Program-made: the position numbers and the translations under genes | The notes under the pieces: generated by a model | What the model was told of the DNA's origin: nothing | The model's database searches: none | Seen by the model: only the letters and a program-made list of their open reading frames with translations | Shown: piece after piece, positions 1 through 64,000 of the stretch | Numbering within the stretch: the stretch's first letter is position 1 | Layout of the letters: each line of letters begins with the position of its first letter | From: Patescibacteria group bacterium | GTDB taxonomy: Bacteria > Patescibacteriota > Patescibacteriia > Patescibacteriales > UBA12465 | NCBI GenBank assembly: GCA_050949525.1 | Contig: JBMNFW010000001.1 | Span: 527,890-591,889 of the forward strand | Direction: 5' to 3' | Length of the DNA stretch: 64,000 nucleotides

Positions 1-379
1 TTAAGCGACCAGTATCACGATCACTTAATAGATCTTCATATTTTTTAATTGATTTCTTAACCACCGCAAAGTTAGTTAATAATCCACCAATCCATTTACC
101 AACAATATAAGGAGCTTTAAGTTCTTCAGCCATCTTCTTTAGAGGCTCCCTAACCTGCTTCTTAGTCCCGACAAAAAGAATGGTTTTATCCTCTTTTCTT
201 AATTTAACCATAAACTCTAAAGCTAACTTAAGTTGCTCTTGAGTTTTTTCTAGGTTAATAATATAGATACCATTTTTCTTAGTGAAAATAAAAGGTTCCA
301 TTTTAGGATGCCAACGATTAGTACGATGACCAAAGTGCATCCCAGCCTTCATCATCTCTTCTAATTTTGGAATTTGCAT
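1..379 (-). CDS. rpsB: 30S ribosomal protein S2, N-terminal part (gene runs off the left window edge)
   Basis: Not in the ORF track (no stop in window). Manual translation from ATG 379-377: MQIPKLEEMMKAGMHFGHRTNRWHPKMEPFIFTKKNGIYIINLEKT...FVGTKKQ. The HFGH.T.RW.PKM block is an S2 signature. Confidence 0.85.
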   Translation of the reverse strand, partial: MQIPKLEEMMKAGMHFGHRTNRWHPKMEPFIFTKKNGIYIINLEKTQEQLKLALEFMVKLRKEDKTILFVGTKKQVREPLKKMAEELKAPYIVGKWIGGLLTNFAVVKKSIKKYEDLLSDRDTGRL

Positions 380-466
380 AAATTCTTTCTTTTAACACCT
401 GTTTGTAAAATTTATATTTATGTAATATAAACAAGAAAATTTGAACAAACATGTTTTTTTATTAAT

Positions 467-499
467 AAAACAGCTTAAAATCCCTATTTAAGCTGTTTT
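467..499 (-). terminator. Hairpin terminator downstream of the 540..3734 gene
   Basis: Perfect 13-bp stem aaaacagcttaaa / tttaagctgtttt with a 7-nt loop, 40 nt after the stop codon; A/T runs on both sides. Confidence 0.6.
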
Positions 500-539
500 A
501 ATGATACCGAATTTAAAAATGAAAGTCAATACTAAACAT

Positions 540-3500
540 CTACTCTTTAATACATCGAATCGAATATCCATTAGGGCTATATTGTTTACCAGCAAGAGCC
601 ATATATTCACCAGCTCCGGTCCAATTGTTTTCATTAGCTAGAACATATCCTAAATCACTAGAGGTATCAGCAGAAAAAATAGTCCGTGTTCCAAGATCAG
701 TAAATCTTCCATCAGATTGTCTAACTCCAACTGGCAAAGCAGTAAATCCAAAATCATTAGTTCCAGTCCAAGGGATTATATCATTTGAAGAAGATTTTAA
801 TTTTTCTGCAATTTTCCAACAAGGAGTTGTGTGATTCCAAAAATCACAAGATGTTTCCCCGGATATTGTCTTAGCTAATTTAATCCAATCATTATCATTA
901 GGTATTTTCCAACCATTAGGACAAAGAGTAACTTGATCCACTGCTGAAACATTATATAGAACACCTAAAATTGGATAAGCCTGAAATGTAAAATTATTAT
1001 ATCCTATTTTATAATTCTTAGCGGCTAATAAATCATTTCCGTCATATCCAAGAACTCCGTAACTAGGTTTATTATCATTTGTTAAATTTGTATAGGTAGC
1101 ATTATCGTGAACAACTGGTAGATATCTTAAATTATCTTGAAACCAACATTGTTCTCCAATTTGAACTGTTTTGTAAATTTCCATATCTCTAGTATCTAGA
1201 ACTTTATCACCACAATCAAAAATTGGATCATCTTTAAAAAATTCAGTAGTTAGAACTATATTATCAGTAACATTATTTTCACCCAATCTAGTACTACTAG
1301 TATTATAATCAGACCACTTAGTAAAAGTATAATCAGAATTAGGAGTAGCAATGATTTCTTGATTATGTGATCCCCCAAAAGGAACTGTTATTACTATCTC
1401 ATCTTTTAGAGCTCCATCATCTAAACTAATCTTTCCACCATCACTACTTTTATAGGTGATAGTTTTAACATTATCTTCTATACAGCGAACTGAACCCTGT
1501 AACATTTTAGGCATTTTATGAAAGGACATTTCATTGATACCCATACAGGCAGCTACCCCTGGATTAAATAAGGCCAGAGTCCAAGCATTACTTGATGATT
1601 CACTGTCAATAGTCTTGGTATAGAAGCCAATTGCATGTCCTTGTAAATCAAAAGCTTCTGAAGTACCGGTCATTCCAGCTCTAAAACCAGCCGGAAGAGC
1701 CGAAAATCCCGAACTATTACTACTAGCATCCCAAGAAGTATCTTTCAAATCTTGGTGATTTTTACCTTTTATTAATTCTTCAAATTCTAGGATAGAAGGA
1801 AGATGCCAACCATCAGGACAAAGACCGCGACTATCCACTACTGCCGCAAAATTGTACAAAGCTCCATAATTATGACTTCGACTATTTTCTTCATCATTAT
1901 CATACCAACTATAGAGACCAGAGCTAGTGCTCATTATTTCATTTAAATCATTAGAGGTAGAGATAGGTGAACCATCATTGTATAAGGTAGTTCTCAGATT
2001 ATCCTGAAACCAACATTCATTATCTATTTCTACTGTTCGATATAATTCTCGATCTCGAGCATCAAAGAAAATATCACCACATACTTCATATTTTTTTACA
2101 AATTCAGCTGTGATAGTTATATTATCATCAATATTATCCAATCTATTACTACTAGTATTAAAATCAGACCATTTAACAAAATGATAGTTATCATTAGGGA
2201 TAGCAGTAATTTCATAAGGAGATATTTCTCCAAATGGAGCTGTAACTACTATTTCATCTTTTAAAATCTCATCACCTAAATGAATCTTTCCACCATCACT
2301 ACTTTTGTAGGTGATGGTTTTAGGACTATCCTGTAAACATCTAACTGGTATTTGAACTAGTTTATGAATCGCCTCTATAAAAAGTTCATCATCAGGTATT
2401 TCTGCACTAACCAAATCTTTAGTTAAAAGCATACCATAATTTCTATCTGAAAAATTATTTAAAGTAGTTCTTGTCCAGAAACTTGTCATAAATCCCTGAG
2501 AATCAAAAATATCCATTCTAATGCCAGTCGGAAGGGCTGAAAAACCAGTAGAATTATTACCATCACTCCAAGAGGTATCTCTGAAATCTTGAGAAATCCG
2601 ACCATCCATTAAATTTAAAAAATCCTGCTTAGACGGTAAATGCCAGCCATCAGGACAAGCATTTACTGCTGCTCCCCAATTATATAAAGCACCATAATTA
2701 TTATTCCGACTATTAGCCTCGTCATTATTATACCAACTGTATAAACCATAATCACTATTAGGATCAAATGTACTAAGAACATCATATACATCATAATCAA
2801 CTGGTGTAATAGGAATAGGTGAACCATCATTGTATAAGGTAGTTCTCAAATTATCTTGAAACCAACATTCATCATCAATTTTAACTGTACGATAGATTTC
2901 ACCATCTCTCTCATCAATGAAGTCATCACCACAGATCCATTCTTTAACTGATGATCCAGAAGAACTAATTGGTAATAATGGTAAAGGTAAAGCACTTTCT
3001 TCAGTTTGATCGTTTCTTGTACTAGTAATAGTGATAGTATTACCATAGATGATTTGATTATCAGAGGTAATGAGATAGGCTCGGAAGAAGGGATAAGTAC
3101 CAGGAACTAGATTTTGAATATTAAGAGTATAACTATTATTAGTATTAACAGTATCATCTATTACTTTATCTTCATAATCATCTAAACTAGGAACTAGTTT
3201 AATATCAGGTAATACAGAATAATCATAGATAATACCTCGTTCTTTAATACTAATATTATCAGGATTGATAATATTAGTAGTAATAGGGATAATATGAGAG
3301 AAATCTTTTAATTCTTCAATCTTCTGAGTTTCTAAGATAATATTATTAATATCATCATTATTATTATCTAATAATGTATCTTCTAAACCTAATTCTCTTA
3401 ATATATCTAGAGCTTCATGAGGACGACCTAAATAGATAGCTTCTAAAGTATCAGGATGGATGTAATAGGCTCGGCCATCTTCTTCGACTGATATTAATAT

Positions 3501-3734
3501 GACTCCAGCTAATCTTTCTGGGAACTTAGTAGCTAGAAATCTATCGAGATCAGCTTTAGATATACCTAGACCTAGTTTTTGCATAATATCGAAGGCTTCT
3601 CTAGGACTAGACAGAGACTTTCTTTCAGCAGGACTTAATACTCGACCAGGAGAGAAAGAAATATTAGCTAGAGAGAAAGTAATGGAAGCCAGGAATAATA
3701 GTCCGAGGCTTAGTATTAGAATTCGTTTTTTCAT
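540..3734 (-). CDS. Secreted multi-module lectin-like protein with three Fibrobacter-succinogenes-major-paralogous (TIGR02145-like) domains
   Basis: 1064-aa ORF with signal peptide MKKRILILSLGLLFLASITFSLA. Three modules, each a Listeria/Bacteroides-type repeat (TITYKSSDGGKI...Y.F.KWSD) followed by D.RD..Y.TV.I...CWF.DNL ... GALYN ... CPDGWHLPS ... GFSALP.G.R ... VRC. Confidence 0.8.
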   Translation of the reverse strand: MKKRILILSLGLLFLASITFSLANISFSPGRVLSPAERKSLSSPREAFDIMQKLGLGISKADLDRFLATKFPERLAGVILISVEEDGRAYYIHPDTLEAIYLGRPHEALDILRELGLEDTLLDNNNDDINNIILETQKIEELKDFSHIIPITTNIINPDNISIKERGIIYDYSVLPDIKLVPSLDDYEDKVIDDTVNTNNSYTLNIQNLVPGTYPFFRAYLITSDNQIIYGNTITITSTRNDQTEESALPLPLLPISSSGSSVKEWICGDDFIDERDGEIYRTVKIDDECWFQDNLRTTLYNDGSPIPITPVDYDVYDVLSTFDPNSDYGLYSWYNNDEANSRNNNYGALYNWGAAVNACPDGWHLPSKQDFLNLMDGRISQDFRDTSWSDGNNSTGFSALPTGIRMDIFDSQGFMTSFWTRTTLNNFSDRNYGMLLTKDLVSAEIPDDELFIEAIHKLVQIPVRCLQDSPKTITYKSSDGGKIHLGDEILKDEIVVTAPFGEISPYEITAIPNDNYHFVKWSDFNTSSNRLDNIDDNITITAEFVKKYEVCGDIFFDARDRELYRTVEIDNECWFQDNLRTTLYNDGSPISTSNDLNEIMSTSSGLYSWYDNDEENSRSHNYGALYNFAAVVDSRGLCPDGWHLPSILEFEELIKGKNHQDLKDTSWDASSNSSGFSALPAGFRAGMTGTSEAFDLQGHAIGFYTKTIDSESSSNAWTLALFNPGVAACMGINEMSFHKMPKMLQGSVRCIEDNVKTITYKSSDGGKISLDDGALKDEIVITVPFGGSHNQEIIATPNSDYTFTKWSDYNTSSTRLGENNVTDNIVLTTEFFKDDPIFDCGDKVLDTRDMEIYKTVQIGEQCWFQDNLRYLPVVHDNATYTNLTNDNKPSYGVLGYDGNDLLAAKNYKIGYNNFTFQAYPILGVLYNVSAVDQVTLCPNGWKIPNDNDWIKLAKTISGETSCDFWNHTTPCWKIAEKLKSSSNDIIPWTGTNDFGFTALPVGVRQSDGRFTDLGTRTIFSADTSSDLGYVLANENNWTGAGEYMALAGKQYSPNGYSIRCIKE
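2901..3713. repeat. Copy A of an 813-bp near-identical direct repeat (partner 21511..22323)
   Basis: Base-by-base comparison at constant offset 18610. I see only 5 mismatches (2991, 3579, 3585, 3634, 3690), all transitions. Confidence 0.9.
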
Positions 3735-3770
3735 ATGGTTTATGATTAATTGTATTATATGTATATTATA

Positions 3771-4733
3771 CTACTTTTGTGGGAAAAGATAAAGTAAAAT
3801 ATCTTCCATTTCATCATAAGTAGAGGCTAACATTAATTTAGATCTCAATTCAGCGGCTCCAGGAAAATCTTTAAAATACCAAACTAAATGCCCTTTAAAT
3901 TCATTAACACTAATATCACCATATTTCCCCTGTCGCTCTTTTAAATGCTTTAAAGCCACTTTAAATGATAACTCTTTCTCTTCTAAAGGAGAAAGATTAA
4001 TATATTGATCGGAAAAAACCCAAGGTCTTCCCAAAGCCCCTCGCCCAATACCAACCCCATCCACTCCTGTTTCTTTTTTTAAATCCTGAGCCTCATCTAA
4101 GCTCTTTACCCCACCATTAGCAAGAATAATTCCAGAAAAATATTTACGACTTTGCTTGATTACCTCAACATCAATCGGTCCAGAAAACAATTGATTCAAA
4201 GTCCGACCATGTATCATTAAAGCTGAAACTGGTAAATCAATAATATTTTTTAAAAAATCAATTAATGTTACTGAAAAAGCTTCGGTTCTCACTTTAATAG
4301 ACAAGGGTAAAGAAGTATTATCTAAAACCCGCTGAATAATCTCTCGACTTAATTTTAAATTAGACATTAATTTAGATCCAGCTCCTTGTTTTAAAACTTT
4401 TTTAACTGGACAACCAAAATTAATATCAATTCCATCAGGCCTTAACTCTTTCTCAATAAATTTAACGGCTGAAACAAAATGCTCTGGATTTGAACCAAAA
4501 AGTTGTACAATATAGGGGCGCTCTTTTTCTTGAAACTCTAATAGTTTTAAAGTTTTTTGAGAATCATAATGTAAGCCTGAAACCGACGCCATTTCACTAT
4601 AGACTAAATCAGCTCCAAAATCTTTACACACAGAACGAAAAACTGAGTCCGTAAACCCAGCTAAAGGAGCTAAAGCTAAAATAGCTGTATCTCCTTTCTC
4701 CTGTTTTAATTGCTGCCAAAAATTTAAAGCCAT
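3771..4733 (-). CDS. dus: tRNA-dihydrouridine synthase
   Basis: 320 aa. LAPLAGFTDSVFRSVCKDFGADLVYSEMASV and DINFGCPVKKV are Dus-family TIM-barrel motifs. Confidence 0.8.
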   Translation of the reverse strand: MALNFWQQLKQEKGDTAILALAPLAGFTDSVFRSVCKDFGADLVYSEMASVSGLHYDSQKTLKLLEFQEKERPYIVQLFGSNPEHFVSAVKFIEKELRPDGIDINFGCPVKKVLKQGAGSKLMSNLKLSREIIQRVLDNTSLPLSIKVRTEAFSVTLIDFLKNIIDLPVSALMIHGRTLNQLFSGPIDVEVIKQSRKYFSGIILANGGVKSLDEAQDLKKETGVDGVGIGRGALGRPWVFSDQYINLSPLEEKELSFKVALKHLKERQGKYGDISVNEFKGHLVWYFKDFPGAAELRSKLMLASTYDEMEDILLYLFPQK

Positions 4734-6145
4734 TATTTCTTAATTAAATCTATTACTCCATCTGGACCATCATTAATTTCATAACCTAAAGCTAATAATT
4801 CTTGTCGCAAACGATCAGCCTCTAAAAAGTCTTTTTTTTCTCGAGCCACCCTTCTCTCCTCAACTATTTTTTTTACCTCATCTGGATAAGAGTCTTGAGT
4901 GGTTAAAATTGAAGCTAAATTCAAACCCCATACTTGATCAAAATCTAAAATAGTAGCTAATTTATCTTCGGAAGAAATATCTGATTTTAGAATCTCAGAA
5001 ATTAAAGCTAAGGTTCGACTAACATTAAAATCATCTAATAAATATTCTAAAAATTGATTTTTAAACTCTTCATTAAGTTGCCCTAAATTTGAACCTAATT
5101 TTTTAAGTTTAGATTCTAAACCACTCAAGGCCTTCTGAGATGCTTTAAGAGCCTCAAAGGTAAAGTTCTGCTGAGAACGATAATGAGCTTGAAGATAAAA
5201 ATATCGTAAAGCCCGAGGAGAGAATCCCTTATCTTCTAAATCTTTAAGAGTATAAGCTGTGCCGCTAGATTTAGACATCTTACCATTATTAATCAATAAA
5301 TGTTCATTATGAATCCAATAATTAGCTAATTTAACTCCATTAGCGGCCTCACTCTGAGCAATTTCATTACTATGATGAACACTAACATGTTCTATTCCCC
5401 CCATATGAATATCAATAGTATCCCCAAGACTCTTCTTAATCATAGCAGAGCATTCTAAATGCCAACCAGGAAAACCCTCTCCATTAGATACTAGAGGAGA
5501 ATTAAAGGGTGAAGGCCAAGTTTGTAAAGCGTGACGATGAACCCCCGCTTTAAAAAACCAAATAGCAAAGTCCTGAGGATCTCGTTTTTGCTCATCACTA
5601 ACCAGTCCCCGCCCAGCTCCAGCTAAATTTTTTTCAATTTTACGACCCGATAATTCATTATATCTTTCAAATTTTTTAACTTCAAAATATATAGCTAAAT
5701 CAGTAACGTAAGCATAACCTTTAGCAATTAAAAGTTGAACCATTTCAATCATCTCGGGAATATTTTCTGTAGCCCGAAGCTTAAAGCTAGGCTCTAAGAT
5801 ATTAATTTTAGCGACATCTTCTTCAAAAATCTTAATAAACTTATTAGCTACTTCTTCCGGACTAATATTTTCCGCCTGAGAAGTTTTAGTCATCTTATCC
5901 ATTCCCTCATCTTGATCAGAAACTAAATGCCCCACATCAGTATAATTTCTAGTCATTGACACCTCATAATTAAGATATTTAAAAGTACGATGAACAATAT
6001 CAGCACAATAACTTCCTCGTAAATTTCCAATATGCTGTGACCAATACACTGTCGGACCACAGTAATAAAAAGAAAGATGACCAGCTTTAATAGGCTTAAA
6101 TTCTTCTTTCCTTCGACCTAAAGTATTATAAATTAAAATTTTCAT
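4733..6145 (-). CDS. cysS: Cysteine--tRNA ligase
   Basis: 470 aa. YYCGPTVY..HIGN (HIGH motif), GWHLECSAM and KMSKS are present. 1-nt overlap with the dus start and 4-nt overlap with the tgt stop. Confidence 0.92.
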   Translation of the reverse strand: MKILIYNTLGRRKEEFKPIKAGHLSFYYCGPTVYWSQHIGNLRGSYCADIVHRTFKYLNYEVSMTRNYTDVGHLVSDQDEGMDKMTKTSQAENISPEEVANKFIKIFEEDVAKINILEPSFKLRATENIPEMIEMVQLLIAKGYAYVTDLAIYFEVKKFERYNELSGRKIEKNLAGAGRGLVSDEQKRDPQDFAIWFFKAGVHRHALQTWPSPFNSPLVSNGEGFPGWHLECSAMIKKSLGDTIDIHMGGIEHVSVHHSNEIAQSEAANGVKLANYWIHNEHLLINNGKMSKSSGTAYTLKDLEDKGFSPRALRYFYLQAHYRSQQNFTFEALKASQKALSGLESKLKKLGSNLGQLNEEFKNQFLEYLLDDFNVSRTLALISEILKSDISSEDKLATILDFDQVWGLNLASILTTQDSYPDEVKKIVEERRVAREKKDFLEADRLRQELLALGYEINDGPDGVIDLIKK

Positions 6146-7239
6146 ATTTTTCTCATTAAACTAGCATAAAACTCTAAGTTATTCAAGCTAGCCCACTTAA
6201 AAGCTAGGCCTTCATTAAGCTTAAAAAGATGATGTAAATAAGCTAAGGAATGTTCTTGTAATTCCTTAAATTGAGACTGAGAATTAATGGGTTTAAAACT
6301 CTCTCGATACTTAGCTTGTTTAATATTTAAAGTATTATAAAAATTAATTGATTTAATTTCAGTCTTATCTTTAAATTGATATAATCGCCCATGACGCCCT
6401 TCTCGACTAGGAATAACACAATCAAAAGCATTCCAGCCCATTTGATAACAACGATAAATATCAGCCGGACTACCAATACCTAAAGCAAATTTAATCCGAT
6501 CATCGGGAATAATCTGAGCAGTAAAAGAAAGTATTTTATCTAAAAACTTACCAGCCTCATCAACTGGACGTCCCCCAAAACCATAAACAGTAAAAATAAC
6601 TTTTTCTCCTAAAAATTTTTCATTCTCTATTTCCATTAAAGCCTCTAGGCATTTTTTTCGCAAATCAATACTTAATCCTCCTTGAACTACCGCCACCAAA
6701 TGAGGTCGGTGACCTTCAATCATTTTTCTTTTCTTAATTTGTCTAATATATTCTTGACGACTCCGTCGAGCCCAACGAATAGTTCTCTCCACTGACTGCT
6801 CCATATCAGATAATGATAACTCATGTGGCGGACAATCATCTAAGCAAACAATAAAATCAGTTCCTAAATCAAATTGAATTTGAATTGATTTCTCAGGACT
6901 AATTTCTTGCCGTGACCCATCCAAAGGTGATTTAAAAATAGCGCCCTCTTCTGTAATTCTACCTAAGGATTTATTTTGATGAATAAGGGAAAATATTTGA
7001 AATCCACCACTATCCGAAAGGAGAGGTCCTGACCAATTCATAAATTGATGAATACCACCTGCCTTTTTTATAACTCTAAGCCCTGGCTGTAAAAAAAGAT
7101 GAAAAGTATTAACTACCAAAGCCGAGATCCCAGCTTTTTTTAATTCAGCTTGACTACAAGTTTTTATAAAACCCCGAGTAGCATCAGGCATAAAAAGAGG
7201 TAGTCGAATATTACCGTGTAGAGTTTCTTTAAATTTCAT
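6142..7239 (-). CDS. tgt: Queuine/guanine tRNA-ribosyltransferase homolog lacking the canonical zinc ligands
   Basis: 365 aa. LFMPDATRG, SDSGGFQ, CLDDC, VQGG and AFDCVIPSREGRHG match TGT blocks. The C.C..C...H zinc site reads S.F..L...N here. Confidence 0.75.
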   Translation of the reverse strand: MKFKETLHGNIRLPLFMPDATRGFIKTCSQAELKKAGISALVVNTFHLFLQPGLRVIKKAGGIHQFMNWSGPLLSDSGGFQIFSLIHQNKSLGRITEEGAIFKSPLDGSRQEISPEKSIQIQFDLGTDFIVCLDDCPPHELSLSDMEQSVERTIRWARRSRQEYIRQIKKRKMIEGHRPHLVAVVQGGLSIDLRKKCLEALMEIENEKFLGEKVIFTVYGFGGRPVDEAGKFLDKILSFTAQIIPDDRIKFALGIGSPADIYRCYQMGWNAFDCVIPSREGRHGRLYQFKDKTEIKSINFYNTLNIKQAKYRESFKPINSQSQFKELQEHSLAYLHHLFKLNEGLAFKWASLNNLEFYASLMRKI

Positions 7240-7242
7240 AAA

Positions 7243-9165
7243 TTAATTAACTCGACCATCACTACTAAGATTAGCAATGGCATCATCTTCTAAACGAGTA
7301 GTTTTAGCTTCAGTTCTTTTTTTAATAATATCCCGAGTTTCAACATCTAAAGCCTCTAAATTAGAACCGGAAGATAATATCATAATCTTATTATAATCAC
7401 CCTCATTAGGAATAACAGAAACTGAAAAATCAACGTTAACTTCATTAACCCCTAAAGGCCAGCGACTAAGATTCCAAGATACTCGATTATTTAAAGGATC
7501 AAAATTTAAATTACCGGCACTTAGATTATAATTATCATCCCAAATAACATAAGAGGGTAAATCTAAAGTTAAATTTAAATCCTGTAATTCATGTAAAGTA
7601 TTTTTTAATTTCCAATAATAGCGAAAAGAGCTTTGCTCCCCCACCACTGGTGGTAAAGGGCCAGAGCCAACTGGAATATTATCTTCATCAAAATAGAAAA
7701 CTTTTTCCTCAATTTCTAGATCACTATTAATTTTATTAACTAGAATATTACTCTTATTATCACTTAAATTTTCAGTCCCATCTTTTAACTCCTCAATATT
7801 ACCGATACTAAACTGAGCATAACTTTTTACCTCCAAGCTTTGCTCCGATCTTAACTTTTTAAAATCTCCTAAAGCTAAAGAAAATTTAATTTCCCCTCCT
7901 TCCCCAGGAGCTAATTCTTTTAATTGAGATATTTCTTGAGAGGTCCAGGTAATAGTTTTTCGACTCAAACGCCCTTTATTACTATCACTTAATTTACTCC
8001 AATCAATAAAATCATTATCAATAACAGCCATAATGACTAAATCTTTCATATCACGATCCCCCTTATTAGAATACTTGATGGTATAATCTAAATCTTGCCC
8101 AAAACTAACCGGAAAATCATTAGACTTATCATTAATAATTAAACTTAAATGCAAATCACTTTTTATCACTTCTAAATCCACCTCTCTCTCTAAAAAAGTA
8201 AGAGAATGATCCTCCGAATCTAAATATTTTAAAGACCACTTAAAGTCATCGGAACCCTCTTCTTTCTGGCTAATACGATATTTAAAATCAAACTCTACTT
8301 TGTCCAACACACTTAACCCCTCTTCTTTAAATTCGATTTTAAAATCATAATCACCAATTTTTTCAATAGTAAAAACATTATTTTCTTCTTCCTTCTCTAC
8401 TAACTTAATGGAAAAAATATTTTCCGGTCCTTGAAAAGATAAAACTAAAGGATTTAAATTATTCGCCGGAAAATTTCTTAAACTTAAACTTAAAGGATAT
8501 TCTTCTCCTACTAAAACGGTGGAAAAATAATCTTCTTGAACCTGAAAAGGAAGCGACTGAATCATAATTGAATTAAAATATTCTCGACCAAAACTAGATG
8601 ATAAACCACTGATTTTATAACTAGTCTTTAAAGATAATAAATTATTAATCCTCTCTTGATTAATTATTTTACCACGAATCTTGATTTTACCACCTAATTT
8701 AGCTCCTAGATTTTCTATCACCCAAGATTTATTATCCTCGGTTTTATCAATAGAATAAACTTCTAACAAAACAAAGTTTTCTGGATACTCAATATTCAAC
8801 TCCACCATCTCTAATTTATAATTACTGGAATTAAAATAATCAATTTCATAGAAAAATTCTTCCCCTAAAGAAATTTTAGCCGGAGCATTAATACTAATAT
8901 CTAAAACTGAATTACTATCAGGTTCAGTTTTAAAAAAACTAATAGCCCAATAAATTAAAGCTATTAATACCGCTAAAAAAAATAATCGCAATAACCAAGA
9001 CAAAATAGGATGACGACGTTTCTTTATTTTTATCGTCTTAAAATCTGGTAACTCACCATTTTGACTATACATTTCTAATAACTCTTCTTCAACTATATTT
9101 TTTTTAGTTTTTTTTCGACCAATATCCGCTTTAATTTTGTGTTTAGTAAAAATTTCTTGACTCAT
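7243..9165 (-). CDS. Membrane-anchored envelope protein, function unknown
   Basis: 640 aa. Basic N-terminus, one TM helix (ILSWLLRLFFLAVLIALIYWAISFF), then a long beta-rich region with DUF11/CARDB-like repeat character. No catalytic motif recognised. Confidence 0.6.
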   Translation of the reverse strand: MSQEIFTKHKIKADIGRKKTKKNIVEEELLEMYSQNGELPDFKTIKIKKRRHPILSWLLRLFFLAVLIALIYWAISFFKTEPDSNSVLDISINAPAKISLGEEFFYEIDYFNSSNYKLEMVELNIEYPENFVLLEVYSIDKTEDNKSWVIENLGAKLGGKIKIRGKIINQERINNLLSLKTSYKISGLSSSFGREYFNSIMIQSLPFQVQEDYFSTVLVGEEYPLSLSLRNFPANNLNPLVLSFQGPENIFSIKLVEKEEENNVFTIEKIGDYDFKIEFKEEGLSVLDKVEFDFKYRISQKEEGSDDFKWSLKYLDSEDHSLTFLEREVDLEVIKSDLHLSLIINDKSNDFPVSFGQDLDYTIKYSNKGDRDMKDLVIMAVIDNDFIDWSKLSDSNKGRLSRKTITWTSQEISQLKELAPGEGGEIKFSLALGDFKKLRSEQSLEVKSYAQFSIGNIEELKDGTENLSDNKSNILVNKINSDLEIEEKVFYFDEDNIPVGSGPLPPVVGEQSSFRYYWKLKNTLHELQDLNLTLDLPSYVIWDDNYNLSAGNLNFDPLNNRVSWNLSRWPLGVNEVNVDFSVSVIPNEGDYNKIMILSSGSNLEALDVETRDIIKKRTEAKTTRLEDDAIANLSSDGRVN

Positions 9166-9182
9166 ATATTTAAATTAAATAT

Positions 9183-11516
9183 TTATTCCAATTTAATAAC
9201 AAAGTAACGATCATATTCCAAGGGTCCATTAAATTTAAGATCGGTTTTTTCTGGATAAGACCAAATAACTCGCAAAGGACTAGAATTAGAAAAATCATAT
9301 TTAAATTTAGTCTTACTAGCACCAGCTTGTTTCTGCCATAATAGAGAATAATTTAAAGAAGAACTAAAACTCAATCTAAAAGGTAATTGATATTCGATTT
9401 CAATGACCTGACTCTGACCTGGATCTAACATTGTCCAATTGGCAAAAACGGTTTTACCGGATTCTTGATAAATTTTAGTACCACTTTCTAAATCAAGTTC
9501 AGCTCGATTCTCACTACTTTCCAAAATTTCATTCTTTTCTAAAAAATCTTCCGACTTTTTAAAATATTCCTTATCGGGAGCTACAAATCCTTGAGCTCTA
9601 ACTAAAGTTGAGCCTAAAGGAACATAAATGCGCATCCAATTAACATTACGGACACCATAAAATAAATTAGATTCATTGGCGGGATGCTGTCGTTCAATCA
9701 CTAATTTATTCCAAATAGTACCATCAGCTCGAAGCTCACTACTCAAACTATAATTACTCTCCACCACCTTATCAGTTTTAGCACCAGCAATATTAGAATT
9801 AACCACCATTAAATAATCCAAAGGAGCTTCTTTCACTTCCCCTGCCCAAGATCGATATTCAACTTCTTTCTGTAATTCTGGATTATCAAAGTATAATAAA
9901 ATATTTTTTTGATTCAAATTTCTTTCCAACATTTCTAAAGATTTTAATAAAGTTTCCTGATTAAAATTCTTAAAAAACTGATCTAAAACCTTAACCATTA
10001 AATCACCAATAATTCGTTTAGGCTCATTCCTTAACCACTTATCAGGTTCTGATTCTAAACGCTCTAAAACATCAGTCTGAAGCTCCATTTCTTGATAAAG
10101 TTCAGGTTTACCCGTCACCTCTACTATTTCTTGAATCAAATCCCAATAATTATTACTATCAACAATAATGCCGTAGTCAGAACTAATATCAATCGGGCCA
10201 GTTATCTCTAAAAGATCACCTAAAATATCAGGCGTAATAGCAATAACTCCATCCACACTAGAACCACCACTTTTTTCATAAAACCATTTTAGATTTTGCG
10301 CCGACATTCGCCAATCAGGCCACCAATTAGCATCCCAAAAATACCATTGAGGTCTAATTAAATGTAATGGCTTCGGTGACTCCATTAATACCTTTAATGA
10401 TCCGGCAGTATCATAAGATCCTCCAGCCGGTACCTCCACCCGCTCTATTTGCCCCTTCTTTATATCAATCAAAGCATAACTACCAATAAATCCTCCAGTG
10501 GCTCTAATCTCAGCATTATTTTGGAAAATAATTAAATAACGACGATCAGACTCTAAACCAATAAAATCCTTAAGACCTGGAATTAGCTTCAAAAAAGACG
10601 AAAAATTTCTTTCTAAAACTAGAGCTTGATTCTTGATGTTTAAAAACTGCTCCTGATATTCTGATGGAATAGATTTAACCTTAATTTGAGATAAATTCTT
10701 ATTTATCCTTTTAATATCAGATTCTAATTTTTGACTATAATTCTGAAATTCAGAAAAAGCAGCGGGCTCAGAAAAAGATCTAAATAAAGCTTCCACGGCT
10801 AGAGTAAAATTATCACCAGCAATTGATAAATCAAGACCAATTTGACTAATTTTTTTAGACTCAGAAGCTAACTTTAATTTATTATCCTTAGAAAAAGAAG
10901 CTAGAAAAATCAAAAACTCATCAATCTTATTCAGCTCCTCTTGAATCAAAAGAAAGCTTTCTCCAGCGGCTAAGAAATTTTGTTGAGCCGAACTAAGGTC
11001 TAATTGAGAAAAATCTAAGGAAGCTTCTCCTAACTTAGATAAAGCTTGATAAGAATAATTTAAAATATTTTTCTGAGTTTTATGTTCTGATATTAATTTA
11101 TAATAACTAAATAATTTAAAAGGAATAACTATTAAAAAAAGTAATAAAATAAAATAAAAAACTGACCGAGACTTAGAAGACTGATAAGCTTGCTTAATTT
11201 TAAGATTAATATTAGGTAAAGTCTTAAACTTTAAAGGAAGTTTTTGATTTTTAGGTTTAGATTTTTTAAACTTTATCTTTCTAAAAGGCCAAGCAAGTAA
11301 TTCCAATAACTTAAATATTAGCCAAAAAATAGGATAAAAAGTAATCTTCTTAAGACGAGAAAAATTAATCCTAGTTTTTCTGCTTTTAACTTTCGGCTTC
11401 TTAAGCTCCTCTACCTTATCTTTTTCCTTAGCCTTAGGTGGACGTAAATCAACCACAAAACTAGATCGTTGATCATCTCGAGAAACTCCAATTTTATGCT
11501 TTTTTATAACTCCCAT
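9183..11516 (-). CDS. DUF4012 domain-containing membrane protein
   Basis: 777 aa with N-terminal TM segments. NNAEIRATGGFIGSYALIDIKKGQI is the DUF4012 signature block. Confidence 0.75.
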   Translation of the reverse strand: MGVIKKHKIGVSRDDQRSSFVVDLRPPKAKEKDKVEELKKPKVKSRKTRINFSRLKKITFYPIFWLIFKLLELLAWPFRKIKFKKSKPKNQKLPLKFKTLPNINLKIKQAYQSSKSRSVFYFILLLFLIVIPFKLFSYYKLISEHKTQKNILNYSYQALSKLGEASLDFSQLDLSSAQQNFLAAGESFLLIQEELNKIDEFLIFLASFSKDNKLKLASESKKISQIGLDLSIAGDNFTLAVEALFRSFSEPAAFSEFQNYSQKLESDIKRINKNLSQIKVKSIPSEYQEQFLNIKNQALVLERNFSSFLKLIPGLKDFIGLESDRRYLIIFQNNAEIRATGGFIGSYALIDIKKGQIERVEVPAGGSYDTAGSLKVLMESPKPLHLIRPQWYFWDANWWPDWRMSAQNLKWFYEKSGGSSVDGVIAITPDILGDLLEITGPIDISSDYGIIVDSNNYWDLIQEIVEVTGKPELYQEMELQTDVLERLESEPDKWLRNEPKRIIGDLMVKVLDQFFKNFNQETLLKSLEMLERNLNQKNILLYFDNPELQKEVEYRSWAGEVKEAPLDYLMVVNSNIAGAKTDKVVESNYSLSSELRADGTIWNKLVIERQHPANESNLFYGVRNVNWMRIYVPLGSTLVRAQGFVAPDKEYFKKSEDFLEKNEILESSENRAELDLESGTKIYQESGKTVFANWTMLDPGQSQVIEIEYQLPFRLSFSSSLNYSLLWQKQAGASKTKFKYDFSNSSPLRVIWSYPEKTDLKFNGPLEYDRYFVIKLE

Positions 11517-11521
11517 AATTA

Positions 11522-12682
11522 TTATTCTAAATATATTTCTCTAGTCGCTAAAGCGCAATCCCACCAACTATATTTCTTAACCTGTTCCCGTCCTCGTTCA
11601 ATTAATTCTAACCTTAAAACTTCATTTGAAATTAATTCTCTAGATTTTTTTAAAAAATCAGCTTGATCACGAGGATCAAAATACATTGCCGCTGAACCTA
11701 AAATTTCGGGCATACTAGCAGCTTGAGAACTTAAAACTGGACAAGATTTAGCCATCGCCTCTAAAGGTGGTAAACCAAAACCTTCATATAAAGACGGAAA
11801 CGCATAGAGTAAGGCTTGTTGGTATAAAATTTCTAATTCATTATCTGGCACATAACCAGTAAAAATTACCGGACTATTATTAGGAAAAAGCTCAAAGTCC
11901 AAATCCTTTATTTGACGGTAAAAATAATCCTCTTGTCCGACTAAAACCAAGCGCAAACTCTGATCCTCCTGATATAACACTTTAAAAGCTCGTAATAGAA
12001 AATCCAAATTCTTATGCGGATAAGCATTACCAACATACAATAAAAAAGAATTTTCAATACTATAACTATTTAAAACTTTAGATTGATCCAACTTAGTTAT
12101 AAACAAAGAGTCAGAACCTTTAGCTAAATTAGCCACCCCCTCATAAGTAACCTCAATTTTATCAGCCGGAATCTTAAACTGTTCAATAATATCATTTTTA
12201 GTAAAATTAGAAACGGTAATAATTTTTTTAGATTTTTTTAAAGCTCGCTTAATAATAATCCGATAAAAAAAGTTTTTTAAATGATACAACCAAGGACTCA
12301 AAGTAGTAGCTCTAATAGTTTTAAACTTGGTTAATATTAAATCATGAATAGTAACTACAAATTCACTCGGAACAAAAAATGGCACATTAAAATGACAAAA
12401 ATGAACCAAATCTAATTTTTCTCGCTTTAAGTAAAAAGGCATTAACAATTGTTCCTTTAAACTGTACCACCGAAGCTCCATTAAAACCTTTTTAGCATTA
12501 GGATAATTATCAATAACTAATTCATCAAAATTATCTCGGCGTAAAAAAATAATATAATCATTATACTGATCAATTTTTAAAATATTATCGACTATTTCTT
12601 GAGTATAACGCCCTAAACCCTTTCCAATTGGTCCATAAAAACGAGCATCAATACCTATTCTTTTTTTTACTTTTTTTTCCAT
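11522..12682 (-). CDS. Glycosyltransferase family 1 (GT4-type, GT-B fold)
   Basis: SLYEGFGLPPLEAMA motif. Start set to ATG 12682 (MEKKVKKRIGIDARF) because the longer track ORF (to 12802) overlaps the upstream gene by 116 nt. Confidence 0.8.
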   Translation of the reverse strand: MEKKVKKRIGIDARFYGPIGKGLGRYTQEIVDNILKIDQYNDYIIFLRRDNFDELVIDNYPNAKKVLMELRWYSLKEQLLMPFYLKREKLDLVHFCHFNVPFFVPSEFVVTIHDLILTKFKTIRATTLSPWLYHLKNFFYRIIIKRALKKSKKIITVSNFTKNDIIEQFKIPADKIEVTYEGVANLAKGSDSLFITKLDQSKVLNSYSIENSFLLYVGNAYPHKNLDFLLRAFKVLYQEDQSLRLVLVGQEDYFYRQIKDLDFELFPNNSPVIFTGYVPDNELEILYQQALLYAFPSLYEGFGLPPLEAMAKSCPVLSSQAASMPEILGSAAMYFDPRDQADFLKKSRELISNEVLRLELIERGREQVKKYSWWDCALATREIYLE

Positions 12683-12686
12683 TTTT

Positions 12687-14138
12687 TTATCCAAAAGGCA
12701 AATTACTTGGAGGAGCTTTTTTAGTCGATCCAGTAGATTCAGTTTCCTCAAAAATAGAAGGAGAAGGAGAAGAAAAATCATCTGATAAAAGATCCTCTTC
12801 AATAGCCTGAGAATCGAGTTTAAACGAGTCCTCCAAAGCCAAATTAGATGGTGGTTTTTGTCGCTTAGAGGCTGTTTTTTGAATCAAAGGAGCATTAGCA
12901 GTAGCTTCAGTTGGAAAATGCCAAATAGTAGCTAATTCTTCAATATTTAATAGATAAGGAGTACAACCAGCCCAATCATCTCGATTAATATAATTATTCA
13001 TTATATTATTCTTTCTTCTAATCAAACGAGCTCCCCGATTAAAATAAGTAGTTTTAGTGGCCGTAGTACTCATATCAGGTTTAAAGCTATTTAAATCTAA
13101 GGCCGAAAATTGTTTAATATAACCAATGAAACCATTGACTACTTTTGATCTATTCATTACTTCTTTTTTAGCTAAATATACTACTCGAATTTTACACAAA
13201 AAAGCTAATTTAGAAGATTTTTCCTCAATAGCCTCAATTCTCTTTTTTTGTCGTGGAGTCAATTCCACCATAGATAATTTTTCAAACTTTTCTTCTTTTT
13301 TAGAATCAACATCTCCCCATAAAGAATAAACAAACTCGCTAAGATCCGAGATTATTTCCACTAAACCATCAATAACTCTATTCAAAAAACTAGTCTTAGG
13401 TTTCTTACCCAAAATCTTATCAATTTCAGCCTGACCATCATCTATCCAATCAAAGCCAGTTGGGATAACTATAATTTGATACATCAATTTTTCTCCTCGA
13501 CGTAAACTACTAGAAAGCTCCATTAATTCAGCCATCGGATCACGAAAAACAGTTTCATCAGGTCCTAAACGATGCTCAAACTCTTTATAGGTCTTAATCG
13601 GATACATATAATGATTAGTTTGGAGAAATTCAGCACCCCAAATATCATATTCATCATCAGGGAATTTACGAGGAAAATCTTCACAATAATCATCAATCTC
13701 AATAATCTCAGCATCAGGATACTGCGAATAAACCGCTGATTCAACTAAATTTCTAAACTTAGCTGGAGTTCTAATAATAAACTGAGTATAACCTTCTAAG
13801 CTAACAATTTCAAAACTAAAAGATAATTGATACTCACCGATAAACCACTTATCAAAGAAGTTCTGAGTACTATGAGCCCCACCTAAATAAGAAAAGAGGT
13901 TTTCCACCGCTAAGGGCGACTGAATATTACCTTTGGGAATATCAATGGCCAATATAACAAATTTATGCTTAGATCCCCATTTATTTCTAATATAAAAAAG
14001 CCATAAAGTTCGAGCACCTAATAAAAATATAATACCAAAAATAACCCAAGCAAAACGGGTTATAAAACGCCACAACATCACATCAACTGGTAAATTAAAG
14101 AAATCTTGAATCGAGCTAAAATCAACTACAATATCCAT
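12687..14138 (-). CDS. Membrane protein of unknown function with two C-terminal PPSNL motifs
   Basis: The track ORF reaches a GTG at 14174. I prefer ATG 14138 (MDIVVDF...) because 14150-14195 reads as a promoter on the minus strand (TTGCTG-16-TATAAT, also TTGATT-17-TAAAAT). Two N-terminal TM helices. The tail contains KPPSNL and ends APPSNLPFG. Confidence 0.6.
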   Translation of the reverse strand: MDIVVDFSSIQDFFNLPVDVMLWRFITRFAWVIFGIIFLLGARTLWLFYIRNKWGSKHKFVILAIDIPKGNIQSPLAVENLFSYLGGAHSTQNFFDKWFIGEYQLSFSFEIVSLEGYTQFIIRTPAKFRNLVESAVYSQYPDAEIIEIDDYCEDFPRKFPDDEYDIWGAEFLQTNHYMYPIKTYKEFEHRLGPDETVFRDPMAELMELSSSLRRGEKLMYQIIVIPTGFDWIDDGQAEIDKILGKKPKTSFLNRVIDGLVEIISDLSEFVYSLWGDVDSKKEEKFEKLSMVELTPRQKKRIEAIEEKSSKLAFLCKIRVVYLAKKEVMNRSKVVNGFIGYIKQFSALDLNSFKPDMSTTATKTTYFNRGARLIRRKNNIMNNYINRDDWAGCTPYLLNIEELATIWHFPTEATANAPLIQKTASKRQKPPSNLALEDSFKLDSQAIEEDLLSDDFSSPSPSIFEETESTGSTKKAPPSNLPFG

Positions 14139-14191
14139 AAAAATATATAAATTAAATCTATTATATTTTAACACACTTTTTCAGCAAAATC

Positions 14192-14223
14192 AAAAAAAAT
14201 ATCACCACATTTTATGGTGATAT
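14192..14223 (-). terminator. Rho-independent terminator after 14248..15258
   Basis: Stem atatcacca / tggtgatat followed, on the minus strand, by a T8 run. Confidence 0.7.
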
Positions 14224-14247
14224 TGGTTCTCTATTTTAAATATTATA

Positions 14248-15258
14248 TTATTTTTTTAAAGCATAGACTCCTCGATCAACCAACACATAACGATCATCTA
14301 AAATTAATTCATTATGAACTGATCCCGGACTTACTTTTTTATGATTAAAACCAATTTCATTTATTTTATTAGTTATTTCAGTAAAATGAAGTGGTTTCTT
14401 TTCATTCTTTAAAACTAAATAAATTTTATCAGTAATTTTTTTAGGTCGAACTTCTACCCACTCTTCTTTACCCCATTTACCAAATTTATTAGCCCCAACC
14501 CCTTTAATAGTTTGCACTAAAGAATAAAGTGGTTTATTACGATTAATGATTTCAGCCCATTCCGGAAAAGTCTCATCTTTAAAAACTTTTTTCAAATCTA
14601 AGTCATCATTATTAGTCACTCTTTTTCTATTAAAAGAGAACCATTTAATGTCTTTAATAACATCAACTAATTCTTCAAAATATAAAGTTTTCTTAATGCG
14701 ATCTAATTGTATTTTAACCTCTTCAGCTAAACTTTCTAAATAATCAATGGCTTGATTTTTTAATTTAAAGAAAGGGAAAAACTTATCAGATTTATTAACC
14801 TGATCAATTTCATCATCTAGTAATTCAGATAAAACAAATTCTAAGTATTTTTTATAAGCCTTCCGATCATGCTTAATACCCTTTTCGGTTTGATAAGTTA
14901 AAACTGTTAAGATATCTAAAAGAAAATCCTTCTCCATTGCCCCGCCATGTTCTTCCAATAATTTATTCACCATTACTTTAAGAGATTCTAAATGAGCATC
15001 TAAATCTTCAATCTTTTTTAATTTCTTTAAACTAGATTGCTCGATTTGTCGTACTCGTTCTCGAGTTAAATTGTGAAGCTTACCAATCTCCTCTAAAGTT
15101 TGAGCTCGTTCACTCTCCAAAGAAAAACGACGAGTTAAAATATCTCTCTCTCGTTCTTGTAATTCAGAAAAAAGAACCTCGACTATTTCGACGGCATTCA
15201 ATTTAATCAATTCTTTATTCTTTTGATCCTGCAATAGATCTTTTAAAATGCTGTTCAT
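14248..15258 (-). CDS. Sigma-70 region-4-like HTH protein with C-terminal HARE-HTH-like domain
   Basis: 336 aa. N-terminal RERDILTRRFSLESERAQTLEEIGKLHNLTRERVRQIEQSSLKKLKK is a sigma region 4.2 pattern. C-terminal KKPLHFTEITNKINEIG...VHNELILDDRYVLVDRGVYALK resembles the RpoE-delta/HARE-HTH fold. No sigma region 2. Confidence 0.6.
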   Translation of the reverse strand: MNSILKDLLQDQKNKELIKLNAVEIVEVLFSELQERERDILTRRFSLESERAQTLEEIGKLHNLTRERVRQIEQSSLKKLKKIEDLDAHLESLKVMVNKLLEEHGGAMEKDFLLDILTVLTYQTEKGIKHDRKAYKKYLEFVLSELLDDEIDQVNKSDKFFPFFKLKNQAIDYLESLAEEVKIQLDRIKKTLYFEELVDVIKDIKWFSFNRKRVTNNDDLDLKKVFKDETFPEWAEIINRNKPLYSLVQTIKGVGANKFGKWGKEEWVEVRPKKITDKIYLVLKNEKKPLHFTEITNKINEIGFNHKKVSPGSVHNELILDDRYVLVDRGVYALKK

Positions 15259-15324
15259 ATATATTAAAACTTAAATTATAACTCTAACCATTTAAACATA
15301 TTTCAAATAATAAGTCAAGGGCTA

Positions 15325-15360
15325 TAAAATAAAGAGAGCAATCCGAAGATTGCTCTCTCT
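15325..15360 (-). terminator. Strong Rho-independent terminator after the S-layer-like gene
   Basis: 11-bp stem agagagcaatc / gattgctctct with loop cgaa, followed by a T-rich run on the minus strand. Confidence 0.8.
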
Positions 15361-15419
15361 TTCAATTTGTATTAAAGAAAAATTGATAAAAACTTAAAAG
15401 AAAAACTAAATCCTAAGGA

Positions 15420-18416
15420 CTAGTAGTTCTGGTAATATCCACTTCCAATTGGGAATTTATTTAATCCGAATCCATCAAATCCTCCTGCAAATTCCTCAAA
15501 GTTGCTTGTTCCTTCATCCCAGGTAACACCATTTGCATTTAAGTTTACACTGATTTTGAAGTTAACACCAGCAAAAGCATCAGTATTAGCTTTAAGTTTA
15601 AAGGTTTTAGTTTGACCAGCTTCAATTTGAGCAAGATTCTCATTACCATCTACTAAACTAAATTTCATTCCATTAGCATATGATTCACTTGAAGTAGTAT
15701 TACTATCATTAATATAGATATCTGAATTAACAGGAGTAGTAGTTCCATTTACTCTAAAATCTAAACTAGTAATAGATAAAACTCCAGTACCCTCAGCAGA
15801 AACATCAAACTCTAAATATTGCTGATCAGGTCCTTCTCCTTCTCCATCAATAAGACCTTTCTTAAAGGTAAATTTTGGATAAATCTTATGAACTTTCATT
15901 ATATTGAAATCAACAGGAAGAGCTGCTGCGATTGTTGTAGAAGCATTAATACTATTTAATTGTAATTGAATAGTATTAGATGCGACAGCATCCTCACCAT
16001 AGTTAGAGTTAAATAGACCCTTTACTACGATTTCCTTAGTTTGACCAGCAGCAATTTTTAGTTTATCGTTATTAATTTTAATAGTTGAAGTTTCAAACTT
16101 GCCATCATTATTAAATTTAGCATCACTACCTAATAAGGTTGTTCCGCTGTACACTTTAATGTCTTGTAATCTCTCATTAGTAATTGTTGATGTTGCGGTT
16201 GCAAGGAAAACAAGTTCAGTAATATTTGACTCGTCACCAGCTGAATGAATTTTAAACTTAGCAATTTCTCGCTCAGTATTATCAGCTAAAATTATTCCTT
16301 CAGCAGTAGTACCAGCTTTACTTACACTAATTTTAGCGGTTTTTACTATCTTAATTTTAGCACCAGAAACATTTCCATCAATTCCGGTCTTAACTATATC
16401 ACTATCTTTGAAAATTATCTTAACAGAATCACCTTTAATATCAAATTTAATATCTCCTGTTGATATATCGCTATCATCTATTATATCTACATAAATAGAA
16501 ATAACATGTTCCCCCTTGTTAACATCAAAATTTTCTAATTTTAAGGTAGGACTATCAAGATCATCATCTTCAAAATCTCCAATAGTAGTATTATCCATCT
16601 TAACTGTTACCTTTCTAATAGCAGTAGATGTAGCGGATAAAGAACCATTAAGATCAATGGTTAGCTCTTCAACTTCAATATCTTTTTCAGTCTTAATTTT
16701 AGCTTCTAAAGCTAAAATATTCTTAGTACCATAGATATATGAATACTCTCCTAAAGGTGAGTTTTGTGTTCTAGCGATAGTAATTTCACCAGACTCAATA
16801 TTTACCTCAGAGGTTGCATTAGTGTCTGCAAAAGAAACACCAAATCCGGTGGATTTTTCTTTTCCAATATTACCACTAAAAACTTTAGTATTTTTATCAA
16901 GTTGGAAAATTACACTTGGTGTAGTAGCTTCATATTTAGCAATAACATCACCTTTAATTTTTAAGGTTGCATCTCCATTTTCCTTTAATAATTCTAATCC
17001 ATTACCAGGGAAAGTGAAGTTGATGTATTTACCATTATAAGTAGCAGCATTAGAAACGATGTTACCATCTCTTTCTAATCTAATGTTAGAAATGGTTTCA
17101 ATTAAATCCTCGCTTCCATTATTCTTAAGCTCAACATTAGTTAAGATAACATCTCTATTAATGTTAGAAACTTTTAACTCACCTAATAAGATATTCTCAT
17201 CCCCAACCTTAACATCAAGAGAAGAGTCTTTTAATTCCATTTTTAATTCTGCTACTGTGTAATCAGTAAAGCTCATTAAATTACCCATGATTGGGAAAGA
17301 TCCAGAAACAGTAGCTCCGCTAGCTGAAACAGCTGAAGCAGAAGCAATTCCTAAAGCAGAATTTCCAGCTACTTTAGGAGTAGTAGAAAGAGCCTCAACT
17401 AAAATATCAACTGAAACAGTTTGCCCAGCTGGAATAGTTAGTATTGGACTAAAAACTAAAGTAGCTTCATCGCTAGAATTTAATTTTTTAGCACTGGTGT
17501 TAAGTTTTACACCATTTTTTTCAGCAAAAACTTTAAAATCATCATCACTTAAACCAATTCTCTTAACAGTAATAGAATCTACATAAGCAGTTCCATCGTT
17601 AGAAGCAGTGAGGTTAAGAGTAGTAAAAGGAATTCGAGAAGCTACATTTGGAACAGCCATAGAAGCAGGGGTTGCTGAACTTAAAGCAACAGTAACTCCT
17701 GAACCTTGGTCAGGTCTAACAGTATCTCCACTAATATTTTGAGCAACGTTAATAATATCAGTTTCAGATCCAGTGATATCACTACCACTAGGAGTGAAAT
17801 TATTGATAGTTAAAACGTTATCAAATTGAAATCTATTAGCTTTGAAAGCAACTTCATCTTCAATTAATCGATAGTCAGAACCATCGTAATAATAGATATT
17901 GCTCTCACCAGCTTTCTTTACTAAAGAACCCATTGGAACTTCACCAGAAGCCAAAGGAGATCCGATAGTATAGTTAATGAAGAAAGAGTCAGCTACGTCA
18001 ATTACTCTTTGTTCCCAATTGTCACCGTAAAGAGCTTTAGCATCTGCCGCAGTTTGTACCCATCTTAAAACACCGTTAGCTTCAACAGCGTATACTTTAG
18101 GATCGGTAGTAATCTTCACTAATTTGGTTCCCGGTCTAACAACTACGTTAGCTGCTAGAGGATAACTAGCTAATTCATCATCAGAAATAGTAACAACACC
18201 TGAGAAGTCACTATACCATGATTTATAGGTAGCTTCATTTGGGAACACATATCTTTTTCCGTCTTTTAGGTAATATACAGCTGAATGACCATCTCTTTTG
18301 ATTAAGTCTCCAGTTTGAGCTGCAGCTTTAGTAGCCATAGGAGCAGTTAAACCACTCATGACAACTACAGTCATTACCATGACAGAAGAAGCAAAAATCT
18401 TGCGTAATTTTGTCAT
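15420..18416 (-). CDS. Large secreted surface (S-layer-like) protein
   Basis: 998 aa with signal peptide MTKLRKIFASSVMVMTVVVMSGLTAPMATKAAA. Ala/Thr/Ser/Gly/Val-rich beta-repeat body with no Cys. Codon usage is visibly different from neighbours (GCT/GGT/ACT/GTT rich), and a strong terminator follows. Confidence 0.65.
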   Translation of the reverse strand: MTKLRKIFASSVMVMTVVVMSGLTAPMATKAAAQTGDLIKRDGHSAVYYLKDGKRYVFPNEATYKSWYSDFSGVVTISDDELASYPLAANVVVRPGTKLVKITTDPKVYAVEANGVLRWVQTAADAKALYGDNWEQRVIDVADSFFINYTIGSPLASGEVPMGSLVKKAGESNIYYYDGSDYRLIEDEVAFKANRFQFDNVLTINNFTPSGSDITGSETDIINVAQNISGDTVRPDQGSGVTVALSSATPASMAVPNVASRIPFTTLNLTASNDGTAYVDSITVKRIGLSDDDFKVFAEKNGVKLNTSAKKLNSSDEATLVFSPILTIPAGQTVSVDILVEALSTTPKVAGNSALGIASASAVSASGATVSGSFPIMGNLMSFTDYTVAELKMELKDSSLDVKVGDENILLGELKVSNINRDVILTNVELKNNGSEDLIETISNIRLERDGNIVSNAATYNGKYINFTFPGNGLELLKENGDATLKIKGDVIAKYEATTPSVIFQLDKNTKVFSGNIGKEKSTGFGVSFADTNATSEVNIESGEITIARTQNSPLGEYSYIYGTKNILALEAKIKTEKDIEVEELTIDLNGSLSATSTAIRKVTVKMDNTTIGDFEDDDLDSPTLKLENFDVNKGEHVISIYVDIIDDSDISTGDIKFDIKGDSVKIIFKDSDIVKTGIDGNVSGAKIKIVKTAKISVSKAGTTAEGIILADNTEREIAKFKIHSAGDESNITELVFLATATSTITNERLQDIKVYSGTTLLGSDAKFNNDGKFETSTIKINNDKLKIAAGQTKEIVVKGLFNSNYGEDAVASNTIQLQLNSINASTTIAAALPVDFNIMKVHKIYPKFTFKKGLIDGEGEGPDQQYLEFDVSAEGTGVLSITSLDFRVNGTTTPVNSDIYINDSNTTSSESYANGMKFSLVDGNENLAQIEAGQTKTFKLKANTDAFAGVNFKISVNLNANGVTWDEGTSNFEEFAGGFDGFGLNKFPIGSGYYQNY

Positions 18417-18559
18417 AATTTTGTTTAAAGCTATCTCTAAATATTATTATTAAATAATTATTTAAAGACAATGAAATTTAGGTTTCTCCACTAGTCTTAA
18501 TTCTAAATTAATTAAATCGGTCAAATATTCCTGAATAAATCGATCAGGATCCCGCTTCC

Positions 18560-18838
18560 CCGCACACTTTAATCAAAAAGCATGTTTCGGAAAAAATTAG
18601 CATGGGATAATTTTTCACCACTCCGACTCTTTTTAATCAAAGAGTGCGGAGAAAAGCTTAATCGATCTATAGTGAAAAATTTTTTCGATTAATCTTTTCT
18701 AGAATTTTAAAAAACTTGTAAAGAAACAATTTTGGTTTTAAACGTTGCACCCTTCCCCTCGGAAGTCGACCTTTCTGGTCACAACGAATCTCCTAAATGG
18801 AGATTGTTAGTTTTCCTTTTAGTAAAAAGAAAACTAAC
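18560..18838 (-). other. Cluster of stem-loops in a 440-bp non-coding spacer (candidate structured leader or small RNA)
   Basis: Hairpins at 18806-18838 (10-bp stem), 18787-18805 (7 bp) and 18621-18651 (12 bp with one bulge), plus a Y-shaped element at 18743-18786 (cgttg[gacc..ggtc][cttcc..ggaag]caacg read on the minus strand). 18560-18570 can pair instead with 18639-18649. Strand not established. Confidence 0.35.
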
Positions 18839-18857
18839 AAACCCCACTAAGATTTAA

Positions 18858-19682
18858 TTATTTTTTAAAGATTTTTAAAGATTTTTTTACCTCATCTAAT
18901 TTTTCTAAAGCTTCCGGATAAGCCCCATCAGAAAAAAGTTTTTCAATTTCTAAAATAATATCAGTCTCACTAACTAAATCTTCTTCTTTTTTAAGTTCCG
19001 GTTCAATAATTTCTTCTTCACTACTAGTAACTAAATCTTCAACCTCATCCTCTATTTTTACCTCCTCAACAATATCTATACTAAGCTCTTCTACTTCAAT
19101 TCCATTTTCCTCACTTAGAGAACTAGCTAGGATAATATCATTTTCCACTTCCTCTTCTTTTTTCTCTTCATCCTTTAAAGTATTCTTTTCCATTTTAGTT
19201 TTAACCTTAGAAATTTCACTCATAAAACTAGAGCTTAACTTTTCAACTTGAGCTTGATTCTCTTCATTATTAAATTCAGGATCCATTAAAACATTTAAAA
19301 TATCATGAGCATGATCACTAGCAAACTGAATAGAAAGCTTATCTCTTTGATTTTGAGAAAAGGTAGTATTCAATTTAGCTTTTTCACTAATAATTCGAGC
19401 AATGTATAAAGAATTATTAGGCTTAGAGTTTCTTAAAAATCCATTACCTAAAACCAAAGAAGTAACTACTAAAACAAAAACTCCCGCTACGACTAATAGT
19501 GGTTGAGAAAAAACGGCTATAAAATTCTTAAAATTAAAAGCTGAATAAGATTTAGAATTCTCGGCTGATTTAGTATTAGAAATTTGAGATAATAAAAGAT
19601 CTCGATTAGAACATTTAGTTTCTTCGGATAATCTAATACTCTTTAAAGTCTTTAATTGTTTTAATAATTCTTTATCTGTCAT
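18858..19682 (-). CDS. Single-pass membrane protein downstream of the ECF sigma (possible anti-sigma or regulatory partner)
   Basis: 274 aa with one TM helix (FIAVFSQPLLVVAGVFVLVVTSLVLG) and a highly acidic C-terminal half. Assignment is by position only. Confidence 0.35.
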   Translation of the reverse strand: MTDKELLKQLKTLKSIRLSEETKCSNRDLLLSQISNTKSAENSKSYSAFNFKNFIAVFSQPLLVVAGVFVLVVTSLVLGNGFLRNSKPNNSLYIARIISEKAKLNTTFSQNQRDKLSIQFASDHAHDILNVLMDPEFNNEENQAQVEKLSSSFMSEISKVKTKMEKNTLKDEEKKEEEVENDIILASSLSEENGIEVEELSIDIVEEVKIEDEVEDLVTSSEEEIIEPELKKEEDLVSETDIILEIEKLFSDGAYPEALEKLDEVKKSLKIFKK

Positions 19683-19764
19683 ATTTTTATCTCTCTACTA
19701 TAGTATACGTAAAAGTTAGAAAAATGTTACACCTAAATGCTAACTTTAAACCTATAAACATTGG

Positions 19765-19803
19765 TTAAAAAAGACTTAAGTCCACATTTTTGTGGACTTA
19801 AGT
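19765..19803 (-). terminator. Intrinsic terminator overlapping the ECF sigma stop codon
   Basis: Perfect 12-bp stem acttaagtccac / gtggacttaagt with loop attttt, then cTTTTTTaacc on the minus strand. Confidence 0.7.
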
Positions 19804-20379
19804 AGATATTTTATCCTCCATTAATAACTCCTTTAAGGCCTTTAAGGCCCGATGCAAAAGAACCCTTACATTAATTTTTTTCTTACCACTAAGACTAGAA
19901 ATCTCATCTAAAGATAACTCATTAACAAAACGCATTATGATTATCTCTCGATACTCATTCTTTAACTCCATAATCTTCTGTAATAATATTTGGTAGTCCC
20001 CTTTAATCTCCAAACTTAACTCAATATTATAATCTTCATCCACTACATCAATAGGATTATTTTCATCATCCAAAGATAAAGTATCAGGACGACGTTCTCG
20101 GTAATAATCTACTATTACATTTCTAGCAATCCGATATACTAAAGCTCGCAAGGTTTCTTTAGCCCCAACTTTATTCTTCTGTAAATATTCCCAAGTTTTT
20201 AAAAAAACTAAAGAAGATAAATCACTAGCCTCATCTTTTTTCCCAATCTTAAAAAAGATGAAACGATAAATATCATCAATATTTTTATTATATAAATCTT
20301 CAAAGGCTTGCTGATCTTTAGCTCGTAGACGATCTTTGAGATTTCTTTCTTTTAATTTTTCAATTATATTTAAAGACAT
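19798..20379 (-). CDS. ECF-type RNA polymerase sigma-70 family factor
   Basis: Region 2 (IDDIYRFIFFKIG..DEASDLSSLVFLKTWEYL) and region 4 HTH (REIIIMRFVNELSLDEISSLSGKKKINVRVLLHRALKALKE). The track ORF starts at TTG 20403; the first ATG is 20379. Confidence 0.8.
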   Translation of the reverse strand: MSLNIIEKLKERNLKDRLRAKDQQAFEDLYNKNIDDIYRFIFFKIGKKDEASDLSSLVFLKTWEYLQKNKVGAKETLRALVYRIARNVIVDYYRERRPDTLSLDDENNPIDVVDEDYNIELSLEIKGDYQILLQKIMELKNEYREIIIMRFVNELSLDEISSLSGKKKINVRVLLHRALKALKELLMEDKIST

Positions 20380-20464
20380 TTTTTTATTTTCTCTATTCAG
20401 CAAAAAACCAAGACTTCAACATAAAAAAGAAGCTTAAAACTTCTATTTAAATAGTAACACAATA

Positions 20465-20504
20465 AAAAAGAAAAAACAAGGCATTATCACCTGCCTTGTT
20501 TTTT
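20465..20504 (-). terminator. Terminator after the second lectin-like gene
   Basis: Stem aacaaggc / gccttgtt extended by A/T pairs, then a T-run on the minus strand, 20 nt after the stop. Confidence 0.6.
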
Positions 20505-20523
20505 AAATATTAATAGATTTTAA

Positions 20524-22344
20524 CTATCGCCCCCTCGGTCGCTCCTCAGCCAAATTTTCCATCGCTAATTCATCATCAGATATTTTTACACAACGAACAG
20601 AAAAAGCATTAGGATTAGTACGAGAACTAATCACATCCTTAATTTGAGACTCATCATTTAAAGACTCTAAAAAGACTACTCGATCACCAATAGTAAGACC
20701 GGAACCAGGACGACTAGCGGTCATATCACTATCACTCAATCTCATATTATCAAGCCAAAAATAAGCTTTCTCTCCTTTTTCAAAAAATCCATCTTCCGGT
20801 CCGTTATAATAACCACCGGGTAAAGCGGTAAAACCAATTGTATTACCTCCATCCCAAAACGGACTCTTGGATTTTAAAGCATAACCAGCCAATTCAAATC
20901 TAGTAACATTATTATCATCACCTATTGAAACAGGGACCTCTTCACCAACTAATCCCATTAACGCCACCCAATCACTATAAGTAGCCACTCTCCAGCCATC
21001 AGGGCAAATACTTCTTCTTACTCCTAAATTTAAATTTTCATTATTATCTATTATTAACATTCCATCATCTTGAGATAACTGATTACCTTGAGGTAAAAAA
21101 TGCTGACCAGCTTGAGGTGATGCAGACTGTTCCACAATATATAATAGCCGGGTATATAAGCCGCCATATTTTTTACAATTCTCTATGTCATTATCATAAC
21201 AATATTTTTCTACAACCCTCTCAGATGTAGCTATATTTTCAATTCTCCCGCCACTTGGTAACTCATCACCATTTTCTGGTAACATATCAATATCCCCCTC
21301 CTGATTATTTTCTGAACTATCCATCATTTCGCCAAAATTTAAATTTTCTCTAAACCAACATTGATCAATAATTTTAATATTATTATTGTCATCTATATTA
21401 TTATTGTCATCTGGTCCAGTAATAGGTTGATTGTCATCACCTATTAATGGCAAAACTCCACCTAATGTAGGTTTTTTTAATCCCTTAATTAAAACCGTCT
21501 TGTACACTTGACCATCTCTCTCATCAATGAAGTCATCACCACAGATCCATTCTTTAACTGATGATCCAGAAGAACTAATTGGTAATAATGGTAAAGGTAA
21601 AACACTTTCTTCAGTTTGATCGTTTCTTGTACTAGTAATAGTGATAGTATTACCATAGATGATTTGATTATCAGAGGTAATGAGATAGGCTCGGAAGAAG
21701 GGATAAGTACCAGGAACTAGATTTTGAATATTAAGAGTATAACTATTATTAGTATTAACAGTATCATCTATTACTTTATCTTCATAATCATCTAAACTAG
21801 GAACTAGTTTAATATCAGGTAATACAGAATAATCATAGATAATACCTCGTTCTTTAATACTAATATTATCAGGATTGATAATATTAGTAGTAATAGGGAT
21901 AATATGAGAGAAATCTTTTAATTCTTCAATCTTCTGAGTTTCTAAGATAATATTATTAATATCATCATTATTATTATCTAATAATGTATCTTCTAAACCT
22001 AATTCTCTTAATATATCTAGAGCTTCATGAGGACGACCTAAATAGATAGCTTCTAAAGTATCAGGATGGATGTAATAGGCTCGGCCATCTTCTTCGACTG
22101 ATATTAATATGACTCCAGCTAATCTTTCTGGGAACTTAGTAGCTAGAAATCTATCGAGATCAGCTTTAGATATACCTAGACCTAGTTTCTGCATGATATC
22201 GAAGGCTTCTCTAGGACTAGACAGAGACTTTCTTTCAGCAGGATTTAATACTCGACCAGGAGAGAAAGAAATATTAGCTAGAGAGAAAGTAATGGAAGCT
22301 AGGAATAATAGTCCGAGGCTTAGAAAAACAATTTTTTTCTTCAT
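20524..22344 (-). CDS. Secreted lectin-like protein, paralog of 540..3734, with one insertion-rich Fibrobacter-paralogous-type domain
   Basis: N-terminal ~270 aa are almost identical to 540..3734. The C-terminal part keeps DERDG.VYKTV, CWF.ENL, GGLY, CPDGWRV, GFTALPGG and VRC blocks, separated by long Asn/Asp-rich insertions. Start chosen by homology (MKKKIVFLSL); the track ORF has two more in-frame ATGs up to 22356. Confidence 0.8.
   Translation of the reverse strand: MKKKIVFLSLGLLFLASITFSLANISFSPGRVLNPAERKSLSSPREAFDIMQKLGLGISKADLDRFLATKFPERLAGVILISVEEDGRAYYIHPDTLEAIYLGRPHEALDILRELGLEDTLLDNNNDDINNIILETQKIEELKDFSHIIPITTNIINPDNISIKERGIIYDYSVLPDIKLVPSLDDYEDKVIDDTVNTNNSYTLNIQNLVPGTYPFFRAYLITSDNQIIYGNTITITSTRNDQTEESVLPLPLLPISSSGSSVKEWICGDDFIDERDGQVYKTVLIKGLKKPTLGGVLPLIGDDNQPITGPDDNNNIDDNNNIKIIDQCWFRENLNFGEMMDSSENNQEGDIDMLPENGDELPSGGRIENIATSERVVEKYCYDNDIENCKKYGGLYTRLLYIVEQSASPQAGQHFLPQGNQLSQDDGMLIIDNNENLNLGVRRSICPDGWRVATYSDWVALMGLVGEEVPVSIGDDNNVTRFELAGYALKSKSPFWDGGNTIGFTALPGGYYNGPEDGFFEKGEKAYFWLDNMRLSDSDMTASRPGSGLTIGDRVVFLESLNDESQIKDVISSRTNPNAFSVRCVKISDDELAMENLAEERPRGR
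21511..22323. repeat. Copy B of the 813-bp near-identical direct repeat (partner 2901..3713)
   Basis: See copy A; same orientation, offset 18610. Confidence 0.9.
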
Positions 22345-22409
22345 AGACATAGACATTTACTTAATTATAATTAACTATATGATCAATTATTGCATAAATG
22401 TCAATAAAA

Positions 22410-22438
22410 TTGACTTAAAAATCATTCTAAGTTAAACT
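22410..22438 (+). promoter_or_regulatory. Sigma-70-like promoter for the HTH gene
   Basis: TTGACT (22410-15), 17-nt spacer, TAAACT (22433-38), 14 nt before the ATG. Confidence 0.4.
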
Positions 22439-22451
22439 TAAAATTACTTTT

Positions 22452-22709
22452 ATGATTACTAAACCTAAAAAAATTGAACGTCAAATATGGCTCTCAGTTT
22501 CTGAATCAGCTAAACTAGCTGGGGTAGATAGTAAAACTATTAGACGAGCTATTAAAGCCAAAAATATTAAGTATAAAGTTTTGGGTAATCGTTATGCTAT
22601 TCGTCTTCAATCAGTAATCGATTTCGCGCATCATAACACTAAACTACGGAATAAATTTTACACCCAAGGCTTGGGACAATACATCGCTAAATTTAAAAAA
22701 GATTACTAA
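22452..22709 (+). CDS. Small helix-turn-helix DNA-binding protein (excisionase/MerR-type HTH)
   Basis: 85 aa. WLSVSESAKLAGVDSKTIRRAIKAKNIKY is an HTH_17-like pattern. Divergently transcribed from the second lectin-like gene. Confidence 0.6.
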   Translation: MITKPKKIERQIWLSVSESAKLAGVDSKTIRRAIKAKNIKYKVLGNRYAIRLQSVIDFAHHNTKLRNKFYTQGLGQYIAKFKKDY

Positions 22710-22717
22710 ACCTTAAA

Positions 22718-22761
22718 CAAAAAAAGAAAGCAACCACTCTATGGCGGTTGCTTTCTTTTTA
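22718..22761. terminator. Bidirectional terminator between convergent genes
   Basis: Stem agaaagcaacc / ggttgctttct flanked by an A-run upstream and a T-run downstream. Confidence 0.7.
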
Positions 22762-22788
22762 TTATGTAATTCTTTTTATCAATTGTTA

Positions 22789-23061
22789 CTAAAGAATTGC
22801 ATCCTTAGCTGCTTTTGCAACTCGGAATTTAACAACTTTTTTAGCTGGAATGTGAATCTCCTCTCCAGTAGCAGGGTTTCTTCCCATTCGAGCTTTTCGA
22901 TTTTGAAGAACTAATTTACCAAATCCAGGTAAAGTAAATTCTCCGTTCTTTTTTGTTTCGCTATAAGCGATATTGGTTAGGCTGTCCATAAAATCAACAA
23001 CCTCCTTCTTACTTAAGCCATTTTTTTCAGCTAAAGTAGAAATTAACTGTGCTTTTGTCAT
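22789..23061 (-). CDS. hup: DNA-binding protein HU
   Basis: 90 aa. MTKAQLISTLAEK...GFGKLVLQNRKARMGRNPATGEEIHIPAKKVVKFR is the HU/IHF signature. Confidence 0.9.
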   Translation of the reverse strand: MTKAQLISTLAEKNGLSKKEVVDFMDSLTNIAYSETKKNGEFTLPGFGKLVLQNRKARMGRNPATGEEIHIPAKKVVKFRVAKAAKDAIL

Positions 23062-23178
23062 AATTTTTAAATTAATTTTAAAAAACTTTTAATAAGTACT
23101 TTAAAATTAATTTTGATTAATTTTTAATAACTAATTGAAAAAGAATTAATTGTATATATATTATAGCACTTTTTCAGA

Positions 23179-24270
23179 TTATGGCAATATTTCCAATATT
23201 TGACTAATACTACTCTGCTTAGTTTTTATTAAATAAGGTTTAAAGTCAATTTTATAAATCTCCGAATCTTTTTTAAAATTTACTTCAATTGCTAAACCTT
23301 CTTGAGTCTTATCGGAAAAATATTGATCGAAAATAAAGTTACCGAGAGAATAGAAAATAGGTTTGTCTTGATAAACTTCATAATCCTGAACCACATGAGG
23401 ATGATGACCAATAATTAAATCCGCTCCAGCTTCAACCATTGCTCGAGCTAAAGATCGTTGCTTATCATTAGCTCTCTCTTGATATTCTTGACCAAAATGA
23501 ACATTAACAATTACTAAATCATTATTATCTTTTAAATCCTTAATTCGATTTAAAACTTCTTGCTCATCAATATCTCGATACACTGAACTAAAACCAAGAA
23601 AAACTATTCTTTCTCCCTTTATCTCTAAAACCACATCAGAACAATTATTAAAATCTAAGATAGGCATCTCCTCCCCCAAAATTACTGACTCAGAACTAGT
23701 AGTAAAAGCTAAATGAGCATCCTGACAACCAGAATAATAGAAACCTAATTGACTAAGATTTCTATAGGTTTCCTCAATACCAATTCGCCCCTGATCAGAT
23801 AAATGATTATTAGCTAAATTAAAAAAATTAATATTATATTTCTTTAATTCTTTAATTATTTCGGGCTTAAAAGCAAAATCATAAAGATTATGAGGTGGAT
23901 AATGCTGTCCCTCATTAGTTACTGCTCCTTCTAAATTAGCTGAGATTAAGTCATAATTTTCAAAAAAAGACTCCGCTTCAGCTAAACTAAAAAGAGAATC
24001 TAATCCTTGTCGATTAATAATTTCCCCAACATGTCTATCTAACATTAAATCACCGAAGAATAAAAATCGGAGCTCCAAAGAATCATCTTCCTTTATTTCT
24101 TCCACTTCATTATTACTACTAGACCAAATTTCTAAACTGGGATTTTCTTCAATTATTTTTCGATCAAACTTTAAACTCTGTCGTTCTTGCCAAACAGAAA
24201 AATTCTGTCCCACCACTATAACAGCCAAAAAAATAATTAAAACAATTAAAAAAGGTCGTATAATCTTCAT
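23179..24270 (-). CDS. CapA-family (PGA_cap) metallophosphatase-like protein
   Basis: 363 aa with an N-terminal TM. FFGDLMLDRH, ANLEGA, NLANNHLSDQG and GHHPHVVQ motifs. Confidence 0.75.
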   Translation of the reverse strand: MKIIRPFLIVLIIFLAVIVVGQNFSVWQERQSLKFDRKIIEENPSLEIWSSSNNEVEEIKEDDSLELRFLFFGDLMLDRHVGEIINRQGLDSLFSLAEAESFFENYDLISANLEGAVTNEGQHYPPHNLYDFAFKPEIIKELKKYNINFFNLANNHLSDQGRIGIEETYRNLSQLGFYYSGCQDAHLAFTTSSESVILGEEMPILDFNNCSDVVLEIKGERIVFLGFSSVYRDIDEQEVLNRIKDLKDNNDLVIVNVHFGQEYQERANDKQRSLARAMVEAGADLIIGHHPHVVQDYEVYQDKPIFYSLGNFIFDQYFSDKTQEGLAIEVNFKKDSEIYKIDFKPYLIKTKQSSISQILEILP

Positions 24271-24278
24271 ATTTTATT

Positions 24279-24731
24279 CTAATTACAAGCCGTGCTAGTA
24301 GATGTAATTCCAGTTGGAGTAGCACATTTAATACCAGCATCAAGATTTCCAGTGCTTCCCCCTAAACAAAACTCAATTACATAACTAGCACCAGAATTAA
24401 TTTGATGATAATTATAACTAGAGCTAAGACAGGATCCATCAGCTGGACTAGGTCCACTAGGAACAATAGCCATATAAACACTACTAGAATCATAAGCAAT
24501 ACTAGCCCCAGCTACTAAATCACTAGGATATTTCTGCCAATCATTAAAGTATAATTCTAAAGCGGTTTGAATTTGTTTAATATCAGCTATTCTTTTAGCA
24601 TCTCGAGCACTCTTACGAGCCTGTTGTAAAGAAATAACAGCCAAAGTCGCCAAAACACCGATAATAGCAATGACAACTAATAATTCAACTAAAGAAAAAC
24701 CAGCTTTTTTATTTTTCTCTCTTTTAATCAT
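24279..24731 (-). CDS. Type IV pilin-like protein (prepilin N-terminal cleavage/methylation domain)
   Basis: 150 aa. KAGFSLVELLVVIAIIGVLATLAV is a class III signal. The N-terminal ~65 aa are nearly identical to 56970..57410. Confidence 0.85.
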   Translation of the reverse strand: MIKREKNKKAGFSLVELLVVIAIIGVLATLAVISLQQARKSARDAKRIADIKQIQTALELYFNDWQKYPSDLVAGASIAYDSSSVYMAIVPSGPSPADGSCLSSSYNYHQINSGASYVIEFCLGGSTGNLDAGIKCATPTGITSTSTACN

Positions 24732-24827
24732 AAATTTAAGTTAAATTAATTATATCTTTATTATACCAAATATTTGACTTTATATCCACCTTATTATATA
24801 ACTTAAGTAGATCTTTAAAAATGAGAA

Positions 24828-25394
24828 ATGGAAACAATAACAATAAAAGAAAAATCACTGATCGACAAAATAGAAATTGTCGATCATCACGAAGTCGAAG
24901 CTTCGTGGAATCTACTCCCGTTAAAGAATCACCCAATTCATTTTCCCAAAAATTTCCTATCGGAAATTGATGAAGAAAGTGATTTCTTTATCATTTACTT
25001 ATCGGGAACCCCGATAAAAAAAATGAAAAAAATAAAAAAAGACATAGCTCTTAACATCCAAGAGTTGGATGTTAGAGAATGGGACCGGTATTCTCAATCG
25101 GGATACCATCTCATTAAACTGGGACCTCTAGAAAACGTGGTCCCAAATCAGAGAGAAATCATAATGCCATCGGAATGGCGTCGAGCTAATATCCGAGAAG
25201 CCCTAGAAATCGCCTTTTTTCTCCAAAAAAGAGGCATATATCTGGACTCATGGCATGCGTGCTATGGCCAAACAAACAAATGGGGCGAAAAAAAATTTAA
25301 TTTATTGAAATCCTCTCCTAGAAAAATAACAGCAATCTGTAGGGATATAATCTCAGATCATTACCATCTGAGACCCTTGCTAATATATGAGTAA
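24828..25394 (+). CDS. Hypothetical protein (orphan)
   Basis: 188-aa ORF with no recognisable motif. Own promoter-like TTGACT-17-TATAAC at 24775-24803, and a terminator directly after the stop. Confidence 0.5.
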   Translation: METITIKEKSLIDKIEIVDHHEVEASWNLLPLKNHPIHFPKNFLSEIDEESDFFIIYLSGTPIKKMKKIKKDIALNIQELDVREWDRYSQSGYHLIKLGPLENVVPNQREIIMPSEWRRANIREALEIAFFLQKRGIYLDSWHACYGQTNKWGEKKFNLLKSSPRKITAICRDIISDHYHLRPLLIYE

Positions 25395-25395
25395 T

Positions 25396-25427
25396 AAAAA
25401 ATAAACCTTCAATAGAAGGTTTTTTTA
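25396..25427. terminator. Bidirectional terminator
   Basis: Stem aaaccttc / gaaggttt with loop aata, A-run before and T-run after. Overlaps the stop of the convergent AI-2E gene. Confidence 0.7.
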
Positions 25428-26453
25428 TTTCTCTAACTTATCAGAGAACTCAGTCTCATAAATATGGAAAATAGAAGCTACTAAAGACATAACTAGAGGA
25501 CCAATAATTATCCCCCAAAAAGCAAATAATTTCACACCCCCCAAAATAGATAGAATAACAAATATAGGATTAAGAGCCGGCGGACTCTTGATCAAATATT
25601 TTTTAATAGAATGTTTAGCTAATCCAATGCTTAGTATACACCAAATAAGAATAAGTAATCCCTGCCAAAAATTACCAAAGGCCATTATATATAAAGTAGC
25701 GGGTAAGTAAAAAATTACTGAACCAATATAAGGAATTAAAGACAAGAACGTCATGATAATAAAAACAAAAATAAAAGGCCAACCAACAAAGAAAAATCCG
25801 AAAGCTCCTAATAATCCCTGAACAGTAGCGCTAAAAAAAATGGAGATAAAAGTACTACGACTAATCTGACGAAACTTTTTTATTATATCTCGATCGTAAT
25901 TATTAGGTAAAGGAGAAAGAAGTATTAATCTTCGAGCTAAGGGTTTTCCCTCAATGAAGAAAAAGAACATTGTTAAAATTATAATACCAATTGACAATAA
26001 AGATTTTCCGGCCCCTCTAACAATTACACTAGTACCGCTTAATAACCAATTTTTGATACTATTAGTATTCTCAATTATCGCTTTTTTTAAAACCTTTTCA
26101 ACCGAATCTCCTAATTCTAATTTTTCTAAAAAATCAAATTGAAAAAATTTAGCCTGATTAACTATATCATTTACCTGACCATAAGAACTAACAGCTCTCT
26201 TACCTACAAAAACTAAAAAATGACTTAAGGGAGCCACCACAATTAAAATTAAGAATAAACATAAAACAAAAGAAGAAAAATACTTCTTGTTCCCCAAAAA
26301 TTTAGTTAATTTTTCATGCCAAGGATAAAAAATTGATACTAAGACAGTAGCAATGATAATTTCCGCCCAAAAAGGACGAAATAATAGAAAAATACCACCT
26401 AAACTTAGGATGAGTAGAAAAATTAAAAATGGTCGATGAAATTTTTTAGCCAT
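25425..26453 (-). CDS. AI-2E family transporter (PerM/UPF0118)
   Basis: 342 aa and polytopic. LSLIPYIGSVIFYLPATLY and GGVKLFAFWGIIIGP blocks. Paralog of 34042..35073. Confidence 0.75.
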   Translation of the reverse strand: MAKKFHRPFLIFLLILSLGGIFLLFRPFWAEIIIATVLVSIFYPWHEKLTKFLGNKKYFSSFVLCLFLILIVVAPLSHFLVFVGKRAVSSYGQVNDIVNQAKFFQFDFLEKLELGDSVEKVLKKAIIENTNSIKNWLLSGTSVIVRGAGKSLLSIGIIILTMFFFFIEGKPLARRLILLSPLPNNYDRDIIKKFRQISRSTFISIFFSATVQGLLGAFGFFFVGWPFIFVFIIMTFLSLIPYIGSVIFYLPATLYIMAFGNFWQGLLILIWCILSIGLAKHSIKKYLIKSPPALNPIFVILSILGGVKLFAFWGIIIGPLVMSLVASIFHIYETEFSDKLEK

Positions 26454-26456
26454 AAA

Positions 26457-27821
26457 TTAAAATTCATACACCTGTCCAAAATCAGGAATTAAAGCTTTGG
26501 TTTTTATTTTCTTACGAACCTCTTCCGCTATTAAATAACAAGACTTCTCTTCCCCATGTACTAAAAAAACATATTTAGGTTTAGGGGCTCTCATTTTATT
26601 CAACCACTTTACCAAAGCATCATGATCAGCATGAGCTGAATAAGAGTTAATAACTGAAACCTTAGCTTTCACATCGTATTTCATATTATCAATTAAAACT
26701 GATTTATGACCAGTTAGAAGTTTACGACCTAAAGATCCGGGAACCTGATAAGCTACTAACATCACCTGACTATTTTTATCCTCTAGATTAAACTTTAAAT
26801 GATAAGTAATTCGTCCACCGTTACACATTCCACCTCCAGCTAAAACCACTTTAGGTGGAGCTACATGATTAATCTTTTTTGAATCTTCAGACAAAAGAGT
26901 AAATTCTAATCCCGGAAATTCAAACAATTCATCACCAGAAGCAATTAAATCTAAAGAAGTTTTATCATAAAGATCTTCATAATCTTTATATATCTCAGTA
27001 GCTTTAATAGCTAGAGGGCTATCTAAATAGATTGGAACATAGGGAATCTTCCTATTCTCAACCAAGTCATTTAATTCATATAATATCTCTTGAACTTTTT
27101 CTAAAGCAAAAATTGGAATCATTAAAGTCCCCTTTCTTTTAACACAATCAATAATGGTTCGACGAATTGTCTCCAAGCCCTTATCACGAGATTCATGTAA
27201 AACTCCAGCATAAGTTGATTCTATAATAACAATATCAGCCCCATCAGCATATTCAATATCCTTTATAATCCGAGCGGGTGAATTACCTAAATCACCGGAA
27301 TAAATAATCTTCTTTTCTTCGGACCCTTCTTTAACCCAAATTTCAAAAAAGCAAGATCCTAAAATATGTCCAGCATTGCGCAATCTAACTCGAACATCAT
27401 TAGATATTATTATCTCCTCACCATAGGGTAATTCATGAAAAAGCTTCATCACTTCTCGAGCATCATCTTCCGAATAAAATGGTTCACGTCCCATATCCCG
27501 AGCTTCGGAATAAATTATCTTAGCTGAATCTTCTAACATTAGGGCGGCTAAATCTCGAGTAGCGGCAGTGCTATATATTTTCCCCGAAAAACCATGTTTG
27601 TATAATTTTGGTAATCGACCACAATGATCAATATGAGCATGAGTTAATAGAACAAAATTAATTTCTTCAGGAGCAAAAGAAAAATCATCCAGGTTGCGAT
27701 TATTAACATAATCCTCCCCTTGAAACATACCACAATCTAATAAAAATTTACTTTTTCTAGTCTCAACCAAAATACAAGATCCGGTTACTTCTCGACTAGC
27801 TCCATGAAACGATATCTTCAT
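26457..27821 (-). CDS. MBL-fold beta-CASP ribonuclease (RNase J/CPSF-like)
   Basis: 454 aa. FLLDCGMFQG, LLTHAHIDHCGRLP and a C-terminal SAHADHDAL motif. Confidence 0.8.
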   Translation of the reverse strand: MKISFHGASREVTGSCILVETRKSKFLLDCGMFQGEDYVNNRNLDDFSFAPEEINFVLLTHAHIDHCGRLPKLYKHGFSGKIYSTAATRDLAALMLEDSAKIIYSEARDMGREPFYSEDDAREVMKLFHELPYGEEIIISNDVRVRLRNAGHILGSCFFEIWVKEGSEEKKIIYSGDLGNSPARIIKDIEYADGADIVIIESTYAGVLHESRDKGLETIRRTIIDCVKRKGTLMIPIFALEKVQEILYELNDLVENRKIPYVPIYLDSPLAIKATEIYKDYEDLYDKTSLDLIASGDELFEFPGLEFTLLSEDSKKINHVAPPKVVLAGGGMCNGGRITYHLKFNLEDKNSQVMLVAYQVPGSLGRKLLTGHKSVLIDNMKYDVKAKVSVINSYSAHADHDALVKWLNKMRAPKPKYVFLVHGEEKSCYLIAEEVRKKIKTKALIPDFGQVYEF

Positions 27822-27824
27822 AAT

Positions 27825-28361
27825 TTATTTATTTTTCCTAAATTTTTCTCCGTAAACATTAACATCATCTAAAAGATCGTTTTCTTGCCAATCAGATACC
27901 CAATCAGACACTTGATAAACCTTAAAAGAATTATCAGGCTCTTGAGATACAAACTCTTTCAAGCCAGCATTAATAATCATTTTTTTACATATAAAACACG
28001 GATAGGCTTTAATAATTTCTAATTCATTATTAGAATTTACCCTTTCCGAATACACATACATAGTTCCACCTAACAGACTAACACCAGCGCGAGCTGCATT
28101 AATAATAGCATTTTGTTCCGCATGAACACTGCGACACATTTCATATCTTTGACCCGAAGGAATAGCTAACTCATTACGCAAACAATTACCTCGCTCTAAA
28201 CAATCCCTAGTTTTTCGAGGGGCTCCGATATAGCCAGTAGAAATGATTTGATCATCCCGAACAATAATAGCCCCATGCTGAGCTCGAAAACAAGCAGAAC
28301 GACGAGCTACCTCTCGAGCAATATTTAAATAATATTCAATTTTATCTAATCTCTTTTTCAT
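27825..28361 (-). CDS. comEB: Deoxycytidylate (dCMP) deaminase
   Basis: 178 aa. HAEQNAI and PCFICKKMIINAG zinc motifs (H.E ... PC..C). Confidence 0.8.
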   Translation of the reverse strand: MKKRLDKIEYYLNIAREVARRSACFRAQHGAIIVRDDQIISTGYIGAPRKTRDCLERGNCLRNELAIPSGQRYEMCRSVHAEQNAIINAARAGVSLLGGTMYVYSERVNSNNELEIIKAYPCFICKKMIINAGLKEFVSQEPDNSFKVYQVSDWVSDWQENDLLDDVNVYGEKFRKNK

Positions 28362-28400
28362 ATTAATTATTATAACAAAGAAAAACGAATAATTAAAACT

Positions 28401-28805
28401 CTACTTTTTTCTAAAGAGAATAAGTAAACCGATAAAGATTAAAAGTAATGGCCAAAAAGTAATCCAAAAAAATCTAAAAATCCTAAAACCAAAAATAATA
28501 TCAGTTAACAGAATAAAACCTAAAAGAATAAATATTAAACCAAGAAGAACGCTCCAATCAATTTTCTTTTTTTCAGATATTTCTTCACCATCAATAATTT
28601 TATTCTCCGATTTCTGTTCCTCAGCGGGAATTAAGATAGCACAAATTAAATAAACTATTAATCCTGACCCGCCGCCAATGAATAAAGCTAGAAATATTAA
28701 ACGCACTATTATAGTATCAATTTCAAAATATTGCGCTATACCTCCACAAACACCAAAGAGAAAACGATCACTTCTAGATCGATAAATTTTTTTCCTGTTA
28801 GACAT
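28401..28805 (-). CDS. PspC domain-containing membrane protein
   Basis: 134 aa. IYRSRSDRFLFGVCGGIAQYFEIDTIIVRLIF is the PspC domain. Confidence 0.75.
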   Translation of the reverse strand: MSNRKKIYRSRSDRFLFGVCGGIAQYFEIDTIIVRLIFLALFIGGGSGLIVYLICAILIPAEEQKSENKIIDGEEISEKKKIDWSVLLGLIFILLGFILLTDIIFGFRIFRFFWITFWPLLLIFIGLLILFRKK

Positions 28806-28817
28806 AAATTTTAAATA

Positions 28818-29198
28818 TTAATAATTAGAATAATACTGTTTAACTTGATTTCTTAAATTATCATCACTAAACGAAAATGATAAAACCTTTTTAGCTATAT
28901 CACGCGGAAACATTTTTTTAATAGATGAAACGTAATAAGAGCCATCCATAGGTAATTCATATTTAATAACCCGATCTTCATCTTTATCAAATACAAACTT
29001 ATAAGCCATCGAACTACCAGAACCACTTATTATTTCATTATTTTCCAAATAATAAGACTCAGCTAAAATCCACATATAAGCATAACGATATTTATCATCT
29101 TCTCTAATACCAAAATCATGATAATCTATAAATAACTTATAGGCTTCATTAAATCTTTCTGGATTATTATCATGATCAATTAAATATTGAACAGCCAA
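28818..29198 (-). CDS. Hypothetical protein; the frame stays open upstream and encodes a signal-anchor without a canonical start
   Basis: The track ORF starts at TTG 29198. The same frame is open to 29321 and reads (ATA)KKLILIAIIVIITGLLYFRWGNNNEKLYD before it. Confidence 0.5.
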   Translation of the reverse strand: MAVQYLIDHDNNPERFNEAYKLFIDYHDFGIREDDKYRYAYMWILAESYYLENNEIISGSGSSMAYKFVFDKDEDRVIKYELPMDGSYYVSSIKKMFPRDIAKKVLSFSFSDDNLRNQVKQYYSNY

Positions 29199-29345
29199 AT
29201 CATATAATTTCTCATTATTATTCCCCCACCTAAAATATAATAATCCAGTAATAATAACAATAATCGCAATGAGAATGAGTTTCTTTATATTTATTAATTT
29301 CGCTCTTATTTTACCAACTATTTATTGATTTGTAAAATTTTATAT

Positions 29346-29373
29346 ACAAAAAAATAGACAATATTAGTCTATT
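29346..29373 (-). terminator. Terminator after the 1246-aa gene
   Basis: Stem aatagac / gtctatt followed by T7 on the minus strand. A second hairpin cacgg..ccgtg lies at 29380-29398. Confidence 0.55.
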
Positions 29374-29387
29374 TAATCGCACGGGGT
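29371..29387. repeat. Distal copy of a tRNA-Trp 3'-end/flank-derived direct repeat
   Basis: atttaatc-gcacggg-gt here versus atttaatc-aac-gcacggg-at at 33358-33377, which covers the last 8 nt of tRNA-Trp plus its 3' flank. Confidence 0.5.
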
Positions 29388-29438
29388 CGTGGACCGTGTT
29401 AGAACTGAAATTATTATTAAATCAACTTATTTAGTAAA

Positions 29439-32400
29439 TTAATCCACCAAATAAGTCTGTCTAACAATATTATATCCATTAAACTTAGTGTCATCCTCCG
29501 ACTTTAAATCAACAGCCTCTAAGGTTTTTGATAATTCACTTAGATATTTAAAGAGCACCGGCCTATTACTCGCCGAACCGCCTGAATGATCATCAATTAC
29601 AATAGCCGTTTTGCGATTTTCTTTTTCGGCCAAACTTTTTACATAACCTATAACCTTATCATAAAAGTCTTTAACCGATAATGAATTAATTAAATTTTCT
29701 ATAGGATTAAAACCTCTAATAACTAACAACGGCTCTCCATTTTTTGATTCTGTTTCAATCAACATAAAAGCTCCGGCTAATCTCTCATATTTTGTTTCTG
29801 GATTTTGTCTAATAATAACCGAGGTAAAATTAGGGAATTCTTTCAAAATACTACTATACTTTGAAGCCCAGCAAGCATCAGCTATATGTCCAGAAAATTC
29901 AGTTAATACCCCCCTGGTCGGAATTAATTGAATTTTAGAAACATCTTTAGATTGGCCACCGACACCTTGTAATAAAGCCATCTCTTCACTAATAGCTTGG
30001 GCTGAAATTATTTCATTGAACATTCTTTTCGCTTTCTTATCAGTAAAATATTTGGACATAGTCTCTTGATTAGTAATATGATCAATAAAATCAAGAACCC
30101 AAGACATATCACTAATATTTGGCCTATCTAAATCAATATTATCCAAATCGAAATTTAAGCTTTGTTTGTTTCTAGCAAAACTCATTAAAAAAACTGACCG
30201 CCTTAATAATTCATTAAATTTATTATTTCTAGCTAAAATTGAAAAATTATTTTGAAAATCTTTCAAATCTCTTATATTAATAGATTCGAGTAAGTTTATT
30301 TTTTGATTAATCCCCTCCCTGGCCATAGGATTGGGCATATTATTAACTTTTTCTTTTAATTCTTTAATCAATTCTAATCTCTTTTTCTCTATTTCTTCCA
30401 CTAATTTACTAAGAGGAAATTTTTCTTGATACAAGTTTTTAGCGGCTTTAATGGAGTCAACTAACACGGAAAATCTATTTAAAAAATGCTCATTAAATTG
30501 ATGATTCTCTCTGCCGCTAGTATCGGATTTGGCGATTAACAATTCTGAGCTAGGTCTAAAATTACGATTAAGCCCTTTTATTTCACCAGCATTCTTATGA
30601 TTAACATAATTAATAATAATATTTTTAAAACTCTCGTCATCCTTTGTCCCCCACCTAGCCTCTTGCAGTCTGATATATGATTGAAAATATGGCAAATACG
30701 AAGAACTATTATCTCCCTGCAATAAAACTTCGGGGTTAAAATCTTCCGAAATAATTTCTTTTTTAAATTCAGTAAATCTCTCCTGTAATTCTCTCAAGCC
30801 GTCATTACCGCCCTTTTTCAATTTTAATTTTTTTATAATTTCTTTGTCATCACCACTAATACCCTTAATCATATTATAATTATCAGCACTAGCAAAAGCT
30901 CCAAATATTTCCGAGGTTTTAGCGACCAACTTATCTAAAGGGGGATTAAAATATTCATTAATTTTTACAATTTTAGGAAATTCCTGAAGCGAATTTATTA
31001 ATTCATTGCCAAAATCCCGATTAAGATTCTCAAATTTTTCTATATTATTAACTAAAGAGTCAACGGCTTTTGTCTCAACTAACTTCAAGGCTATTTCCTG
31101 ATCTAATTTTTTAAATTTTTCCAAATTATCAATTAATAAATTAATATTACCTGCCTCAATCAATCTATTGGCCAAATCTTTATCAGCCGCGAAACATAAA
31201 TCTAAGTCTTCCTGAGAACGAGATAAAATATTTTTATTTGATAATTTAATAAAAAAATAAGTTAAAGTCTGGTTATCGTCGTTCGTAAATAAATCTATAT
31301 TTTTTATATAAAAAGAATCTTCTGGTTTATTTTTAATACTCTTTATAATTGAAAAGAATGAAACAACCTTTTCACCAATATTTTTTTCAATAAACTTATC
31401 AAGATAATCGCCCGAAATCTGGAAATCTAAATCCGACAAAGAATTATTTTTAATAGCATAAATCAAAAAATCTTCAAAAGCTTCAGTTCTGCCTATTTTT
31501 TCAACAAACTTGTTTTTATTATCAGCTGTTAGGCTGATAAAACCTTTATCCAACAACTTCTTTAAAGAATCAGCACTATTAACTTTCTCTAAAAAATAAT
31601 CGAAAAGACCGCAATCTTCAAAATATTTTAAATCAATACTGCTATCCGCAAATCTATCTCCAAAATTATCAATTAAGCCCTTTAGAGTCTCCGAGCTTGG
31701 TTTAAAACTGTTAAAATTTGAGAAGATAATATATTCTTCGCCGGCATCAATAAATAATTGCAAAACTTTATCAGATAAATGAGAGAAGTTTTTTATATTT
31801 TTTTTGATAGCCCCCGCATAACCATTTTCCCATAATTTAATAATATTTTCTTCTCCAATATTATCTATCCTGTTTATTTTTGCCGCCAAAACATCCATAT
31901 CACCTTCATTTATAATATTTGCAATTAAACTATCCGTGGCAATCCCTTCTTTAAGGTCATATCTTCTTAAAATATAAGAACTTTGCCTATTTTTCTTTAA
32001 TTTTTCAATTAATATTTTTTTATCAAAACCAGCGTCACAATACGCAGTTCTTTCTAAAAGGACTGGGGCATAACCATTTTCAGCCATTTCATAAAATTTT
32101 TCTAAATCTTTAACGTTTGCGTGGTTGCGATTGTTGTAATTATCACCCAATACCAAAGTTATATCAGCAATAAACTTATCTCTAGTATCTCGATATTCTT
32201 GCTTATCTTCTTCTGACAAACTATTATTAATTTCATCATCTGCAACTGTTATTCCATAATAAATAATTAACGCATAGGCCTTTTTTAATTCTGATGAACT
32301 CTTAATATGTTTATCAATAAAATCTAATACTAGGTCTTCTCTTGTATCTAAATTAAAGCACTTTAAAATTTTATCTAAAGCCCAAAGAGGATTAGTTTCA

Positions 32401-33179
32401 GGAAAACGATCAAAATTATGTAAAAATTTATCTATCACTTCATCGGCTCCATTATTAAAAATATCTTTAGCCACTAAATTACTGAACGATTCAAATTTAG
32501 GGAAAATTTGGGAATAATATAGATCAGACTGCTGTTTATTTTCAATCATCCTATCAGCGACAAAAGACGGCAAAGTTTTAAAACTATAATAATCACGATC
32601 TCTATAAAAACTGTCTAAAACCCCAAGTTCATTTAGAACCAACAAAGCATCAGAATCAAGATCTCTTTTTTCAAGATTGTATTTATTAGAACCTTTATTT
32701 CTATTATATTCATTTTTATTGGATAAATAATTTTTAGCCGCCTTATAAAAAGCTTCTTTCTTACTATTATTCACCGCAACATCAAGTATGTCCTCGTGAT
32801 CTACGTCCTGCTCTTTCTTATATTGAAGTTCTGGATTTTTATGAAGTTCTGAGGTTTTAAAACTTAATAATAATAAATGATTATAATAACAACTATCTGC
32901 TGTGGCATCTTCACTTAATAAATCAGCTTCTGCCTTAGCGGTTAAAATATTTTTTAAATCAATTATATCTTTTTCAATAGATTGAATTGGACTAATTCCA
33001 TTATTTGATCGCCAATCCATTAATTCCTGCAACCATTCCTGGATAATATCCTCCGCTTTTTTCTCTTGACCGATTTTTTTAAAATAATGACTAAAAATCT
33101 CCGCTGATAAGCCAAGCTCTTTATCAATGTTTTGCCAATATTCAATTTTATTTTCTTTTTTAATTTGTTCAAATTTCAT
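29439..33179 (-). CDS. Very large orphan protein (1246 aa) with no signal peptide or TM segment
   Basis: Uninterrupted 3741-nt ORF, highly polar and Asn/Lys/Asp/Glu/Ile-rich. No catalytic motif recognised except a C-terminal GHIADACWAS ... VIDDHSGGSASNRP Cys/His pair. Confidence 0.7.
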   Translation of the reverse strand: MKFEQIKKENKIEYWQNIDKELGLSAEIFSHYFKKIGQEKKAEDIIQEWLQELMDWRSNNGISPIQSIEKDIIDLKNILTAKAEADLLSEDATADSCYYNHLLLLSFKTSELHKNPELQYKKEQDVDHEDILDVAVNNSKKEAFYKAAKNYLSNKNEYNRNKGSNKYNLEKRDLDSDALLVLNELGVLDSFYRDRDYYSFKTLPSFVADRMIENKQQSDLYYSQIFPKFESFSNLVAKDIFNNGADEVIDKFLHNFDRFPETNPLWALDKILKCFNLDTREDLVLDFIDKHIKSSSELKKAYALIIYYGITVADDEINNSLSEEDKQEYRDTRDKFIADITLVLGDNYNNRNHANVKDLEKFYEMAENGYAPVLLERTAYCDAGFDKKILIEKLKKNRQSSYILRRYDLKEGIATDSLIANIINEGDMDVLAAKINRIDNIGEENIIKLWENGYAGAIKKNIKNFSHLSDKVLQLFIDAGEEYIIFSNFNSFKPSSETLKGLIDNFGDRFADSSIDLKYFEDCGLFDYFLEKVNSADSLKKLLDKGFISLTADNKNKFVEKIGRTEAFEDFLIYAIKNNSLSDLDFQISGDYLDKFIEKNIGEKVVSFFSIIKSIKNKPEDSFYIKNIDLFTNDDNQTLTYFFIKLSNKNILSRSQEDLDLCFAADKDLANRLIEAGNINLLIDNLEKFKKLDQEIALKLVETKAVDSLVNNIEKFENLNRDFGNELINSLQEFPKIVKINEYFNPPLDKLVAKTSEIFGAFASADNYNMIKGISGDDKEIIKKLKLKKGGNDGLRELQERFTEFKKEIISEDFNPEVLLQGDNSSSYLPYFQSYIRLQEARWGTKDDESFKNIIINYVNHKNAGEIKGLNRNFRPSSELLIAKSDTSGRENHQFNEHFLNRFSVLVDSIKAAKNLYQEKFPLSKLVEEIEKKRLELIKELKEKVNNMPNPMAREGINQKINLLESINIRDLKDFQNNFSILARNNKFNELLRRSVFLMSFARNKQSLNFDLDNIDLDRPNISDMSWVLDFIDHITNQETMSKYFTDKKAKRMFNEIISAQAISEEMALLQGVGGQSKDVSKIQLIPTRGVLTEFSGHIADACWASKYSSILKEFPNFTSVIIRQNPETKYERLAGAFMLIETESKNGEPLLVIRGFNPIENLINSLSVKDFYDKVIGYVKSLAEKENRKTAIVIDDHSGGSASNRPVLFKYLSELSKTLEAVDLKSEDDTKFNGYNIVRQTYLVD

Positions 33180-33303
33180 ATTTTATCCAGTAAAATCTTA
33201 TCTTTATTTTACCAATAATTTAGCCATTTGTAAATCAAAACAAGGGCACTCTAGCTAAAAACCTGCTAATTTGGCTAATTTTCTATTCCCATAAAGGTGT
33301 TAG

Positions 33304-33325
33304 CACCTATCTAGGAATCGAACCC
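33304..33325 (-). other. tRNA 3'-half-like remnant (acceptor 3' strand plus T-arm), not an intact tRNA
   Basis: cacctatctaggaatcgaaccc here versus cacgggatgcaggaatcgaaccc in tRNA-Trp (13-nt identical T-arm core). No matching 5' half can be folded. Confidence 0.45.
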
Positions 33326-33357
33326 TAAAATGCTCGGTTTCTGAGTTACTTTACACG

Positions 33358-33377
33358 ATTTAATCAACGCACGGGAT
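33358..33377. repeat. Proximal copy of the direct repeat (tRNA-Trp 3' end plus flank)
   Basis: See 29371..29387. Confidence 0.5.
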
Positions 33378-33440
33378 GCAGGAATCGAACCCACGTCTTT
33401 TCTTTTGGAGAGAAACATGTTACCACTACACCAATCCCGC
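33370..33440 (-). tRNA. trnW: tRNA-Trp (anticodon CCA)
   Basis: Manual cloverleaf: acceptor GCGGGAU/AUCCCGU (G1-U72), anticodon stem UUUCU/AGAAA, loop CUCCAAA, T-loop UUCGAUU. CCA end not encoded. Confidence 0.85.
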
Positions 33441-33493
33441 TCGGGTTTTCATTATATCTAAAAAATATCTTTTTATCAACAACCCTTAGTTTC

Positions 33494-34024
33494 TTAATAA
33501 GTTTCAACAAAGATCTCAAAATGAGCTTGAGGATGAGCACAAGCTGGACATTCTTCTGGAGCCTCTGTTCCCTCGTGAATATAACCACAATTATTACACT
33601 TCCATCTTTTTACTTCATCTCTCTTAAATACCATATCTTTTTCAATATTTTCTAAAAGCTTTTTAAATCGAGCTTCATGAGCTTCTTCAACCTCCGCTAC
33701 TTCACGGAATTGATAAGCGATATCTTCATGCCCCTCCTCTAAGGCTTCTTTTTCCATTCGAGGATACATCGAACTATGCTCATAATTTTCCCCTTCAATA
33801 GCAGCCCTTAAATCATCTTTAATATCCTCATGAATATAACCTAATCTTTTGGCCCATAATTTAGCATGCTCTTTTTCATTACGAGCTGTTTCTTCAAAAA
33901 TATTAGCAATTTGGACATAGCCAGCCTTACGAAAAGCACTGGCATAATAATCATAACGACTACGAGCCATGCATTCACCAGCAAAAGCTTCTTCTAAATT
34001 CTTCTTTGTTTTTTCACCTAACAT
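33494..34024 (-). CDS. rbr: Rubrerythrin
   Basis: 176 aa. Ferritin-like di-iron E..H motifs (EKEHAKLW, EEAHEARF) and a C-terminal rubredoxin-like CNNCG...CPACAHP. Confidence 0.9.
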   Translation of the reverse strand: MLGEKTKKNLEEAFAGECMARSRYDYYASAFRKAGYVQIANIFEETARNEKEHAKLWAKRLGYIHEDIKDDLRAAIEGENYEHSSMYPRMEKEALEEGHEDIAYQFREVAEVEEAHEARFKKLLENIEKDMVFKRDEVKRWKCNNCGYIHEGTEAPEECPACAHPQAHFEIFVETY

Positions 34025-34041
34025 AATATTAAAATTAATTA

Positions 34042-35073
34042 TTATTTTTCTAAAACTTTTTCATACTCTAATTCATAAATATGAAAAACAGTCATCACTA
34101 AAGATAAAATTAAAGGACCCAAAACTAAACCCCAAAAACCAAATAATACTACACCACCTGATAGAGCAAAGATTATAAAGATCGGATTAATTTTATTATG
34201 ACCATGTAAAATCCAAGCTCGTAATAAATTATCAATATTACCAATAACTATAGCTCCCCAAGCAATAATAAAAGCGCCGGTAAAAACTTGCCCTGAAGCT
34301 ATTAAAAACAATCCAATCGGAATATAAATAATCATAGAACCAATATATGGAATTAAAGAAAACATCGCAATAAAAAGTCCTGGATAAAAAGCTGGAACCC
34401 CCACAATAACAAAACCTAAAGCTCCAACTAAACCTTGAACTCCAGCCACTAAAAAAGTTGAAATCATAGAAGCATAACTAGTTTCGCGAAACTTTTTAAA
34501 AATCTCTAAATCATATTTATTTGGTAAAGGTGACCATAGTTTTAATTTTTCTAACATTCTCTCACCATCAATAAAGAAGAAGAACATAGCTAAAAAAATC
34601 AAAGCTAGAGAAAAAAGAAAAGCCGTAGTCTTCTTAATAATAACCGCTGCTCCCTTAGTTAAATATTCACTTAAACCTTTAGTGGTTTTAAGAATAAAGG
34701 TTTTAAAATCAAAATTATCGGAATTAAAAAATCCAATCCGATCCATTAAATCACCTTGATTCTTATCAATCGCATCTAAAAAATTAAGTGTTTCTGAATA
34801 AGCCACTGGAGCCTTTTTACTAAAAAAAACAATTATTCCTGAAACTGGTAATATCACCACTATTAATAACGATAAACACATTAAAAAAGCTGCAATTTTT
34901 TTTCGCCCACCTAAAAAACGACTCAATTTTAAAAAGGGACTATAAAAAACTGAGGTTAAAACAGCAGCAATAATTATTTCCACCAAAAAAGGCCGAAATA
35001 AAAGGATAACGGCCACTGAAGCTACAATAACTAAAAATATTAAAAAATATTTGGCGAAAGCTTTATCTTTCAT
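34042..35073 (-). CDS. AI-2E family transporter (PerM/UPF0118)
   Basis: 343 aa and polytopic. Same block order as 25425..26453 (FSLIPYIGSMIIYIP, GGVVLFGFWGLVLGP). Confidence 0.75.
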   Translation of the reverse strand: MKDKAFAKYFLIFLVIVASVAVILLFRPFLVEIIIAAVLTSVFYSPFLKLSRFLGGRKKIAAFLMCLSLLIVVILPVSGIIVFFSKKAPVAYSETLNFLDAIDKNQGDLMDRIGFFNSDNFDFKTFILKTTKGLSEYLTKGAAVIIKKTTAFLFSLALIFLAMFFFFIDGERMLEKLKLWSPLPNKYDLEIFKKFRETSYASMISTFLVAGVQGLVGALGFVIVGVPAFYPGLFIAMFSLIPYIGSMIIYIPIGLFLIASGQVFTGAFIIAWGAIVIGNIDNLLRAWILHGHNKINPIFIIFALSGGVVLFGFWGLVLGPLILSLVMTVFHIYELEYEKVLEK

Positions 35074-35080
35074 TTAAATA

Positions 35081-35239
35081 TTATTTAGTTTCTTTATGAA
35101 GAGTATTTTTACGACAAAACTTACAATACTTACTTAACTCTAATCGAACCGCCTTCAAAGTCTTTTTATTTTTACGAGAATGATGATTAACTTTTTTACA
35201 TTCACTACACTCCAATTTAATCAAATTATCTTGAGACAT
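35081..35239 (-). CDS. rpmG: 50S ribosomal protein L33
   Basis: Absent from the ORF track (52 aa). Manual translation: [52 protein letters not shown]. The C..C...C..C and HKE(T)K end are typical of L33. Confidence 0.85.
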
Positions 35240-35304
35240 ATTTTTATCTTAATAAATAATAACAATACTGGGTATTATAACAAAGAAACATCAAAAGTCA
35301 AATA

Positions 35305-36159
35305 CTATTTTTGACAAAAAGAACAATAATGTGTCCCACGACCTACTACTCGATCCTTCTGTATTAAATTAGAACATTTTTTACAAGTCTGACCATCTCG
35401 ACCATAAACCTTTAAGTATTTTTGATAATTTCCCTTCTCACCTTGACTATCTAAATAATTACTAAAAGTAGTACCCTTGGCCATCACCGCCTTCTTTAAA
35501 ATCTTACTAATATTAGAAAATATCATTTTCTTTTCTATTAAAGATAGAGACTCAATCTTGCGTTGCGGTAAAACAGCACTAGCAAAAAGTATCTCATCCG
35601 CATAAATATTGCCAATACCGCTGATTAAAGATTGATCTAAAAGAAAAGCTTTAACATTTTTTCTTTTATGTTTTTCACTTAAATTTAAAAAATCTTGAAA
35701 TTTCATAGTCTCTAAGGGTTCTAAGCCAAATTTCTTTTTAATCTTCTCTAACTCCGAAGTTGAAACTAATTTTAAATAAGCGAAACGACGACTATCATTT
35801 AAGGCTAATAAATCTCCAGAAGAAAAAATAATTTGAAAACGTTGATGTTTAAAAACTTGTTCTGGTCCTGAGTCTAAATGACCCCCGATAATAAATTTAT
35901 TAGAACCGGACGGCCAATAAATTAATTGACCGGTCATCTTAAGATGAATCAATAAAAAAAGAGAGCTATTCTTAAAACTAAAAATTAAAAGCTTAGCTCG
36001 ACGATCAATTTTTTTTATTCGATCTCCTTTTAAAGATTGATAAGACTTTAAAGCTGGTTTTAATTTAGAGTCCAATATCTTTATAGTCGCAATTTTCTTT
36101 CCTAGTATAAAACCTTCTAGACCACGTCTAATTGTTTCAACTTCTGGTAATTCAGGCAT
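35305..36159 (-). CDS. mutM: Formamidopyrimidine-DNA glycosylase
   Basis: 284 aa. N-terminal MPELPEVE, H2TH region and a C-terminal zinc finger CKKC...CSFCQ. Confidence 0.9.
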   Translation of the reverse strand: MPELPEVETIRRGLEGFILGKKIATIKILDSKLKPALKSYQSLKGDRIKKIDRRAKLLIFSFKNSSLFLLIHLKMTGQLIYWPSGSNKFIIGGHLDSGPEQVFKHQRFQIIFSSGDLLALNDSRRFAYLKLVSTSELEKIKKKFGLEPLETMKFQDFLNLSEKHKRKNVKAFLLDQSLISGIGNIYADEILFASAVLPQRKIESLSLIEKKMIFSNISKILKKAVMAKGTTFSNYLDSQGEKGNYQKYLKVYGRDGQTCKKCSNLIQKDRVVGRGTHYCSFCQK

Positions 36160-36292
36160 AGATTAAAGGATATATAATAAAAAACCAACCACCGCCAATA
36201 ATAAAAATAAGACTAAAAATATCTTTAAAAAACTTCGACCAATTTTATCTGGATTAATAAGCATAGACCTATTCTATCAAACTTTTTTAGAC

Positions 36293-36321
36293 TTGACAAT
36301 CTTTAATTATGGGTGTATATT
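36293..36321 (+). promoter_or_regulatory. Near-consensus sigma-70 promoter of the DUF5320-DUF134 operon
   Basis: TTGACA (36293-98), exact 17-nt spacer, TATATT (36316-21). Strong SD GAAAGGGGGTG 5-14 nt before ATG 36363. Confidence 0.7.
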
Positions 36322-36362
36322 CAAAATAGATAATAATTAATAACTAGAAAGGGGGTGTTAAT

Positions 36363-36578
36363 ATGCCTAAATTTGATGGAACTGGCCCTAGTGATCAAGG
36401 TCCTCGAAGCGGTCGAGGAATGGGATCCTGTGGTCATAGAATGAGATTCTGCGGTCGACGACGATTCTCTTCACCTAAAAATGAATTAGCTTTCTTAGAG
36501 GAAGAAGAACAAGCCCTAGAAAAAGAGCTAGCAATTATTAAAGAAGAAAAAGCCGCTCTAGAAGATCAGTTAAAATAA
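36363..36578 (+). CDS. DUF5320 family protein
   Basis: 71 aa. MPKFDGTGP..GPRSGRGMGSCG followed by a coiled-coil EEEEQALEKELAIIKEEKAALE; typical DUF5320 layout. Confidence 0.7.
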   Translation: MPKFDGTGPSDQGPRSGRGMGSCGHRMRFCGRRRFSSPKNELAFLEEEEQALEKELAIIKEEKAALEDQLK

Positions 36579-36582
36579 AATT

Positions 36583-36873
36583 ATGTCACGACCAAGACTT
36601 CTTAGAAAAATTAATTTTGATCCCTCAGTAACATATTTTAAACCTCAAGGGATCCCCTTAAAAGATCTGGAGGTAGTGCATTTAGAATTAGAAGAAATTG
36701 AAGCTTATCGCCTAAGATACATTAAAAACTTAGAACAACAAGAAGCCGCCACTATTATGCACACTTCTCAGAGCACTTACCAAAGAATATTGTACTCAGC
36801 TTCAAAAAAAATAGCTGATGCTTTAATTAATGGTAAGGCCATTAATATTATTAACAATTCTTATGAAGAATAA
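36583..36873 (+). CDS. DUF134 (UPF0251) DNA-binding protein
   Basis: 96 aa. MSRPR..R.I...P....FKP.GIP...LE.V.L..EE.EA.RL motif and a sigma-like HTH (EQQEAATIMHTSQSTYQRIL). Confidence 0.75.
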   Translation: MSRPRLLRKINFDPSVTYFKPQGIPLKDLEVVHLELEEIEAYRLRYIKNLEQQEAATIMHTSQSTYQRILYSASKKIADALINGKAINIINNSYEE

Positions 36874-37798
36874 TAGATTAATCTTAATTTTTGTCCTGAT
36901 TTTAATATTGGTAATAGTAATAAAAAATATTAACCGAACAGAAATCGAAGATAAAAAAATCAACGCTTCTTTAATGTTAATTGAATTTGAAAGAATTGAG
37001 GGTATTTTACAATGGGAAAAAGAATTAGATAATCGCAACCTTAACGCCTTAGTTAAAGTTCAAGACAATATTTTAGAAGAATATCCAGAAGTTTTCAAAA
37101 GATTAGCCGATAAAGGTTATGAAATAGCTGGAGGCTATGATAAAGCTCCTTTTTGGGATATGAGTTATGAAGAGCAATATCAACACCTCAAAGCTTCACA
37201 AGATTTAGTAGAAAGTATCACTGGTAAAAAAATGCGAGTTTTTGGTAGCCGCTATTTCGCCTATGACGAAACCACTTTAAAGGCTGCTAGCGACCTTGGA
37301 ATTGAATACCTCTTAGGTCGTGGAGTAAATGATGTAGAAGCTACGATCTATCAACCAGAAGAATATAATACTAAAATTATTTCCGTAACTAATGTGGATG
37401 TCGGAGAACCAATGGGACGAGGATCTCTATGTGATTACAGTCTTTGGGCTCGAGGAGCTGATGCTAAAGAGTTTGGTAAAATACTAGATGAAAGTATAGC
37501 TAAAAATCCAGACCACATGATTTTAGTTTCACATTCCTATTTAGGAGGAACTAGATTAGAATGGTGGAACGAATATGAAAAAGCTTTAAATTCTGAAAAA
37601 ATTTCTTGGAAAACCTTTGATCAATGGTTAGAGGATCAAGAAATAGTTATCTTGCCTAATGCTGAAATTCCAGTTAATAATGAAGTAAATTACACCAACC
37701 CTAATCCTGATAAAGCTATGGAAGATTATGATCCTATTCCCGGAATTGAAAATTGCTTAGATTCTGGTTTATCCGGTGATGAAATAATGTGTCTCTAG
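36863..37798 (+). CDS. Membrane-anchored protein, weakly polysaccharide-deacetylase (NodB)-like
   Basis: Start set to ATG 36863 (MKNNRLILIFVLILILVIV), an 11-nt overlap with the DUF134 gene. FGSRYFAYDETTLKAASDLGIEY and ILVSHS resemble NodB blocks, but the metal-binding D/H motifs are not obvious. Confidence 0.45.
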   Translation: MKNNRLILIFVLILILVIVIKNINRTEIEDKKINASLMLIEFERIEGILQWEKELDNRNLNALVKVQDNILEEYPEVFKRLADKGYEIAGGYDKAPFWDMSYEEQYQHLKASQDLVESITGKKMRVFGSRYFAYDETTLKAASDLGIEYLLGRGVNDVEATIYQPEEYNTKIISVTNVDVGEPMGRGSLCDYSLWARGADAKEFGKILDESIAKNPDHMILVSHSYLGGTRLEWWNEYEKALNSEKISWKTFDQWLEDQEIVILPNAEIPVNNEVNYTNPNPDKAMEDYDPIPGIENCLDSGLSGDEIMCL

Positions 37799-37820
37799 AA
37801 AATAAATAAATATAATAAAA

Positions 37821-37849
37821 AACAACACTAGACATTAGTGTTGTTTTTT
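37821..37849 (+). terminator. Rho-independent terminator
   Basis: Perfect 10-bp stem aacaacacta / tagtgttgtt with loop gacat, then TTTT. Confidence 0.75.
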
Positions 37850-37850
37850 G

Positions 37851-37933
37851 TGGGCCGAGCAAGATTCGAACTTGCGAAGGCTAACGCCAGCAGATTTACA
37901 GTCTGCCCCAGTTGACCGCTTTGGTATCGACCC
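37851..37933 (-). tRNA. trnY: tRNA-Tyr (anticodon GTA), long variable arm
   Basis: Acceptor GGGUCGA/UCGGCCC, anticodon stem GCAGA/UCUGC, loop CUGUAAA, T-arm GCAAG-UUCGAAU-CUUGC. CCA not encoded. Track ORF 37828..38052 is spurious. Confidence 0.85.
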
Positions 37934-37973
37934 TCATATTCACTTAAGTATTTTACAAGAAAAAAAATTAATG

Positions 37974-38426
37974 TCAAACACCTAAAGAAGAAAAAAGAAA
38001 CTTTATTAAGGCATAAGAAAAGAAAACTATAAAAATACCAACCGTCGCCCAAATAACAATGTTTTTCCCTTTAGTAATATTTTGCTCATTTCCAGCAGCC
38101 GTCATCCAAGTAAAGCCACCATAAACAAACATTAATAAAGATAAAGATCCAACTATTCCTAAAACAGCTGATATTACTCTACCAATTATTAAAGGTATAT
38201 CATCACTCCCAATAGGATTATCTAAACTTACTATAGTTAAATTATCGGATGGAGGAGTATTCTGTCCCTCACCCCCACCGGAACCAGTATTCTGTCCCTC
38301 ACCCCCACCGGAACCAGTATTAGAAGTATTATTAGCTAAAACAACATTAAAAAAAGACAAAGAAAAAACTAAAACTAAACTTAAAGCCAGAAATTTATAA
38401 ACATTATTTTTTTTACTCTTAAACAT
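37974..38426 (-). CDS. T4SS-pilin-like (TrbC/VirB2-type, PF18895-like) small membrane protein
   Basis: 150 aa. Signal peptide, Gly-rich tandem repeat, then IIGRVISAVLGIVGSLSLLMFVYGGFTWMTAAGNEQNITKGKNIVIWATVGIFIVF, the two-helix pilin core. Confidence 0.6.
   Translation of the reverse strand: MFKSKKNNVYKFLALSLVLVFSLSFFNVVLANNTSNTGSGGGEGQNTGSGGGEGQNTPPSDNLTIVSLDNPIGSDDIPLIIGRVISAVLGIVGSLSLLMFVYGGFTWMTAAGNEQNITKGKNIVIWATVGIFIVFFSYALIKFLFSSLGV
38257..38320. repeat. Perfect 30-bp in-frame tandem repeat (2.1 copies) inside the pilin-like gene
   Basis: gtattctgtccctcacccccaccggaacca occurs twice, plus gtat. Encodes TGSGGGEGQN twice. Confidence 0.9.
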
Positions 38427-38437
38427 AAAATTATTAA

Positions 38438-38785
38438 TTAAACACCTATAGAAACAAAAATATATTTAACAACAGCATAGGAAAAGAAAATAAAAGCTAA
38501 TCCTAAAGCTGACCAAATTAAAACACTTTTTCCCTTTTGAACATTCCTATCATTACCTGCGGCAGTCATCCAAACAATACCTCCATAAACAAATAAAACT
38601 AAAGCGATGGATCCAATAACACCAAAAAGAGAACTAATAACCCTACCAATCACCACTGGAGCGCTAGTTCCTAGAGGGCTAATCATACCATCATCAGTAA
38701 CCGGATTAGCTAAGGTTAAGAAAGGCCAAATCAAACTAGCGGACACTAAAAAAAATATAAATTTGCTCTTTAATTTTTTAAACAT
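38438..38785 (-). CDS. T4SS-pilin-like (TrbC/VirB2-type) small membrane protein, paralog
   Basis: 115 aa. VIGRVISSLFGVIGSIALVLFVYGGIVWMTAAGNDRNVQKGKSVLIWSALGLAFIFF. Confidence 0.6.
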   Translation of the reverse strand: MFKKLKSKFIFFLVSASLIWPFLTLANPVTDDGMISPLGTSAPVVIGRVISSLFGVIGSIALVLFVYGGIVWMTAAGNDRNVQKGKSVLIWSALGLAFIFFSYAVVKYIFVSIGV

Positions 38786-38844
38786 AAAATGCTTTAATAA
38801 AAAATTACTATCCTAATTTTATCATCATTCCTTCAAAAAAGCAA

Positions 38845-38871
38845 ATAAAAAAAGGAGTACTAGACTCCTTT
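38845..38871 (-). terminator. Rho-independent terminator after 38880..39548
   Basis: Stem aaaggagt / actccttt followed by a T-run on the minus strand. Confidence 0.65.
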
Positions 38872-38879
38872 TCCCCGAC

Positions 38880-39548
38880 TTAGATTCTTCTAAGTCGGAA
38901 TATTATTCTTTGTCCGTCTTCAGTAGCTCTGAAGCGGATCTTTATATCTCCCTGAGGATCCGGAAACTGTTCCATAGTTCCGTTTCCTAGGACAAATTCT
39001 TGTCCATTACTATAAAACATATGGTATTGCCCTTTATTAGCAAATACCTTGAATTTATAGCCCACCAGAAAATCTACCCAAGGACTCATCTCTCCTTCAT
39101 TAAGAAGAAAGACATGTTCCTCAATTTCGTCTACTACTATTTCTGGCTTTACAGGAGCTGCTGAAGATGCTCTATCATCTATTCCATAATGCCATATTAA
39201 TATGGCAAAGAATAGAGTAATTAAAGTATAGGGAACGGCCTTAGAAACATTTGTTTCTTTGGGGTTGATGATGTTCCCCACCTTTAATATTAAAGCTGCC
39301 ATTACTAAACTAGTAACGGCTTTAATCCAGAAATCTAATTCTGGATATTTTGAAAAATGGAAGAATGATAATAGTAGTAAAAAGATTACTACTATCACTC
39401 CCCCGATTAGGAAAGATAAGAGAAAACCAACAATATTATCCCCCATCCCTCCTTCTTTCAAGATTTTTTTCTTTTCAACATTTTCTTTTTCTTTTTTACT
39501 ACTATTTTCAATTCTTGCAACCATTTTTTTAAATTTTTTATTCAACAT
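38880..39548 (-). CDS. Membrane protein with C-terminal beta-rich soluble domain (possible NfeD-like partner of the SPFH protein)
   Basis: 222 aa. Three or four TM helices, then a ~90-aa beta-rich C-terminus. The ATG overlaps the SPFH stop by 11 nt (translational coupling). NfeD assignment rests on architecture and context only. Confidence 0.45.
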   Translation of the reverse strand: MLNKKFKKMVARIENSSKKEKENVEKKKILKEGGMGDNIVGFLLSFLIGGVIVVIFLLLLSFFHFSKYPELDFWIKAVTSLVMAALILKVGNIINPKETNVSKAVPYTLITLFFAILIWHYGIDDRASSAAPVKPEIVVDEIEEHVFLLNEGEMSPWVDFLVGYKFKVFANKGQYHMFYSNGQEFVLGNGTMEQFPDPQGDIKIRFRATEDGQRIIFRLRRI

Positions 39549-40527
39549 TTAAATTTTTTAGAGCGGCTAACATACCGCCAACCGACTTACCATTATCAAT
39601 GATAAAGGTTTTATCGGTACTACTGAGACTTTGCCATTTTTTAGTCTCAGCTAAGTAAGCTAAAATAGTGTCAGGTGAACAACCAGCCTTAGCTAATAGT
39701 TCAACTTGTTTTCTTAGCCCACCACCCGTTAATTCCAAAGTTTTGGCCTCAGCCTTGGCAAGGATTTTCATTTCCTCAGCCTTGTCTAAGGCTATTTCTT
39801 TGTTAATTTTCGCCTCATGTCTTTGTCGATTGAGAACTATCTCCTCTTCCGACAATTCAACATCAGAAATATTAATGGCCATAATCTCTACGCCATAAAC
39901 ATTTCTAATTGAAGCAAATAATGAAGGATTTTCAACCTCAATATCGGTCAAACTTAATCCACCTTCTCGAGCCTCTCTAGCGTTTTTCTTTCCCAGAGAA
40001 GTCCTAGTTAAAGAGGAAATAATTCCTCTAATGATCTTATCCGCCTCACCCTCGAAAGCATACTTTCCAACTTCGACTACTCGATAGTTGAAAACTGCTT
40101 CAACTCCGGCCGAGATTCCCTCATGGAAATCTACTTTATTGCCGTCATCAAAGATGTTATTCTCCACTGTTCCTAGGAAAATAGTTTCCTTAAGAACGTT
40201 GAAGCGGAAAAATGGGAAAATGAAATAATAACCCGGCTCTAAATAGCCGTGATATTTTCCATTTTCCAAAACTATCGCTACATGATTCTGTGGCACAGCT
40301 GTATAGCCGCGACCACCAATGTCAGTAGCACCGCTATTACGGAGAAATCGAAATCCTTCGATTAATCCAATAGTAGCTAATAACAAACCGGCTATTAAGC
40401 TGATAAGGATTGATAAACCAATACCTACCCCTAATAAAGCTAGGGCTAGGCCAAGAAAGATAGTGATTAAAATCACTATCACGAAAAAGTAGGGCCATTG
40501 GCTCCCAATGAATTTTATATCTCTCAT
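39538..40527 (-). CDS. SPFH/band-7 (stomatin/prohibitin-like) domain protein
   Basis: 329 aa. Two N-terminal TM helices, an SPFH core (VPQNHVAIVLENGKYHGYLEPGYYFIFPF...) and a coiled-coil AEAK-rich tail. Confidence 0.75.
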   Translation of the reverse strand: MRDIKFIGSQWPYFFVIVILITIFLGLALALLGVGIGLSILISLIAGLLLATIGLIEGFRFLRNSGATDIGGRGYTAVPQNHVAIVLENGKYHGYLEPGYYFIFPFFRFNVLKETIFLGTVENNIFDDGNKVDFHEGISAGVEAVFNYRVVEVGKYAFEGEADKIIRGIISSLTRTSLGKKNAREAREGGLSLTDIEVENPSLFASIRNVYGVEIMAINISDVELSEEEIVLNRQRHEAKINKEIALDKAEEMKILAKAEAKTLELTGGGLRKQVELLAKAGCSPDTILAYLAETKKWQSLSSTDKTFIIDNGKSVGGMLAALKNLNVE

Positions 40528-40580
40528 AATATTAAATTTTTAAAGTTCTAAGTCAGTCCGAGTAACCAACTATTCAAATC

Positions 40581-40609
40581 ATTATACCATATTTACCGCC
40601 AAAAGTCAA
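40581..40609 (-). promoter_or_regulatory. Consensus sigma-70 promoter (extended -10) of the SPFH operon
   Basis: Minus strand reads TTGACT, 17 nt, then TGgTATAAT. The -10 is at 40586-40581 and the -35 at 40609-40604, ~50 nt upstream of ATG 40527. Confidence 0.75.
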
Positions 40610-40610
40610 G

Positions 40611-40633
40611 AAAAAAGCTACCTAATGGTAGCT
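40611..40633 (-). terminator. Rho-independent terminator after the HNH gene
   Basis: Stem agctacc / ggtagct followed by TTTTTT on the minus strand, 5 nt after the stop. Confidence 0.7.
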
Positions 40634-40638
40634 ACACT

Positions 40639-40914
40639 TTACTTCAAAAGTTTATCACGATTAAATGAATAATCATCAATAAAGCTTTTTTGATTTCCCC
40701 AGAAATAAGTTTCTAGGAAAATCAGGATTTCTTGTGGAGTCATGTTTTGGAACAAATCATGATATTTATCATGATATGACTCCATAATTAGTATTAAGTT
40801 GTCTGGCTCATCACTTCCACCACGACTCCGTGGTATAATATGATGAGTTGTAAGCGCCTGATTTTTACGGCGCTTTTCTCTTTTATTACTATTTCTTTCG
40901 CGACTGTGATTCAT
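40639..40914 (-). CDS. Small HNH endonuclease
   Basis: 91 aa from ATG 40914. THHIIPRSRGGSDEPDNLILIMESYHDKYH is an HNH motif (H-N-H). The upstream part of track ORF 40639..40977 is really tRNA-Thr. Confidence 0.7.
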   Translation of the reverse strand: MNHSRERNSNKREKRRKNQALTTHHIIPRSRGGSDEPDNLILIMESYHDKYHDLFQNMTPQEILIFLETYFWGNQKSFIDDYSFNRDKLLK

Positions 40915-40916
40915 CT

Positions 40917-40992
40917 TGGAGCCGTCTTCGGGGCTTGAACCCGAGACCTTTTCCTTACCATGGAAACGCTCTACCAACTGAGCTAAGACGGC
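40917..40992 (-). tRNA. trnT: tRNA-Thr (anticodon GGT), CCA encoded
   Basis: Acceptor GCCGUCU/AGACGGC, anticodon stem UUUCC/GGAAA, loop AUGGUAA, T-arm UCGGG-UUCAAGC-CCCGA, 3' UCCA. Confidence 0.9.
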
Positions 40993-41000
40993 TAAATATA

Positions 41001-41795
41001 TTAAAGGGCTTCAATCTGCTTTTTCCAATCCGAAATATTATTATTATCCGGATTAACTTCTATAATTCTATCCAATATCCTACCAGCCTCTAATTTATCT
41101 TTTTTCATTATACACAAATTTAACATTAAATCAAGATAACGAGGATTTTTAGCATCTAAACTTAATGATTCTTCTAAATGAAGCTTGGCCTGATCAAGAT
41201 CTCCTAAAGACTGATTGATTAAACATAAAGAATGATTAATATTAGCCACCTCATTATTAGATCGAGGTTCTGGTTCAGTTTTAGCTAATTTTAAAGTGTA
41301 TAATAATGTTTGCTTAGCTTCTTGATACTTATCTTGACTATGATAAACCTCACCTAAATCCCAAAAAGCTAAAAAATTCTTATCATCTAATTTAATAACT
41401 TCAATCAATTTTTTTTCTGCCTCATCCCAAGATTCTTGTTTAGCTAAAACTTTAGCTTGATTTAATAATATTTTAATTCGATCCTCTAAATTAATATCCT
41501 CTAAACTTAACTCCTCTTTCTTATGCCGTCGCTCAGCTTTTAAATCTTTAAGTTTTTTTTCCCAAACTTGAAAGATTCGAGAAAAAAAATCATTAATTTT
41601 CTTAAAAATTTTATCAAAAAATTTAAACTTTCTCTTAATTCTTTCTTGAATTATTTTTTCTTTAGTTTGTCGCTCCTTTTCCTCTGGAATATTATCCACA
41701 TCTAAAACAGCTAAAGCCGGAAAATGACGAAGAGTAATAATTATCGCTACTATCAAGGCTAGAGAAATAATAATTAAAGGCCAAATATCGTACAT
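41001..41795 (-). CDS. TPR repeat protein with N-terminal membrane anchor
   Basis: 264 aa. TM IWPLIIISLALIVAIIITL, then three or four TPR-like units (W.LGEVY...KYQEA, LG.LDQA). Confidence 0.65.
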   Translation of the reverse strand: MYDIWPLIIISLALIVAIIITLRHFPALAVLDVDNIPEEKERQTKEKIIQERIKRKFKFFDKIFKKINDFFSRIFQVWEKKLKDLKAERRHKKEELSLEDINLEDRIKILLNQAKVLAKQESWDEAEKKLIEVIKLDDKNFLAFWDLGEVYHSQDKYQEAKQTLLYTLKLAKTEPEPRSNNEVANINHSLCLINQSLGDLDQAKLHLEESLSLDAKNPRYLDLMLNLCIMKKDKLEAGRILDRIIEVNPDNNNISDWKKQIEAL

Positions 41796-41798
41796 AAA

Positions 41799-42542
41799 TT
41801 AAAAATTCTTAATTATATTAACAAAATCCAAAGGCTTTAAACTAGCTCCACCAATTAAAAAACCATCTAAATCTGTTAGATTTTTAAAATCAAGATAATT
41901 ATTTAAATTAACACTACCACCATAAACAATTTTAAAGCGCCAGGATTTAGCCTGCAAAACCTTTTTAATAGCCTGAAAAGCCTCAACCGCTTCTAAGGGT
42001 TTAACTGTTAATCCACTACCAATCGCCCAAACTGGTTCATAGGCAATAATAATTCTAGCTGAATCAATTTTATCTAATTTTGAAAAAGCAGTCTGAAGTT
42101 GCTGTTTAATAATTTTAATTGTTTCCCCCTTTTTCCTTTGTTCCCAAGTTTCGCCAATAGCTAAAATTGGAACAATATTACTATTCTCTAAAACATTCTT
42201 TAATTTATCAGCCACTAAACTATCATCAGAAAAATATTGACGTCTCTCACTATGACCAATTAAAACAAATTGAGCCTTGACTTGCTTTAAAGATTCTAAA
42301 GGAACCTCTCCGGTATAGGCTCCGAGAGGAAAAGGGGCCACATCCTGAGCACCATAATAAATCCGAGAATCTAAATTTTTAATCACCTCCGGTAACGCTA
42401 AAAAATCAGGTAACACTACAACTTGATGTTGCGTTTTAATCTTAACTAAAGAACGAGATAAACTCCGGCTCAAAGCCAAAGCAGATTTCAAATCTAAGTT
42501 CATCTTCCAATTAGCAATAATAATTTTTTTATTCTTTGACAT
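41799..42542 (-). CDS. tpiA: Triose-phosphate isomerase
   Basis: 247 aa. IIANWKMN, IGHSERR, AYEPVWAIGSG and GGASL motifs. Confidence 0.92.
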   Translation of the reverse strand: MSKNKKIIIANWKMNLDLKSALALSRSLSRSLVKIKTQHQVVVLPDFLALPEVIKNLDSRIYYGAQDVAPFPLGAYTGEVPLESLKQVKAQFVLIGHSERRQYFSDDSLVADKLKNVLENSNIVPILAIGETWEQRKKGETIKIIKQQLQTAFSKLDKIDSARIIIAYEPVWAIGSGLTVKPLEAVEAFQAIKKVLQAKSWRFKIVYGGSVNLNNYLDFKNLTDLDGFLIGGASLKPLDFVNIIKNF

Positions 42543-42544
42543 AA

Positions 42545-43474
42545 TTAATTTAAATTATCTTTTGACCAAGCGATAGTTCTTTTAATGCCATCTGATAATT
42601 CAACTTGAGCTTGCCAATCTAAAACTTTTTTAGCTAGATCAGTCTTTAAACAACTACGACGTTCTTCACCTAATTTAGCTGGTTGAAACTCAATATCAAT
42701 TTTATGACCTAAGGCCTCTTCAATAGCTGAAACAATTTCTAATAGACTGGACTCTTTACCAGTACCAATATTAAAAGTTCCGACTGTTTCATCATCCATC
42801 TTAGATACTAAAGCTCTAACTACGTCATCAACATAAATAAAATCTCGGGTTTGTAAACCATCACCATAAATATAGCTAGTTTTTCCTTCCACCGCATTAT
42901 TAATGAAAATAGCAATCACTCCCGCCTCACCACCTTTATACTGTCGTGGACCATATACATTAGCTAATCGAGCATTCAAATATTTTTGTCCAAAAACTCG
43001 ATGATAATAATTTAAATATTTTTCAAAAACCAATTTATTAATCCCATAAGGTGAAACTGGATTAGTCGCATAATTTTCAGGAGTTGGAATTTCTTCTGGA
43101 AAACCATAAATCGCTCCACCAGAAGAAGTAAAAATTATTTTCTTAACCCCATGACGATGTGAACTTTCTAAAACATTTAAAGCCCCTAAAACATTAATCC
43201 TATTATCTAATTCCATATCTTCAACTGATTTTCTAACATCAATCTGAGCTGCTAAATGAAAAACATAATCAAATTTTTCTCGAGCAAACACTTCCTCCAA
43301 TTCTGGAGCCTGACAGATATCAATCTGATAAAAAACAGCTTGATCATTTACATAATCTTTTTTTCCACTAAAAAGATTATCCACTACCACCACTTGATGC
43401 CCTAATTCGATTAATTTATCCACTAAATTGGAACCAATAAATCCAGCACCACCACTCACTAATATTTTGGCCAT
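42545..43474 (-). CDS. NAD-dependent epimerase/dehydratase (UDP-glucose 4-epimerase-like)
   Basis: 309 aa. ILVSGGAGFIGSNLV Rossmann motif, SSGGAIYG and YGINK (Y...K). Confidence 0.8.
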   Translation of the reverse strand: MAKILVSGGAGFIGSNLVDKLIELGHQVVVVDNLFSGKKDYVNDQAVFYQIDICQAPELEEVFAREKFDYVFHLAAQIDVRKSVEDMELDNRINVLGALNVLESSHRHGVKKIIFTSSGGAIYGFPEEIPTPENYATNPVSPYGINKLVFEKYLNYYHRVFGQKYLNARLANVYGPRQYKGGEAGVIAIFINNAVEGKTSYIYGDGLQTRDFIYVDDVVRALVSKMDDETVGTFNIGTGKESSLLEIVSAIEEALGHKIDIEFQPAKLGEERRSCLKTDLAKKVLDWQAQVELSDGIKRTIAWSKDNLN

Positions 43475-43547
43475 ATGATATAAAATTAAATGTAAATTAT
43501 AGCTAGATTATACTATACTTAAAGTTTTTCGTAAACCTTTAGAACCT

Positions 43548-43576
43548 TTGACCAGCTAGGTTTCTTTTGATATAAT
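43548..43576 (+). promoter_or_regulatory. Consensus sigma-70 promoter (extended -10) upstream of gyrB
   Basis: TTGACC (43548-53), 17-nt spacer ending in TGa, TATAAT (43571-76). Confidence 0.75.
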
Positions 43577-43630
43577 AAGACTAGATAGAAAATCTTAGCT
43601 ATCCTTTTTTATTTAAAATAATAATGAAAT

Positions 43631-45562
43631 ATGTCAGAAAAAAGTAAAAAAACTAACAATTATGGAGCCGATGCCATTACCGTCCTAGAAGGTTTAGATC
43701 CAGTTCGTAAAAGACCCGGAATGTATATTGGATCCACTTCCTCTACTGGACTACATCATTTAATTTGGGAAGTAGTTGATAATGGTGTTGATGAGGCAAT
43801 GGCTGGTTACGCCAATGAAATTACTGTTACTCTGTTAGCTGATGGCATGATTCAAATTGAAGATAATGGTCGAGGCATCCCAGTAGACAAACATCCAACT
43901 ACGGGAGTTTCAGCTCTCGAGACGGTTTTAACCAAACTTCATGCCGGAGGAAAATTCGGTGGAGGTGGATATAAAGTTTCTGGTGGTTTACACGGAGTTG
44001 GAGTTTCAGTGGTTAACGCTTTGAGTGAATATTTAAAAGCTGAAATTCATCGTGATGGACAAATCTGGCAACAAGAATATAAAGCCGGTAAAGCTCTAAA
44101 AAATGTTAAAGCTATTGGAAAAACTAAAAAAACTGGAACTATTATCACTTTTAAGCCGGATAGTAGTATTTTTACTGAAACTGAATTTAGTTGGGGTCGA
44201 ATACTAGATCGCCTTCGCCAACAGTCCTATCTAACCAAGGGCATCACTATGAATATTATCGATCAACGACCTGATCATTCGCTCAAAAAATATCGCTTTT
44301 ACTTTGAAGGTGGCATCAAATCATATATTAAATCTCTCCATCGACAAAAAAATGTCATGCATGATACTATTTTTTATTTAGAAAAAGATATTGATGATGC
44401 TAAAATAGAAGTAGCTTTACAATATAATGATGAATATAATGAAACGACTCTTCCCTTTGCTAATAATATTTACAACGTTGACGGAGGAACTCATTTAGTA
44501 GGCTTTCGAACTGCTCTTACCCGAACCCTTAATACTTACGCTCGCAATAAAAATCTATTAAAAGAAAAAGATGAAAACCTAAGTGGAGAAGACGTTCGCG
44601 AAGGTTTAACAGCTATAATCAGTGTTAAGCTTTCCAATCCTCAATTTGAAGGTCAAACTAAAGGTAAGTTAGGTAATGCCGAAATTAAAACTTATGTAGA
44701 ACAAGCTTTTGGTGAAGCTTTTACTATCTTCCTTGAAGAAAACCCTAAAGAAGCTGAAAGTATTATTGGAAAATGTATTTTATCCTCTCAAGCTCGCTTA
44801 GCCGCTCGAACCGCTCGAGCTAATATTCTCAGAAAAGGAGCTTTAGAAGGCATGACTTTACCCGGAAAACTAGCTGATTGTTCTAGTAATAAAGCTGAAG
44901 AATGTGAATTATATATCGTAGAGGGAGACTCAGCTGGTGGTAGCGCTAAACAAGGACGAGATCGTCGTTTTCAAGCTATATTACCATTACGAGGAAAAAT
45001 ATTAAATGTTGAAAGAGCTCGTTTAGATAAAATGTTAAGTAATAATGAAATTAAAAACATGGTAATTGCCTTTGGAACTAATATTGCGGAACAATTAGAT
45101 CTAGAAAAACTACGTTATCATCGAATCATTATTATGACTGATGCTGATGTTGATGGAGCTCATATCAGAACTCTACTACTAACTCTCTTCTTCCGTTATT
45201 TTAACCCCCTAATTAGTGCTGGTCATATCTATATTGCTCAACCGCCCCTTTATCAATTAAAAAAGGGAAATCAAGCTCGCTACGCTTATTCAGAGGAGGA
45301 AAAAGATAAGATTATAAAAGAGATGGGCCAAGGAGAGGATAATAAAGTCTCAGTACAACGTTATAAAGGTTTAGGAGAGATGAATCCAGAACAACTCTGG
45401 GATACTACTATGAATCCAGAGACTCGTATTATTAAACAAGTTACTATTGAAGATGCCGCTAAAGCTGATATTGTTTTTGATATGTTAATGGGAGATGATG
45501 TTTCTAAAAGAAGACATTTTATACAAACTCATGCTAAAGAGGTTAGTAATCTTGATATTTAA
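43631..45562 (+). CDS. gyrB: DNA gyrase subunit B
   Basis: 643 aa. GLEPVRKRPGMYIG, LHHLIWEVVDN, GGLHGVG, EGDSAGGSAK, IMTDADVDGAHI and QRYKGLGEM motifs. Confidence 0.97.
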   Translation: MSEKSKKTNNYGADAITVLEGLDPVRKRPGMYIGSTSSTGLHHLIWEVVDNGVDEAMAGYANEITVTLLADGMIQIEDNGRGIPVDKHPTTGVSALETVLTKLHAGGKFGGGGYKVSGGLHGVGVSVVNALSEYLKAEIHRDGQIWQQEYKAGKALKNVKAIGKTKKTGTIITFKPDSSIFTETEFSWGRILDRLRQQSYLTKGITMNIIDQRPDHSLKKYRFYFEGGIKSYIKSLHRQKNVMHDTIFYLEKDIDDAKIEVALQYNDEYNETTLPFANNIYNVDGGTHLVGFRTALTRTLNTYARNKNLLKEKDENLSGEDVREGLTAIISVKLSNPQFEGQTKGKLGNAEIKTYVEQAFGEAFTIFLEENPKEAESIIGKCILSSQARLAARTARANILRKGALEGMTLPGKLADCSSNKAEECELYIVEGDSAGGSAKQGRDRRFQAILPLRGKILNVERARLDKMLSNNEIKNMVIAFGTNIAEQLDLEKLRYHRIIIMTDADVDGAHIRTLLLTLFFRYFNPLISAGHIYIAQPPLYQLKKGNQARYAYSEEEKDKIIKEMGQGEDNKVSVQRYKGLGEMNPEQLWDTTMNPETRIIKQVTIEDAAKADIVFDMLMGDDVSKRRHFIQTHAKEVSNLDI

Positions 45563-45580
45563 TTATTAATAAAAAAAGCT

Positions 45581-46039
45581 ATGAACCCCTACTTAATGTT
45601 TCTCACTCCATTTATAGCCGCGGGATCAGCCCAATTTATTAAAATTCTAATTGGTCATCCCAAGAAACTAAGTTTTAAAGATTTATTCCGACTCACCTAT
45701 GCGGGAATGCCTTCAGGACATAGCGCTTTTGTATCCTCATTAACCATGCTCATAGCCTTAATTCAAGGTTTTAATTCTCCCATTTTTCTTTTAAGTTTAG
45801 TATTTACCTTCATCGTTATTAATGATGCTCTTAAACTAAGGCGTTATTTAGGAAAACAAGGTGAAGTTATTAATACTCTCATTAAAGACTTAAAAGAAGA
45901 TCAATTTTTAGATGAAGAATACCCGCTATTATTAGAAAGAATTGGACATACAAAAATAGAGGCCCTAGTTGGATCTCTATTAGGAATATTGGTTTCTTTA
46001 ATAATGTTTTTTTTAATTGATCCTTTTCTGTTTAAATAA
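45581..46039 (+). CDS. Divergent PAP2 family (DUF212) membrane protein
   Basis: 152 aa. GMPSGHSAFVSSL motif with four TM helices. Convergent 8-nt overlap with the next gene. Confidence 0.7.
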   Translation: MNPYLMFLTPFIAAGSAQFIKILIGHPKKLSFKDLFRLTYAGMPSGHSAFVSSLTMLIALIQGFNSPIFLLSLVFTFIVINDALKLRRYLGKQGEVINTLIKDLKEDQFLDEEYPLLLERIGHTKIEALVGSLLGILVSLIMFFLIDPFLFK

Positions 46040-46889
46040 AGCTATCTTCTTTCATGCTAGAGCTAAGAGGCAAATTTAGAATCTTTAAGATACTCGGAGC
46101 AATTTTTAAATAGTTTCCCTGAGGACTCAATAAACTAAGATCATTATTAGGAGCTTCTTTAAGACCAATAGTCTTGCCCATAAAATTTGATCCGATAATT
46201 AATAAAGGAACATTATTTTTTGTTCTTTTTTTGTTAGCTAAACCAGTACCTATATTAAAAACATCTTCCGCTCCACCATAAGCACTGCTAACTATTAAAA
46301 CTCCATCCACTTCTAAAACCGCCGTAGCGATTTTATCTAAATAAGCTGAAACATTTTCTACCGCTGAAATAACTGACAAAAAATCCCCCTTTAATACTTC
46401 TTGCCCAATCTCAGAAATACAAGAGAAAATAAAATTATAACTATTGGACTTAATATTTTTAATTAAAGTATCAACTAAATCATTGGAATTAAAAAAGGAT
46501 TTTAATAAACGCCGACGATTATCCACTATTAACCAATCCTCCCCGGTTAATCGACTAGAACTCTGATTAAAAAAAGTCGACACTAGAGGAAAATCAGAAC
46601 TACTAGCTATCCTTAATTGTCTTAAATTAAACTGAGAAATAATTTTAGCCACTGAAATTGGAGACTGGACCTCGCTCTCAGGATGACAAGAGCAGCCCAT
46701 AGATCGATAAGTTCGACTTAATTCAAAATCCCAGCCCTCTAAAACCGTAGCTGGAAAATTATTAACTAAATTTTTAAACCCAGGGATCTGAGCTTTGCGA
46801 ATAGCATTATTCTCAGTATTAAGAGAAATACCCCAACCATCGAGATTAAGAAAAACTAATAATTTATTTTTAACCGTAGTACTAGGCAT
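46032..46889 (-). CDS. Truncated, active-site-degenerate homolog of cofactor-independent phosphoglycerate mutase (iPGM)
   Basis: 285 aa from ATG 46889 (track ORF starts at TTG 46904). LNLDGWGI...NAIRKAQIPGF matches the iPGM N-terminus and FNLRQLRIASSSDFPLVSTFFN...GEDWLIVDN matches LRQLRIAETEKYPHVTFF...GEDRILI. The whole transferase domain, the catalytic Ser and the metal ligands are missing. Confidence 0.65.
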   Translation of the reverse strand: MPSTTVKNKLLVFLNLDGWGISLNTENNAIRKAQIPGFKNLVNNFPATVLEGWDFELSRTYRSMGCSCHPESEVQSPISVAKIISQFNLRQLRIASSSDFPLVSTFFNQSSSRLTGEDWLIVDNRRRLLKSFFNSNDLVDTLIKNIKSNSYNFIFSCISEIGQEVLKGDFLSVISAVENVSAYLDKIATAVLEVDGVLIVSSAYGGAEDVFNIGTGLANKKRTKNNVPLLIIGSNFMGKTIGLKEAPNNDLSLLSPQGNYLKIAPSILKILNLPLSSSMKEDSFI

Positions 46890-48135
46890 AAAGATTTTCT
46901 TCAATTTCCATTAAACGATTATACTTAACTAATCTTTCACTTCGAGATAGGGATCCTGATTTTATATACTCAGCCGATACTGCTACTGATAAATCAGCAA
47001 TAAAGTCATCACAAGTTTCTCCACTTCGATGTGAAATCATTAATTTATATTTATTAGCTTGAGCTTTTTTAATCGTATCAATAGTTTCTGATAAAGTTCC
47101 AACTTGATTGGGCTTAATTAGAATAGCATTAGCCGCTTTATTCTTAATACCTCGACTCAACCTAACCTTATTAGTCACAAACAAATCATCACCAATCAAG
47201 ACAACTTTAGATCCTAAACTTTTGGTTAATTTTTGCCAAGAAGTCCAATCATCTTCCGCCAAACCATCTTCAATAAATAACAATTTATATCTTTCATACC
47301 AATCTCGATATAAATTAATTAAATCATCAGATTTTAAAGCCTTACCAGCTAATTGATAAGTCTTGGTTTTAGAATCAAAAAACTCTGAAGATCCAACATC
47401 ACTTCCTAAAAAGAAATCTCGACCCAGTTCATATTTTAAATTTTTTCCAGCTACTTTAATTAAATCTAAGGCCGCTTGATTATCCGCAAGATCAGGTGCG
47501 TAACCACCCTCATTACCCAATCCAGTGCTTAAACCTTGACTCTTTAAAATCCGACCTAGCTCATGAAAAATCTCTGAACCCATTCTAATCTTTTCCGCTA
47601 CTGATTTAATAGCGGGATTAGGTACTATCATAAACTCCTGAAAATCAAGATTATTATCAGCATGAGCCCCACCATTAATAATGTTAAAAGATGGGCTAGG
47701 AAGACGATACTTTTTAGAAAAACCAAAACTATCAGCTAAATATTCATATAACTCCATCTCCTTAAACTTAGCAGCTAATCGAGCCGTAGCTAATGATAGA
47801 GCTAGAATAGCATTAGCCCCTAATCTATCCTTATTCTTAGTACCATCTAATTTAATCATTATTTGATCAATCTTTTTTGGCTTTAAAATATCCTGACCAA
47901 TTAAAGCTTTAGTTAATGGTCCATTGATATTCTTCACAGCTTTTAAAACACCTAAACCTCGATATCTCTTTTTATCCCTATCTCTTAACTCACACGCTTC
48001 ATAGGCTCCCGTAGAAGCCCCTGATGGAACACTAGCCTTAGCATTTAAGCCATTACTTAAAAAAACTCGAGCTTCCACCGTCGGATTTCCTCGAGAATCT
48101 AAGATCTCTCGTCCTTTAATTTTAGTAATAATCAT
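46882..48135 (-). CDS. eno: Enolase
   Basis: 417 aa. REILDSRGNPTVE, SGASTG..EA.ELRD, SHRSGET and SRSERL.KYN motifs. Confidence 0.97.
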   Translation of the reverse strand: MIITKIKGREILDSRGNPTVEARVFLSNGLNAKASVPSGASTGAYEACELRDRDKKRYRGLGVLKAVKNINGPLTKALIGQDILKPKKIDQIMIKLDGTKNKDRLGANAILALSLATARLAAKFKEMELYEYLADSFGFSKKYRLPSPSFNIINGGAHADNNLDFQEFMIVPNPAIKSVAEKIRMGSEIFHELGRILKSQGLSTGLGNEGGYAPDLADNQAALDLIKVAGKNLKYELGRDFFLGSDVGSSEFFDSKTKTYQLAGKALKSDDLINLYRDWYERYKLLFIEDGLAEDDWTSWQKLTKSLGSKVVLIGDDLFVTNKVRLSRGIKNKAANAILIKPNQVGTLSETIDTIKKAQANKYKLMISHRSGETCDDFIADLSVAVSAEYIKSGSLSRSERLVKYNRLMEIEENLYA

Positions 48136-48150
48136 ATATTTAAATTAATT

Positions 48151-49317
48151 TTAATTAATCCCCGGCATCTTTTGTCCGGATAAATAACTTAACATCGCAC
48201 CTCCACCAGTTGATACCCAATCAAAATCCTTCTTAACTTGAGCTAAATTCACTGCTGCCACGGTTTCACCTCCCCCAACTAAACTAAAAGCTCCGGCTTT
48301 AGATCTTTTAGCAATAGCCTTAGCTAAGTTTAGGGTTCCTGATCTAAACTCCTCTTTCTCAAAATAACCTAAAGGTCCATTCCAAACTATAGTTTGAGCT
48401 GATTTGATATATTCAGAAAAAAGTTTTAAAGTTTGTGGTCCTAAATCTAAAATATTATCATATTCCGTTATTTGCTCCAGTCTTTTATTCATCACTTTAG
48501 ATCCATTAGACTTCACCACCACATCACTAGGTAGTATAATTTTTTTAGTCTTTAAAAGTTTTAATAACTCAACCTGATTAAAATCATCAACTAATGATTT
48601 ACCAGTTTCAAAACCCTGAGCTTGAAAAAAATTATTAGCTAAGGCTCCTCCAATTAAAACATAATCAGCTATCTTTAATAGTTTTTTAATAATAGCTAAT
48701 TTAGTAGAAATCTTAGCCCCTCCCATTACCACCACTAAAGGTTTTTTGGGAGAAAGTATTTTATTCAAATTATTAATCTCTGCTTCTAATAATAATCCTG
48801 CATAAGCTTTAACATCTGTATCTAAAATAGCGGAAATGGAAGAATTAGCTCGATGAGATACCGCAAAAGCTTCATTAACATAAATTGGTGCTAATGAAGC
48901 AAAAGATTTAGCTAAACGACGACAATCTCGCTCTTCTCCTGGATAAAATCTAAGATTATCTAAAGCAAAAATTTTAACATCTTTTTCAGATTTTAAAATC
49001 CGCCTAACATCAGTCCACTTAGAATAATTTTGATAATCAAAAAAGAAAATTTTTTGATTTAAATTTTTAGCTAAATGATTAATAACGGGTCGAAGAGAAT
49101 ATTTGGAATCAAAACCATTTTTAGGTTGCCCTAAATGACTAGCAATAATCAAACGATTATCATTTTGAAGTAAAAGATTAATCGTGGCTAAACTTTGTTG
49201 AATTTTAAAATCTTCTTTAATCTTACCTTTCTCTTGAGGTAAGTTAAGATCTAAACGCAAAAAAACTAACTGCCCCTTAATTAAATGAAGATTAGGTTTT
49301 AAACTTTTTAATCTCAT
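48151..49317 (-). CDS. pgk: Phosphoglycerate kinase
   Basis: 388 aa. RLDLNLP, SHLGQP, NEAF.VSHRA, MGGAK.S.K and GGGA motifs. Confidence 0.93.
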   Translation of the reverse strand: MRLKSLKPNLHLIKGQLVFLRLDLNLPQEKGKIKEDFKIQQSLATINLLLQNDNRLIIASHLGQPKNGFDSKYSLRPVINHLAKNLNQKIFFFDYQNYSKWTDVRRILKSEKDVKIFALDNLRFYPGEERDCRRLAKSFASLAPIYVNEAFAVSHRANSSISAILDTDVKAYAGLLLEAEINNLNKILSPKKPLVVVMGGAKISTKLAIIKKLLKIADYVLIGGALANNFFQAQGFETGKSLVDDFNQVELLKLLKTKKIILPSDVVVKSNGSKVMNKRLEQITEYDNILDLGPQTLKLFSEYIKSAQTIVWNGPLGYFEKEEFRSGTLNLAKAIAKRSKAGAFSLVGGGETVAAVNLAQVKKDFDWVSTGGGAMLSYLSGQKMPGIN

Positions 49318-49320
49318 AAA

Positions 49321-50415
49321 CTATTTTAATTCTACTTTTAATTCCATTAATTGTCCTTCCCGTAGCACTATAATACTTAATTTATCTCCTGGAATAAAAT
49401 TATTTAAAACATCATTAAAATTAGCCTTATCATTAATTTCATGATTATTAACCTGAGTAATAATATCTCCAGCAATTAAACCACTAGATTCAGCCAAAGA
49501 ACCGGCTACAACTCGAGAAACTATATTACCTTTTAAAGGTAATTTAGGATCAATAACATTCTTTAAATCTAAATACCAAAGACCAAATTTAAGTGGGACC
49601 ATTTCTTTATTCTTCAAAAAACCATAAATTAAAGGCCGAAAAGCATGAACACTTTCCACTTCCAAGTTCTTATTAATCAAAGCAATCAAATCTCCGCTCA
49701 GGTTAAAGATATAGGCTTGGGCAAAATTATCATCAATATCTTGACTTAAGTTAATCTGACTATGATACTGATCCGAAAATTTTAAATCCTCCCCAGAATC
49801 AATTGATTTAATAGCATTTAGAGCTAGTTCACCTTGAAAATTATATAATAAAACAGTCTGACCAGGATTAAGATCAGAAATATTTGAAAAATTTCGTACC
49901 GGTAGATTAGTAGCTTTTTTAATTTTAACTAACAGAAAACCCTCCGAACTAAAATCTAAAACCTCTTCAATCTCCTGAACCTTTTTTTCTTTTTTGGACA
50001 CTAATACATAATCCTCAATTTTATTCACTATATCTAAATTAAAATCTTTTTGCCCTAAAATATTAACCATCACCCAACCATCACTACTAATTACTAAGCC
50101 AGAAAAAAGCTCCTCTCCTAAACTATAACTATCCTTCTCATTTTTTAAAAAAATACCCACTACTGATTCATTTAAATAATTAAGAGTTTCATCAATTTTT
50201 AAATCTTGACTAATATATACTCGTCGCGGATCCTGAATCACTAAGCTAGTATTATTATACTTAGGAGAATCGAGGTCTAAACTTTGATTTAAATCTCTTA
50301 AAGTATTTAAAGAAGATAAAGAAAGAGATAAAAAAATCAAAGTTCCAATTGTTAATCCTAAAATTAGAATTAAAATAATAGTGGTAAAAATTGAACTTTT
50401 TTTTGTTTTTTTCAT
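49321..50415 (-). CDS. Membrane-anchored HtrA/DegP-like protein with PDZ domain; catalytic triad not recognisable
   Basis: 364 aa. N-terminal TM and a C-terminal PDZ (GSLAESSGLIAGDIITQVNNHEIND...). The trypsin-like blocks read VNILG (for TNNHV), GFLLVKI (for DLALLKI) and FNLSGDL (for GNSGGPL). Confidence 0.6.
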   Translation of the reverse strand: MKKTKKSSIFTTIILILILGLTIGTLIFLSLSLSSLNTLRDLNQSLDLDSPKYNNTSLVIQDPRRVYISQDLKIDETLNYLNESVVGIFLKNEKDSYSLGEELFSGLVISSDGWVMVNILGQKDFNLDIVNKIEDYVLVSKKEKKVQEIEEVLDFSSEGFLLVKIKKATNLPVRNFSNISDLNPGQTVLLYNFQGELALNAIKSIDSGEDLKFSDQYHSQINLSQDIDDNFAQAYIFNLSGDLIALINKNLEVESVHAFRPLIYGFLKNKEMVPLKFGLWYLDLKNVIDPKLPLKGNIVSRVVAGSLAESSGLIAGDIITQVNNHEINDKANFNDVLNNFIPGDKLSIIVLREGQLMELKVELK

Positions 50416-50422
50416 AGTTTCT

Positions 50423-51160
50423 TTAACGCCATTTGACTGATAATAATATCAAAATCAAAAGGGATATTATAAAAATTAAATTGTATTTTATTTTTTTAGG
50501 CCCTAAGTCTCTATTTAAATAAAGCCTAATAAAGCTTAGACCAGCATAATAAAGTACTGATAATAATAAAGCAATAATATTATAATTAAACGGCAGAAAA
50601 AAGAAAGACCAAATAAGAGGAATTAGGGATAATAAAAATATAATCAAGAAAAATACCGACAAGGACCTGGGTTGAGATAATAAAGAAATATTAAGCCCAG
50701 CTATTAAAAATATAAAAATACTAAGAAATAGAAAAACCCAAACCGAATTAATATTCAAGAAATAATTTAAACTATAGAAAAAAGAACTAGCTAAAAAAAC
50801 TGATAACAAGCTAATAATATCACTCCAAACTAATAAACTAGTAAACTTTCTTTTCTTTAAATTTAAACAATAACAATAAGACAGAATAATAGCTATTAAA
50901 ATAAAAAAGATAAAATAAAATGACGGAACTGAAATTGATAAAAAGAAAAGAAAACTATTAAGAAAGAAAAAAGGTAAAAGGGGTAAAAGAAATTTATCTC
51001 GATTCCATAAATCTTTTCGAAAAAAAAGAATCAAAAAAGAAAACAGAAAAACATTAAAAACAATAATAAAATAATAAAACAAACGAGACCAGATAAAAGC
51101 TGAACTAATTATCAGAAAAAATAATAAATGACTAAAAAATATTTTCTTTCTTAAATTCAT
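50423..51160 (-). CDS. Polytopic membrane protein, function unknown
   Basis: 245 aa, Phe/Leu/Ile/Ser-rich, about 7 predicted TM helices. Confidence 0.55.
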   Translation of the reverse strand: MNLRKKIFFSHLLFFLIISSAFIWSRLFYYFIIVFNVFLFSFLILFFRKDLWNRDKFLLPLLPFFFLNSFLFFLSISVPSFYFIFFILIAIILSYCYCLNLKKRKFTSLLVWSDIISLLSVFLASSFFYSLNYFLNINSVWVFLFLSIFIFLIAGLNISLLSQPRSLSVFFLIIFLLSLIPLIWSFFFLPFNYNIIALLLSVLYYAGLSFIRLYLNRDLGPKKIKYNLIFIISLLILILLSVKWR

Positions 51161-51161
51161 A

Positions 51162-51463
51162 ATTTACTGCCCCAATTTCAAATCCTTAATCAATTTTAAG
51201 TCTTCCAGATTACTAATCTTCATTGATTTGGAAAAAATAGAGTAAAGATAATCTTCAATATATAAAGCTCGTTGAACTCGAGAAGAATGAAGATAATCAC
51301 TAGCTTGACCCTATTTACTGCCCCAATTTCAAATCCTTAATCAATTTTAAGTCTTCCAGATTACTAATCTTCATTGATTTGGAAAAAATAGAGTAAAGAT
51401 AATCTTCAATATATAAAGCTCGTTGAACTCGAGAAGAATGAAGATAATCACTAGCTTGACCCT
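51162..51463. repeat. Perfect 151-bp tandem duplication (51162-51312 and 51313-51463)
   Basis: The two units are identical base for base. Unit 2 is the last 49 codons plus stop of 51315..53471; unit 1 is a non-translated copy between that gene and the start of 50423..51160. Confidence 0.92.
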
Positions 51464-53471
51464 TCAAATGATTAATTTCTCCCTTTAACTTTATCTGATT
51501 ATCAATAATTTCAAACACCAAAAAACCGCTGAACTTTATATTATCCCAATAATCGCCACTTAAAGAATCAGCGAATAATAAAACTGGAACTACAATAATA
51601 TTTTTATCTACTGAAGCTAAGAAAGCATGATGATCATATAAAGCCGCCGATTCACTATAACGATTACCAATGACATAAGAATCTAACTCCACTGGAGTAT
51701 CAGCTGAAACATCAAATAATGATAATTTTAATCCAGTATTAACTACCCGATCATTAACCAAATCAGTAGCTCGACCAAAACCAATTAATTGCTGATCTTT
51801 CCAAGGATGAAGATAATTAGAAAATCCCGGAATTTTTAATTCTCCAGAAATTACTGGATGATAAGGATTACTTAAATCTAAAGAAAATAAAGGATCTATT
51901 TGTTCAAAAGTAACTACATAGGCCTGATCCCCTAAAAATCGGACAGCATAAATTCTCTCTCCCGGGGCCATATTTTCTAAACTAGATATAATTTGTAAAT
52001 TAGAATCTAAGATATACACATTATTACTAGTTTCCGAAGCCGAAGCATATTTAGACCAAGAAACATTTCTAGTAGTAGCTACTCGGAAAAAACTCTGATA
52101 TTCATCTAAAGAAAATTGATTTAGCAAAGATCCAGGAACAGTTCCCTCCACCATTGGCTCCACAATACCATTAAGAGCTGAAAGTTTGTAAATCACTGTA
52201 GTTTCTACCTCATTTTCAATATTAGGATAACGCTCTAAAACCGCTTGAGTTAATTCTTTTTCTAAAGATTCCTGCTCTGATAAACTTAAAAGAGAAACAT
52301 AAAGATCTAAAACTTGTCTAATCTTATACCTCTTCTCACTAGCACTTAAAACCTTTTCCGAAGTATTTTTTATCTCTTCAATTAGATCTCGATCTTTGGT
52401 ACTTAATTTAAGATAAACTAAATCTAATAAAACTTCAGACTCAATATCATATTCATTTAAATATTTGGTATAAGCCAAATAAATATTATTAGGAGAAACA
52501 TAGATATGCTGACTAGCTGGTAATAGATAATGACTAGAGCGAAGATCATTTTTAGAATCAAAAATATTAATTGAATAAATTGAAGAAAAACTAAGACTAT
52601 CGTAAATAGTATCAAAATAATAAACCTCGGACGGATAACATTTTAGACCCTCCTGACACATTAAATCTATTTTTTCTCCTTGATAAAGAACTTCAGGTAA
52701 AATTCTCGGGGATAAATTATAATTATTAACTATAAAATAAACATGATCACCAATTAAGCGAGAATTAAAATATGATCCATCTATTTTAAAATCTTTTTCC
52801 TTAATCGGAGTTTGAGGATCACTAACATCGAAGACCTGTAAAAAAACTTGAGAAGAAAAACTCGGATAAATAGCTATTTTTTCATTATTATTAGAATTAA
52901 AATCATTACCAAAAACTACTAATTTACCATCTTTTAAATAAATATTTAAAGGCTGATTCTCAAATTTCATATGACTTAAAACTTGAGCCTTTTCCACTGG
53001 ATATGATTCTGTAATATACAAATCTTGATCACTTAAAACGTAAATATACTGACCATCAGTTTTAACAACATCAGCCTCGTCAACTCCTTCAACCTGAATA
53101 TTAGTTTCAGAAAAATCGACCGACTGATCAACACTATCAGCCATATCAGCCATTAGCTTATTAGTAGCAAATTCTACTAACGGCATCGAACTTTCTCTTT
53201 TTAAATTACGACTATGAATGTTAGTATTATTTAAATTTTCTTCAACAAAACTCTCTAATTCCTGGTACGAAGCAAAACTCTTTATTAAACCATTGCCATT
53301 ATTACTAAAAAAATCTCGAGAAGGAAGTTGGGTAATAACATTTTTTTGATCAATTGGTTTTTCCGCTACCATTAAATCCTTTATCTTTAAAATCACAAAA
53401 GAAACAATAATAACTACTAAGAAAAAAGATAAAATGATAGTTTTAAAATTAAGTTTTCTCTCCGATGACAT
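51315..53471 (-). CDS. Secreted beta-propeller domain protein (COG4880/PF09826-like)
   Basis: 718 aa with an N-terminal TM/signal anchor. FSETNIQVEGVDEADVVKTDGQYIYV is the characteristic Beta_propel block. Confidence 0.65.
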   Translation of the reverse strand: MSSERKLNFKTIILSFFLVVIIVSFVILKIKDLMVAEKPIDQKNVITQLPSRDFFSNNGNGLIKSFASYQELESFVEENLNNTNIHSRNLKRESSMPLVEFATNKLMADMADSVDQSVDFSETNIQVEGVDEADVVKTDGQYIYVLSDQDLYITESYPVEKAQVLSHMKFENQPLNIYLKDGKLVVFGNDFNSNNNEKIAIYPSFSSQVFLQVFDVSDPQTPIKEKDFKIDGSYFNSRLIGDHVYFIVNNYNLSPRILPEVLYQGEKIDLMCQEGLKCYPSEVYYFDTIYDSLSFSSIYSINIFDSKNDLRSSHYLLPASQHIYVSPNNIYLAYTKYLNEYDIESEVLLDLVYLKLSTKDRDLIEEIKNTSEKVLSASEKRYKIRQVLDLYVSLLSLSEQESLEKELTQAVLERYPNIENEVETTVIYKLSALNGIVEPMVEGTVPGSLLNQFSLDEYQSFFRVATTRNVSWSKYASASETSNNVYILDSNLQIISSLENMAPGERIYAVRFLGDQAYVVTFEQIDPLFSLDLSNPYHPVISGELKIPGFSNYLHPWKDQQLIGFGRATDLVNDRVVNTGLKLSLFDVSADTPVELDSYVIGNRYSESAALYDHHAFLASVDKNIIVVPVLLFADSLSGDYWDNIKFSGFLVFEIIDNQIKLKGEINHLKGQASDYLHSSRVQRALYIEDYLYSIFSKSMKISNLEDLKLIKDLKLGQ

Positions 53472-53539
53472 AAAAATTTTAATTAATTATAATAATATTA
53501 TTATACCACTAAAATAATAAATAATCAAACTAATGTATT

Positions 53540-54612
53540 AGTCCACGTCATTTTGGAAAAAAATTATTATTAACCAAATAATTCATCGGAGATACTAATT
53601 CAAGGCTCCAATGTGGTCTATCGGTATTATACCAAAGAAGCCAATCAATTAACAAATTATTAAAATCATCTAAATTATCAAAGTATTTTTCACCACTCCA
53701 ATCAATGAATTCTTCTTGAATAGTCCTATTAAACTTCTCAATATGACCCTGTTTGTATGGTCTACCTGGATAATTGAAATAATGCTCAATTTTTCTCTCT
53801 TCTAAGTATTTTTTAAAATAGAGATGGAATTCTAAACCATTATCAGTCTGAACAGCCTTAATATTAAAGGGCATGACTTCTTCTAATTTTTTAAAAAAAT
53901 CTTTAGCATTAGAGCTACTAATTCTGTTATAGGCATAAGCGAAAGCTGTTCGGCTAAAAGTATCAACAGCGGTAATAATATATCTCTTTAATCCATTGTG
54001 AAATCTAACAACAGTATCTATCTCTATTAAATCCCCAGGATTATTTACTTGTAATTCCTTAGGTTTTCTTTTCTTTTTAGTTTTTTTAATTTTTTTAATC
54101 TTACCAAAATGAGATATTTTCTGTCTATGATGATATATATCTTTATCTTTAATAATTCTACCTATCTTTGATTCTGAGTATATTGGTAAATTATTAATTT
54201 CACAAAATTTATCTAAAAATTTTTTAACTTTAGTTTTATCCATATTAGGACAAATCTCTAGTCTTAAACGTCTAATCTCTTTTAATATCAGAGGATGTAT
54301 TTCTCTTTTATTCTTGTTAATCCTAGCTTGGGATTTAGGATTGAGAGCTTCTATCTTGCCACCCCCTTCTCTAAATATTTTTTGCCAATTGTATAGGGTA
54401 GATTTTTTAACCCCAAAGGCATCAGTAGTGGCTTGAAGGCCATATTGCTTCCAAAATTCTAATATTTTGAGTCTTTGTCTAGCTTCTTTGGTAATCATAT
54501 ATTTTTGCTTAATTGCATCATTATATAATGTACCAAATCCGGGACAATTATAGTACTTAAACTTTATCTGCATACATTTTGGGCTTTTTATTTTCCAAAA
54601 TGTATCTGAACT
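53540..54612 (-). mobile_element. IS481-like (IS3/IS481 superfamily) insertion sequence, ~1073 bp
   Basis: Imperfect terminal inverted repeats AGTCCACGT-CATTTTGGAAAA (53540-60) and AGTTCAGATACATTTTGGAAAA (reverse complement of 54591-612). Possible 4-bp TSD TATT (53536-39 and 54613-16). Single DDE transposase ORF. Confidence 0.75.
53548..54573 (-). CDS. DDE (rve/integrase core) transposase, IS481-like
   Basis: 341 aa. N-terminal HTH (KKSTLYNWQKIF), then IEIDTV...ITAVDTFSR...VQTDNGLEF...YNTDRPHWSL. The stop lies inside the left IR. Confidence 0.85.
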   Translation of the reverse strand: MQIKFKYYNCPGFGTLYNDAIKQKYMITKEARQRLKILEFWKQYGLQATTDAFGVKKSTLYNWQKIFREGGGKIEALNPKSQARINKNKREIHPLILKEIRRLRLEICPNMDKTKVKKFLDKFCEINNLPIYSESKIGRIIKDKDIYHHRQKISHFGKIKKIKKTKKKRKPKELQVNNPGDLIEIDTVVRFHNGLKRYIITAVDTFSRTAFAYAYNRISSSNAKDFFKKLEEVMPFNIKAVQTDNGLEFHLYFKKYLEERKIEHYFNYPGRPYKQGHIEKFNRTIQEEFIDWSGEKYFDNLDDFNNLLIDWLLWYNTDRPHWSLELVSPMNYLVNNNFFPK

Positions 54613-54832
54613 TATTCAAAAAGAATTTAAAACTAAGGCTTAAAAATACCTTGCTTTACAAAGAAAAAATCTTGTGCTAAGCTAAAGATATTAAAAATAA
54701 TAAGTAAAACCTGTTTTAGGACTTAATCATAATGACTTTATTAAAACACTTAAATTATATCTACTATTATAAATTTAACTCAATTATAGTCTAATTTGGT
54801 CGTTTTATTATCCTCAAACAAGTAAAAAAAAT

Positions 54833-56347
54833 ATGATGTATATCTATCTAATCTTAACTTTGGTAGTTGGTTTTTTCTTGGCCTATATCTATTTTAAGAA
54901 ATCATCTAAATCTAAAGTGGAAGGAGCTGAAAATAGAGCTGAAAAAATAATCAATGAAGCTAAAACTAAACAAAAAAAATACGAATTAGAAACTCAGGAA
55001 AAAGCTTTAAAAATAATTGAAGAAGCTAAACGAGAAGAAGCTAATCGACGAAAAGAAATTAATCATCTTCAACGACGACTTGAACAACGAGAAACAGCTT
55101 TCTCACAAAAACTTTTAGCCTTAGAAGAAAAACAACAAAAACTTTATGATAAGGTTAATGAAGTTCAGGAAATTAAAGAAAAAATTAAAGATATTAAGAT
55201 TGAACAAGAAAAGAAATTAGAAAGTCTAGCTAATCTTAGCCCTGAAGAAGCTAAAGAAATACTATTAAAAGAAATTGAAGAGAAAAACAGTGAAGACCTA
55301 TTAGCTCGAATCACTAAATTAAAAAATGAATCAGACGAAGTTATTAAAGAAAAAGCTATGGATATGCTAGCCTTTGTTATTCAAAGATTAGCTCCCGCCT
55401 ATACCGCTGAATTAAGTACCACTATTGTTGATTTACCAAATGATGAAATGAAAGGCCGAATCATTGGTCGTGAGGGGCGTAATATTAAATCAATTGAACA
55501 AATGACTGGGGTTGAGATTATTGTTGATGATACTCCTAATGCTATTACTATTTCTGGTTTTTCCTTAATCCGACGTCATATAGCTAAAAAAGCTTTAGAA
55601 TATTTAATTAAGGATGGTAGAATTCATCCAACTAAGATTGAAGATGCTGTCAGTAAAGCTAAGGTTGATATCGCTTCTGATATCAAAAAAGCTGGAGATG
55701 AAGCTATTTATGAATTAGGGGTTACCGGTTTTGATCCGAAATTAACCCAAATTATTGGACGACTTAAATACCGAACCAGCTATGGTCAAAATGCCTTAGA
55801 ACACTCCATCGAAGTAGCTCATTTATCCGGCATGTTAGCTCGAGAATTAGGGGCTGATGCTAATATGGCTAAAAAAGCTGGCCTTTTACACGATATTGGA
55901 AAAGCGGTTGATCATGAAGTTCAGGGAAATCATACTGAGATTGGCCGTGATATTCTAAAGAAGTTCAATATGCCCGAAGAAATTATTGCTCCCGTAGAAA
56001 CTCATCATGACGACAATCCTAAAACCCTTTTATCAATTATTGTTAAAACAGCTGATGCTATCTCTTCAGCTCGTCCTGGAGCTCGACACGATTCCTATGA
56101 AAACTATATCCAACGCTTAGAAGAGCTAGAAGGAATTGCTAATTCTTTTGAAGGGGTTGAAAAAAGCTATGCCATCCAAGCTGGACGAGAAGTTCGAATC
56201 TTCATCTCCCCTGAAAAAATAGATGATCTTAAATCTTATGAAATAGCTCGAGAAATTGCTAAAAAAATTGAACAAGAATTAAAATATCCCGGAGAAATTA
56301 AAGTTAATATTATTAGAGAATTAAGAGTTATTGAATATGCCCGCTAA
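54833..56347 (+). CDS. rny: Ribonuclease Y
   Basis: 504 aa. N-terminal TM, coiled coil, KH domain (GRIIGREGRNIK) and HD domain (LLHDIGKA...ETHHD). Confidence 0.95.
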   Translation: MMYIYLILTLVVGFFLAYIYFKKSSKSKVEGAENRAEKIINEAKTKQKKYELETQEKALKIIEEAKREEANRRKEINHLQRRLEQRETAFSQKLLALEEKQQKLYDKVNEVQEIKEKIKDIKIEQEKKLESLANLSPEEAKEILLKEIEEKNSEDLLARITKLKNESDEVIKEKAMDMLAFVIQRLAPAYTAELSTTIVDLPNDEMKGRIIGREGRNIKSIEQMTGVEIIVDDTPNAITISGFSLIRRHIAKKALEYLIKDGRIHPTKIEDAVSKAKVDIASDIKKAGDEAIYELGVTGFDPKLTQIIGRLKYRTSYGQNALEHSIEVAHLSGMLARELGADANMAKKAGLLHDIGKAVDHEVQGNHTEIGRDILKKFNMPEEIIAPVETHHDDNPKTLLSIIVKTADAISSARPGARHDSYENYIQRLEELEGIANSFEGVEKSYAIQAGREVRIFISPEKIDDLKSYEIAREIAKKIEQELKYPGEIKVNIIRELRVIEYAR

Positions 56348-56639
56348 AAAATTCATTAATCCTAAAGATTTAGCTGAAATTTTAGCCGAAAAAAAGGATT
56401 TAAAAATAAATAAAAAACAAGCTGAAGAGATTATTAAATCCTTAGCTAATTTAATTATTAAAAAATTGCAAGAAAATCAAACAGTAAAGATAACTGGTTT
56501 TGGTACTTTTAGTACTAAAAACCGTCATGCTCGAGCTGGGGTTAATCCTCAAAAACCAGAGGAAAGAATAAAAATCCCAGCTGTGAGAGTAATAAAATTT
56601 AAAGCCGGAAAAAGATTAAAAGATGCTTTAAAAAAATAA
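56337..56639 (+). CDS. HU/IHF-family DNA-binding protein
   Basis: 100 aa from ATG 56337 (track uses TTG 56331). GFGTFSTKNRHARAGVNPQKPEERIKIPAVRVIKFKAGK. Overlaps the rny stop by 11 nt. Confidence 0.85.
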   Translation: MPAKKFINPKDLAEILAEKKDLKINKKQAEEIIKSLANLIIKKLQENQTVKITGFGTFSTKNRHARAGVNPQKPEERIKIPAVRVIKFKAGKRLKDALKK

Positions 56640-56643
56640 CTAT

Positions 56644-56672
56644 TTGCTAAAAATATTTTTTTCAATTATAAT
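56644..56672 (+). promoter_or_regulatory. Sigma-70 promoter of the tRNA operon
   Basis: TTGCTA (56644-49), 17-nt spacer, TATAAT (56667-72), 9 nt before the first tRNA. Confidence 0.7.
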
Positions 56673-56681
56673 GTTTTTATT

Positions 56682-56755
56682 GTGCCTATAGCTCAATTGG
56701 ATAGAGCATCTGGCTTCGGACCAGAAGGTTGTGGGTTCGAGTCCTACTGGGCACA
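56682..56755 (+). tRNA. trnR: tRNA-Arg (anticodon TCG)
   Basis: Acceptor GUGCCUA/UGGGCAC, anticodon stem UCUGG/CCAGA, loop CUUCGGA, T-loop UUCGAGU. CCA not encoded. Confidence 0.85.
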
Positions 56756-56768
56756 CATTTAAAAGACA

Positions 56769-56842
56769 GGCTGGGTAGCTCAGTTGGTTAGAGCGTAGCA
56801 CTCATAACGCTAAGGTCGAGGGTTCGATCCCCTCCCCCGCCA
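56769..56842 (+). tRNA. trnM: tRNA with CAT anticodon (Met, or Ile2 if lysidine-modified)
   Basis: Loop CUCAUAA, T-arm GAGGG-UUCGAUC-CCCUC. As read it has a U4-C69 and an A31-C39 mismatch. Not initiator-like (no 3 G-C pairs in the anticodon stem). Confidence 0.7.
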
Positions 56843-56851
56843 CTAATTAAA

Positions 56852-56927
56852 GCGCTGTTAGCTCAGCTGGTAGAGCAGCTCCCTCTTAAGGAGAAGGTCA
56901 AAGGTTCGAATCCTTTACGGCGCACCA
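56852..56927 (+). tRNA. trnK: tRNA-Lys (anticodon CTT), CCA encoded
   Basis: Acceptor GCGCUGU/ACGGCGC, anticodon stem GCUCC/GGAGA, loop CUCUUAA, T-arm AAAGG-UUCGAAU-CCUUU, 3' ACCA. Confidence 0.9.
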
Positions 56928-56957
56928 AAAAACCGACTTTGATCGGTTTTTTTGTTT
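56927..56957. terminator. Bidirectional terminator (tRNA operon / pilin gene)
   Basis: Stem aaaaaaccga / tcggtttttt, flanked by A and T runs. Confidence 0.7.
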
Positions 56958-56969
56958 TATTATTTTTAA

Positions 56970-57410
56970 CTATTGAGAAGACACTCCACCGGGATGAGCA
57001 CACTTTGGTCCAGCATCTAAACCTCCAACTTGACCACCTAAACAAAATGATAAAGTATAGGAACCATTATCCGTGGAAGTCGGAGCATAATCATAACTGT
57101 TTTGATCAGCAGTACAATTTCCATCAGCTGGACTTGGGGCAGTTGGCAAAACCGCCATATAAATATTACTACCACTAGCAATAGTTGAGGTAACGGATGA
57201 AGCAGCTGGATATTCTTGCCAATCATTAAAGTACAATTCTAAAGCAGTTTGAATTTGCTTAATATCGGCAATTCTTTTAGCATCTCGAGCACTCTTACGA
57301 GCCTGTTGTAAAGAAATTACCGCTAAGGTAGCTAAAACACCGATAATAGCAATAACGACTAATAATTCTACTAAAGAAAATCCAGCCTTGTTTTTATTCT
57401 TCTTGTTCAT
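56970..57410 (-). CDS. Type IV pilin-like protein (prepilin N-terminal methylation domain)
   Basis: 146 aa from ATG 57410 (MNKKNKNKAGFSLVELLVVIAIIGVLA). The track ORF extends to TTG 57497, overlapping murA. Confidence 0.85.
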   Translation of the reverse strand: MNKKNKNKAGFSLVELLVVIAIIGVLATLAVISLQQARKSARDAKRIADIKQIQTALELYFNDWQEYPAASSVTSTIASGSNIYMAVLPTAPSPADGNCTADQNSYDYAPTSTDNGSYTLSFCLGGQVGGLDAGPKCAHPGGVSSQ

Positions 57411-57468
57411 ATTGTTATAGTTAAGTTTTATAATTATATTGTAATTATAGCGAAAAAAATGATATTGG

Positions 57469-58731
57469 TCAATCTTCTCGAATAATATTAGCCCCAATTT
57501 TTCTTAAACGCTCATCAATTCTTTCATAACCTCGATCAATCTGATAAATATTATCGATCTCGGTTGTCCCCTTAGCAATTAAAGCTGCAATTAATAGAGC
57601 GATACCAGCTCTAATATCAGGACTAATTAATTTTTTTCCGTAAAGTTTAGTGGGACCAGAAACCACAACTCGATGAGGATCACACATAGTAATGTTAGCT
57701 CCCATCTGTGATAACATATCAGTCCAGATTAATCGTCGATCATAAATAGTTTCATGAATTAAGGAATTACCTTTAGCTTGTGTCATTAAAACTACATAAG
57801 GTGATTGAAGATCAGTAGGAAAACCTGGATATTCATGAGTTTGAATATTATATGGTTTTAAATTTTGACTCTTTTTCATTTGAATATAATTCTTCCCAAC
57901 TTCAAAATTAACTCCAATCTTTTTAAAAACACTCAACAATGCTTCCACATTACTCGGATCACAATTCTTTATTAACAAATCAGATTGAGTAACAGCCGCT
58001 AAAATAGCAAAAGATCCAGTTTCTATTCTATCAGGCATAATTTTAATACTACCACCTCTTAATTTTTTAACTCCATCAATAATGATAGTCGGAGTTCCAG
58101 CTCCCTTAATTTTAGCCCCAACTTTATTCAAATAATCAGCTAAATATTTAATCTCAGGTTCCATAGCACAATTCTTTAAAATTGTTCGTCCTTCAGCCAA
58201 ACAGGCAGTCATCATTAAATTCTCAGTTACAGTTACTGAAACTTTAGGAAAGAAAAACTCCGCCCCCTTTAATTTTTTAGCCTTAAGATGATAAAACTTT
58301 TCCTCAACTTTAATTTCAGCTCCCAAAGCTTTAAAACCATCTAAAAATAAATCGATTGGACGTCCACCCGCACCAATTACACAACCACCTGGATGAGGAA
58401 AACGAATCTCTTTAAAGCGAGCCAATAATGGACCAACAAACATAATCGAGGTTCTAAACTTATCCGCCAACTTAGCTGGGAGCTCCTTAGTTTTTAAATT
58501 TTTAGCTTCAATAACATATTTATTAGAAGACTTCTTCTCAACCTTAAAACCTATAGCCGACATCAACTCCAATGATTTCTCAGTATCCTCAATCCGAGGC
58601 ATATTACTAATTACCATCGGCTCCGCTAATAAAATAGCCGCTGGAATAACCTTTAAAGCTAAATTTTTAGCTCCGTTAACTTTTATTTCCCCAGACAATT
58701 TTTGCTGTCCTTTAATGATAAATTTGGCCAT
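57469..58731 (-). CDS. murA: UDP-N-acetylglucosamine 1-carboxyvinyltransferase
   Basis: 420 aa. KFIIKGQQKLSGEIKVNGAKN, PGGCVIGAGGRPID (active-site Cys) and FPTDLQ motifs. Confidence 0.95.
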   Translation of the reverse strand: MAKFIIKGQQKLSGEIKVNGAKNLALKVIPAAILLAEPMVISNMPRIEDTEKSLELMSAIGFKVEKKSSNKYVIEAKNLKTKELPAKLADKFRTSIMFVGPLLARFKEIRFPHPGGCVIGAGGRPIDLFLDGFKALGAEIKVEEKFYHLKAKKLKGAEFFFPKVSVTVTENLMMTACLAEGRTILKNCAMEPEIKYLADYLNKVGAKIKGAGTPTIIIDGVKKLRGGSIKIMPDRIETGSFAILAAVTQSDLLIKNCDPSNVEALLSVFKKIGVNFEVGKNYIQMKKSQNLKPYNIQTHEYPGFPTDLQSPYVVLMTQAKGNSLIHETIYDRRLIWTDMLSQMGANITMCDPHRVVVSGPTKLYGKKLISPDIRAGIALLIAALIAKGTTEIDNIYQIDRGYERIDERLRKIGANIIRED

Positions 58732-58749
58732 AGAATATTGTATTAATTA

Positions 58750-60081
58750 TTATTGAATTAAAATACTAAATAAACCACTGAGCTGACCTTGTGAACCAGA
58801 AAAATACAAAATATTATTACTCTTATCCAAAGCTAAATCCAACACCTCATCTAAAGAGCTAATAGTTAATAATGATTTATTATACCGTAAATCCAAAATC
58901 TTGATATCCTTATCAGTAGAAAAAATCAAATAATTTTTAGGATGCCAAAGCAAATTTTTAATTTCAGTTTCAAAACGACTAATTAAAAACTTTTCCGCCA
59001 ACACAGTATTAAAAGAATAAATCTCTAAATCAGAATGATAAATTAAATTATTAGCATCAACCAAGTCTAAACCCGAAACATTATCTAAAACAGCCCAAAA
59101 GGAATTAAAATGAGACGACGTTTTAACAATATGCACGCTCTTAAATTGTGGGTTATAGATATAGACAAAATCAGAAGCTCCTGGATTTATAATCTCATAA
59201 TCCAAAGAAAATGGTAACTCAATCTCTTTTAAAAGTTCCTTATTTTTATAAGAATAAATTCTTAAAAAAGATTGCTGTTCTTCACTAATAATTAAAAAAT
59301 AAAAACCATTATAAAACTCATAATCAATAATATTTTTTATCAAAAAAACATTATCTTGTTGCTTCGAAGAAAGATGATATTTAAACAAACCAGAATCTTG
59401 AAGATAAAATAAATTATTAGCTCGAATCTTAAGTTTTGATAACGAATTTGTAGCTAGAAAAGACAAATCTTGATAATTTTTTCTAGCCTCATCAAATATT
59501 AAAGAATTATTTAAAAGAAGGCGACGACCATCTAAAAAATCCAAATCTTTTAAATTAGGATCAGAAAAAACTTCTTGCCCAGTTTTTAAATCAATCACCT
59601 TAAAATCATCCTTTAATATAATTTTTTGTGATCGAGTATTAAGTTCAAAATTCTGAGCCGTAGTCTTAAAAAAATTAAACGCTTCTTCCTTTTTGAATAA
59701 AACAATATCTTCCATATAAGTAGATTGCCCGGGATAAATCTGAAATTTTTGTTGCCAAGGCCAATAACCATCTAACTCTAAACTCAATAAATAAGTTCCG
59801 GGAAGAAGTCCTCTAATCTTACTAGGACTAAGTATCTTTTTATTCCTTTTAATTTCATTATCAAAAATTAAATCTCGACTTTGACGACTAAGATTAATCT
59901 CAGCCCCGCGAGGTTTAGAATCAATAGCTAATATTCCAGTTTTTTGAATTAAATCCTGACCACTTAAAAGACCGGTAACTGATACTTTGTAACCAGAAGC
60001 TGACAAAGAAAAAAATATGGTCATGATAATAAAAACCAGAACAAAAAGAACAAAAAGAAAATTTCTAAAAGGATAAGACAT
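58750..60081 (-). CDS. Membrane-anchored PEGA-domain protein with beta-propeller-like C-terminal region
   Basis: 443 aa. N-terminal TM and a PEGA-like IDSKPRGAEINL...LLPGTYLLSLELDGYWPW. The remainder is beta-rich. Confidence 0.55.
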   Translation of the reverse strand: MSYPFRNFLFVLFVLVFIIMTIFFSLSASGYKVSVTGLLSGQDLIQKTGILAIDSKPRGAEINLSRQSRDLIFDNEIKRNKKILSPSKIRGLLPGTYLLSLELDGYWPWQQKFQIYPGQSTYMEDIVLFKKEEAFNFFKTTAQNFELNTRSQKIILKDDFKVIDLKTGQEVFSDPNLKDLDFLDGRRLLLNNSLIFDEARKNYQDLSFLATNSLSKLKIRANNLFYLQDSGLFKYHLSSKQQDNVFLIKNIIDYEFYNGFYFLIISEEQQSFLRIYSYKNKELLKEIELPFSLDYEIINPGASDFVYIYNPQFKSVHIVKTSSHFNSFWAVLDNVSGLDLVDANNLIYHSDLEIYSFNTVLAEKFLISRFETEIKNLLWHPKNYLIFSTDKDIKILDLRYNKSLLTISSLDEVLDLALDKSNNILYFSGSQGQLSGLFSILIQ

Positions 60082-60083
60082 AA

Positions 60084-60962
60084 TTAAAAATCTTGTGACA
60101 AGTCTTTAATAAAGCTCTTTAAGTCATCTTTAATTTCCTCATCTTTAATACCTAACTTTAAAGTAGCTTTAATTAAATTTAATTTATTCCCAGTATCTAA
60201 CCACTCCCCCTCAATCTTCTTACCATAAATAGGGCGATTATTCTCTAACATTAAATCAAAAGCATCAGCTAACCTAATTTCACCCGATTTACCATCTTTC
60301 ATTCCTGACAAAACCTGAAGAACCTCGGGAGTGATAACATAAAGACCCACGGCAGCCAAATTAGATGGAGCTTGTCCAATTTCAGGTTTTTCAACAAACT
60401 TTTTAATTTCAAAATCTCCCTGACCTAAATCTAATCCATCAATCACCCCAAACTTATTAACCTCATTTTTATCCACCTCCGACAAACCAATCACCGGATC
60501 TTGATAACGATTATATAAATCAATAATTTGTTTAACTGGAGAAACTGGAGCATCATAAAGAGTATCACCAAACATAATTAAAACAGGTTCATCAAATATT
60601 AAATGAGAAGCACAATTAATAGCATGACCATCACCTAAAGGAACCGCCTGACGAACATAAGAAAATTTAGCTAAAGAATCTATTTTTTTAATCTTAGCCA
60701 CTAAATCTAATTTATTCTTCTCAACTAAAGTATGCTCCAATTCAAAAGAATGATCAAAATGATCTTCAATCGCCCGCTTTCCTCGACCAGTAACAAAAAT
60801 AATCTCCTCAATTCCAGCTGAAACAGCATCCTCAACTAAATATTGAATAACTGGCTTGTCAACTACTGGCAACATTTCTTTAGGTTGAGCTTTAGTAGCT
60901 GGCAAAAATCGAGTTCCAAAACCAGCTACCGGCATAATCGCTTTTTTAACTTTTTTTACCAT
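60084..60962 (-). CDS. galU: UTP--glucose-1-phosphate uridylyltransferase
   Basis: 292 aa. KAIMPVAGFGTRFLPATKAQPKEMLPVVDKPVIQY and VEKP motifs. Confidence 0.93.
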   Translation of the reverse strand: MVKKVKKAIMPVAGFGTRFLPATKAQPKEMLPVVDKPVIQYLVEDAVSAGIEEIIFVTGRGKRAIEDHFDHSFELEHTLVEKNKLDLVAKIKKIDSLAKFSYVRQAVPLGDGHAINCASHLIFDEPVLIMFGDTLYDAPVSPVKQIIDLYNRYQDPVIGLSEVDKNEVNKFGVIDGLDLGQGDFEIKKFVEKPEIGQAPSNLAAVGLYVITPEVLQVLSGMKDGKSGEIRLADAFDLMLENNRPIYGKKIEGEWLDTGNKLNLIKATLKLGIKDEEIKDDLKSFIKDLSQDF

Positions 60963-60978
60963 ATGTTTAAATTATTAA

Positions 60979-61758
60979 TTATTTTCTTAAACCCCATTTC
61001 CGAAAATATTTAAACCAAGACCTAATATGTTCCTGAGCTAACTTATCTTTAAAAATAGATTGATACCAAGGAAGTCGAGCACTCTCTCGAGCATGATGAT
61101 GAATAATTTCAGCCCGCGGATTATAAACCACCTTCTTGTCAGCTTGCCACGCTCGACGACAAACATCAATATCCTCAAAATACATAAAGAATCGCTCATC
61201 AAAACCTTCAAAACCAGAACGACGAATCATTAAACAAGACCCCATTAACCAATCAACTTCTTTAATTATATCATGAGAAAAACTTTTCATCAAAAACCAA
61301 TCAAGATGTCTTTGAAAAAATCTACCTAAAAAAGTTCGACGAAAAATCGGAGTCCAAGGACGAGGAAAATGAGCGCAAGACAACTGTAAACTTCCATCCG
61401 GATTTAAAAGCTTAGGTCCAACTATATAAACATCAGGATTATCCTTAATATATTTCCATAAAATTTGAACGGAATCTTTCTGTAAAACTGTATCGGGATT
61501 TAAAATCAAAACAAACTCTCCTTGAGCTATATTTATTCCTAAATTATTACCACCACCCATGCCTAAATTAACTGGACTTTCAATTAATTTAAAATCAATA
61601 ATCTCAGTTTTAAAACCTTCCAACTTATCACCAGAATTATTCTCAATGACAATTATTTCATACTTAATACCATCCAAATCCGCTGACTTAATTGACTCTA
61701 AACAAGCTCTTAATTTTTCTTTTGATTTGTAATTAACAATAACTATAGATAAATCCAT
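60979..61758 (-). CDS. Glycosyltransferase family 2
   Basis: 259 aa. LSIVIVNYKS, IVIENNSGD, LILNPDT and FMYFEDIDVC (GT-A, D.D). Confidence 0.85.
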   Translation of the reverse strand: MDLSIVIVNYKSKEKLRACLESIKSADLDGIKYEIIVIENNSGDKLEGFKTEIIDFKLIESPVNLGMGGGNNLGINIAQGEFVLILNPDTVLQKDSVQILWKYIKDNPDVYIVGPKLLNPDGSLQLSCAHFPRPWTPIFRRTFLGRFFQRHLDWFLMKSFSHDIIKEVDWLMGSCLMIRRSGFEGFDERFFMYFEDIDVCRRAWQADKKVVYNPRAEIIHHHARESARLPWYQSIFKDKLAQEHIRSWFKYFRKWGLRK

Positions 61759-61768
61759 AAACTATAAA

Positions 61769-62827
61769 TTAAATTTTAAAAACTTTAAGTATAAACTTTA
61801 AGCCAGAAAAATAAATAGAAAAAAAATAATTAGCAATTCTAAGAGCCGGGCTATCAATTTCTTGATAAGAAATACATCCGGAAATCTTATCAATAATTTG
61901 ATAGTCTTTAATTTTTCTAAAACGCTGAATGGTACGTCGAGAACGGAAAATCCGACGTAAATTTATTGGATTAAGAAAATATAACCAAACAGCTATTTTC
62001 TTTTTAAACCATGAATTACGAAGAGAGAAATAAATTTGCCCTAATTCCATTACAATAAAGGCGGGAAAAATTAAGACTAAGGTTAAAGCTCGATAATTTT
62101 TCAAAATAGTAATAATACGATTACGATCCATGTAATAAAATTTATTAATCGAACGCCCAAACTCATATTTATGATAAACCACTGAATCTTCAACTAAAAC
62201 ACAACGATAATTAGCTAACCATATTCGCCAACCCAAATCCTGATCTTCATTATACATAAAATATGATTCATCAAAAAGACCAACTTCTTTCAAAACTTCA
62301 GCCTTGAATAAAACAGCTGCCCCCGAAGGATAATGCATTTCCAAATCTTTAACCCCCTGGTATTCATCGCGATAATTATTACAATAGCCAAAGCCTAAAA
62401 AATGACTACTATTACCTAAACTATTAATCAAATGTTTCTCCGGCCATAACATTAAACGAGATTGTAAAGCGCCCGCACTAGCATCTAATTCAGCTCGCTT
62501 TATTAAATTACTAAGAGCTTTTTGATCTTCAATAACAGTATCCATATTCAAAAGAAGAATATAAGGTATTCCCTTACTTAAGGCGACTTTAATAGCATCA
62601 TTATTCCCCTTAGCAAAACCATCGTTATTAGAATTACAAATGATATTAGCCTCCGGAGCTGAATTTTGTAAAAATTCAAAAGACTCTACCGTGCTAGAGT
62701 TATCAACTATATAAAGATCAATTTCTGACCACATATCTTGCTGACGCAAACCCTGCAAACAATCAGCTAAATATTTCTTAGCATAATCTTTGTAATTAAT
62801 TAAAATAACAGCAACTTTTTTATTCAT
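61769..62827 (-). CDS. Glycosyltransferase family 2 with C-terminal membrane region
   Basis: Start set to ATG 62827 (MNKKVAVILINYKDY), an 8-nt overlap with the upstream GT2. VDNSST, LLLNMDT and FMYNEDQDL motifs. Confidence 0.8.
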   Translation of the reverse strand: MNKKVAVILINYKDYAKKYLADCLQGLRQQDMWSEIDLYIVDNSSTVESFEFLQNSAPEANIICNSNNDGFAKGNNDAIKVALSKGIPYILLLNMDTVIEDQKALSNLIKRAELDASAGALQSRLMLWPEKHLINSLGNSSHFLGFGYCNNYRDEYQGVKDLEMHYPSGAAVLFKAEVLKEVGLFDESYFMYNEDQDLGWRIWLANYRCVLVEDSVVYHKYEFGRSINKFYYMDRNRIITILKNYRALTLVLIFPAFIVMELGQIYFSLRNSWFKKKIAVWLYFLNPINLRRIFRSRRTIQRFRKIKDYQIIDKISGCISYQEIDSPALRIANYFFSIYFSGLKFILKVFKI

Positions 62828-63695
62828 GACTTCGTTTCTTAAATATAAACATGGAAAAGAAAATAGCCAAAGCTTTACCAAGCGGCCAAAAAAATTTAAG
62901 AACATAGTACTGCCAAGCAGCTTCCCATTTCTTAAAATATTTTAACATTGATTCAGAAAAATATTTTTGAGCTCGACCTCTTTTTAATAAAGAAAAACTT
63001 TGGCCAACATAATCTAAACAAAAAACCTGAGGATTATACCAAACCTCTCCTTTTAGTTTATACACTTGACGACAAAAATCAACCTCCTCAAACCATAAAA
63101 AATATCGTTCATCCAAAAGAGCTGTAGGCTCGGAGCTAATTTTCTGCCAAGACAACTTATTAATCATAAAAAAAGATCCTCGAACTGAGTCAACCGCCTG
63201 AGCTCGATTATAATCAAAATCAGTATATAAATAAGATTTGAGTAAATTAGGAAACAGATGAGGTAATTTTAAAATAATAGCTAACTGATCCCAAAACTTA
63301 GGAAAACGTCGCACATGTTTAATTAATTTTTTATCAGCATTCAATAAAGCGCCAGAAGAAACTACTGCTTGAGGATTTTGTTTAGCAAAAGCTAAAGCAT
63401 CTCTTAAAGTTTCGGAAAAAACTTGCATATCAGGATTTAGAAGTAATATAAAGTCTCCTTGGGATTTTTTAATGGCAATATTACTAGCTCGAGCAAAACC
63501 TAAATTTTCTTCATTCCTTATTAATTTAACCTCAGGAAATAATTCGGCTACCATATCGGCCGATCCATCAATAGAGGCATTATCAACAACAAAAATCTCC
63601 CGCGAAAAAGATCCTAAAGAATTAAAAAGAGCTTCTAAATTTAAACGAAGCTTATCTTTAACATTATAAGAAACTATAACAATTGATAAATCCAT
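62820..63695 (-). CDS. Glycosyltransferase family 2
   Basis: 291 aa. LSIVIVSYNV, VVDNASIDGS, LLLNPDM and LWFEEVDFC motifs. Confidence 0.85.
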   Translation of the reverse strand: MDLSIVIVSYNVKDKLRLNLEALFNSLGSFSREIFVVDNASIDGSADMVAELFPEVKLIRNEENLGFARASNIAIKKSQGDFILLLNPDMQVFSETLRDALAFAKQNPQAVVSSGALLNADKKLIKHVRRFPKFWDQLAIILKLPHLFPNLLKSYLYTDFDYNRAQAVDSVRGSFFMINKLSWQKISSEPTALLDERYFLWFEEVDFCRQVYKLKGEVWYNPQVFCLDYVGQSFSLLKRGRAQKYFSESMLKYFKKWEAAWQYYVLKFFWPLGKALAIFFSMFIFKKRSHE

Positions 63696-63701
63696 AAAAC
63701 A

Positions 63702-63998
63702 TTAAAACTTTAACTTAACTAACTTCAAACGATCAGAACTCCCACTAATAATTTTAGCTTCAGCTCCAAATTCTTTTTTTAAAAATTTAAGCAAATCCTT
63801 ATTAGCCTTACCTTTATCAGCCGGAGCTTTTATTTTAACACTCAAAACCTCAGTTTCTCGACCTGAAATATTAGCCAATTCTAAATTTTTAAACGCAGTA
63901 ATATCACTCCCAGGAAAAACTTTACAAAGTAAATACAATTCCCCCTTATCTCTTAACTTTTTTTGATAATCACTAATCATAAGTAAAAAGAATAGCAT
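63702..63998 (-). CDS. DUF167 (YggU-like) family protein
   Basis: 98 aa. VKIKAPADKGKANKDLLKFLKKEFG...I.SG..SR.K.V is the DUF167 pattern. An alternative ATG at 63980 is possible. Confidence 0.65.
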   Translation of the reverse strand: MLFFLLMISDYQKKLRDKGELYLLCKVFPGSDITAFKNLELANISGRETEVLSVKIKAPADKGKANKDLLKFLKKEFGAEAKIISGSSDRLKLVKLKF

Positions 63999-64000
63999 TC

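Follow-up and report, generated by a model that had tools for sequence, protein, structure and literature searches.

Two secreted FISUMP-family genes in a Patescibacteria genome share 813 bp of near-identical DNA at their 5' ends. On sequence comparison, this repeat is probably the 5' region of a small secreted FISUMP family that has been homogenised by recent, and probably repeated, gene conversion between old paralogs. It has well-defined boundaries, occupies at least three loci and recurs in independent assemblies. We infer that non-reciprocal conversion is the mechanism, that it is continuing, and that the shared part acts as an anchor plus spacer.

Extent and edges of the repeat

The window analysed here is the whole 64,000-nucleotide stretch of DNA. 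A base-by-base comparison of positions 2901-3713 with 21511-22323 bore out the initial annotation, which had described an 813-bp direct repeat of about 99.4% identity at a constant offset of 18,610; the match is gapless, with 5 mismatches in 813 bp. These mismatches fall at 2992, 3579, 3585, 3634 and 3690 (G/A, T/C, A/G, C/T and C/T, respectively). The last four positions had been listed correctly, whereas the first had been given as 2991 and was off by one. All five are transitions and, as had also been stated, only two alter an amino acid (S34N and A248V), the other three being synonymous. Chance is not a plausible origin for identity of this kind. The remaining direct repeats found within the window are 61-84% identical, except for one perfect 151-bp tandem duplication, and the pilin paralog pair is, as claimed, more diverged than the module (82% versus 99.4% identity).

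Both copies of this module lie on the minus strand, as do the genes that carry them, so that the module is 5' for each gene yet sits at the high-coordinate end of each open reading frame. Module copy A (2901-3713, minus strand) comprises codons 8-278 of gene A (540-3734, minus strand; 1064 aa), which continues into three FISUMP units. Module copy B (21511-22323, minus strand), the same 813 bp with the five transitions, comprises codons 8-278 of gene B (20524-22344, minus strand), counted from the MKKK start at 22344; this gene encodes 606 aa, or 610 aa if the start is at 22356, and carries one FISUMP domain behind the module.

Identity stops abruptly at both edges, in agreement with the initial annotation, with the added detail that 13 of the 21 bases adjoining the gene 5' edge still match in the same frame (MKKRILIL versus MKKKIVFL). 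At the gene 3' edge it extends through FIDERDG and takes in the first 11 codons of FISUMP domain 1, in line with the reported stop at the first block of the lectin-like domain. Upstream of the ATG, the match between A and B falls to chance level and the two sequences are unalignable. The proposal that the two genes have unrelated promoters holds to that extent, but the ~70-bp leader of gene A is itself repeated at other loci, and only the upstream region of gene B is private.

This leader, designated A-up (3735-3805, minus strand), contains TAGTATAAT, also encodes the last 11 codons of dus and may, from its sequence, be a promoter segment. It accompanies the module at the ydjM locus (L109, L013), at gene C, which is flanked by insertion sequences (L016), and in L001 and L015, and it is absent from gene B. 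The B-specific upstream region (22345-22451, minus strand) has TTGACA at ~22403-22398, and in assembly GCA_046128275.1 (L104) an IS481-like element is inserted there at ~22404. Beyond it, an 85-aa HTH_17/excisionase-type DNA-binding open reading frame (22452-22709, plus strand) lies divergently upstream of gene B and is kept in all B-locus contigs. Promoter and terminator scans gave counts of promoter-like sites near the shuffle means, the one clear feature being a terminator after the HU gene.

Module architecture and head domains

The module encodes, in order, most of the signal peptide, a Patescibacteria N-terminal domain, an Asn/Asp linker, an Ig/FN3-like domain and a Pro/Ser linker, followed by CGDDFIDERDG, the first 11 codons of FISUMP domain 1. 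The hydrophobic N-terminal signal sequence, MKKRILILSLGLLFLASITFSLA, is recognisable by inspection. Structure prediction returned a small alpha/beta domain, an Ig/FN3-like sandwich and a disordered linker. Such a predicted architecture would fit an anchor plus spacer, the term 'stalk' being a guess. The N-terminal domain (~75 aa), unnamed yet very widespread in Patescibacteria, is marked out by this locus as a candidate surface-retention module.

The C-terminal domains that had been described as lectin-like matched the Fib_succ_major/FISUMP family above cut-off in both genes, with the shared module 5' of them. The PF09603 (Fib_succ_major) profile scored 251.7 bits against gene A, over three stretches, and 80 bits against gene B (cut-off 33.9). 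TIGR02145 gave 252.8 bits for gene A, 84.8 bits for gene B and 62.9 bits for P0007, the product of a third module gene (cut-off 41.65). The three units of gene A occupy ~2082-2933, 1215-2081 and 540-1214 on the minus strand, an InlB-B-repeat-like spacer (Flg_new_2) comes after two of them, and the FISUMP domain of gene B has a long insertion after its first strand. The heads of A and B are only ~23-27% identical. Every FISUMP unit keeps the pattern CGD...(E/Q)CW...CP(D/N)GW...RC; by inspection, these are secreted proteins with conserved cysteines, a feature suggesting extracellular disulfides (PMC5758913). FISUMP-type motifs have been grouped in the C-type-lectin fold class, as CLec2 (PMC5758913), and a weak co-match of the heads to Lcl_C/DUF1566 was seen (E 1.8e-4). 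A search for homologs of the B head returned only truncated close relatives (P0243, P0244), which have no readable N-terminus.

The possibility that these heads are targets of a diversity-generating retroelement (DGR) was considered and rejected. The mismatches are not adenine-specific, the window contains no template/variable repeat, and no reverse transcriptase domain was found among the 41 window open reading frames scanned against Pfam.

Further copies and assembly support

The initial annotation had presented the module as shared by two genes and had called for a search for further copies. The shared 5' module stands, whereas the limit to two genes does not. A 742,870-bp contig from another sample, representing a near-identical strain, carries A (L093), B (L099) and a further module gene, the third, whose head is different again. 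On that contig, this third gene, E, is known as a protein only (P0007, 496 aa), in which a 100% identical module is followed by a new head after FIDERDG. L109, which codes for P0123, a member of the cluster, places this gene at the ydjM locus; identity there begins ~70 bp upstream of the ATG. A fourth head, in gene C (L016, from another sample), is located between two IS481-like copies, and there identity ends at window position 2945 and not at 2901. Exact-protein look-ups gave no record for gene A, gene B (two starts), the ECF sigma factor, the transposase (two starts) or P0007.

Because the repeat exceeds the short-read insert length, and some public contigs across it join mismatched flanks (L013, L014, L015), it might be an assembly artefact, with one real copy placed twice or a contig chimeric across strains. 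This is extremely improbable, however. The two copies differ at five sites, and the separate 742,870-bp contig also has both of them 18.6 kb apart. L098 reads from dus through the whole module into FISUMP unit 1 (at ~2x coverage), and L109 reads from ydjM through the whole module into head E, with unique flanks. Furthermore, at least 10 independent short-read contigs from different samples break in or at the module, both at the A locus (L094-L097) and at the B locus (L100-L103, L105, L108), as is to be expected where a repeat is really present in the genome.

The window also contains one insertion sequence outside the repeat (53532-54618, minus strand; transposase at 53548-54573). Its transposase has HTH and rve domains and scores 161.8 bits (E 2e-47) against NF033577, below the cut-off of 224; the element is accordingly termed IS481-like and is not assigned formally to IS481. 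Other assemblies have this element immediately next to module genes, on either the upstream or the downstream side. L016 consists of an IS copy, the leader with module and head C, and a second IS copy in direct orientation, and module genes in L015, in L104 and in L110, a sister-species contig from ERZ15185900, have the IS, or what is left of its end, beside them. These arrangements might suggest an IS481-like composite transposon that spreads module genes, the identity then coming from transposition of whole units and not from conversion. We regard such a transposon as highly improbable. The sequence read at A and B of the window, at their long-contig counterparts and at the E locus within L109 contains no IS; the identity between A and B starts and stops inside the open reading frames, so that whole genes have not been moved; and each locus has a different head.

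Probable gene conversion between old paralogs

Several observations indicate that the position of gene A is old. The gene order dus, a secreted gene with the same N-terminal motif, and rpsB is kept in L046 and L049, and in L019 an ortholog of gene A lies upstream of rpsB, tsf, PSP1 and gap; synteny at the A locus thus reaches other species. The proteins of the latter genes in L019 are 77-83% identical to those of the window, whereas the module is only ~44% identical. At the DNA level, the L019 module is 79-83% identical to those of L017 and L020, which come from the same sample though not necessarily from one genome, and ~67% identical to that of the window over a short stretch.

In the mechanism that we favour, the genes would be old paralogs at separate chromosomal sites of a ~0.74-Mb Patescibacteria genome, with diverged heads, and their front ends, silent sites included, would be kept near-identical by non-reciprocal homologous recombination between loci. 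The homogenised front end would comprise the signal peptide, the lineage-wide N-terminal domain, the Ig-like spacer, the linker and the first strand of the head. Conversion tracts would extend to the limit of usable homology. One end would fall close to the start codon or, at loci that also share the leader, 70 bp upstream of it; the other would fall where the FISUMP domain opens with its conserved CGDxxxDxRDG motif. Essential genes lie between the direct repeats A and B, so that products of exchange without crossover should be the only ones to persist. The initial annotation had made the same argument, which is sound as an inference: besides dus, cysS and tgt, a dozen genes lie between the copies. 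Its broader suggestion, a recent duplication or ongoing conversion that keeps a common N-terminus while the heads differ, is also supported, with non-reciprocal exchange as the best explanation.

Two features commonly expected of gene conversion are present. A tract of near-identity lies within otherwise diverged paralogs, and each copy keeps its own locus from one independent genome to the next (the window and the 742,870-bp contig both have A and B, and L109 has E). Selection at the protein level is unable to account for identity at silent sites (5 differences in 813 bp, against heads of 23-27% identity). Across at least three loci, tract boundaries vary, lying at 3713, ~3805 and ~3798 on the 5' side and at 2901 and 2945 on the 3' side. 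Differing tract ends at more than two copies imply several independent events within ~0.6% divergence.

An alternative scenario is a single recent graft or duplication to each locus shortly before the strains diverged, followed by ordinary mutation without ongoing conversion. The haplotypes at the B locus across samples (GGTAC, AGCAT, AACGT) form a nested series, the common haplotype GGTAC is present at every locus, and the B modules of the window and of L099 have 2 differences (0.25%), which is inside the range of strain differences over whole alignments (0.03-0.5%). Each of these points would be in line with a single graft. We nevertheless consider it unlikely, given that the differing boundaries at three or more loci need several events. 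In addition, residue 248 is V (T at 2992) in B of the window, B of L099 and E of the 742-kb contig, and A in gene A, E of L109 and P0122; the E locus thus has two alleles at site 2992, and each of them occurs at other loci too. When L099 and the window are compared with one hypervariable gene excluded, 2 of the 6 differing sites in ~16 kb fall in the 813-bp module of B (binomial P ~0.03). The module may instead have been grafted, in this lineage alone, onto FISUMP genes that are unrelated, which would again be a non-reciprocal transfer.

When copies are pooled, mostly from possibly chimeric short-read contigs, four gametes are seen for 3690 versus 3585 and for 3690 versus 2992. Allele sharing between loci comes mostly from short-read metagenome contigs, possibly chimeric at the SNP level within the repeat; on long contigs it consists of the V248 common to B and E, where E is represented as a protein. 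One homogenising event, with ordinary mutation from then on, could account for the nesting of the B haplotypes.

Gene A itself gives a visible sign of active recombination in the FISUMP module genes: other samples contain a two-unit, 780-aa allele, and the three-unit and two-unit alleles are joined within an identical stretch. Between the window and L093, the head of gene A has three differences, located in a region where its own units align poorly.

Beyond homogenisation, the module might act as a recombination handle for programmed or selected swapping of heads and promoters, in the manner of a cassette, with inter-locus recombinants common in the population. Three contigs have the expected form, namely the B upstream region, module and A head (L014), IS, A-up leader, module and B head (L015), and ydjM, A-up leader, module and A head (L013). 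L014 switches from B type to A type within 23 bp of the module edge, and this chimera would be impossible there if the B module of that sample had the B alleles of the window. We consider swapping of this kind doubtful. All three are 1.8-2.9-kb short-read contigs across a repeat longer than the insert, two of them from sister JGI samples; L014, if a crossover product, would be an A x B deletion junction that removes cysS and should be lethal; and the window open reading frames scanned include neither silent cassettes nor a dedicated recombinase. The contigs that suggest head swapping are therefore all short and possibly chimeric. L013 and L014, in which different upstream regions are joined to the two-unit gene A head, were dropped as new loci or head swaps, the simplest reading being chimeras across the repeat from sister JGI samples.

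An extended form of this idea includes expression control. In a sister species, a G9 tract lies between the -35 and -10 boxes, and IS481-like insertions occur just upstream of putative promoter elements. IS insertion points correspond to window positions 3798 and 22404. It is a tentative possibility that leader and module together serve as a handle reshuffling heads behind promoters, with the IS481-like insertions and the G9 tract as on/off control, thereby producing surface variation at the population level. If true, and on the assumption of an episymbiotic lifestyle, the candidate phyla radiation would include a system that varies the cell surface, either to attach to hosts or to evade phages.

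Implications for Patescibacteria surface biology

Genomes of Patescibacteria are tiny, and on present knowledge these bacteria spend their lives attached to other cells. For these reasons, their surface proteins are the likeliest determinants of host range, and we know of almost none that has been characterised. One such tiny genome nevertheless repeats the same 0.8-0.9 kb, almost unchanged, at no fewer than three sites. One front end is kept, presumably for export and anchoring, and lectin-like tips are varied, which points to active homologous recombination. Selection acting on a shared anchoring interface would fit the near-identity of the module. From a practical standpoint, the repeat breaks short-read assemblies, and metagenome-assembled genomes are thus likely to contain too few FISUMP module genes, or chimeric ones.

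Comparison with known systems

A literature search found no report of gene conversion in Patescibacteria surface genes. A constant anchor with varied binding tips is nonetheless a familiar bacterial design, and the module genes are comparable to Helicobacter bab and Leptospira LigA/LigB. In H. pylori, gene conversion takes place between the babA, babB and babC loci; intragenomic recombination makes chimeras and moves the regulatory 5' region, and strains vary in which gene occupies each locus (PMC4552749). The module genes resemble this system in being surface adhesin-type paralogs at separate chromosomal loci, with homologous end regions and a divergent ligand-binding part. However, bab genes have N-terminal and long C-terminal homology around a variable middle, whereas the module genes share the 5' part only and have a variable C-terminal FISUMP head. 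Unlike bab, they lack a CT-repeat phase switch in the species of the window, their conversion is deduced from sequence and not seen experimentally, and the organism is a Patescibacteria bacterium instead of a proteobacterial pathogen.

Leptospira LigA and LigB have identical N-terminal parts, in which Ig-like domains act as a stalk, and C-terminal parts that are ~34% similar (PMC7912936). The module genes likewise encode surface proteins with identical N-terminal and diverged C-terminal parts. In contrast to the Lig proteins, which are lipoproteins with Big domains throughout and occupy two loci, they combine a signal peptide, the unnamed Patescibacteria domain and one Ig-like domain with heads of a putative C-type-lectin fold, at three or four loci at least. 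DGR target proteins have DUF1566/Fib_succ_major variable regions of the C-type-lectin fold, and DGRs are common in CPR bacteria (PMC5758913). The heads described here belong to the same family and are presumed, like those regions, to bind ligands at the surface and to be open to diversification, but their diversity would come from paralogs and recombination and not from mutagenic retrohoming.

Two further systems provide partial parallels. The dispersed copies of tufA/tufB and of rRNA operons are homogenised by RecA-type gene conversion over the whole gene, whereas in the module genes only the module would be affected. Rhs/CDI polymorphic toxins combine a constant N-terminus with a variable C-terminus, the tips being toxins accompanied by immunity genes. 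They resemble the module genes in that the delivery or anchor part stays constant and the tips can be exchanged; here, the tips are lectin-like binding domains and not toxins.

Extent and edges of the shared module

A base-by-base comparison at an offset of 18,610 showed that window positions 2901-3713 and 21511-22323 differ solely at 2992, 3579, 3585, 3634, and 3690. All five differences are transitions, of which three are silent by codon and two alter a residue (S34N and A248V). The initial annotation had described the repeat correctly in offset, transitions, amino acid changes, and four of the five positions, while its 2991 should read 2992. The module forms codons 8-278 of two intact minus-strand ORFs: gene A (540-3734, 1064 aa) and gene B (20524-22344, 606 aa from the start codon used in public gene calls). 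Both ends are as abrupt as first reported. At the 5' edge, identity stops within the signal-peptide codons, where 13 of the next 21 bases agree in frame (MKKRILIL versus MKKKIVFL), and upstream of the start codons the two genes are unalignable; at the 3' edge, identity ceases after FIDERDG. Four of the differences fall within the first 135 bp, and the remaining difference-free run of 586 bp would be expected in ~1% of random placements. Also within the module, an imperfect palindrome of 40 nt (3244-3283 and 21854-21893) whose stem is perfect over 13 bp covers the most conserved peptide, NPDNISI; it may be no more than a by-product of how Asn and Ile are encoded in a genome rich in A+T.

Downstream of the module, both genes encode Fib_succ_major/FISUMP domains (PF09603, TIGR02145). 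Gene A carries three, with an InlB-B-repeat-like spacer after two of them, and gene B a single one with a long insertion behind its first strand; the two heads share just 23-27% identity. Their earlier description as lectin-like is fair at the family level only, because the literature on diversity-generating retroelements (DGRs) places the FISUMP motif with DUF1566 in the C-type-lectin fold class (PMC5758913). The unit number of gene A varies, with three FISUMP units in the window (1064 aa) and two in other samples (780 aa). The junction of the 780-aa allele, which lacks one unit, falls within the shared stretch ECWFQDNLRTTLYNDGSPI, an identical 19-residue segment (gene A head, 540-2933; P0126), a configuration that indicates unequal crossover inside the gene.

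Support from independent assemblies

The window has a G+C content of 31%, and its ordinary housekeeping genes include dus, cysS, tgt, gyrB, eno, pgk, tpiA, and rny. From a near-identical strain there is a 742,870-bp contig (JGI Ga0534105_00092), one protein of which is labeled "Patescibacteria group bacterium" by NCBI. This contig contains both genes A and B in the same arrangement; its identity to the window is 99.97% across 14.7 kb at the A locus (L093) and 99.5% across 20.3 kb at the B locus (L099). Two other contigs read continuously through a module, one from dus into FISUMP unit 1 (L098) and one, at 25x coverage, from ydjM through another copy into that copy's head (L109). In different samples, at least ten contigs assembled from short reads terminate within the module or at its edge, either at the A locus (L094-L097) or at the B locus (L100-L103, L105, and L108). 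Contigs typically break in this way at a genuine repeat that exceeds the insert size. The second long contig, the read-through contigs, and these breaks establish the repeat as real, and an assembly artefact is very unlikely because of the independent assemblies.

Two further features of the setting deserve mention. Of the ~102 positions at which L099 and the window differ over 20 kb, about 96 lie at 15,000-19,000, the region of a 998-aa gene without family assignment (15420-18416, minus strand; initially termed S-layer-like) that is hypervariable among near-identical strains and for which the public gene call is 919 aa. An 85-aa HTH_17/excisionase-type ORF (22452-22709, plus strand), divergent from gene B, is kept in all B-locus contigs.

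Additional module genes

The module is present in more genes than the two first described. P0007 (496 aa), recovered by a profile search and recorded on the 742,870-bp contig, has a 100% identical module followed, past FIDERDG, by a different FISUMP head. P0123 belongs to the same protein cluster and is encoded by L109 (10001-11473), where this module gene (head E) lies immediately downstream of ydjM; its identity to gene A already begins at window 3805, ~70 bp before the ATG. Gene C, with a fourth head (L016, 1172-2653), is flanked by two direct IS481-like copies, and its leader and module are identical to those of A down to window 2945 only. In L001, an apparent tRNA 3' end precedes the leader. 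At least four heads are present in this gene family within the population of the species.

The sequence suggests that recombination placed leader and module directly at the dus terminus. In related contigs, dus homology stops at ~3818. The shared leader itself supplies the last 11 codons of dus (3771-3805; DILLYLFPQK plus the stop codon).

Evidence for probable interlocus gene conversion

Interlocus gene conversion is the favored explanation for the near-identity of the modules, judging from the sequence comparisons. Protein-level selection cannot be the cause, because silent sites are homogenized in the module while the heads are near saturation. The chromosomal position of gene A is old: in L046 and L049 a gene for a secreted protein sharing the N-terminal motif likewise stands between dus and rpsB, and in L019 an ortholog of gene A adjoins rpsB, tsf, PSP1, and gap. 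Although these neighbors are 77-83% identical in protein, the L019 module is only ~44% identical to ours. Positional orthologs of the B and E loci were sought in other species, and none was established.

The few variable positions appear at more than one locus. At sites 3690/3634/3585/3579/2992 (a dash marking a site beyond contig reach), the haplotypes are GGTAC for window A, AACGT for window B, AGCAT for the B locus of L099, GGTA- for the B loci of L101 and L102, AGTAC for the A locus of L098, and GGCGT for L001. Pooled copies contain all four allele combinations at two site pairs, with the short-read contigs being possible chimeras within the repeat. B and the E of the long contig both carry V at residue 248, whereas gene A and the E copies of L109 and P0122 carry A; the long-contig support for allele sharing consists of this B/E V248 only, with E known there only as a protein. 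Outside the hypervariable gene, L099 differs from the window at six positions in ~16 kb, two of which fall in the module of B (binomial P ~0.03, that gene left out). The B haplotypes are nested, and ordinary mutation following one homogenizing event would account for them as well. The identical tracts end differently in each pair (3713-2901 for A/B, ~3805 to ~2901 for A/E, and ~3798 to 2945 for A/C), and several separate events must therefore have occurred within ~0.6% divergence. Within one sample of a more distant lineage, module genes share 79-87% DNA identity among themselves, and match ours at ~67% in DNA over short stretches only or ~45% in protein; this pattern would fit concerted evolution and also lineage-specific expansion.

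The initial argument against crossover is sound, as A and B are direct repeats with dus, cysS, tgt, and other genes between them. These genes would be lost in a reciprocal exchange, and persistence is therefore expected of non-crossover products only. Three short contigs (L013, L014, and L015), two of them from sister JGI samples, join the upstream region of one locus to the head of another. As a crossover product, L014 would represent the lethal A x B deletion junction. These contigs are probably chimeras rather than proof of head swapping, although the switch in L014 falls at most 23 bp from the module edge.

Mobile elements and other mechanisms

Spread of module genes by an insertion sequence (IS) is suggested by the IS-gene C-IS layout of L016 and by IS copies or remnants adjoining module genes in L015, L104, and L110. 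In the window, the IS481-like element occupies 53532-54618 on the minus strand (transposase 53548-54573), and copies or parts occur in L015 (1-1088), L016 (12-1110 and 2659-2782), L104 (10653-10783), and L110 (1870-1945). In other assemblies, the same IS lies ~60 bp upstream of module-gene start codons, with insertion points that correspond to window 3798 and to ~22404, the latter on TTGACA upstream of gene B; a sister-species module gene has a 77-bp IS-end remnant after its stop codon. A one-T difference in L015 and L016 extends the transposase frame into the leader. Nevertheless, such spread cannot account for identity that starts and stops inside the A and B ORFs, and neither gene has an IS within the sequence read.

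The window element adjoins a beta-propeller gene whose 3' end is overlapped by a perfect 151-bp tandem duplication (51162-51463, two copies 100% identical), which may have arisen recently or through misassembly. A DGR was excluded by the mismatch pattern and by the lack of a template/variable repeat and of a reverse transcriptase among the scanned window repeats and ORFs. Upstream of P0009 in a sister species (L110, ~295-345), a nine-G run stands between TTGACC and TGATATAAT in a low-GC genome; it could be a slipped-strand phase-variation tract, its length being read from a contig of only 0.8x coverage.

Domain organization of the module

The whole module has no match in Pfam or NCBIfam. An AlphaFold model (51 sequences, mean pLDDT 70) comprises a confident small alpha/beta domain (gene residues ~35-120), an Ig/FN3-like sandwich (~131-238) with weak Foldseek matches to FN3/Ig domains, and a disordered Pro/Ser linker. 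The ~75-aa N-terminal domain, at window ~3375-3632 in gene A and in the same region of gene B, has no Pfam or NCBIfam model. Its motif, LLQVE..GEAWYV..YYLGRP.DAF.IMR.LGLGI, was recovered by an exhaustive search in over 2,000 cluster representatives (50% identity), mostly directly behind a signal peptide; its fusion partners in Patescibacteria are trypsin-like and subtilisin proteases, CAP domains, nucleases, and Lcl_C. Few proteins have the full module together with its Ig-like part (~13 representatives below 1e-30). We infer that the module may provide export together with an anchor and spacer, and the N-terminal domain is a candidate new surface-retention domain family.

Comparison with known systems

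The finding is solid and biologically sensible, and it is not surprising; its value is that it points to a recombining surface-protein family and an uncharacterized anchor-like domain in the candidate phyla radiation. A literature search found no description of such a case in this lineage. Comparable surface-protein genes are known elsewhere, and to our knowledge this case is new for the lineage. The closest known cases are the bab paralogs of Helicobacter pylori, in which interlocus intragenomic conversion makes chimeras and shifts 5' regulatory sequence among genes (PMC4552749), and LigA/LigB of Leptospira, whose N-terminal parts are identical while their C-terminal parts are just ~34% similar (PMC7912936).

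Follow-up and report, generated by a model that had tools for sequence, protein, structure and literature searches.

The 1246-aa gene located next to tRNA-Trp in the analyzed window (the whole stretch of 64,000 nt from a Patescibacteria group bacterium) probably belongs to a ~4-kb cassette that has no integrase, was mobilised in trans and was inserted between the tRNA-Trp 3' end and the native terminator; we estimate the probability of this reading as about 0.6. In particular, the original prediction of foreign DNA integrated at the 3' end of tRNA-Trp, with a short direct repeat marking both boundaries, is upheld by the comparison with related loci (denoted by L numbers).

The unit extends from position 33375 to position 29379 on the minus strand and consists of the CCCGTGC core, a leader of ~190 nt, the giant ORF, and an end element of ~45 nt that closes in CCCGTGC. 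The tRNA-Trp gene itself (CCA anticodon; 33370-33440, minus strand; Rfam tRNA, 62.3 bits, E=3.6e-12; 33369-33440 according to ARAGORN) is complete, with the discriminator G in position 33370 and no encoded CCA. The proximal core (33369-33375, minus strand) is the exact string CCCGTGC, comprised of the final 6 nt of tRNA-Trp (CCCGTG, the acceptor 3' strand with the discriminator G) and one flank base, and the cassette starts one base past the discriminator; the last bases of tRNA-Trp are the left attachment point of the cassette. The proximal core is followed by GTTGAT in the window, while relatives have GTGGAC or GCGGAC here, and because of this difference the window copy may no longer be excisable. 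Separately, a putative recombination site can be written as GTCCACGACCCCGTGC-GTGGAC.

The distal core (CCCGTGC, 29379-29385, minus strand) forms the right cassette boundary, as the homology to L004, L006, and L011 ends at 29379. It terminates the cassette end element (46 nt, tgatttaataataatttcagttctaacacggtccacgacCCCGTGC; 29379-29424, minus strand; nhmmer E=1.3e-13), which has a single copy in the window. The distal repeat was originally placed just beyond the terminator of the giant gene, but on the minus strand it precedes the hairpin and the T-run. As read by eye, the order on this strand is the stop codon (29439), a 53-nt 3' UTR, CCCGTGC (29385-29379), GATTAAAT (29378-29371), and the hairpin with the T-run at approximately 29372-29348. 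The host flank after the cassette (29348-29378, minus strand), read from the sequence as GATTAAAT followed by this hairpin and T-run, probably retains the original terminator of tRNA-Trp, a link to the tRNA that we infer; a terminator-like hairpin, different in each genome, is located directly past the last core in every genome, including the unoccupied L161.

The leader contains a conserved left-end motif, a remnant of the tRNA 3' half, and a promoter-like site. The left-end motif (gttgattaaatcgtgtaaagtaactcagaaaccgagcattttagggtt; 33321-33368, minus strand), described by an nhmmer profile, directly follows the core-like GTGC junction where giant-gene cassettes begin, and also opens the methyltransferase cassette (L155, L004) and the wHTH-PRTase cassette (L158, position 12380). 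The tRNA 3'-half-like remnant (GGGTTCGATTCCTAGATAGGTGC; 33296-33325, minus strand) shares a 13-mer with the T-arm of tRNA-Trp and is not called a tRNA by Rfam; its acceptor-like part forms a small hairpin, GGTGCTAACACC. This extra piece, noted in the original prediction, is real and is conserved inside the cassette leader of relatives: L006 and L012-L016 keep it, and the copies of L004 and L001 are degraded; such conservation would fit older events at the tRNA-Trp site. The promoter-like site of the giant gene (TTTACA, 17 nt, TG-n-TAAAAT; 33206-33234, minus strand) comes from a consensus scan (10/12 plus the extended -10 TG), and its sequence is conserved among relatives, with the consensus match as the basis of the assignment.

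All three predicted repeat pieces are found at their positions with exactly the expected strings, namely atttaatcaacgcacgggat at 33358-33377 (the proximal repeat, consisting of the real tRNA-Trp 3' end and its flank), atttaatcgcacggggt at 29371-29387 (the distal repeat), and cacctatctaggaatcgaaccc at 33304-33325 (the tRNA 3'-half-like piece). The tRNA contributes only 6 nt to the repeat (CCCGTG), the remainder being 3' flank, and the exact identity at the tRNA end covers only 7 nt, far below the usual length of att repeats; upstream of the distal core there is also a degenerate likeness to the T-loop and acceptor (11/16, aligned by eye). On both strands of the 64-kb window gcacggg occurs twice, at the two repeat sites only, atttaatc has 11 occurrences, and the 13-mer aggaatcgaaccc is found only at the tRNA-Trp T-arm and at 33313. 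Frequent occurrence of the motif elsewhere would have spoken against an island, and the window contains no other copy of either the core or the end element.

The local alignment of the tRNA 3' end and its flank with the 100 nt past the stop codon has a score of 21, which is reached in 61/5000 dinucleotide shuffles and in 15/2556 other 100-nt windows. By itself, the significance of the repeat against shuffled sequence is modest (p ~0.01 before allowing for the freedom of choice of the original reader), and it is the comparison with relatives, rather than the in-window statistics, that makes the match of the first two repeats real. The meaningful repeat is the 7-nt CCCGTGC together with the conserved ~45-nt element upstream of its distal copy; ATTTAATC, the other part of the repeat, is specific to the lineage of the window.

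The alignment of the window with L004 shows 91% nucleotide identity over 4079 nt (33440-29379), while the flanking genes are ~68% identical. At the protein level, identity is 91% for the giant gene and 51-72% for Fpg, AI-2E, TPR, and rubrerythrin, and the giant gene reaches 85% at four-fold sites (n=435), where the flanking genes have 59-67%. Judging by these comparisons, the cassette is much younger than the DNA around it and moves between divergent Patescibacteria genomes, so the description of the islet as decayed is not supported. The base composition, also proposed as a check, is not distinctive (29.4% GC in the cassette vs. 31.4%, the 12th percentile of 4-kb windows). The boundaries are sharp on both sides. 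The right-hand homology stops exactly at 29379 in three of the four alignments (L004, L006, L011) and at 29370 in L007, never more than 9 nt from the distal CCCGTGC, and in six genomes six unrelated downstream flanks begin right after it. On the left, host-specific tRNA bases differ right up to CCCGTGC in five genomes (CTGCAT, CTACAT, CCTCAT, CTACCG), and L012 and L001, the latter from a non-tRNA locus, align to the window from 33375 on.

The end element is not restricted to the giant gene. The giant cassette ends in a related copy in L004, L006, L007, L011, and L064, and so do unrelated cassettes in L004 (12841-12884, after a Bro-N/PDC-S13 gene), L012 (1735-1777), L013 (7752-7796), and L158 (13793-13830); in nhmmer searches the copies follow giant, Bro-N/PDC-S13, 484-aa, DUF4238, and wHTH-PRTase genes. 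From these sequences, the common end element and the left-end motif are seen to bound unrelated cassettes, many of them with defence genes, arrayed downstream of tRNA-Trp in relatives. The giant gene of L012 is 99% identical to that of the window, and the tRNA is replaced there by the end element of another cassette; the end-element/leader junctions present in L012 and L013 are tandem, not circular, and neither circular junctions nor products of excision have been seen.

The occupancy of the site varies among relatives, and the tRNA-Trp 3' end is a variable insertion hotspot in Patescibacteria. In L161 the site is unoccupied, with tRNA-Trp followed by the terminator and then by purL, the cassette being absent. 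Between the tRNA CCCGTGC and the shared flank, L158 is ~6 kb longer than L159, with 97-98% identity of the flanks; the additional DNA closes in the end element, though the right junction is not clean, as a 65-nt palindromic hairpin separates the distal core from the shared flank. Within one species, L155 has a methyltransferase island where L156 and L006 have the giant cassette. The proposed comparison with empty sites thus gave unoccupied, shorter, and alternatively occupied tRNA-Trp sites in relatives, while the search within the window's own species gave no empty site, as the 10 contigs listed (of 23) all carry the cassette; the cassette is fixed in this species.

The cargo ORF (1246 aa; 29439-33179, minus strand) is the only long ORF between the repeats. 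It encodes an uncharacterised helical protein with no sequence match in Pfam, NCBIfam, PADLOC, or PDB, mostly helical except for a C-terminal alpha/beta domain of ~170 aa. The AF2 models have pLDDT 62.8 and 67.2, and acetyltransferases of the GNAT fold make up nearly all of the top Foldseek matches in PDB (E 3e-3 to 3e-2, TM 0.35-0.55, for models with pLDDT 63-67), which weakly supports a GNAT-like fold of the predicted C-terminal domain. The gene was initially described as an orphan, but it has 22 full-length homologues with 59-99% identity in Patescibacteria. The more distant ones (63-77%; L001, L002, L003) occupy other loci with no tRNA and with partial or absent repeats, an arrangement regarded at the outset as evidence against an island.

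The predicted absence of an integrase was borne out by screening of the window ORFs and the related islands. The Pfam scan of 24 window ORFs, among them the only ORF of the cassette, gave no recombinase domain, the motif screen of all window ORFs of at least 120 aa and the scan of island ORFs in five relatives gave no recombinase, and none was found in the roughly ten arrays that were examined. Similarly, no parent element with an integrase was seen in any locus examined or in viral contigs. As there is no integrase in cis, mobilisation in trans is a sensible reading. A circular form of the cassette, with the end element, CCCGTGC, and the leader joined, would undergo site-specific recombination with the tRNA-Trp end, the crossover would occur inside the 7-bp core, and the recombinase would be encoded elsewhere, in the genome or on another element.

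The repeats could also be coincidental, and the giant gene an ordinary vertically inherited gene beside a tRNA. This agrees with the in-window statistic of only ~0.01, the unremarkable composition, and the fixation of the gene in the species, but it is extremely improbable given the synonymous-site identity (85% vs. 59-67% in neighbouring genes), the homology ending precisely at the repeat in several genomes, the same end element closing unrelated cassettes, and the unoccupied and alternatively occupied sites of relatives. A more serious, though still unlikely, alternative is a hypervariable locus kept by homologous recombination, such as might follow natural transformation, and needing no site-specific recombinase of its own, where the conserved tRNA-Trp with the leader on one side and the conserved end element or the shared flank on the other serve as homology arms for allele swapping. 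The alleles of L155 and of L156/L006, belonging to one species, share ~43 nt after the core and rejoin the flank without the core, as is seen at the right-hand rejoining point of L155 and L006; moreover, L158 has an extra donor-like terminator hairpin past the core, and a recombinase was found nowhere in the ORFs and islands screened. Such swapping leaves unexplained why one end element abuts six unrelated flanks exactly past CCCGTGC, why it is missing beside the tRNA at the shorter L159 and the unoccupied L161, and why a core matching the tRNA end is common to cassettes of unrelated cargo.

An integron-like organization, with the tRNA-Trp 3' end as attI, the 45-nt end element as attC, and a chromosomal integrase elsewhere adding cassettes beside the tRNA and pushing older ones distally, would account for a recombination-site-like element conserved at the 3' end of each cassette while the cargo is unrelated. 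Arrays do exist (two cassettes in L004, two and a decayed one in L158, tandem junctions in L012 and L013), and comparison with L159 places the most recent insertion of L158 beside the tRNA, with the older decayed cassette behind it. At the same time, no IntI-like gene or tyrosine recombinase was found near any array, three end-element/leader junctions fold no better than shuffles (DNA folding, z = -0.96, -0.17, and +0.66), promoter-like sites and leaders come with the cassettes themselves, and just a handful of arrays have been seen, which makes this organization quite improbable. Insertion of an integrase-less cassette mobilised in trans remains the preferred reading. A broader version of it, which we regard as tentative, is a Patescibacteria cassette system acting in trans, in which a recombinase encoded elsewhere might insert and shuffle small self-promoted cassettes at the tRNA-Trp 3' end, with cargo including defence genes and the giant GNAT-like gene, and with the 7-bp core, the ~45-nt end element, and a ~25-nt left-end motif as its sites.

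Patescibacteria have tiny genomes with few recognised mobile elements, and their acquisition of accessory genes is poorly understood. The tRNA-Trp locus offers a concrete, sequence-defined route for the exchange of single- or few-gene cassettes between genomes that are otherwise ~68% identical, and defence genes (PDC-S13, restriction-modification, MORC-like, PRTase) are part of the cargo in several cassettes. With the end motifs as queries, the cassette pool can be catalogued and the recombinase sought, and the 7-nt repeat, weak alone, illustrates that such a repeat can mark a real recombination boundary. If the trans cassette system is true, it would be a functional analogue of the integron based on a tRNA gene, and would come from a phylum where very few mobile elements have been described. 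Like integron cassettes, the tRNA-Trp cassettes are small, often single-gene units with unrelated cargo, several of them having a conserved recombination-site-like element at the 3' end, and are arrayed from a fixed site with the newest unit adjoining it; unlike them, they have no intI, end in an element without the attC fold, bring promoter-like sites of their own, and have a tRNA end as the fixed site.

The cassette also resembles CIMEs, which are decayed ICEs or IMEs arising from integrative elements by decay and accretion (PMC5704250), as it keeps attL/attR-like repeats at a tRNA 3' end without integration and transfer genes, in tandem with other units. The differences are that the tRNA-Trp cassettes show no trace of a parent element, are young, intact, and common to divergent genomes, and have left and right end motifs conserved regardless of cargo. 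Tycheposons of Prochlorococcus (bioRxiv 10.1101/2020.12.28.424599) share the setting of a streamlined genome with few classical mobile elements, the integration at tRNA genes, successive integrations pushing older units into the island, partial tRNA copies between units, and defence cargo; their repeats can be recognised as partial tRNAs and a tyrosine recombinase is encoded within them, while in the tRNA-Trp cassettes no recombinase is seen and the repeat has only 7 exact nt and a degenerate T-loop-like stretch. In Dehalococcoides, tandem genomic islands at ssrA (the tmRNA gene) have 20-bp repeats, and 16 islands have an integration module with a serine recombinase; some lack integration genes, and the authors suggest that these may be cis-mobilizable elements (PMC3146451). 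The tRNA-Trp cassettes differ in the 7-nt exact repeat, the tRNA-Trp target, the possibility of single-gene units, and the recombinase not found in ~ten arrays. In both cases a single small RNA gene is followed by several islands, a short direct repeat of the gene 3' end bounds each of them, an extra conserved motif that does not align to the RNA gene is located just upstream of each repeat, some units have no integration genes, and the region is strain-variable (PMC3146451).

The window is a segment of a Patescibacteria genome with low GC content (31%), and all homologues of its genes come from Patescibacteria metagenome-assembled genomes. Between the tRNA-Trp gene (33370-33440, minus strand) and position 29439, the sole long ORF is the giant gene encoding a 1246-aa protein (29439..33179, minus strand). 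The three strings resembling the tRNA 3' end that were quoted in the original prediction match the sequence exactly, in position as well. The heptamer gcacggg, the complement of the repeat core CCCGTGC, occurs in the window only at the two predicted sites, one at the tRNA 3' end (33369-33375) and one distal (29379-29385), and the 13-mer aggaatcgaaccc only in the tRNA T-arm and at 33313. Taken by itself, the window gives the main repeat only modest significance, because the score between the tRNA end with its flank and the 100 nt past the stop codon was equalled in 61 of 5000 dinucleotide shuffles and in 15 of 2556 other windows. The cassette (33375..29379, minus strand) is not set apart in the window profile by GC or trinucleotide composition, and the tRNA is the sole Rfam match, with no tRNA or other family assigned to the tRNA-like remnant at 33304-33325 or to the distal element. 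The distal repeat had been placed beyond the terminator of the giant gene, but on the coding strand it precedes the hairpin and T-run (~29372-29348). A further distal hairpin, CACGG...CCGTG, was dropped as a structural element, since relatives carry CACAG without a compensating change.

The giant protein has 22 full-length homologues (59-99% identity), and the boundaries were analyzed by aligning the window to the contigs carrying them. Nucleotide identity to the related contig L004 is 91% over 33440-29379, compared with ~68% in the upstream genes; accordingly, the giant protein is 91% identical, against 72% for rubrerythrin, 57% for the AI-2E protein, 56% for the TPR protein and 53% for Fpg. 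At four-fold degenerate sites, the giant gene retains 85% identity (435 sites), compared with 59-67% in the same four neighbours, an excess that excludes slow protein evolution as the cause. Such divergence patterns indicate that the cassette reached these genomes much later than the genomes themselves diverged, which does not agree with its being labelled as decayed. Two AI-2E family transporter paralogues, with ~40% protein identity, flank the tRNA-Trp region (34042-35073 and 25425-26453, both on the minus strand).

The homology edges coincide with the repeats. On the right, L004, L006 and L011 cease to be homologous exactly where gcacggg begins (29379) and L007 at 29370, and six unrelated flanks (the window, L004, L006/L083, L007, L011, L064) directly follow CCCGTGC, each opening with its own, different terminator-like hairpin. 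A metagenome scan with the 16-mer GTCCACGAYCCCGTGC yielded, among the matches listed, mostly GC-rich chance ones, only L064 and L083 being relevant. On the left, the tRNA bases directly 5' of CCCGTGC are host-specific (CTGCAT, CTACAT, CCTCAT, CTACCG), the leader after it is common to relatives, and homology to the window begins at 33375 both in L012 and in L001, where the giant gene lies at a tRNA-less locus. The central idea of the original prediction, a tRNA-targeted insertion bounded by repeats, is supported by the relatives. Many assemblies (L007, L011-L018) terminate within the giant gene or at its edge, which would be expected were near-identical copies shared by several genomes that occur together.

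The occupancy of the site varies among relatives. L158 and L159, two strains which encode an identical rubrerythrin protein, differ by ~6 kb between CCCGTGC of the tRNA and a shared downstream flank (97-98% identical): L158 has a ~6-kb insert closing in the end element, absent from L159, and in both of them a decayed end element follows the next gene. Another species has two alleles, the giant cassette in L156/L006 and a methyltransferase/DUF2326 island in L155, which run back into a shared flank of 98% identity. A third species, syntenic upstream, has the site unoccupied, with tRNA-Trp followed by a terminator and then by the core gene purL. No empty site was found in the window's own species, where the cassette is present in every one of the 10 contigs shown (23 were read) and is therefore fixed. 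Samples holding this species include SRR3184554, SRR29758275 and JGI 3300053716, and the locus lies on the 742,870-bp contig Ga0534105_00092, which is probably the complete genome or the bulk of it. In L004, L155, L158 and L161, a 39-46-aa Desulfoferrodoxin_N protein is encoded between rubrerythrin and tRNA-Trp; this small gene is missing from the window, which has only 53 nt there (33441-33493).

Both cassette ends are shared with other cargo. All close relatives conserve the 45 nt preceding the distal core (tttcagttctaacacRgtccacgaCCCCGTGC), and an nhmmer profile of this end element, single-copy in the window, finds related copies downstream of unrelated genes: after a Bro-N gene matching the PADLOC candidate defence family PDC-S13 (E=3e-116) in L004, after a 484-aa gene in L012, after a DUF4238 gene downstream of a restriction-modification cluster in L013, and at the end of the ~6-kb insert of L158. 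The second shared motif, the first ~48 nt of the leader, directly follows a core-like GTGC junction at cassette starts and opens the giant cassettes, a methyltransferase cassette (87% identical between L155 and L004) and a wHTH-PRTase cassette inside the L158 island. In L012, whose gene is 99% identical to the giant gene of the window, the leader is preceded by the end element of another cassette, not by a tRNA. L010 has a giant-gene homologue (92% identity) that lacks the standard leader; its neighbours on the two sides are a rolling-circle Rep-like gene and a reverse transcriptase (2036-2935, minus strand; 9169-10221, plus strand), and past its 3' end comes a different end element, ...ccgcctttactaagcGGTGC followed by GTTGAT, present inside the L158 island too. 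Viral contigs scanned with the end-element or leader patterns gave no match.

The remnant at 33304-33325 belongs to the cassette leader; L006 and L012-L016 preserve it, and in L004 and L001 it is degraded. Its last bases, GGTGC, are similar to the core. Taken with the left-end motif, the remnant resembles the leftover of a previous junction, in line with the serial events proposed earlier, though this link is only inferred. In some relatives (~31% GC genomes) a GC-rich element of ~190 nt, absent from the window, lies between tRNA-Trp and the giant cassette (L014 7608-7797, L017 2272-2459, L001 1033-1220; variant in L007, 3555-3775), with a terminator hairpin before it and a copy of the tRNA 3' end (ATTCCTACCGCCCGTGC) at its end. 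RNAalifold predicts 50 pairs, six with compensatory changes, from three sequences, and Rfam gives no match; the element could represent either a structured RNA of an unknown kind or a cassette that encodes no protein. The promoter-like sites of the giant gene (33206-33234, minus strand) and of the downstream 126-aa gene (29308-29336, minus strand) are very alike (TTTACAAAT..TAAAT..TTGGTAAAATAA), which may reflect a local consensus, or the 126-aa gene may likewise be cassette-borne.

The tRNA end and the cassette end share 7 identical bp, a typical length of the crossover region for tyrosine recombinases. As the bases on one side and the flanks on the other are host-specific, any crossover would lie inside the core. 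When the cassette ends of relatives are joined, GTCCACG-ACCCCGTG-CGTGGAC forms a 7-bp inverted repeat with an 8-bp spacer (read by eye), a pattern that L016 and L013 show and that the window matches imperfectly (right arm CGTTGAT). A terminator hairpin stands directly past the last core in each genome, as it does past the tRNA at the unoccupied site, which suggests that the cassette was inserted between the tRNA and its own terminator. The recombining cassette site would be GTCCACGACCCCGTGCGTGGAC plus arms, with tRNA-Trp as the target; a circular or tandem junction would read ...GGTCCACGACCCCGTGC joined to GTTGATTAAATCGTG, and the empty site after excision ...GATTCCTGCATCCCGTGC joined to GATTAAATAGACTAATATTG. 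No recombinase emerged when 24 window ORFs and island ORFs of L004, L006, L010, L011, L155 and L158 were scanned with Pfam, nor when a crude regular-expression screen looked for motifs of tyrosine and serine recombinases in every ORF of at least 120 aa in the window and in part of the relatives' loci; since none was found there, we infer that a recombinase encoded elsewhere acts in trans. The only mobile-element enzyme seen in the window is an rve-type DDE transposase 20 kb from the cassette (53548-54573, minus strand; N-terminal HTH; Pfam rve, rve_3, HTH_23). Xer recombination is not proposed, because by eye the junction and E. coli dif have only GGTGCG/CGTGCG in common and the spacing does not fit.

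The main rival to site-specific insertion is exchange by homologous recombination. An extra 65-nt palindromic hairpin (gtgccacgt...acgtggcac; L158 13831-13895) lies between the distal core and the shared flank at the right junction of L158/L159, and the rejoining point of L155/L006 has no core, so some homologous recombination may occur; the hairpin may have come along as the donor's terminator or be a small insertion of its own. An integron-like cassette system would fit the array pattern, but this reading fails, as no integrase was found near the arrays, attC-like folding of the junctions is no better than in shuffles, and the cassettes have promoter-like sites.

The giant protein matches no sequence family, Pfam, PADLOC, NCBIfam and PDB sequence searches having given nothing usable. 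AlphaFold models of moderate quality (pLDDT 62.8 for residues 640-1246 and 67.2 for residues 1040-1246) are mostly helical with a C-terminal alpha/beta domain, the best Foldseek matches of which are nearly all GNAT-fold acetyltransferases, including the tRNA-acetylating toxins AtaT, KacT, TacT and GmvT. These matches are weak (E 3e-3 to 3e-2, TM 0.35-0.55), and the predicted GNAT-like character of the domain is a lead only.

A literature search on Patescibacteria genomic islands with tRNA and integrase brought up no paper whose title or abstract was relevant. The nearest parallels described are tandem islands at Dehalococcoides ssrA, where a conserved motif lies upstream of each 20-bp repeat and some units have no integrase (PMC3146451), cis-mobilizable elements (PMC5704250) and tycheposon islands (bioRxiv 10.1101/2020.12.28.424599). 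The tRNA-Trp cassettes differ from these three systems in the very short exact repeat, in a host phylum without such elements described, in the lack of an integrase in any array examined, and in left and right end motifs common to unrelated cargo.

What the first reader, a model, noticed from the sequence alone, without database searches (positions are those of the whole stretch)
29439..33179. 1246-aa cytoplasmic-looking orphan protein with a possible C-terminal Cys-His catalytic domain
This is the largest ORF in the window. It has no signal peptide, no TM segment and no nucleotide-binding, HExxH or other motif I can recognise over ~1000 aa of polar, helix-prone sequence, which contains loosely repeated segments such as ENGYA(P/G) and NxEKFxxL. 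The last ~180 aa are different in character. They contain GHIADACWAS, a Cys-Trp-Ala context like the papain-family active-site Cys, followed ~110 aa later by AIVIDDHSGGSASNRP (His then Asn). That spacing and order are compatible with a papain/transglutaminase-like triad. In an organism with a reduced genome, a 3.7-kb gene of unknown function is a substantial investment. A large effector or toxin-like protein with a C-terminal enzymatic warhead is one possibility.
Basis: inference. Interest (0 to 1): 0.6.

Follow-up and report, generated by a model that had tools for sequence, protein, structure and literature searches.

The report
Unannotated Patescibacteria solenoid–GNAT protein family

Summary
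The 1246-aa ORF (29439-33179, minus strand) is real, native in composition and has no signal peptide or TM segment. It is not an orphan. An exhaustive profile search found 985 cluster representatives (311 at E<=1e-30), almost all from Patescibacteria. They share a ~500-aa module at the C-terminal end, behind variable helical N-termini. No Pfam, NCBIfam, PDB-sequence, PADLOC or PHROG model matches it. AlphaFold2 models are confident (pLDDT 94 and 92). Residues 1-745 form an all-alpha solenoid containing 27-28-aa two-helix repeats, 746-1073 a conserved helical domain, and 1074-1246 a domain with the exact GNAT strand/helix order. Its high-probability Foldseek matches in two libraries are all GNAT acyltransferases, though E-values are weak (>=0.07). 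Cys1103 is invariant in 155/155 diverse members. Invariant residues (Asn1158-Pro1159, Asn1205-Arg1206, Asn1234/Tyr1236, His1034, Glu1039) lie on the elements that form GNAT donor and acceptor sites. Best reading: a new, divergent GNAT-fold acyltransferase family with a cysteine in the acceptor loop and a solenoid for partner recruitment. Substrate and chemistry remain unknown. The papain/transglutaminase triad and the toxin/effector idea are not supported.

The parts
29439..33179 (-). Complete CDS, 1246 aa (ATG at 33177-33179, TAA at 29439-29441)
   Evidence: 22 full-length homologues at 59-99% identity
30945..33179 (-). Residues 1-745: clade-specific all-alpha solenoid (about 45 helices)
   Evidence: AF2 pLDDT 92.1, pTM 0.78. 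Foldseek gives only generic HEAT/ARM-type solenoid matches (importin-beta, CAND1, CRM1), E>=0.01, TM about 0.15. Only about 6 cluster representatives share this region.
31698..31943 (-). Residues 413-494: three copies of the 27-28-aa two-helix repeat (contains ENGYAG)
30945..31187 (-). Residues 665-745: three more copies of the same repeat (contains NLEKFKKL and NIEKFENL). The family-wide conserved module begins here, at about residue 688.
   Evidence: profile hits start at positions about 620-740
29961..30944 (-). Residues 746-1073: helical domain conserved across the family. It includes the helix F-x-D-H1034-I-T-N1037-Q-E1039-T...Y-F (nt 30060-30083 = DHITNQET).
   Evidence: AF2 pLDDT 94.2. 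Conservation: H1034 90%, E1039 95%, both retained in the most distant relatives.
29442..29960 (-). Residues 1074-1246: GNAT-fold domain (b1-a1-a2-b2-b3-b4-a3-b5-a4-b6-b7)
   Evidence: secondary-structure order in the model; Foldseek PDB and BFVD hits
29865..29894 (-). S1096-G-H-I-A-D1101-A-C1103-W-A: the alpha1-alpha2 loop carrying the invariant Cys (codon at 29871-29873)
   Evidence: C1103 155/155; S1096, G1097 and W1104 97%; D1101 96%. Cys retained in P0227/P0228.
29703..29717 (-). R1155-G-F-N1158-P1159 at the end of strand beta4, the position of the GNAT motif-A loop but non-canonical in sequence
   Evidence: N1158 and P1159 99%, R1155 95%; position
29562..29597 (-). I-D1196-D-H1198-S-G-G-S-A-S-N1205-R1206: end of beta5 and the loop to alpha4. 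N1205-R1206 are invariant.
   Evidence: best hhalign path puts N1205 on the RimI motif-B Asn (not significant)
29472..29489 (-). T1231-K-F-N1234-G-Y1236: conserved beta6-beta7 loop. The protein ends 2-3 residues after conserved Y1243 in 117/155 members.
33206..33234 (-). Promoter-like site TTTACA-17-TAAAAT (with TG) between tRNA-Trp and the start codon
   Evidence: consensus match only

Best explanation
The gene encodes a cytoplasmic three-part protein. Part one is a clade-specific alpha-solenoid built partly from 27-28-aa two-helix repeats (residues 1-745). Parts two and three form a family-defining ~500-aa C-terminal module: a conserved helical domain (746-1073) followed by a divergent GNAT-fold (acyl-CoA N-acyltransferase-type) domain (1074-1246). 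The most likely mechanism is acyl transfer. An acyl donor, most probably an acyl-CoA, binds in the beta4/beta5 cleft, lined by R1155-G-x-N1158-P1159 at the end of beta4 and by N1205-R1206 at the start of alpha4. The acceptor site is formed by the extremely conserved alpha1-alpha2 loop (S1096-G...D1101-A-C1103-W) and the beta6-beta7 loop (T1231-x-F-N1234-x-Y1236), possibly completed by His1034 and Glu1039 from the helical domain. The invariant Cys1103 acts in chemistry, either as a transient acyl carrier (ping-pong thioester) or as a general acid. The variable solenoid recruits or positions a macromolecular partner, as the helical auxiliary subunits of eukaryotic Nat complexes do for their GNAT subunits. 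Shown here: the family, its architecture, the fold, the conservation pattern, and the mapping of conserved residues onto secondary-structure elements. Inferred: donor identity, acceptor identity, the catalytic role of the Cys, and the role of the solenoid.
For: The family is large and the module sits at the C-terminal end: 985 representatives, with profile positions about 620-1200 ending at the protein end. Only 1 of 228 members has more than 30 aa after the module. The models are confident (pLDDT 94.2 and 92.1). The secondary-structure order of residues 1076-1244 is exactly b1-a1-a2-b2-b3-b4-a3-b5-a4-b6-b7. All Foldseek PDB hits with probability >0.7 are GNAT-fold proteins: NatD 7kd7 (prob 0.99), the acetyl-CoA-binding domain of Mtb ICL2, AtaT/KacT/TacT, alphaTAT1, HAT1, Naa50/Naa80, FeeM. 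An independent library gives N-acyl/acetyltransferases, NMT and FemAB. The invariant or >=95% conserved polar residues fall on the four elements that, from established GNAT structural knowledge, build the donor and acceptor sites: the a1-a2 loop, the b4 end, the b5-a4 loop and the b6-b7 loop (mapped). The best, though non-significant, profile-profile path to verified RimI sequences aligns a3-b5-a4, with N1205 on the motif-B Asn, Y1212 on RimI Y115 and D1196 on RimI E103. The first half of the GNAT domain is the most conserved segment within the clade. The gene is native and single-copy in the window. Acetyl-CoA metabolism exists in related genomes: an ADP-forming acetyl-CoA synthetase-type gene lies on the P0017 contig.
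Against: No structural match reaches E<1e-3 (best 0.07; target-normalised TM 0.47-0.50). There is no sequence-level match to any GNAT Pfam family in 64 members, and hhalign against RimI gives probability 0.45%. The canonical pyrophosphate loop Q/R-x-x-G-x-G/A is not present as such (Gly replaced by Asn-Pro). The motif-B Tyr equivalent (Y1212) is only 60% conserved. According to PMC8072286, cysteines found in GNAT active sites have so far not proved catalytic, and ping-pong GNATs are rare. The 3D proximity of Cys1103 to the cleft, and to His1034/Glu1039, could not be measured because coordinates are not exposed. No conserved neighbours or informative domain fusions point to a substrate.
Confidence: 0.55

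Rival explanations
1. GNAT-fold transferase that uses a non-CoA donor, as in the Fem/L,F-transferase families (aminoacyl-tRNA) or the LuxI/FeeM families (acyl-ACP). These are also undetectable with canonical GNAT profiles and lack the Gly-rich CoA pyrophosphate loop.
For: Motif A is non-canonical: R-G-x-N-P instead of Q/R-x-x-G-x-G/A. FeeM (2g0b) and FemAB/NMT-type proteins appear among the structural hits. Several invariant Arg residues (R1089, R1155, R1206) could bind RNA or phosphopantetheine phosphate.
Against: The top-ranked hits are acetyl-CoA-using enzymes. There is a single GNAT domain, not the tandem pair of Fem/NMT. Many Patescibacteria are thought to lack fatty-acid synthesis and ACP (general knowledge, not tested here). 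No conserved tRNA- or ACP-related neighbours were found.
Confidence: 0.15
2. Non-catalytic GNAT-like ligand sensor or scaffold. The domain binds acyl-CoA or another metabolite and regulates or anchors partners bound by the solenoid, as the C-terminal GNAT-like domain of M. tuberculosis ICL2 binds acetyl-CoA.
For: ICL2 acetyl-CoA-bound domains are among the best structural matches. The classical catalytic positions (Tyr on alpha4, acidic residue at the b5 end) are not strictly conserved (Y1212 60%; D1196 lost in P0227/P0228). The large solenoid suggests a scaffold role.
Against: There is a dense cluster of invariant polar residues, including a 155/155 Cys flanked by conserved D-A-C-W-A, plus N-P, T-N-R, His1034 and Glu1039, maintained from 26% to 99% identity. 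That pattern is more typical of catalysis than of ligand binding alone.
Confidence: 0.15
3. One reading: a papain/transglutaminase-like cysteine protease or transamidase domain with a Cys1103-His1198-Asn1205 triad.
For: The Cys-Trp-Ala context and the Cys...His...Asn order are in the sequence. Cys1103 and Asn1205 are invariant.
Against: The fold is GNAT, and no papain or transglutaminase match appears among 268 and 275 listed hits. His1198 is 71% conserved, replaced by K/N/E/A/S, and absent in distant members. In the model the Cys lies in the loop after alpha1, not at the N-terminus of a long helix as in papain-like folds.
Confidence: 0.03
4. Secreted or injected effector/toxin, or a GNAT toxin of a toxin-antitoxin pair (AtaT/TacT/KacT-like), with the solenoid as a delivery or targeting region.
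For: AtaT, KacT and TacT toxins are among the structural neighbours. Patescibacteria are episymbionts that must manipulate hosts (general knowledge; PMC10633639, PMC11665869 abstracts). The N-termini are variable, and intragenic mosaicism occurs at the solenoid/module junction.
Against: There is no signal peptide or TM segment in the query, and only marginal hydrophobic segments in 4 of 228 members. No conserved antitoxin, immunity or secretion neighbour was found (max 7 of 61 loci). GC and codon usage are native. There are no PADLOC, PHROG, plasmid or phage hits. The distribution is phylum-wide.
Confidence: 0.07

Closest known systems
GNAT (Gcn5-related N-acetyltransferase / acyl-CoA N-acyltransferase fold) superfamily, e.g. 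NatD/Naa40 (7kd7), Naa50, RimI (5isv)
   Same: Identical order of strands and helices. Conserved residues sit at the b4 end, the b5-a4 loop (Asn at the motif-B position), the a1-a2 loop and the b6-b7 loop. Consistent Foldseek neighbours in PDB and BFVD.
   Different: No detectable sequence similarity. Non-canonical motif A (R-G-x-N-P). An absolutely invariant Cys in the a1-a2 loop. Obligatory fusion to a ~330-aa conserved helical domain and a large solenoid. Protein size 600-1700 aa instead of about 150-200 aa.
Eukaryotic Nat complexes (NatA/NatB/NatC: large helical-repeat auxiliary subunit plus GNAT catalytic subunit)
   Same: Works-like analogy only: a helical-repeat scaffold combined with a GNAT catalytic unit. 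Nat catalytic subunits are among the best structural matches.
   Different: Here both parts are in one polypeptide. The repeats have a 27-28-aa period rather than being TPRs. No homology is shown, and ribosome association and N-terminal acetylation are untested.
C-terminal GNAT-like acetyl-CoA-binding domain of M. tuberculosis isocitrate lyase 2 (6edz, 6ee1)
   Same: A GNAT-like domain appended at the C-terminus of a large multidomain protein; ranks 2-6 in Foldseek with probability about 0.9.
   Different: The ICL2 domain is regulatory and attached to a lyase. This family shows catalytic-type conservation (invariant Cys, N-P, T-N-R) and has no lyase domain.
GNAT toxins of type II TA systems (AtaT 6ajm/6gtq, KacT 5zgn, TacT 7ak9)
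   Same: GNAT fold; target-normalised TM 0.41-0.49.
   Different: Those are ~160-aa stand-alone toxins with an adjacent antitoxin gene. This is a 1246-aa protein with no conserved partner gene.
HEAT/ARM-type alpha-solenoids (importin-beta, CAND1, CRM1, condensin CAP-G)
   Same: An all-alpha superhelical array of two-helix repeats.
   Different: Only generic resemblance (TM about 0.15, E>=0.01). No Pfam HEAT/ARM match. The repeat period is 27-28 aa.

Membership tests
GNAT / acyl-CoA N-acyltransferase fold superfamily | Core topology b1-a1-a2-b2-b3-b4-a3-b5-a4-b6-b7 | tested here: met
   DSSP on the pLDDT-94 model gives E336-348, H351-359, H371-374, E378-385, E393-405, E410-419, H421-446, E450-454, H467-476, E481-483, E502-504 (model numbering = residue minus 740).
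GNAT / acyl-CoA N-acyltransferase fold superfamily | Statistically significant structural similarity to solved GNAT structures | tested here: inconclusive
GNAT / acyl-CoA N-acyltransferase fold superfamily | Sequence-profile match to a GNAT family (Pfam Acetyltransf_*, etc.) | tested here: not met
   No such hit for the query, for 18 members at E<=10 or for 64 members at E<=1e-3. hhalign against a verified RimI set gives probability 0.45%.
GNAT / acyl-CoA N-acyltransferase fold superfamily | Motif A pyrophosphate-binding loop Q/R-x-x-G-x-G/A between b4 and a3 | tested here: not met
   The sequence at that position is R1155-G-(L/F)-N1158-P1159-x, with Asn-Pro invariant in place of the Gly residues. 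This is a non-canonical variant; whether it binds CoA is unknown.
GNAT / acyl-CoA N-acyltransferase fold superfamily | Motif B on a4: conserved Asn and, in many members, a Tyr general acid seven residues later | tested here: inconclusive
   N1205 is 99% conserved at the a4 N-terminus. Y1212 (+7) is only 60% Y, 15% F, 14% H. The alignment to RimI N/Y is not significant.
GNAT / acyl-CoA N-acyltransferase fold superfamily | Binds acyl-CoA and transfers the acyl group | not testable with these tools
   Needs biochemistry or ligand co-folding.
   No papain or transglutaminase structure appears among the Foldseek hits in PDB or BFVD. Cys1103 lies in the loop after helix a1 of a GNAT topology.
   His1198 is 71% conserved; it is A/S/K in close relatives and absent in P0227/P0228.
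GNAT toxin of type II toxin-antitoxin systems | Small stand-alone GNAT with an adjacent antitoxin gene | tested here: not met
   The protein is 1246 aa. No neighbour recurs in more than 7 of 61 loci. No PADLOC hit.
HEAT/ARM alpha-solenoid repeat proteins | Tandem two-helix repeats forming a solenoid; sequence match to repeat families | tested here: inconclusive
   The all-alpha model with periodic helix pairs and solenoid-type Foldseek neighbours meets the fold criterion. No Pfam repeat family matches.

The most novel reading that the evidence does not exclude
This is a phylum-wide, previously undescribed enzyme family of Patescibacteria in which a GNAT scaffold has acquired an obligatory cysteine nucleophile (Cys1103), possibly activated by His1034 and Glu1039 contributed by an appended helical domain. 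It would be the first GNAT family with a genuinely Cys-dependent covalent (ping-pong) mechanism. It would carry out a conserved, CPR-specific acylation of a macromolecular target selected by the exchangeable solenoid.
Probability: 0.2. Interest if true: 0.75.

Novelty: new variant of a known kind. Interest (0 to 1): 0.5.

Why it matters
Patescibacteria make up a large share of bacterial diversity, and most of their conserved proteins have no assigned function. This work turns a 'hypothetical orphan' into a defined family with about a thousand 50%-identity clusters, a confident three-domain architecture, and a short list of candidate catalytic residues: Cys1103, Asn1158, Asn1205/Arg1206, His1034 and Glu1039. 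That gives a concrete, testable hypothesis (acyl-CoA-dependent, Cys-assisted acyl transfer) for a protein that reduced genomes nevertheless keep at 0.6-1.7 kaa. If the cysteine proves catalytic, it would be an unusual mechanism for the GNAT superfamily, in which active-site cysteines have so far not been shown to be catalytic (PMC8072286). The family also merits a Pfam/NCBIfam model, since none exists now.

Tried and rejected
1. Pfam, NCBIfam, PDB-sequence (single sequence and profile), PADLOC and PHROGs searches found nothing relevant.
3. Profile-profile comparison with a verified RimI set was not significant.
4. Gene-neighbourhood analysis over 61 loci and three individual contigs found no conserved partner.
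5. A scan for N-terminal fusion domains in 64 + 6 members found only sporadic, sub-threshold hits.
6. The plasmid and phage collections hold no homologue of either the query module or the Nocardia version.
7. I tried to read the model coordinates to measure Cys-His distances, but they are not provided to the scripting environment.
8. I considered a catalytic role for the C-terminal carboxylate, as in N-myristoyltransferase, because the family ends at a fixed position. I did not adopt it, because the Nocardia homologue reads on for about 2000 more residues.
9. Horizontal acquisition was rejected on GC, GC3 and codon usage.
10. Literature searches found no description of the family.


Full report
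**Observation.** The ORF exists exactly as given: 29439-33179 on the minus strand, ATG to TAA, 1246 aa. It is the longest ORF in the window; the next is 1064 aa. The window is 31% G+C, nearly all genes lie on the minus strand, and the closest relatives of the protein come from Patescibacteria MAGs. The gene's GC (0.292) and GC3 (0.229) lie within about one standard deviation of 36 other ORFs (0.318 +/- 0.026 and 0.205 +/- 0.029). Its codon-usage distance is below the mean for long genes, so it is native. A tRNA-Trp gene lies just upstream (33369-33440), and a promoter-like site lies between it and the ATG. The protein has no hydrophobic segment (maximum KD19 0.94) and no signal-peptide-like N-terminus.

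**Not an orphan.** A word-indexed search found 22 full-length relatives (59-99% identity) and one at 29-32%. All are labelled hypothetical and none has a Pfam domain. An exhaustive HMMER search with a family profile (residues 47-1246) against 1.84 billion cluster representatives returned 985 proteins at E<=1e-3, 644 at <=1e-10 and 311 at <=1e-30. Nearly all hits match only profile positions about 620-1200, and the match ends at the protein's C-terminus. Only about six representatives share the N-terminal ~650 aa. Of 228 retrievable members, only one has more than 30 aa after the module, and 117 of 155 end 2-3 residues after the conserved Tyr1243. A second profile search and a scan of one genome per species place the family in Saccharibacteria, Nomura-, Moran-, Kaiser-, Komeili-, Yonath-, Uhr- and Falkowbacteria, Paceibacter and other Parcubacteria. 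There are a few probably mislabelled MAGs and one genuine outlier in a Nocardia isolate, described below. There is one copy in the window.

**No curated model matches.** Pfam, NCBIfam, PDB sequences (single sequence and profile), PADLOC and PHROGs give nothing, both for the query and for up to 64 members. There are no homologues in the plasmid or phage collections. Gene context is not conserved: three individual contigs differ, and across 61 loci no neighbour family recurs in more than 7.

**Architecture from structure prediction.** With a 64-sequence alignment, residues 741-1246 fold with mean pLDDT 94.2 and pTM 0.85. With 24 sequences, residues 1-745 fold with pLDDT 92.1 and pTM 0.78.
- The N-terminal part is entirely helical, with about 45 helices. 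Foldseek finds only generic alpha-solenoids: importin-beta, CAND1, transportin, CRM1 and condensin CAP-G, at E>=0.01 and TM about 0.15.
Residues 413-494 and 665-745 each hold three 27-28-aa two-helix units (hhalign self-match P about 1e-4; helix periodicity).
- The same unit forms tandem arrays of up to 12 copies with an exact 28-aa period in other family members.

**The C-terminal module.** It consists of a helical domain (residues about 746-1073) and an alpha/beta domain (1074-1246). The element order of the alpha/beta domain is b1-a1-a2-b2-b3-b4-a3-b5-a4-b6-b7, which is the canonical GNAT topology.
- In Foldseek against the PDB, every hit with probability >0.7 is a GNAT-fold protein. These include NatD/Naa40 (prob 0.99, E 0.07), the acetyl-CoA-bound C-terminal domain of M. 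tuberculosis ICL2, the AtaT/KacT/TacT toxins, alphaTAT1, HAT1, Naa50/Naa80, GNA1 and FeeM.
- The independent BFVD library gives N-acyl/acetyltransferases, N-myristoyltransferase and FemAB.
- No hit reaches E<1e-3, and target-normalised TM-scores are about 0.4-0.5. The fold assignment therefore rests on consistency plus topology, not on one strong match.
- No papain-like or transglutaminase-like structure appears.
- At sequence level, membership is not demonstrable. hhalign of the domain profile against verified RimI-type sequences (obtained) gives probability 0.45%.
- The best local path in that comparison does superpose a3-b5-a4, with Asn1205 on the motif-B Asn, Tyr1212 on RimI Tyr115 and Asp1196 on RimI Glu103.

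| Residue(s) | Conservation |
|---|---|
| Cys1103 | 155/155 |
| Gly1136, Asn1158, Pro1159, Asn1205, Arg1206 | 99% |
| Ser1096, Gly1097, Trp1104 | 97% |
| Asp1101 | 96% |
| Glu1094, Arg1155, Glu1039, Asn1234, Tyr1236 | 95% |
| Asp1196 | 92% |
| His1034 | 90% |

- His1198 is Ala or Ser in close relatives.
- Together with Asp1196, it is missing from the most distant relatives, P0227 and P0228. Those proteins still keep Cys1103, Asn-Pro, Asn-Arg, Asn1234/Tyr1236, His1034 and Glu1039.
- Mapped on the model, the conserved positions fall on the a1-a2 loop (the Cys), the end of b4, the b5-a4 loop and the b6-b7 loop. From established GNAT structural biology, these are the elements that build the acyl-CoA cleft and the acceptor site. 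A conserved helix of the preceding domain (DH1034ITNQE1039T) adds two more.
- The canonical motif A (Q/R-x-x-G-x-G/A) is replaced by R-G-x-N-P. The motif-B Tyr equivalent is only 60% conserved.
- So this is a divergent GNAT-fold family, not a standard N-acetyltransferase.

**Mechanism.** The best-supported reading is an acyl-transfer enzyme.
- The donor, most likely an acyl-CoA, sits in the b4/b5 cleft.
- The acceptor is bound by the a1-a2 and b6-b7 loops.
- The invariant Cys acts in chemistry, either as a transient thioester carrier or as a general acid. His1034 and Glu1039 may assist.
- The exchangeable solenoid recruits a macromolecular partner, by analogy with the helical auxiliary subunits of Nat complexes.
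- A caveat comes from the literature. Cysteines in GNAT active sites have so far not proved catalytic, and ping-pong mechanisms are rare (PMC8072286). The covalent role is therefore a hypothesis with perhaps a 20-30% chance.
- I could not measure Cys-His or Cys-cleft distances, because the tools return no coordinates.
They are weighed in the structured fields. The papain-like triad is refuted on fold and His conservation.

**Other observations.**
- Modularity is visible in evolution. P0006 is 99-100% identical to the query over residues 1-745, but only 65-78% identical over 746-1073 and 78-88% over the GNAT domain. The breakpoint lies at the solenoid/module junction.
- In a Nocardia arseniciresistens isolate assembly, the locus has 64% GC. 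The module there is 33% identical to the query's and keeps its invariant motifs. It lies at residues 1974-2509 of an ORF that stays open across the whole 13.5-kb locus (at least 4497 aa, no stop codon). At least six XRE-type helix-turn-helix domains follow it.

**Verdict.** The object is a new, unannotated and structurally well-defined family within the GNAT-fold superfamily, with an unusual invariant cysteine and obligatory helical appendages. Its substrate is unknown. Interest is moderate at 0.5. It would be higher, about 0.75, if the Cys-dependent mechanism holds.

Noticed in passing
L037:1-13491 (Nocardia arseniciresistens KC 131, NZ_JBKORD010000020.1:18380-31870): A 64%-GC actinobacterial homologue of the module (33% identical, invariant motifs intact) lies at aa 1974-2509 of an ORF with no stop codon across the whole 13.5-kb locus (at least 4497 aa). 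At least six tandem XRE-type HTH domains (HTH_31/HTH_3) follow it. It is the only case seen where the module is internal. The gene could have been exchanged between a Saccharibacteria-type epibiont and its actinobacterial host.
   Followed up: partly
window about 30945 (residue about 745); proteins P0006, P0007, P0009, P0011: Intragenic mosaicism. P0006 is 99-100% identical to the query upstream of residue 745 but 65-78% identical just downstream, so the breakpoint lies at the solenoid/module junction. Other strains show local identity drops in residues 861-1073.
   Followed up: partly
window 33369-33440 (-): A tRNA-Trp(CCA) gene lies immediately upstream of the large gene. The listed 74-aa ORF 33364-33588 overlaps it and is probably spurious.
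   Followed up: no
window 24279-24731 (-), 56970-57497 (-), 37974-38426 (-), 38438-38785 (-): Two ORFs carry the type IV pilin N-terminal methylation motif, and two adjacent ORFs match the T4SS pilin family (PF18895). This fits the pilus and conjugation-like machinery described for Patescibacteria.
   Followed up: no
L001:7755-14384: The distant full-length relative P0023 is flanked on the same strand by two further ORFs with no Pfam domain (742 aa upstream, 232 aa downstream). This could be an operon of unknowns. It was not seen at the window locus.
   Followed up: no
window 28818-29198 (-): The 126-aa TTG-start ORF directly downstream of the large gene has no Pfam match. A 240-nt gap separates it from the large gene's stop codon.
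   Followed up: partly
family members P0120, P0036, P0038, P0109, P0034, P0093: The 27-28-aa two-helix repeat seen six times in the query forms long tandem arrays (8-12 copies, exact 28-aa period) in other members. A few of these give sub-threshold Pfam hits to GIPC1_GH2 (PF25082). The repeat itself appears to be undescribed.
   Followed up: partly
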